Below are positions 1 to 20,000 of a DNA stretch of 20,000 nt, piece after piece. Position numbers and translations under genes: made by a program. The stretch is from Chiloscyllium plagiosum. Its lineage: Eukaryota. The notes under the pieces are model-generated. The model was not told the DNA's origin. It was given only the letters and a program-made list of their open reading frames with translations, and did not search any database. The stretch is from positions 19,193,465-19,213,464 of the forward strand of contig NC_057719.1 in NCBI RefSeq assembly GCF_004010195.1, written 5' to 3'. Numbering within the stretch: the stretch's first letter is position 1; each line of letters starts with the position of its first letter.

Positions 1-187
1 GTGGCTGTGCACGCGACTACGACAGCAACAGATGGGTTTGCACCCTGTAAGTGGGCAGTGGAGAAGATCAGGAGCTGTCATTTGAGTTTGTTTGACACAG
101 CGCACTGGTCGGATAAGTTATGGGGTGGGGAATGGGAGCTTGGTGGGCGCAAATATTTGCTTCTGAGACCATTTTCTACAATTATTG

Positions 188-262
188 CAGTTCTGAAGGG
201 TCACTAGATGTTACCGCTGCTTTCTCTCCACTGATGTGGAGTCTCTCCAACAGTTTGTTATT
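188..262 (+). mobile_element. Decayed Penelope-like 3'-terminal fragment (degenerate hammerhead-type tail)
   Basis: cagttctgaagggtcactag..gttaccgctgctttctctccactgatg resembles the right arm at 14470-14540 (agttctgagcaagattcaccagaccagaaacgttaaacttgatttctcttcacagatg), with deletions. Confidence 0.5.
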
Positions 263-354
263 GTTTGAGATCTTCAGCATTCAGCAGTTGTTTCATTTTC
301 ATGGTACAATTATTTATTTAATACGATTTGACTGATGTCCCAGAAATGCATGAA

Positions 355-486
355 AAACTGAATCATATTTTTGAAGGACCAGCGACTCAAGGGTTATGAA
401 TTGCAGATGAGGAAGTGCAGTTGAAGCCATAACCACATGAGCCATGGTCTTATCAAATGGTATAGCAGACTCGAAGAGGAAATGGG
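355..486 (+). mobile_element. CR1-type LINE 3' tail fragment (old)
   Basis: tcaagggttatg...gaagtgcagttgaagcc...agccatggtcttatcaaatggtatagcagactcgaagagg matches the recalled vertebrate CR1 3' UTR pattern and resembles 6575-6650. It appears to continue as 'cccattc' after 1570. Confidence 0.55.
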
Positions 487-546
487 ATTCTGGATCAGTG
501 GTGCTGGAACAGCACAGCAATTCAGGCAGCATCCGAGGACAGGCAA

Positions 547-582
547 AATCGACGTTTCGGGCAAAAGCCCTTCATTAGGAAT
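547..582 (-). ncRNA. Minimal hammerhead ribozyme motif with mutated core (CUAAUGA)
   Basis: Minus strand AUUC-CUAAUGA-A-GGGC-UUUU-GCCC-GAAAC-GUC-GAUU. The conserved G of CUGANGA is A here, so it is likely inactive. Confidence 0.7.
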
Positions 583-624
583 AAAGGCAGGGAGCCTGAA
601 GCGTGGAGAGATAAGCTAGAGGAG

Positions 625-1196
625 NNNNNNNNNNNNNNNNNNNNNNNNNNNNNNNNNNNNNNNNNNNNNNNNNNNNNNNNNNNNNNNNNNNNNNNNNNNN
701 NNNNNNNNNNNNNNNNNNNNNNNNNNNNNNNNNNNNNNNNNNNNNNNNNNNNNNNNNNNNNNNNNNNNNNNNNNNNNNNNNNNNNNNNNNNNNNNNNNNN
801 NNNNNNNNNNNNNNNNNNNNNNNNNNNNNNNNNNNNNNNNNNNNNNNNNNNNNNNNNNNNNNNNNNNNNNNNNNNNNNNNNNNNNNNNNNNNNNNNNNNN
901 NNNNNNNNNNNNNNNNNNNNNNNNNNNNNNNNNNNNNNNNNNNNNNNNNNNNNNNNNNNNNNNNNNNNNNNNNNNNNNNNNNNNNNNNNNNNNNNNNNNN
1001 NNNNNNNNNNNNNNNNNNNNNNNNNNNNNNNNNNNNNNNNNNNNNNNNNNNNNNNNNNNNNNNNNNNNNNNNNNNNNNNNNNNNNNNNNNNNNNNNNNNN
1101 NNNNNNNNNNNNNNNNNNNNNNNNNNNNNNNNNNNNNNNNNNNNNNNNNNNNNNNNNNNNNNNNNNNNNNNNNNNNNNNNNNNNNNNNNNNNNNNN
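625..1196. other. Assembly gap (572 N)
   Basis: Run of N inside the Penelope copy. The 353-aa ORF in the track is an artefact of reading through it. Confidence 1.
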
Positions 1197-2262
1197 TTTG
1201 CGAAGGTTGGTAGGGTGGAAGGTGAGCACTAGGGGCGTTCTGTCCTTGTTGCGGTTGGAGGGGTTGGGTCTGAGGGCGGAGGTGTGGGATGTGGATGAGA
1301 TGCGTTGGAGGGCATCTTTGACCACGTGGGAAGGGAAATTGCGGTCTCTAAAGAAGGAGGCCATCTGGTGTGTTCTATGGTGGAACCGCTCGGAGCAGAT
1401 ACGGCGGAGGCGGAGGAATTGGGAATACGGGATGGCATTTTTGCAAGAGGTAGGGTGGGAAGAGGTGTAATCCAGGTAGCTGTGGGAGTCGGTGGGTTTG
1501 TAGAAGATGTCAGTGTCAAGTCGGTCGTCACTGATGGAGATGGAGAGGTCCAGGAAGGGGAGGGAGTTGGCCCATTCGAACATAAATCTGTTTTAGAATT
1601 AGAAGCAAAGAATAACAGAATCAGCTGTACCGCAGATGTAGCAAATGGGGAAAGTGGTAATTAGGAGACATATTAGTATAAGACCGAGCATTTTAATAAG
1701 ACTTAGTAAAATGATTTTTGGACCAGTTAGCTTCAGACAAACTAATTATGTACAGGGGTGGGGAAAAAAAAAATAAGGAATGCTGCTTTGGAGATGAAAG
1801 AATTTATCATGGAGAGAGTACAAGTTGAGTTTATCACTCAAACTTTTTGTGATGCCTGCCCTTACTAAAGACGACCCTATTAGTATTTGCTTGTAAACAC
1901 ACACAAGCCAATTAGTTCACAAAGAAACCTAACAAAATTTAGGCTCAACTTTTTGTATATAGCAATACTATGTTAATCACAAATCCACGCATGCAGATGA
2001 GGCTAGAAACAGCTAGACAACTAGGCTATGACTCAAAACATTTTATTCAATGCATTCTACAGCACACAATAGAAGAGGCTGTAAGCAAAGTATACTGAGT
2101 AAACAATGACAATCTCAATGTGCATACTAAACTAGCGCTTTCCCTCACATCTTATTAAATTTTATTTAAGTATGATGCTTCTGTATAAAATGAGAATTAA
2201 TATTGACTTCAATAAGACTCTTCCTGCACACTCCAGTTCCAAAGAAGAGTGATGAACAAAGG

Positions 2263-2355
2263 GAAGTACAGCAGAGGAACGGGCCCTTTGGTCCTCCAAG
2301 CCCATGCCGATCATCATGCCCTAATTAAACCAGAAAAAAAAACAAATCTTTTATT
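2263..2355 (-). mobile_element. CR1-type LINE 3' tail fragment
   Basis: gtacagcagaggaacgggccctttggtcctccaagcccatgccgatc resembles the reverse complement of the CR1 3' end at 12965-13010. Confidence 0.55.
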
Positions 2356-2599
2356 CAGTCCACAATTGGACTTTATGTTGTAGAAAAAGGGAGGAGGTAA
2401 CAAGTGAACAGATGCTTAAGATGATTCAAAGCCAAAGGCAAATGGAGTGCTAAATATAGTAGTGTAGAGATTTCTCGGTGTCTGATCCCAGCTCTGTCTT
2501 ACTGCATATGATTTCAATTTACTTTTACAGAGGACAGGCATGGACCTCATCAGTTCTGCAAAGTTTTCCACCTCATAATTCCCCGCTGTCCTGGCAGAC

Positions 2600-3127
2600 A
2601 TCACTTCCTCGTAGTGTGGCTATTTTTTTCTCCTCTTCAGAGTCTCTTCTTAACTACTTTCACGATTCTTCTGACTGTTTACATCAGTTCTACAATTTCT
2701 AGCTAAATCACCTCCATCCATCATAATGGCATATGCTCTCTGCTGCTTCCTTGAAAGAAAGTCTGAACATTCCCCACTTACTATCACTTTCCTCTGCTTT
2801 GCTTATTCACAATTTTTGATCAATTTCTACTTTAAGTCATCTCAAAGTAAAGAAGTGCCCTGGCTGTGGTACTTGCCTGATTGTCTCTTTGTGGGCTATG
2901 TGGTGCAATCCATATTCCAGTCCTGCTCCAGTTCCCTCCCACAACTTCCTCCAATGCACCAGTGTAACTTTCTGCACTCACCCAGATTTGGAAAAATTAA
3001 TCAAATCTGCTTCCAAAGTCCATGCATCTCACACCTCCATCTTTAACTCTTCACTTTGTTGGCTTCACAGTTTCCATTTTTGGGTAATGGACTAATTACA
3101 GACTAACCCACTCCTATTTTCCCTGTC
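2600..3127 (+). mobile_element. Old degenerate Penelope-like element, RT core (5' part, interrupted)
   Basis: Frameshifted remnants YFHDSSDCLH, ALCCFLERKSEHSPLTITFL and CLFVGYVVQSIFQS match the PLE RT pattern. The left boundary is approximate. Confidence 0.7.
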
Positions 3128-4168
3128 GATGGCCTCCTTCTTTAAAGACCATAATTTCCGTTGCCACGTGTTTGAAGATGCCCTCCAATGCATCTCATCC
3201 ACATCCCTGCACCTCCGCCCCACCCCAATAACCACAACAAGGACAGAGCCCCCCTGGTACTCACCCTCCACCCCACCAACCTCGGCATAAACCGCATCAT
3301 GTGCCGACATTTCCGCCACCTACAACTGGACTCCACCACCAGGGATATATTTCCCTCCCCACCCTTATCCACTTTCCGCAAAGACCATTCCCTCCGTAAC
3401 TACCTGGTTAGGTCAACGCCCACAACAACCCACCCTCCCCTCTTGGCACTTTCCCTGCCACCGCAGGGATTGCAAAACCTGTGCCCACACCTCCAGCCAA
3501 GGCCCCAAAGGAGCTTTCCACATCCAAAGTTTCACCTGCACATCCACCAATGTCACTTATTGTAACCGATGCTTCCTGTGCGGTCTCCTTCACATTGGGC
3601 AGACTGGACACCTTCTCGCAGAGTGCTTTAGGGAACATCCTGGGACACCCGCACCAATCAACCCCACCACCCCGGGCCCAAACATTTCAACTCCCCTCCC
3701 CCCACTCTGCTGAGGACATGCAGGTTCTGGGCCTCCTCCATCACCGCCTGATGCCTGGAGGAAGAACACCTCATCTTCCACTTCAGAACACTTCAACCCC
3801 AGGGCATCAATGTAGACTTCACCAGTTTCATTTCCCCTCCCCCCACCTTACCCCAGATCCAACCTGCCAGCTCAGCACCATCCTCATGACCTATCCTGCC
3901 AATCTTCCTTCCCACCTATCCACTCCATCCTCCTCTCCGACCTATCACCTTCATCCCCACCTCCAACCATCTTAGCTACCTTCTCCCCAGCCCCACCCCC
4001 TCCCATTTATCTCTCTATGCCAGAGGCTCCCTGCCTCATTCCTGATGAAGGGCTTTTGCCCGAAACATCGATTTTCCTGCTCCTCGGATGCTGCCTGAGC
4101 TGCTGTGTTTTTCCAGCACCACTTTAATCTGGACTCCGATCTCCAGCATCTGCAGTCCTCACTTTCGC
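3128..4168 (+). mobile_element. Younger 5'-truncated Penelope-like (Neptune-type) element: linker, Cys-rich segment, GIY-YIG endonuclease remnant and 3' tail
   Basis: NKDRAPLVLTLHP matches the copy at 1197-1370. 3453-3638 translates PCHRRDCKTCAHTS..FTCTSTNVTYCNRCFLCGLLHIGQTGHLLAECFREH (CxxxxCxxC plus a decayed GIY-YIG). Several frameshifts. C-rich 3' UTR ending ccagcatctgcagtcctcactttc. Confidence 0.9.
4038..4073 (+). ncRNA. Minimal hammerhead ribozyme motif in Penelope 3' end (stem III palindrome mutated)
   Basis: AUUC-CUGAUGA(4042-4048)-A-GGGC/GCCC stem II-GAAAC-AUC-GAUU. Other copies have GAAACGUC. Confidence 0.75.
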
Positions 4169-5350
4169 ATACACTTCCTCACACCCTACTTCTTGTAAGG
4201 AAACCATTCCAATTTCCCAATTTTTTGGTTTCCAACACAGCTTTTCTAATGGTGCCACTTTCCACAGGAGTGATTTTCATGCGCGTTCCTTTATGCTCAA
4301 AAGGACAAATTCCCACCAGTGCTCAGTAAATCTGACCCATTTCCCGCACTTCAATCTTCACCCCTTCCCCATCCCATGTGGAACAATGATAACAATAAGG
4401 TCCTCCTTGTCCTCATTTGCAAGTGTATCCTGCCTCCTCAAGAGGTCACCCACTTTCATTTCAATCACCTTCAGCAAGATGTCATCAACACATCATCCAA
4501 TCTCATCAGCATTCAGCAAGGACCATCCCCTGCATGACATTGTGGTTCTTTAGATCATTTCCATAACCTCAACAACCTCCCACACTCCCGAACCAGCACC
4601 TTCCTTTCTAGGCACAGATGTAATACTAGTCCCTTTACCACCTCATTCCTCAGTTTAAAACCAAAACTTGTATACTTTTCAATCCAGTCTAATGCATCTG
4701 CTGGTCACATTGTGATCTTGTGTACTTTGAGACCAAATGCTGACTAGGTGATTGCTTTGTTGAACATCTTTGCTCTGTCTGCAAAAAACAATCCTGACTT
4801 TGCTGTCTTTTACCATTTCAATGCATCAGTATGTGCTTAGGCCAACATCTGCAATGGCCAGCTGCAATGTTCCAGCAAAGTTCAATGCCTGCTGGATGAA
4901 CAGCAACTAATTTTCTCCTTGATTCTCTTTCCTTCTTGATTCCTGAAGGCATTTTATAGCCTTCAGGAATCAAGCGTTCAACAACTTCAGCCTACAAACA
5001 TCCTCTACTTTGATTACAACTCTCCTCCTCTGTTCTTACTGAAATGTTTGCTGTTAGTAGAGCAGACTTATTTTCTGCTATTGACACCCACCAGCAACAC
5101 TAACTCATCACTAATAGTCATTCTCTACTACCATTAGCACTCCCTTTGACTTTCATTGAGGCACCCATACCATCTGTTCTACATCCTTTGCCATCCCCTT
5201 TTTCTGCAGCATTAAAGAAATCCCATTTTTTAAAACCCCTTTAAAGGGAGGAGTCACATTGGTCTTGGAATGATAAATATTTATCTCTCCAAACAGACCT
5301 GTTGAGTTGCTCTAACAATTTTTCACATCTCCAGCCCTCTCAGTAGTTCA
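4169..5350 (+). mobile_element. Old degenerate Penelope-like element, 3' part (continuation of 2600-3127)
   Basis: Resumes at YTSSHPTSCKETIPISQF. A decayed GIY-YIG at about 4665-4780 (ETKC*LGDCFVEHLCSV) and an eroded terminal tail at about 5245-5345. Confidence 0.75.
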
Positions 5351-6574
5351 TGTCTACTTTGCTAATTGCTTCTTTCTATCGACATATATCACCAGGACAT
5401 TTGGATGCAAGAAAGGGAAGCAACAAAATAATCTAGGCAAAAGCACATGAAATCCCTGTCACTTATGACACACTCACACCAGTCTCAGACCACTTTTGCA
5501 TCAATGCAATAACACCCTCGAGTAAAAGGTTGGGAGTGGAAGAAGGTAAGTGAACGGAACATTTCTTGTGTGCTCTTAATCAAAATTGTATGTTCTTTTT
5601 TCCTCCAAAGGTAGGTCTTTTCAAGAAAAAAAATCTCTGCTTACAGTAGGTATGATGCCAAAAGGATCTCTATTATTGAAGTATAGTTGTCTTCATTTGA
5701 GCCAATGAACAAATATCAAACTGAGAACTGACAACTTTCAACGCACTTTTAGAATTAACCTTATCAAAAATTAGAATGTTTCAGGGAACCACAAAGTACA
5801 ATTCTTCATTTTCAAGTGCAGGTAAAGAGATGAGTTCTCTAAACAACAGTATTGCTCCTGCAATAAATATCAATACAGAATTCCACGCCTGGGCACAGAG
5901 ATTAGAAACTGCACAAAATGTGCTTGTATGTGAACAAAATATCAATGAGTCTCCTTTGATTGTCAAATCTTGGGATGATGTGCAAAATTTCCTTCACCAG
6001 AAGAATAAAGATCAATTCTTATCTTCACCTTATTTAATAAGAACACAGTACAAACTTTATTCCTTTCAAGTAATAAATCTCTAATTGTCAAGGTAAGGAA
6101 ACAAGGGAGAATAACTGGCATCAAGGTAAGTAATACTGCATATTGCAGAGAAGTGCTGAGAAACTGGATGTCATCACAATGAATTCATCTTCAGACTTGC
6201 AAAAGGTGCTGCTTTCAAGAGTTCAGTGATTTCAGAAACAAGTTTTTATGATAATATTCTTCTATAAAATAGAGTACTTAGAATTCTTGGGTTTGTCAAG
6301 AGTTGCAATAATACTCGTGCTCAGATTTCTACAGTGTTTAAAAGCTTTGTAGAGTACACAAAACTCTAAGTCATTACAATGCAGTCATTGTCTACACTAC
6401 AATAATTCAGGCTTGGTGCCTGTTCCAGGTAATCTACAAATCAAGTAGTTCTCAAAACAAATGTCAATCTGTGAAATGGTTTAACCACTGAAAACTGTAC
6501 CAGTTAATTTTATTTCATGTATTTAGGGCAGAGATGGACACATTTTTAAAAACAGTAAGGAAACCACATGCCAT

Positions 6575-6650
6575 GAAGACAAGGGGCAAAAGTGGAGTTC
6601 AGGATTCTTAAAATCAGCCACAATCTCATTGAATGGTGGAGCAGCCTCCT
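6575..6650 (+). mobile_element. CR1-type LINE 3' tail fragment
   Basis: ggcaaaagtggagttcagg..atcagccacaatctcattgaatggtggagcag, the recalled CR1 3' UTR pattern. Confidence 0.5.
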
Positions 6651-7285
6651 TCAGCTCCGACATCATAAGGTCTTTATGGTCATTTACACTAAAACACAAG
6701 ATAATCAGTAAATAGGATACACAATATAGCCTGCCTGGCACAAATTTTCATAGGAAGGTTCTTTATTTTGTGTAGAACATTTAACCAGTTACTTTTTACA
6801 AAAGCTGAATAAGTCATATTCTTAAGTGATCAGAATGTAAGGAAAATATGTTTACATATTCATATCACTAATAATTCAAATTTAAGTTTACAATATATTT
6901 CTTCTTTAAAAATAACATGTTCACAGTAAACTCCAAGCTACAAACTATAAATAAAGGTATAATGAAATCTTCTAGATTTTATCAGATAAAATAACCTGGT
7001 ATCCAGTGACATGCTAAATCATTGCCTGATATCCTGGGAAATCATGAGCATGAGTAGCTAATATTCTTTCGTGCAAAGCACAGGGGGACACCCCATTTGT
7101 CCATCTAGCAAAACTTGCTTCTTTCACTTCTAATATTTCTCAGGACTTGCAATTTTACATGTTGAAACTTCAAGATATTGTACATTAATGTGTTAATTTA
7201 GTTAACAGAAAAGCAGCAGAAAGGTATCAATAACTTACTCCTGGATTGTGTATAAAGAAAATCAAACTTTAAAAATGTTTCAATT

Positions 7286-7291
7286 TTTATT
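7286..7291 (-). promoter_or_regulatory. Candidate polyadenylation signal AATAAA of the minus-strand gene
   Basis: Plus-strand tttatt about 150 nt past the TAA stop at 7441-7443. A second candidate lies at 6762-6767. Confidence 0.35.
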
Positions 7292-7440
7292 TCAGCAACG
7301 CAAAGCACAACACATAAAAGTCAACATAAAAATGAGATCTTTTTCTTAAAAAAAACTAATTTTCAGAACAACTTCATTGTAAAGAATCAGACTTTAATAA
7401 AAAGTAAAGCAGAGGACAATCATAATAAGATTGCTTTTTT

Positions 7441-7559
7441 TTAACATTTACTTAGGTGTTTTCTTTTCCCATGGCCTGTCAAAACTGAGGGAGAAGTTTG
7501 AGTGCCCATTTCAACCATCTCTACTTTCTTCAAATTCCTTCTTGCTTCCGACTTCTTGG
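7441..7559 (-). CDS. Probable terminal coding exon of a host gene (basic C-terminal tail; possibly VRK1-like kinase)
   Basis: Acceptor ctttctatttaaag, phase 1, reads (A)KKSEARRNLKKVEMVEMGTQTSPSVLTGHGKRKHLSKC*. In frame with the exon at 10422-10512. An alternative donor gtaaat at 7451 is possible. Confidence 0.65.
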
Positions 7560-9302
7560 CTTTAAATAGAAAGACATCACATCTTACTAAAGAGACAAAT
7601 ATTTCTGTAGATTTTTCAAAGACAGTTATTTTGTTGCTGCTCTCTCACTTTGCACAACAAAACAACCGAGGTAACAGGAACAGTTGAAAATTAAAGAGAA
7701 GCTACTAATTAAAGACAAAAAAAAGCAAACATCACCAACTAAAATCAACAAGATGAAAAGAAAAATAAATTGGCGACATAAACATTTACAGAATATATGA
7801 AGGTTGGTTTCTTCATTTGTCAAAACTTAAACCATCACTAAATATCAGCCCCGAACCTGAAACTTGCCAAGGACACTGGCCCTGATTTTGAAACAAAACT
7901 GCCAATGCTATTACCAATCCTCTAACTGGCAGCAATTTCTGAAGTACACCAGGGGGAGTTAAATTTGAAATCCTGAAATTGCTGTCAGTAATCCTGTGTT
8001 TCCCCAAAGAATGCACTATTCAGACCTCCTCCCGTTCCCTCCATTCAGCCCCTCATTTAGTAATGGCAAACTAAATACATAATTCTTTTAAAGTTCACAT
8101 TTAAAGTTAGCTGCAAATCAATTCCATTTGAATGTTTAAAACATTTGTTAGCTAGCTATAATATTTAAAAATAAGTGGAAGATTTCAGTGTTTTTCACTT
8201 CCTGGTTTGCTCTGAGAACATTTCAATGTGACCGGTTGCTTAGTGTGCTTGATAGGATTACCTTTCTGAAAGTGTTGGGGTCTGTATGACTTGGGACCAG
8301 GTTAAAACTTAAGTTGGGGCATAAGGTAAGACAGATTTTTGTATGCAGCGTGTTTTGTGGTCAGCAGCAAGTGCTATTGATTCATGTCAACCTCAAAATC
8401 CAGCTCATTATTCTTCTTTCTTTCAATTACTAATGAATATTAGTGCAGCTCAAAGGCAAAAACAATAAAGAAATTCTCCTCTGAATGGAAATTCTAATTG
8501 AGAGAATGAAACTTGCACTTTTTAGAACCTTACCTAGCTCTTGATGACAGTTTGTCATTCTGCAGAATATAAAGAATACAATGCATGGTTTTCAGTTTGG
8601 TTTAAGTGTAATGTTTGGTTTTACAGTTCTGTAGATTAATTCACCAGCTATATACTTTAACTTTTTTAATATAGAAGAGTACATCCCCATTGTAAAAAGC
8701 CCTTCAATTGTCTATTGCTTCACATCTGCCATTAACAGACAACTCAGCAATATGTCTGCACGGTATTCTTAAATTTTGTGATGGCTTACTATAAGCTTTA
8801 AAAACCTTTCAAATCCTCAACTTCTAAGTACCACACATTAAATATGCAAACTTCAATGAACCACAAGGATTATTAAATTCAACATGAACCTGAGAAAATG
8901 CATAGATGGAATCTCCACATGTTTATTAAATTTTGTACAGTCTCCTTAAGTTTTGTTTACTGCAACAATGTCAGATTTTCCACAGGTGGTAACTGTAAAA
9001 ACTTAGAAAAATCACTCTTAAAACAAAGAAAATAATAAGCATCAAAAACTTAAGATTTTAATTTGGACATGGAAGAATTTACTGAACAGCAAGAAATCAA
9101 ATTACATATTTATGTACATTGCAAGTTACAGTCTATATAGTCAGCCAGTCTATGCTTATATATCTATGATGACACAGTAGGTGGTCACCTGGCCTGGAAT
9201 CCATGCAAATTTCTATCCCAGCTCCCACACCTCAGATTCAAATCAGCTCCATTGTTCTACTCCAATTACATGGTACCTGTACCTGTTATTTCTCTCAATT
9301 AC

Positions 9303-9960
9303 CATCAGATGCAGAGCAGAAGTAGCCATTCAACCTGAGTCCCCTCCACTTTCCTATCAACTCTCAATTCCATTATGAATTAGAAATCTGTCAATCTTAG
9401 CCTTGAATATACTTAATAGCCCAGCCTTGACAGACCTTTACGGTCAAGAATTCCATGTATTTATCAAGTAAAAATCTACTTCTTATCTGACTTAAATAGT
9501 AGACTCTTCACTTTGATACTCTGGTTCTAAATACACCTACAAGGAGAAACAACCCCTCCTGCATCTATCCTATTGATTCCCCCAAGAACCTCGTTTCAGT
9601 AAGGTCACCTCTCATTCTCCTGAAATCCAATGCATACAGGCTATTCAACTCATAAGTAAATCCCTCTGTAGCCAAACTCCATTCCATGTGAAAGTATTCA
9701 TGGTTTCCAATTCCAACAGTTTCCTAGGTCGCAAGATCATTACCAATCCCTATGCAAATAAAGTTTTTTCCTATACACCCCTGTATCTCTTGCCAAAAAT
9801 CTTTAATGTGTGTTCTTTAACGTTGACTCAGCTTTTTGTCTACTTCTTACCCATCTAAAGCCAACAATCTTGTACAGCTCTATCAGATCAGTCCGCAATG
9901 TGTTGGGCTCCAGGGACAACGATCACAGTTTCCCCAAACTAACCTTGCAGTTTAAACTGG
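9303..9960 (-). mobile_element. Old CR1-type LINE 3' fragments (probably two adjacent pieces)
   Basis: agcagaagtagccattc, agccttgaatatacttaat, gaattccat and gtaaggtcacctctcattctcctgaaatcca resemble the reverse complement of the CR1 ORF2 end and UTR (compare 12620-12900). Confidence 0.6.
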
Positions 9961-10110
9961 GGACAAAAAGTTTCCTCTTCAACTGTGTTTTATTTTTTGT
10001 TGCATTAAAAGCATCGTTAACAAAAACTACGGGAAAAAGACAGAACATTATGCTGGATTTGTAGGGGCTATTTTTTACCAAATGTCATAAGGGACCAAGA
10101 TTTAGACGTT

Positions 10111-10332
10111 TAGATCAGAGTGGTGCTGGAAAAGCACAGCAGGTCAGGCAGCATCTGAGGAGCAGGAAAATCGACTTTTCGGACAAAGGCCCTTCATCAG
10201 GAATGATGAAGGGCTTTTACCCGAAATGTCGATTTCCCTGCTCCTCGGATGCTGCATGACCTGCTGTGCTTTTCCAGCACCACTCTGATCTAAAAACTGT
10301 GGTTTCCAGCATCTGCAGTCCTAACTTTTGCT
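10111..10332. mobile_element. Palindromic non-autonomous Penelope-derived insertion with 17-bp TSD
   Basis: Inverted arms 10109-10199 and 10204-10294 around a GGAA loop, followed by a single-copy PLE tail. Flanked by accaagatttagacgtt (10094-10110) and accaagatttagatgtt (10333-10349). Confidence 0.9.
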
Positions 10333-10421
10333 ACCAAGATTTAGATGTTAACTGACATGTCCAGCTGACAATTCAAAAGGGTCTTGACTGCCTCAACACC
10401 CCAGTTTTATTGTGTTCTTAC

Positions 10422-10512
10422 CTCTTGGAGATTTTCGCATTCTTTTTCCACCCTTTAACTCAGAATCAGAGGCATTGCCTTCATGATCAACAGTCTTTGA
10501 AGCACATCGTTT
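10422..10512 (-). CDS. Internal (penultimate) coding exon of the host gene, 91 nt, phase 0 to 1 (possibly VRK1-like)
   Basis: Acceptor ctttc(t)n-aaag and strong donor GAG|gtaaga. Open frame KRCASKTVDHEGNASDSELKGGKRMRKSPR, which retains CpGs and splices in frame to 7559. Confidence 0.7.
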
Positions 10513-10884
10513 CTTTAAAAAAAAAGAAAGATATTGCTGGAGATCAATCATTGTCAGCAAAATTTTAGTCACTGTCTTTATGACATTAAATTAATTAGAC
10601 AACGCTCAGACAAACCGAGTGATCTGTGGATGAGCTAGTTTCTAGAAAATTAGTACAGGGGCTCAAAAGTTTGAAAGCAGTAACACAAGATGGAATCTTG
10701 GGTAGTGTTGTGACATCAAAAGAGCTGGAGCTTACGCCAAACTGAAGTCTTAATAAGAAAGCTCTTACACTTACTCCTAACAAAAGCAGCTACAGTACTC
10801 AAAGTTTAATTCGAACATACATTAATAAAACTTCCAAAGCATATCACATTGATTTTCAAATTCAACTCAATAGATCAAAGCTCT

Positions 10885-11010
10885 CCTGCTATAGGAGGTT
10901 CATGATGATATACAAAGTGATAAGCACACTGATGGGTAGATTAAAAACAGCTTTACACACCAGGAGTAAAGCTACACTTGACTAAGATGTGATGGAGGCT
11001 AATGATATGC
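10885..11010 (+). mobile_element. Highly decayed CR1-like fragment
   Basis: gatgatatacaaagtgataagcacactgatgggtagat weakly resembles the CR1 'IEVYKIMRGMDR' region at 12655-12700. Confidence 0.35.
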
Positions 11011-11014
11011 AACA

Positions 11015-11126
11015 TTTTCTACTTAACCTGTTCAGAGATATTATTACACACCTCAAGTGCTGGTCAGACCTGAAGCTAGGACTCCTGATATCGAGAGATA
11101 GGGACACCACCACAGCACTAGAGCCT
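11015..11126 (-). mobile_element. tRNA-derived SINE-like head fragment
   Basis: Minus strand ggctctagtgctgtggtggtgtcccta..ggagtcctagcttcaggtc..aggtgtgtaataatatctctgaaca, with degenerate A-box and B-box at tRNA-like spacing. Confidence 0.5.
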
Positions 11127-11599
11127 AGTAGTCCATTACGTTAAATAATTAGATTGTTAAGAAAACGAGTCACACAGTTTTGTAGCAGGATTTTAATTCC
11201 AAACAAAAGCTTTAAATGATCTGGTTAGATTGAGAAAGGTTACAGTAGATCGCTAAACCATGTTTTCATTCTCTCAAACCTATTGGCTTTGACATTAAGA
11301 GCTTGGTTTTAGTCCCAGAGTGGGAACACAATGAGAAAATCATGTATTTGAGTAGCACCAAGCAGACCTGACCAATTTTAATTGCTGGGCCACATTACCA
11401 GCTTCCTGAGCAAAATGGCTGGAAATCTGGCAAGAAGAGCAGCTGACCCACGTTCAGATGTGGGCAAACACAAACTTAACGAGACCGCAGCAGTATAGTT
11501 TGGCAAGACCATGGTGACTTTACCTTTTGAAAATAATTTTTTTTTTACTGAGCCACCAATGGAGATTTTAGTGCAGAAAACAAATGCTTGATCACAGAG

Positions 11600-11708
11600 G
11601 GAAGTTGAGGAGAGAACACAGCAGAATTGGAGATGTTTATGATTGGAATTCAAGAAGACAATTCACCAACTGTGGAGCAATTAAACTCAGGAATACACAG
11701 GCTAGAAA
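11600..11708 (-). mobile_element. L2-like LINE remnant, left piece (split by CR1)
   Basis: ccaactgtggagcaattaaactcaggaat..aggctagaa continues colinearly into 13031-13320 by the recalled L2 pattern. Confidence 0.45.
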
Positions 11709-13030
11709 TGTTGGAGGCAATGCTGAGGAACAAGATATACATTTATTTGGAAAGGCAAGGGATAGTCAACATGGCTTTGTGCATGGGAAATCATGTCTCA
11801 CAAACTTGATTGAGTTTTTTGAAGAAGTAACAAAAAGGATTGAGGAGGGCAGAGATGTCATCTATATGGACTTCAATAAGGCGTTTGACAAGGTTCCCCA
11901 TGGGAGACTGGTTAGCATGGTTAGATCTCATGGGATACAGGGAGAACTAGCCATTTGGATACAGAACTGGCTCAAAGGGAGAAGGAAAAGGGTTGTTTTT
12001 CAACTGGAGGCCTGTGACCAAAGGAGTGCCACTAGGATCAGTGCCAGGTCCAATTCTTTTCATCATTTATATAAATGATTTGGATGTGAGCATGAGGTAT
12101 AGTTAGTAAGTTTGCAAATGACACAAAATTGGAGGTGTAATGGACAGCGAATGTTACCTCAGATTACAAAGGGATCTTGATCAGATGGGTCAATGGGCTG
12201 AGAAGTGGCAGATGGAGTTTAATTCAGATAAATGTGAGATGCTGCATTTTGAGAGAGCAAATCTTAGCAGGACTTATACACTTAACAGTAAGGTCCTAGG
12301 GAGTGTCGCTGAACAAAGAGACCTTGCAGTGCAGGTTCATCGCTCTTTGAAAGTGGAGTTGCAGGTAGATAGGATAGTGAAGGTGGCATTTGGTATGCCT
12401 TCCTTTATTGGTCAGCGTATTGAGTACAGGAGTTGGGAGGTCATGTTACAGCTGTACAGGGCATTAGTTAGGCAACTGTTGGAATATTGCATGCAATTCT
12501 GGTCTCCTTCCTATCGTAAAGATGTTGTGAAACTTGAAAGGGTTCAGGAAAGATTTACAAGGATGTTGCCAAGGTTGGATGATTTGAGCTATAGGGAGAG
12601 GTTGAATAGTCTTGGGCTGTTTTCCCTGGAGCGTCAGAAGCTGAGGGGTGACCTTATAGAGGTTTACAAAATTATGAGGGGAATGGATAGGATGAATAGA
12701 CAAAGTATTTTCCCTGGGTGGGGGGAAACCTATGAACTGGAGGGCATAGGTTTAGGGTGAAAGAAAAAAGATATAAAAAGAGACCTAAGGGGCAACTTTT
12801 TCACGTAGAGGATGGTACCTGCATGAAATGAGTTGCCAGAGGAAATGGTGGAAGCTGGTACAATTGCAACATTTAAAAGGCATCTGGATGGGTATACGAA
12901 TAGGGAGGGTTTGGAGGGATATGGGCCAGGTGCTGGCAGGTGGGACTGGATTGGGTTGGGATATCTGGTCGGCATGGACGGGTTGGATTGAAGGATCCGT
13001 TTCTGTGTTGGACATCTCTATGGTTCTATA
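11709..13030 (+). mobile_element. 5'-truncated CR1-clade LINE (HER1-like), RT pseudogene plus 3' UTR
   Basis: QHGFVHGKSCLTNLIEFFEEV..YMDFNKAFDKVPHGRL, then LQRDLDQMGQWAEKWQMEFNSDKC..LEYCMQFWSP..LRGDLIEVYKIMRG. Frameshifted, with catalytic FADD reading FAND. Ends in a ctatg-type tail. Confidence 0.95.
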
Positions 13031-13320
13031 AGAGGGACGTGCAGAAATCAGAGTAATAGGGTGAAAGATATGGAATTATGGAAGGGCAAAATCTTGGAAG
13101 GCTTTAAAACTAAGGATAAGAATGTTAAAATTAAAGTATTGCTTGGGAGGGAGCCAATGCAAATCAGCTAGAAATGGGTGATAGACGAATGGGTCTTGGA
13201 GCTTCTTAGGATACGGACAAAAGACTCTTAGACAAGGTCAAGTTTAGCTAGCGTGAAAAGGTCGAGAAGTAGCCGGGAGAATATTCAAGTAATGGGAACA
13301 AAGACATGGATTCAGCAGCT
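13031..13320 (-). mobile_element. L2-like LINE remnant, right piece
   Basis: ggaaggctttaaaactaaggataagaatgttaaaatt resembles the reverse complement of the L2-like copy at 16945-16995 (tttaaaattctcctccttacattaaaatc). Confidence 0.6.
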
Positions 13321-13722
13321 CATTAGACTCACTGCAACAGTACATATTTTGGTATCAAAATTTTGAATAAAGCAATGAGTCAGTAAGGTGGAAAACATCA
13401 AGTTCCAATTGATCTAGCAGGCTGCAAGAAGCAACTTGGTCGTGGAGAATAGTCTATGTTCAAAGAGTGAAGGCAACCATGCGTACGTTAGATTATCTAA
13501 AAATTCTTCTTCAAAACAATGATTTGTATCAAATTCAGGCATTTTCACCGACAAGCATTTAATACTGCTCAGACGTTCAGTTCATACAAGTAATATAAAA
13601 TGCAACAAATCTGCTTCATTGCTATAGTTTGACATCTTTATAATCACTGTAAAGACCACATTTTTATTTTTCTTTATTTTGTATTGTAATCAGTGCATCA
13701 AGTGTCTTATGAATAACCTCAC

Positions 13723-13796
13723 CTGATGTTTACCTACAGCAGCACTCTTACTGCACTGTTTCGGTATAAGCCCCAAAGGGTGCATTTTGGTTGGAA
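13723..13796 (-). CDS. Candidate upstream coding exon (74 nt, phase 1 to 0)
   Basis: Acceptor gtgtgtttttag and donor CAG|gtgagg. Reads xPTKMHPLGLIPKQCSKSAAVGKHQ, in frame with the exon starting at 10512. No homology recognised. Confidence 0.4.
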
Positions 13797-14214
13797 CTAA
13801 AAACACACATGGCTATTTGTTTACAAAGTCCAAAGAAAACTGCAACATTATACCTAACATGAATAAACTGAACTTTTAATAGTGGCTCAAAATCACTGCT
13901 CATCATTTGCTGGAGGTTAGGATTGTTTTAAAATTAATAACTCGTAGAACACTGAACTGCACTGATTTATACAATTTTAACCAGAGGAGACAAATGCAAA
14001 AGAAAATTCAGCACAACAATATCTCAAATAAGCAGGTTCAGTGCAATTGCTGCAACAAACTTGGATGTGGTCTCAAGGCATCTCCTTCAACATTTTTAGA
14101 TGAAACAGATGCAATCACTGCAACATGTTGTAAAAAAAAAGAAACAGCAATGTTCTCATGCACTCAAGAGCATAAATGTAACCACAGGCTAAAAGAGGCC
14201 ATCATTTGGATCCA

Positions 14215-14730
14215 TATTTGAAATGTGGCGCAGTCTGCCATCTCGCGTGGCTATAAACAATCTTGTGGCACAATTTTTAAGAGCAAGATGATTCTTCGCT
14301 CATGCCCTGGCTAATACTTCGACCCCAACTTACACTATTAACAGATTAAAAACCAAAAGAACTGCAGATACTGTCAATCTGAAACAAAAACATAAGTTGC
14401 TGGAAAAGCTCAGCAGGTCGGGCAGCAACTGTGAACAGAAATCAAGGTTAACATTTCAGGTCTGGTGACCAGTTCTGAGCAAGATTCACCAGACCAGAAA
14501 CGTTAAACTTGATTTCTCTTCACAGATGCTGCTAGACCTGCTGAGCTTTTCCAGCAACTACTATTAACAGATTACTTGGTTATCTCAATTCTTTGTGGAG
14601 CATTGATGTGTGCAAACTGGCTGCAGCAATTCCAACTTCAGAATTTGGCTGCACTTCAATAATGTACTTCAGTGGTTGTAAAGCACTTTGGGATCTTAAA
14701 AGCCCTTTATAAATGCAAGTTTCTTTTCAG
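14215..14730 (+). mobile_element. DeuSINE-like (SacSINE1/AmnSINE-related) element, interrupted
   Basis: gtctgccatctc..gtgg..cctggctaata..aacagatta..tttgtgg..gtgcaaactggctgc..gtaaagcactttggga..tataaatgcaagt matches the recalled Deu domain plus an L2-type 3' tail. Confidence 0.65.
14349..14559. mobile_element. Second palindromic Penelope-derived insertion (different subfamily) with 15-bp TSD
   Basis: Inverted arms 14395-14468 and 14486-14559, with a single-copy tail at 14349-14394. Perfect flanking repeat actattaacagatta at 14334-14348 and 14560-14574. Confidence 0.88.
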
Positions 14731-16944
14731 TGATTCAGGTTATTTGCAGGAGTAACTGGATGAACCTTTATGTTTCCAAGCGTACCACATAGGATGTTCA
14801 AATGAATTTGTTGCTGGACGCACACAAACACAAGATGGACAGAAATCAAAAACATTAATGACTTCAAATAGAAAACAACCAGGGTTTTCATATCTCGTGT
14901 CTAAAACATTGAACTCCTTATCATAATGAAATGAATCCTGTAGCAAAAACTCAACTCACAAAGTGTCATCTTAGATATCAATCTTTAATAAGGTTCTCCA
15001 AATTTGGTTGGTCATTGAACTTTATCTTTGTTCAAGCCACCTTTTTCAATATTCTTTATCTCAAGAATATTCTTTTCCTGCCAGAAGCAATATCCAATGT
15101 GTGCATGCCTCTGTACAAATTTTTATTCTGATACACCGTGGAAGTATTTTGACCAGACTTTCACTCCAGCTAACAAACAAATAAATATGCCCAAATATAA
15201 AGCTCAGAAATACAGTTAGGAAAAATTGTTTCCTTTTTTGAACAGGACCAGTTAATGTTACTTCAATTTTAAGACATTTTATATGAAAACTCTTGATACA
15301 TCATAACTGACACATTCATGAATGAATGCCCAATTCAGTGAACAGAATGAACATCAGAAAGATAATGAACAATAAAGTTACTGCATATGGTGTCAGGACT
15401 AATTTATGGCAACAAGTGCTTTGTAGATGATATCAAAAGCTATTTCAAGCTAACTGAATAGAATACCGATATACAGAAAACTTGCAATGTAAAATATAAA
15501 AGTAAATCAACTTTCATTCCTGGTTCCCTACGCTAGCTTACATTCTAAGAGGTCCCTTTCCCTCAGTACTGGCCCTTGCAATTTCATCACATCTCTGTAA
15601 ACTGCTGACCCACCTGTTTTTGTGCGATCTCTTTCTTTTAAAAAGAAATTGGATACATTGCTATTTCCTATTTACCTACCTGTTCAGCAACTCAACAGTC
15701 AAATTTCTTCGAAGAGCTTTCCGCCCATGCCACCTGCACTTAAATGAACCCAGTCACAGTTACAAGTATTTTTACTGGTGATCAAAACAAACCCTTCTCA
15801 ACTTTGTATTCCATAATTGCAGAGTTGATTTCTGTTCAAATTTTGTTCTCTAATGTTCAATCCCTTTGTTCCTCTTACCTTGCCGATCATAACCAGCAAT
15901 GGTTTTGTTTATTGCTTCACACACCAGGTCTGAAGTTGTTCAGGAATCTCACTTTGCCCTTTCTTCATCACCCTGCAAAACCTTCAGCAGCCAATTAGTC
16001 TCCATACAAGAGAATTCCCTCCCAAAATTACTCATCATCACACTTCCACTATGTTCCTTAAAACCTAGCAATGAACAAGCTATCAGTTTCCTCTTTCAAT
16101 GCTCATTTCTGTATGGTTGCATTTTTATGAAGTAGCTTCAGTTTTTTTCAAAATGTGTTAAAGTCAGACGATTGATGCAAGGGTACATAAAATCTTCAAA
16201 CCGGTTTAGAGATATTTAATACAGCTCATCTTTGTTACTCTAGGACAGATAATAGAATTTGCTACAAAAGGACATCAGATTGTGGAAGGACACTCCATGA
16301 ATAAATCATACACTGACACCATGGATGGAGTAGGTTGGAGAGGTTGTATACTCTGGGTTTGCTAACTAATTGCAAAACAACCTAGCACTATAAGCATCTC
16401 TAAATTATTCAGTGTGATACACAACGGATTGTTTCACAATCTTATAAATACACATTCTGAAAAGGAAGCCATTTCCAGATTTCTGATGGATTACTCTATA
16501 ATCAAACAACCCAACAGCCAAGAGTATTTTCTTTATACATCCAAATTTATTAATTCATCTAGTGGAGTGTGGAAAAGGGAGAGAGCAACACGCTGAAAAT
16601 AAATGCTCAACTTTCTTTTAACTTAATTATTTAGAAAGTCAGTTGAAATTTCATTTAATTGAAATGCAGATAATTTTCAAAATACATATAGTTTAAAAAG
16701 ATACTTAATTCAATGCCAAAGTGGCAACTGAAAAAGCACTTAGAGATTGGACATATTTGGTTACTTAAGTCATGTATTTTTTAAAAATTAAGTAGTACAG
16801 AGATCAGACTAAGTATTGAAAATTGCAACTGTTCAACCCAGACATAAAAGATTATGGAAACTTACATTGATGGAACTACTAGCTAGACTTCTTCAAAGGA
16901 CTGCGCTCCATTCTGTAGTTGTATACAAGCATGCAGGTATAAAG

Positions 16945-17295
16945 TTGTTTAAAATTCTCCTCCTTACATTAAAATCACTTTATGGTGCTGCCCTTCCTAC
17001 TTCAAAAACAATAACATAATTCAACTCAAAATGCTAGTCTTCAAACTCGTGGTACATCTGCAGGCACTCACTTTGTCCATCGCAAGCCTTCAGCTGGCAA
17101 GACTTACTACTTTAAAAATTCCATCAACCTCTCTCTCCTTACTTAGGACATTTAATTAGAGCCATCAATTCAGCTAAGTTTTTCGTTGCCACTCAATCTT
17201 TTCTTCATCTAACCCAGCATCCTTTTTCAGATTACAAACTGAAGTTCTTTATTGACTTTTTTTCTACACTGAAGGCACTACACAAATTTAAAACA
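16945..17295 (+). mobile_element. L2-like LINE 3' remnant
   Basis: tttaaaattctcctccttac..gccttcagctg..ttttctacactgaaggcacta, the recalled L2 ORF2 end and 3' tail pattern. Confidence 0.55.
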
Positions 17296-18914
17296 TTGCT
17301 TAAAACACATTGTCTTGGCATGAGATAACACCATGAGGCAAAAGAATAATTTTACCTCAAGTTCATTATAAAATTTTGATTTAATTATTACCATTGGAAA
17401 ACTAATATAATTGATTATTCATGGATGTGTAGATAGCCAGTTTAAATAAAATGCAAATTGACACAACTTTCATTGCTTAATTAAAAGTCAAAATATTCAG
17501 TAATAAAGTTTACATAATCAATGTTTAACAACCATCTATAAGATAGCAAGCAGTTAGTTAAATGACAAATACCATAGGAATATTAGCACATTTCACAGTG
17601 CCTACTGCATAGTCTAATTTGTTGATTAAAGAAATATTTAGAACAAAATAAACATATACGCGAATGTGTACCCATTTGAAACTGCCCGAGGCAACAAAAG
17701 TCTTTGACATCCCAACAATTGTGCAGTAGTAACAGATACAAGTGATAATCCAAGTTACTTGTTTTTAAAAAAATCCTCATATTTGCTCTATAAGCTTTGG
17801 ACAACAGCCTAGATAAGCAGACAATAAAAAGAATAAAGACAAGATTTAAGCTGCAATTAGTCAAATACTATGGCAGATCATTGTTTAGCTAATTGTTTTC
17901 CCATAGCCAAATGGCAAACTCAGCCAAAGAATCAGTACAAGGATCACTATTCATACAAGCTGGCCCAAGAAATCAAGAAACTGAATATAGCTAATTCTCT
18001 TCCATGTTTCAACAAATTGTTGAGATTCTTCAATTTCCATTTTAGATGTTGGATATTGTCCAGGAAATTCTACATTCTATTTCATCATTTCATCATAATT
18101 CTGAACAAATTTTAAAATGTTTAGCAACAACTAGCCTATACTCTAATCACAGTAATTATTTTAACATGCTGACTGCTACTTAATATTGCATTTTATTTAT
18201 GAAGATGTTACAGCTTCCCAACTGCTTATGGAAAAAAGGATTTTGTGTAGCTGTTAATGAAATTTGGCTTTTTTTCTCTTGTTTTAAGGGCTTATGTCGT
18301 TGTTTTGTGCACTACCATCTTGGCCAATAGCTGCTAGATGTAATCAACAGGCCACAATGGCTCATATCTGCAATGGCTGATTTTACATTGAAAATGTAAC
18401 AGCAGGTTGCTAAGAGTTTTCCTTTCGATGTGCAGTAATGAATCAACAGCTAGGATTCACAGCCACCAAAGAGTAGTGTGCATCTCTTCCCTTCATCTCT
18501 GCCTCATCATTACCATCTAAACCCTGCTGCGCTGAACAGATTGGTTTGATAATTACACACAATAACTGCAGTGGGCACATAACCCTCAGCTGGCACAGGG
18601 CAGATCCCGAGCGGCAAGTTCCATATGTAAACTACACTGATTAAGTGTACGAGGTACATCCTCCCCTGCCTGTCTGCAGCTCTGATTAGTAGCATTCAGA
18701 CACTGATATTACCATATGTCATCAAAATCATGAGGTAGCAGGTCAACCAAGAGTTATAAAATTTTCAAAGTGCTATTTAATCCATCACTTTGTTCTACTG
18801 TAGAACAATTACAGACATATACAACCAGAGATTAAAAACTGTAATCTCAAAAGTAAACCTTTAATCAAGATTTCACACTACTTCAGAAATTCTCATTTTT
18901 CACTTAACAGTTAC

Positions 18915-19072
18915 TATTCCCTTTTCGATTTCCCGGGAGGCTTTGTAAGCAAGCGTTAGCAAGACACTTGCATGTCACATTCAAATGGTCATCTGTATAT
19001 GTGAGCCGAGACAGCATGTGCTGGCAGATTGGTGGTAAATCTTTCACAATCCAGTTTAGTAAATGCATAAAC
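18915..19072 (-). CDS. Weak candidate coding exon (158 nt, phase 2 to 1)
   Basis: Acceptor tttcccatttctgaag, open frame FMHLLNWIVKDLPPICQHMLSRLTYTDDHLNVTCKCLANACLQSLPGNRKGN, several CpGs, phase-compatible with 13796. The donor ATA|gtaact is weak and no homolog was recognised. Confidence 0.25.
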
Positions 19073-19763
19073 CTTCAGAAATGGGAAATTTGGATAATTG
19101 TCTTCCCCCTCATTACCACAGTGATACCAATAAAGGCAATTATATAGTCTATAAAAGCAATCTTCTATCTCAAACATCCTACAGAAGTTATGAGTTCCTT
19201 TAAAGGGAATTTTTGTTCATCAAAAAAAAAAGTTCAGATACTTCAACACATTAAGACCACAGTATCTAACGCTTACTTTTATAGGGTTGGAAGAAAGGTT
19301 TGATCAGTTATGCCCAGGTGGAAGATATTTTCAATACTACCACATTTACCTGGTTCATCAACAATACAAAGTTAGTGCTTCTGCCTTATTAGCACATTCC
19401 AATAAAATGAGTGTTTAGTTCAACTGGTATCATGCCTCCCCAAAAGGTAGAGAATTCAAGCCCCATCATAGATGTCCAGGCTAACCACTCAACATTGGGG
19501 CATTCTTGGCAATAGATTTTCTGCTCATTTCAGCACTATGGCTATGCTGTTTTTTAAACAAGTTATGTGCAGCAAGAAAATGAAATGGGTTAAAAGTACA
19601 ATGAACATTTTGTTCTTGTAACTTTTGCATCACCTCATCAATTGATGAAATCCTCATCCACACATCTGTCAATCAATTATTCTAACGATTTCTGGTTGAC
19701 CAACCACCATTTAATTTATCTATAACAGTGCTGGCCATCAAGATGTGCTCATGCATTAATCTA

Positions 19764-20000
19764 GGAGAAAGTGAGGACAGCAGATGCTGGAGATAAGAGC
19801 TGAAAAATGTGTTGCTGGAAAAGCACAGTAGGTCAGGCAGCATCCAAGGAGCAGGAGAATCGACGTTTCGGGCATAAGCCCTTCTTCAGGAATGAGGAAG
19901 GTGTGCCAAGCAGGCTAAGATAAAAGGTAGGGAGGAGGGACATGGGGGAGGGGTGTTGGCAATGCGATAGGTGGAAGGAGGTTAAGGTGAGGGTGATAGG
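19764..20000 (-). mobile_element. Penelope-like element 3' end (continues beyond the window)
   Basis: Reverse complement of the tail at 3950-4168 (gaaagtgaggacagcagatgctggag..gctggaaaagcacag..gcagcatcc). Confidence 0.9.
19858..19893 (-). ncRNA. Minimal type I hammerhead ribozyme motif with intact core
   Basis: AUUC-CUGAAGA(19889-19883)-A-GGGC-UUAU-GCCC-GAAAC-GUC/GAUU. All core nucleotides are present and ACGU is the palindromic stem III typical of PLE dimer-type hammerheads. Confidence 0.8.

Follow-up and report, generated by a model that had tools for sequence, protein, structure and literature searches.

The 222-nt insert at 10111-10332 of the window (the whole 20,000-nt stretch of Chiloscyllium plagiosum DNA that was analysed) is very probably a one-off, dead-on-arrival insertion of a Penelope-like element (PLE), in which an inverted copy of the PLE end is joined to a direct copy and a tail. 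What is observed is its anatomy, its homology to longer PLE ends, a 3-nt overlap between its arms, the ownership of its loop letters, the independent decay of the two arms, and the presence of its outer junctions in two organisms. As to the manner of insertion, the particular route in which two cDNAs were joined is slightly favoured. The hairpin would be a by-product that has since decayed in an intron, and its hammerhead motifs would have no present role.

Anatomy of the insert and its kinship to a Penelope-like element

According to a repeat search, the element has two inverted arms of 91 nt each (10109-10199 and 10204-10294), which are 92% complementary, with 7 mismatched pairs among the 91, and which leave 4 nt between them; the 91-bp arms described in the earlier note are therefore as claimed. 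The plus strand of the element is predicted to fold at -173.2 kcal/mol (z = -20.06), a stability reached by 0 of 200 shuffles. The same search finds a 17-bp direct repeat on the plus strand, with the left copy at 10094-10110 and the right copy at 10333-10349, which is taken as a TSD. Its copies are identical at 16 of 17 positions, the sole difference being CG in the left copy versus TG in the right, which is the single CpG-type mismatch that had been pointed out before. Among 3000 random pairs of 37-nt windows placed 200-280 bp apart, the best match was 14/17, and the analytic chance of a 16/17 match within 10 nt of both boundaries is ~3e-6. The left arm opens with 2 bp (10109-10110) that are part of the TSD, and the 222 nt of the insert are what lies between the two copies. 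The TSD contains TTTAGA and the left arm opens with TTTAGA, two letters being common to both (10101-10114); the insertion target may thus resemble the element's own tail boundary, a likeness that chance could also produce.

In terms of the family, the order of parts is TSD, tail-less inverted copy, direct copy, tail and TSD. The tail-less inverted copy of the PLE 3' end occupies 10111-10206, with its sense strand on the minus strand, and the direct (sense) copy occupies 10204-10292 on the plus strand. The tail (10293-10332, plus strand) is 40 nt long, or 38 nt if the arm is taken to end at 10294; it is present at the right end only, in agreement with the unpaired PLE tail noticed earlier, and aligns with the tails of 4029-4168 and 19767-19901. 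A stop occurs within 60 codons in every frame of both strands, and the element has no coding capacity, as had been stated.

Three further stretches of the window (497-582, 4029-4168, and 19768-19901) are similar to the element at 78-89%, for instance at 85% over 128 nt in the case of 4043-4168, and each of these three copies extends into longer sequence. Two of them have the tail, while the 497 copy is without it and begins at about the boundary of the left arm. The end at 4029-4168 lies on the same strand as, and ~330 bp downstream of, a GIY-YIG-like frame (3411-3710). In a language-model feature search this frame has a GIY-YIG set score of 0.95 (14 of 30 hits), a label of lead grade, as the family is named on 16% of the cluster members and the top two clusters are unnamed. 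Beyond the N gap by the 497 copy, a minus-strand frame (1233-1577) falls among HTH_animal-like clusters (27 of 30 hits, score 0.98), a recognition that lies below the reliable level; the HTH_animal domain is presumably the part of the PLE protein between the reverse transcriptase and the endonuclease. Pfam assigns a relevant family to 0 of the 4 PLE frames, with one chance hit (E 0.077), and matches RVT_1 in both of two LINE frames, one of them above the cut-off. A sequence search of the PDB returns one chance hit only (E 0.22), and an RT core of the family was not recovered from the window. The PLE identity of the coding part is accordingly drawn from the feature search together with general knowledge of PLE proteins. 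Because of the homology to the long ends, the GIY-YIG-like and HTH_animal-like frames, and the hammerhead core found in those same ends, the arms are read, on sequence grounds, as the 3' end (part of the pLTR) of an endonuclease-bearing (GIY-YIG) PLE. The insert thus unites kinship to a PLE 3' end, an adjacent inverted 5'-truncated copy, a one-sided tail, a TSD, and a hammerhead motif, which are the features of inverted-plus-tail insertions of EN+ PLEs. One of the two readings in the earlier note, an extreme inverted truncation product of a PLE, is upheld by the match of the ends to three long copies, the GIY-YIG-like frame and a layout that is already published.

A MITE is a derivative of a DNA transposon, to which it is akin in sequence, and has a terminal inverted repeat at each end. 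This class was considered for the element and rejected, as the right arm stops 38-40 nt before the TSD and the whole sequence is that of a PLE 3' end.

Several other stretches of the window are related to PLEs. At 490-1592, a tail-less PLE end at ~490 faces the N gap (625-1196) in inverted orientation, and a clean PLE-like frame lies beyond the gap on the minus strand; this stretch could belong to some larger insertion, as its inverted 5' part. A 5'-truncated PLE copy with a frameshifted GIY-YIG-like region, a hammerhead, and a tail lies at 3128-4168, and the sequence directly after it (4169-4900) resembles, by eye, an older and more decayed PLE coding stretch. Near the latter, an imperfect 40-bp palindrome (4935-4974, 85%, arm CTTCAGGAATCAAG) is perhaps the remnant of a similar fold-back. 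On the minus strand, a tail-bearing PLE 3' end with an intact GAAACGUC core (19767-20000) runs off the window. Apart from PLEs, the window holds a decayed LINE reverse-transcriptase fragment (11570-13020, RVT_1 E 1e-7), the 3' end of which looks CR1-like to us.

Relative to the long copies (497, 4029, and 19767), each arm has 4 private substitutions, at 10156, 10176, 10183, and 10188 in the tail-less arm and at 10219, 10227, 10236, and 10256 in the direct arm. None of them is compensated, and no derived change is common to both arms in the comparison with the 4029 and 19767 copies. The 4 + 4 private changes have the appearance of neutral decay in two once-identical arms and not that of a fold-back chimera. 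A gene on the minus strand holds the element in one of its introns, and 72 nt separate it from the donor site. A candidate coding exon at 10422-10512 (minus strand) has AG/GT ends and an open frame, and RNA reads (run X21), whose first mates are all on the plus strand, cover it to a depth of up to 8. Another candidate exon with AG/GT ends (7452-7559, minus strand) would, by eye, join it in phase, and the intron with the hairpin is the one between these two.

The fold-back junction and the route of insertion

At the start of the hammerhead, the native sense letters of the 4029 and 19767 copies are TCA-TTCC-TGA-(T/A)GA; the 497 copy differs. The tail-less arm reaches TCA and so starts 6 nt upstream of the hammerhead core, and the direct arm, which is 5'-truncated one base into the core, begins at TGA. 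The two arms overlap by these letters (TGA/TCA) at the inversion junction (10204-10206), without filler bases. An overlap of at least 3 nt is expected by chance in ~1.8% of random truncation-point pairs in the 4029 copy, a figure that applies to one junction only. The GGAA tetraloop of the earlier note (10200-10203, plus strand) is indeed at that place but is not a special cap, as its letters are the native ones of the family in 2 of the 3 long copies (4029 and 19767). They continue the tail-less antisense arm, whereas on the tail-bearing antisense strand TTCC stands in place of the native GGAA. Since GGAA lies on the strand of the tail-less arm, a simple snap-back of the tail-bearing first strand cannot give this junction.

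Two antisense cDNAs, one from each nick and joined by TGA/TCA, would fit the junction without extra steps. In this route, the GIY-YIG endonuclease would nick the two strands of an AT-rich target with a stagger of 17 nt, as taken from the length of the TSD, and reverse transcription would be primed at both nicks on uncleaved PLE RNA. As judged from the anatomy, an outer start site would yield the tail together with its arm and an inner start site the tail-less arm. Both cDNAs would halt close to where the hammerhead has its 5' edge, at a length of ~95-130 nt, and their 3' ends would then pair through TGA/TCA, each being filled in on the other. The carrying over of work on an anole PLE to this junction is by analogy.

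A different route to the same one-off insertion, with the same identity for the element, has a modest chance of being right. Here a single cDNA, for example a tail-less one, would snap back and prime itself on a native mini-hairpin (TCA-GGAA-TGA), and a template jump would then add the tail. The junction is exactly that native 3-bp stem with its GGAA loop, palindromic GAATTCC centres occur in paralogues, and self-priming at palindromic junctions has been proposed for PLE inverted repeats in the portion of PMC3846280 that was available. However, the GGAA of the element is carried by the strand beginning with the tail-less arm, while the simple version predicts the loop on the opposite strand, so that snap-back needs an extra jump.

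The window holds a second hairpin-plus-tail insertion (14334-14574), which belongs to a more distant PLE-end family and lies 4 kb away in the opposite orientation. It is bracketed by a perfect 15-bp TSD (14334-14348 and 14560-14574) and consists of a 211-nt insert with a 46-nt tail. By eye, its tail-less arm starts ~5 nt upstream of the CTGA box and its tail-bearing arm within helix II; the tail-less arm extends further upstream than the tail-bearing arm in both hairpins of the window. Both hairpins (2/2) also turn near the 5' edge of the hammerhead, within ~10 nt. Candidate causes for the place of the pivot are the 5' end of the RNA, a stop of the reverse transcriptase, or the self-complementary letters themselves.

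Paralogous fold-backs and the hammerhead motifs

Four of 24 runs were aligned to 9900-10560 at 80% likeness: X4 and X5 from organism A (the source organism, two studies), X13 from organism B (a relative), and X21, which consists of raw RNA reads from organism A. In X4, X5, and X13, contigs anchored in unique flank cross the left TSD copy and reach 10135-10138 within the left arm; in X4 and X13 such contigs also leave the tail through the right TSD copy (from 10302-10303). As the outer junctions are thus found in flank-anchored contigs of A and B, the insertion is present in both organisms. None of the pieces listed from the four runs spans the centre with unique flank attached. An empty site was not seen in organism A or B in these runs, and the TSD thus stands without a pre-insertion allele.

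The PLE-end family is very abundant, with 54,265-87,727 contigs aligned per run. Pattern scans for the PLE end gave 0 matches in sets of genome, viral, and metagenome contigs, but since these sets do not consist of eukaryotic genomes the result carries no weight. Of ~209,770 pieces the longest 24 were listed, and 16 of these 24 cross the fold-back centre and extend for 45 letters or more to either side of it, each with 16-29 other letters and 2-9 gap letters. Of the remaining 8, 5 are flank-anchored, 2 cover the right arm only, and 1 runs past the centre by 21 nt. By subtraction, the net length of the 16 listed pieces differs from that of the element by -7 to +4 nt and is equal to it in 0 of 16, where indels away from the centre may contribute, only centres near that of the element can align through, and some of the 16 may represent one locus in several runs. 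In the 15 joints listed, out of 454, the left arm is left at 10143, 10150-10155, 10167, 10182, 10193, and 10204-10206, and both GAATTCC and AATTCC centres occur among the fold-back paralogues. Read from these alignments, fold-backs near the element's centre are common and their junctions varied. The piling up of loose ends at 10204 was not taken as a sign of a fixed start, since any longer copy would cease to resemble the aligned stretch at that point. The RNA run has 23 A>G and 14 T>C places versus 8-9 and 6 in the contig runs; RNA editing was considered and rejected, since A>C, A>T, and T>A are also more frequent in that run and its reads stem from numerous paralogues.

The other reading in the earlier note made the element a member of a non-autonomous hairpin family mobilised by the PLE reverse transcriptase and GIY-YIG endonuclease. 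Such a family would have a fixed junction, and these enzymes would insert its transcripts again as whole units. For the element this is now given only a small chance. Fold-backs whose centre is within a few bases of that of the element are common, with 16 of the 24 longest pieces listed, and some of these fold-backs may be present in many copies. For instance, record 11 of X4 crosses the fold-back centre at a depth of 287 versus 13.6-14.5 for unique flank, or ~20x single-copy depth. Together with record 21 of X5, which has the same span and gap count, it aligns to 10120-10255 and is 5 nt shorter than the element (X5 depth follows the exon and was not used as a copy number). Three joints, among the 15 of 454 listed, have depths of 139, 204, and 711, and the first of these combines an internal deletion with a GAATTCC centre. 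However, none of the 16 listed centre-crossing pieces has the element's net length, their gap counts range from 2 to 9, and the listed joints exit the left arm at several places between 10143 and 10206, which tells against one shared junction. Moreover, no derived change is shared by the arms, the hairpin of the other family in the window is joined at a junction of its own, and a 91-bp stem at -173 kcal/mol would presumably be a poor template. The multi-copy fold-backs may be either passengers in larger repeats or hairpins copied as units.

That some of these fold-backs, as distinct from the element itself, spread as units, in the manner of MITE-like, hairpin-shaped, non-autonomous Penelope passengers, is improbable but offers a lead, because a fold-back contig in organism A has ~20x depth and the joints have ~10-50x. 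If true, the fact that junctions of two families cluster where the hammerhead has its 5' edge would point either to a short, defined template RNA or to programmed stopping, and many such stubs would be readable as snapshots of double-primed PLE integration.

A pattern scan finds a degenerate hammerhead core at 10200-10173 of the element, in addition to two long copies. This minimal hammerhead (10173-10200, minus strand) has a full CUGAUGA box, followed by GAAAAGUC, and lies on the strand of the host pre-mRNA. On the plus strand, reading of the sequence reveals a hammerhead remnant (10204-10230), UGAUGA...GAAAUGUC, which is without C3 and has a mismatch in stem II. The claim of a hammerhead-like motif on each strand, with the first C removed on the plus strand, thus stands. 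The helix-III palindrome of the minus strand is broken (GAAAAGUC versus GAAACGUC in the 19767 and 497 copies), and its CpG is lost in both arms by different changes. In a search of the whole window with Rfam up to E = 5, 7 matches were obtained, none to a hammerhead and all below the gathering score. A mir-761 match on the element (E 0.39) was rejected as a generic hairpin. The second hairpin matches a plant microRNA model (E = 3.5e-11), also below the gathering score. The computed pairing probability of stem II is 0.0 on either strand in the whole element, whereas the minus arm taken alone gives 0.64 and the 4029 copy > 0.99. In an active ribozyme the core, helix II, and helix III would all be formable in the transcript, which by computation they are not, and hammerhead activity in the element is predicted to be unlikely.

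The earlier note had the element pivoting on the hammerhead. In position this is correct, as the core has its 5' edge at the pivot; as ribozyme action it is not, with the cleavage site 26 nt off and the motifs damaged and paired. Since the GUC site (10230) lies 26 nt downstream of the junction, cleavage did not set the pivot and the template would have been uncleaved. It is very unlikely that hammerhead self-cleavage determined the pivot, or that the host intron retains the hairpin for a function as ribozyme or regulatory RNA, even though both hairpins of the window turn within ~10 nt of the 5' box and the full-core motif is on the pre-mRNA strand, 72 nt inside the intron. Besides the position of the junction and the absence of stem II pairing on both strands, the antisense arm is transcribed first in either direction, and the helix-III palindrome is changed in both arms with no compensated change. 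In addition, within the text available of each paper, single minimal hammerheads show no cleavage in vitro (PMC4209133), and hammerhead mutants leave insertion by an anole PLE unaltered (PMC11167929).

Though the assembly has gaps (572 N) and the listed pieces that span the centre are without unique flank, a fold-back artefact of assembly or library is disfavoured as most improbable of all, given that 7 of 91 arm sites differ with changes on both sides, where a chimera copies one arm, that both outer junctions occur in hairpin-consistent orientation in flank-anchored contigs of A and B, and that the TSD brackets a complete known architecture.

Comparison with known systems

By itself, a single locus of this sort is of little import, since the insertion pattern is known and the stub has decayed. 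It is nonetheless a small, clean example for the question of how PLEs make inverted copies and one-sided tails, as raised in the available parts of PMC8557442 and PMC11167929. The owner of the loop, the length of the overlap and the length of the TSD, taken over many stubs, would separate double priming from snap-back. Such stubs can also pose as microRNA precursors, MITEs, or ribozyme genes in the annotation of shark genomes, and an insertion common to organisms A and B is a possible phylogenetic marker.

In L1 twin priming, a second nick primes a second cDNA, and the result is an inversion that is joined by microhomology and flanked by a TSD. The element is similar in having an inversion with microhomology and a TSD. 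In contrast, the two parts of such an L1 insertion come from adjoining, non-overlapping stretches of the RNA, whereas the arms of the element copy the same stretch, which makes an inverted duplication.

For PLEs themselves, the text available of PMC11167929 describes a protein of the anole PLE Poseidon (Anolis carolinensis) which in vitro cuts and extends both strands, with two internal start sites that bound the tail; it favours AT-rich DNA with ATT and takes uncleaved RNA as its template, while inverted insertions are not discussed in that text. The route proposed here resembles it in the cutting and extension of both strands, the tail-bounding start sites, and the uncleaved RNA, and ATT is present in the TSD of the element.

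The hammerheads of metazoan PLEs, so far as the portion of PMC4209133 at hand describes them, have a CUGANGA box with an extra base before helix II, a GAAAC-GUC core, and a palindromic helix III, all of which are found in the intact copies of the window. In the PLEs of Schistosoma mansoni, minimal hammerheads are paired 100-700 bp apart on opposite strands (PMC4209133, same portion), and the element likewise has two motifs on opposite strands. However, the motifs of the element overlap at the junction, one of them is without C3, their palindromes are lost, and both are buried in the 91-bp stem. Non-LTR retrozymes (bioRxiv 10.64898/2026.07.22.740005, in the part available) are, like the element, non-coding, hammerhead-bearing, and derived from PLE pLTRs. 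The element is not assigned to them, since they are described there as tandem, with at least 2 consecutive units of complete motif, and the element is head-to-head, single, and damaged. A link between the Eulor/UCON hairpins and the element was not found in the part of PMC5753468 that was available. Descriptions of sub-250-bp fold-back stubs in sharks were not found among titles and the openings of abstracts, a search that stops short of subscription journals, Repbase, and Dfam.

The closest counterparts of the element are the complex insertions of EN+ PLEs. In the accessible text of PMC8557442, PLE insertions have an adjacent inverted 5'-truncated copy and a 30-40-bp tail that is often at one end only. 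That of PMC3846280 reports, for rotifer PLEs, an inverted pLTR, a 31-bp tail, 8-10-bp TSDs, and palindromes at the inverted junctions; the description of an inverted pLTR with an extension is repeated in PMC8969392, again as far as its available text goes. These complex insertions (PMC8557442; PMC3846280, with Pen2a_Av, Pen2, and Pen3a) and the element share a head-to-head inverted copy at the 5' side, a tail at one end, a TSD round the unit, and a short complementary overlap at the junction. On the other hand, the element has no coding body and is only 222 nt in total, its TSD measures 17 bp as against the 8-10 bp of the rotifer cases, and its junction overlap is 3 nt as against a palindrome of 15-38 bp. 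An inverted copy with a one-sided tail and a TSD is nevertheless the published pattern of PLE insertion, of which the element is a very short case.
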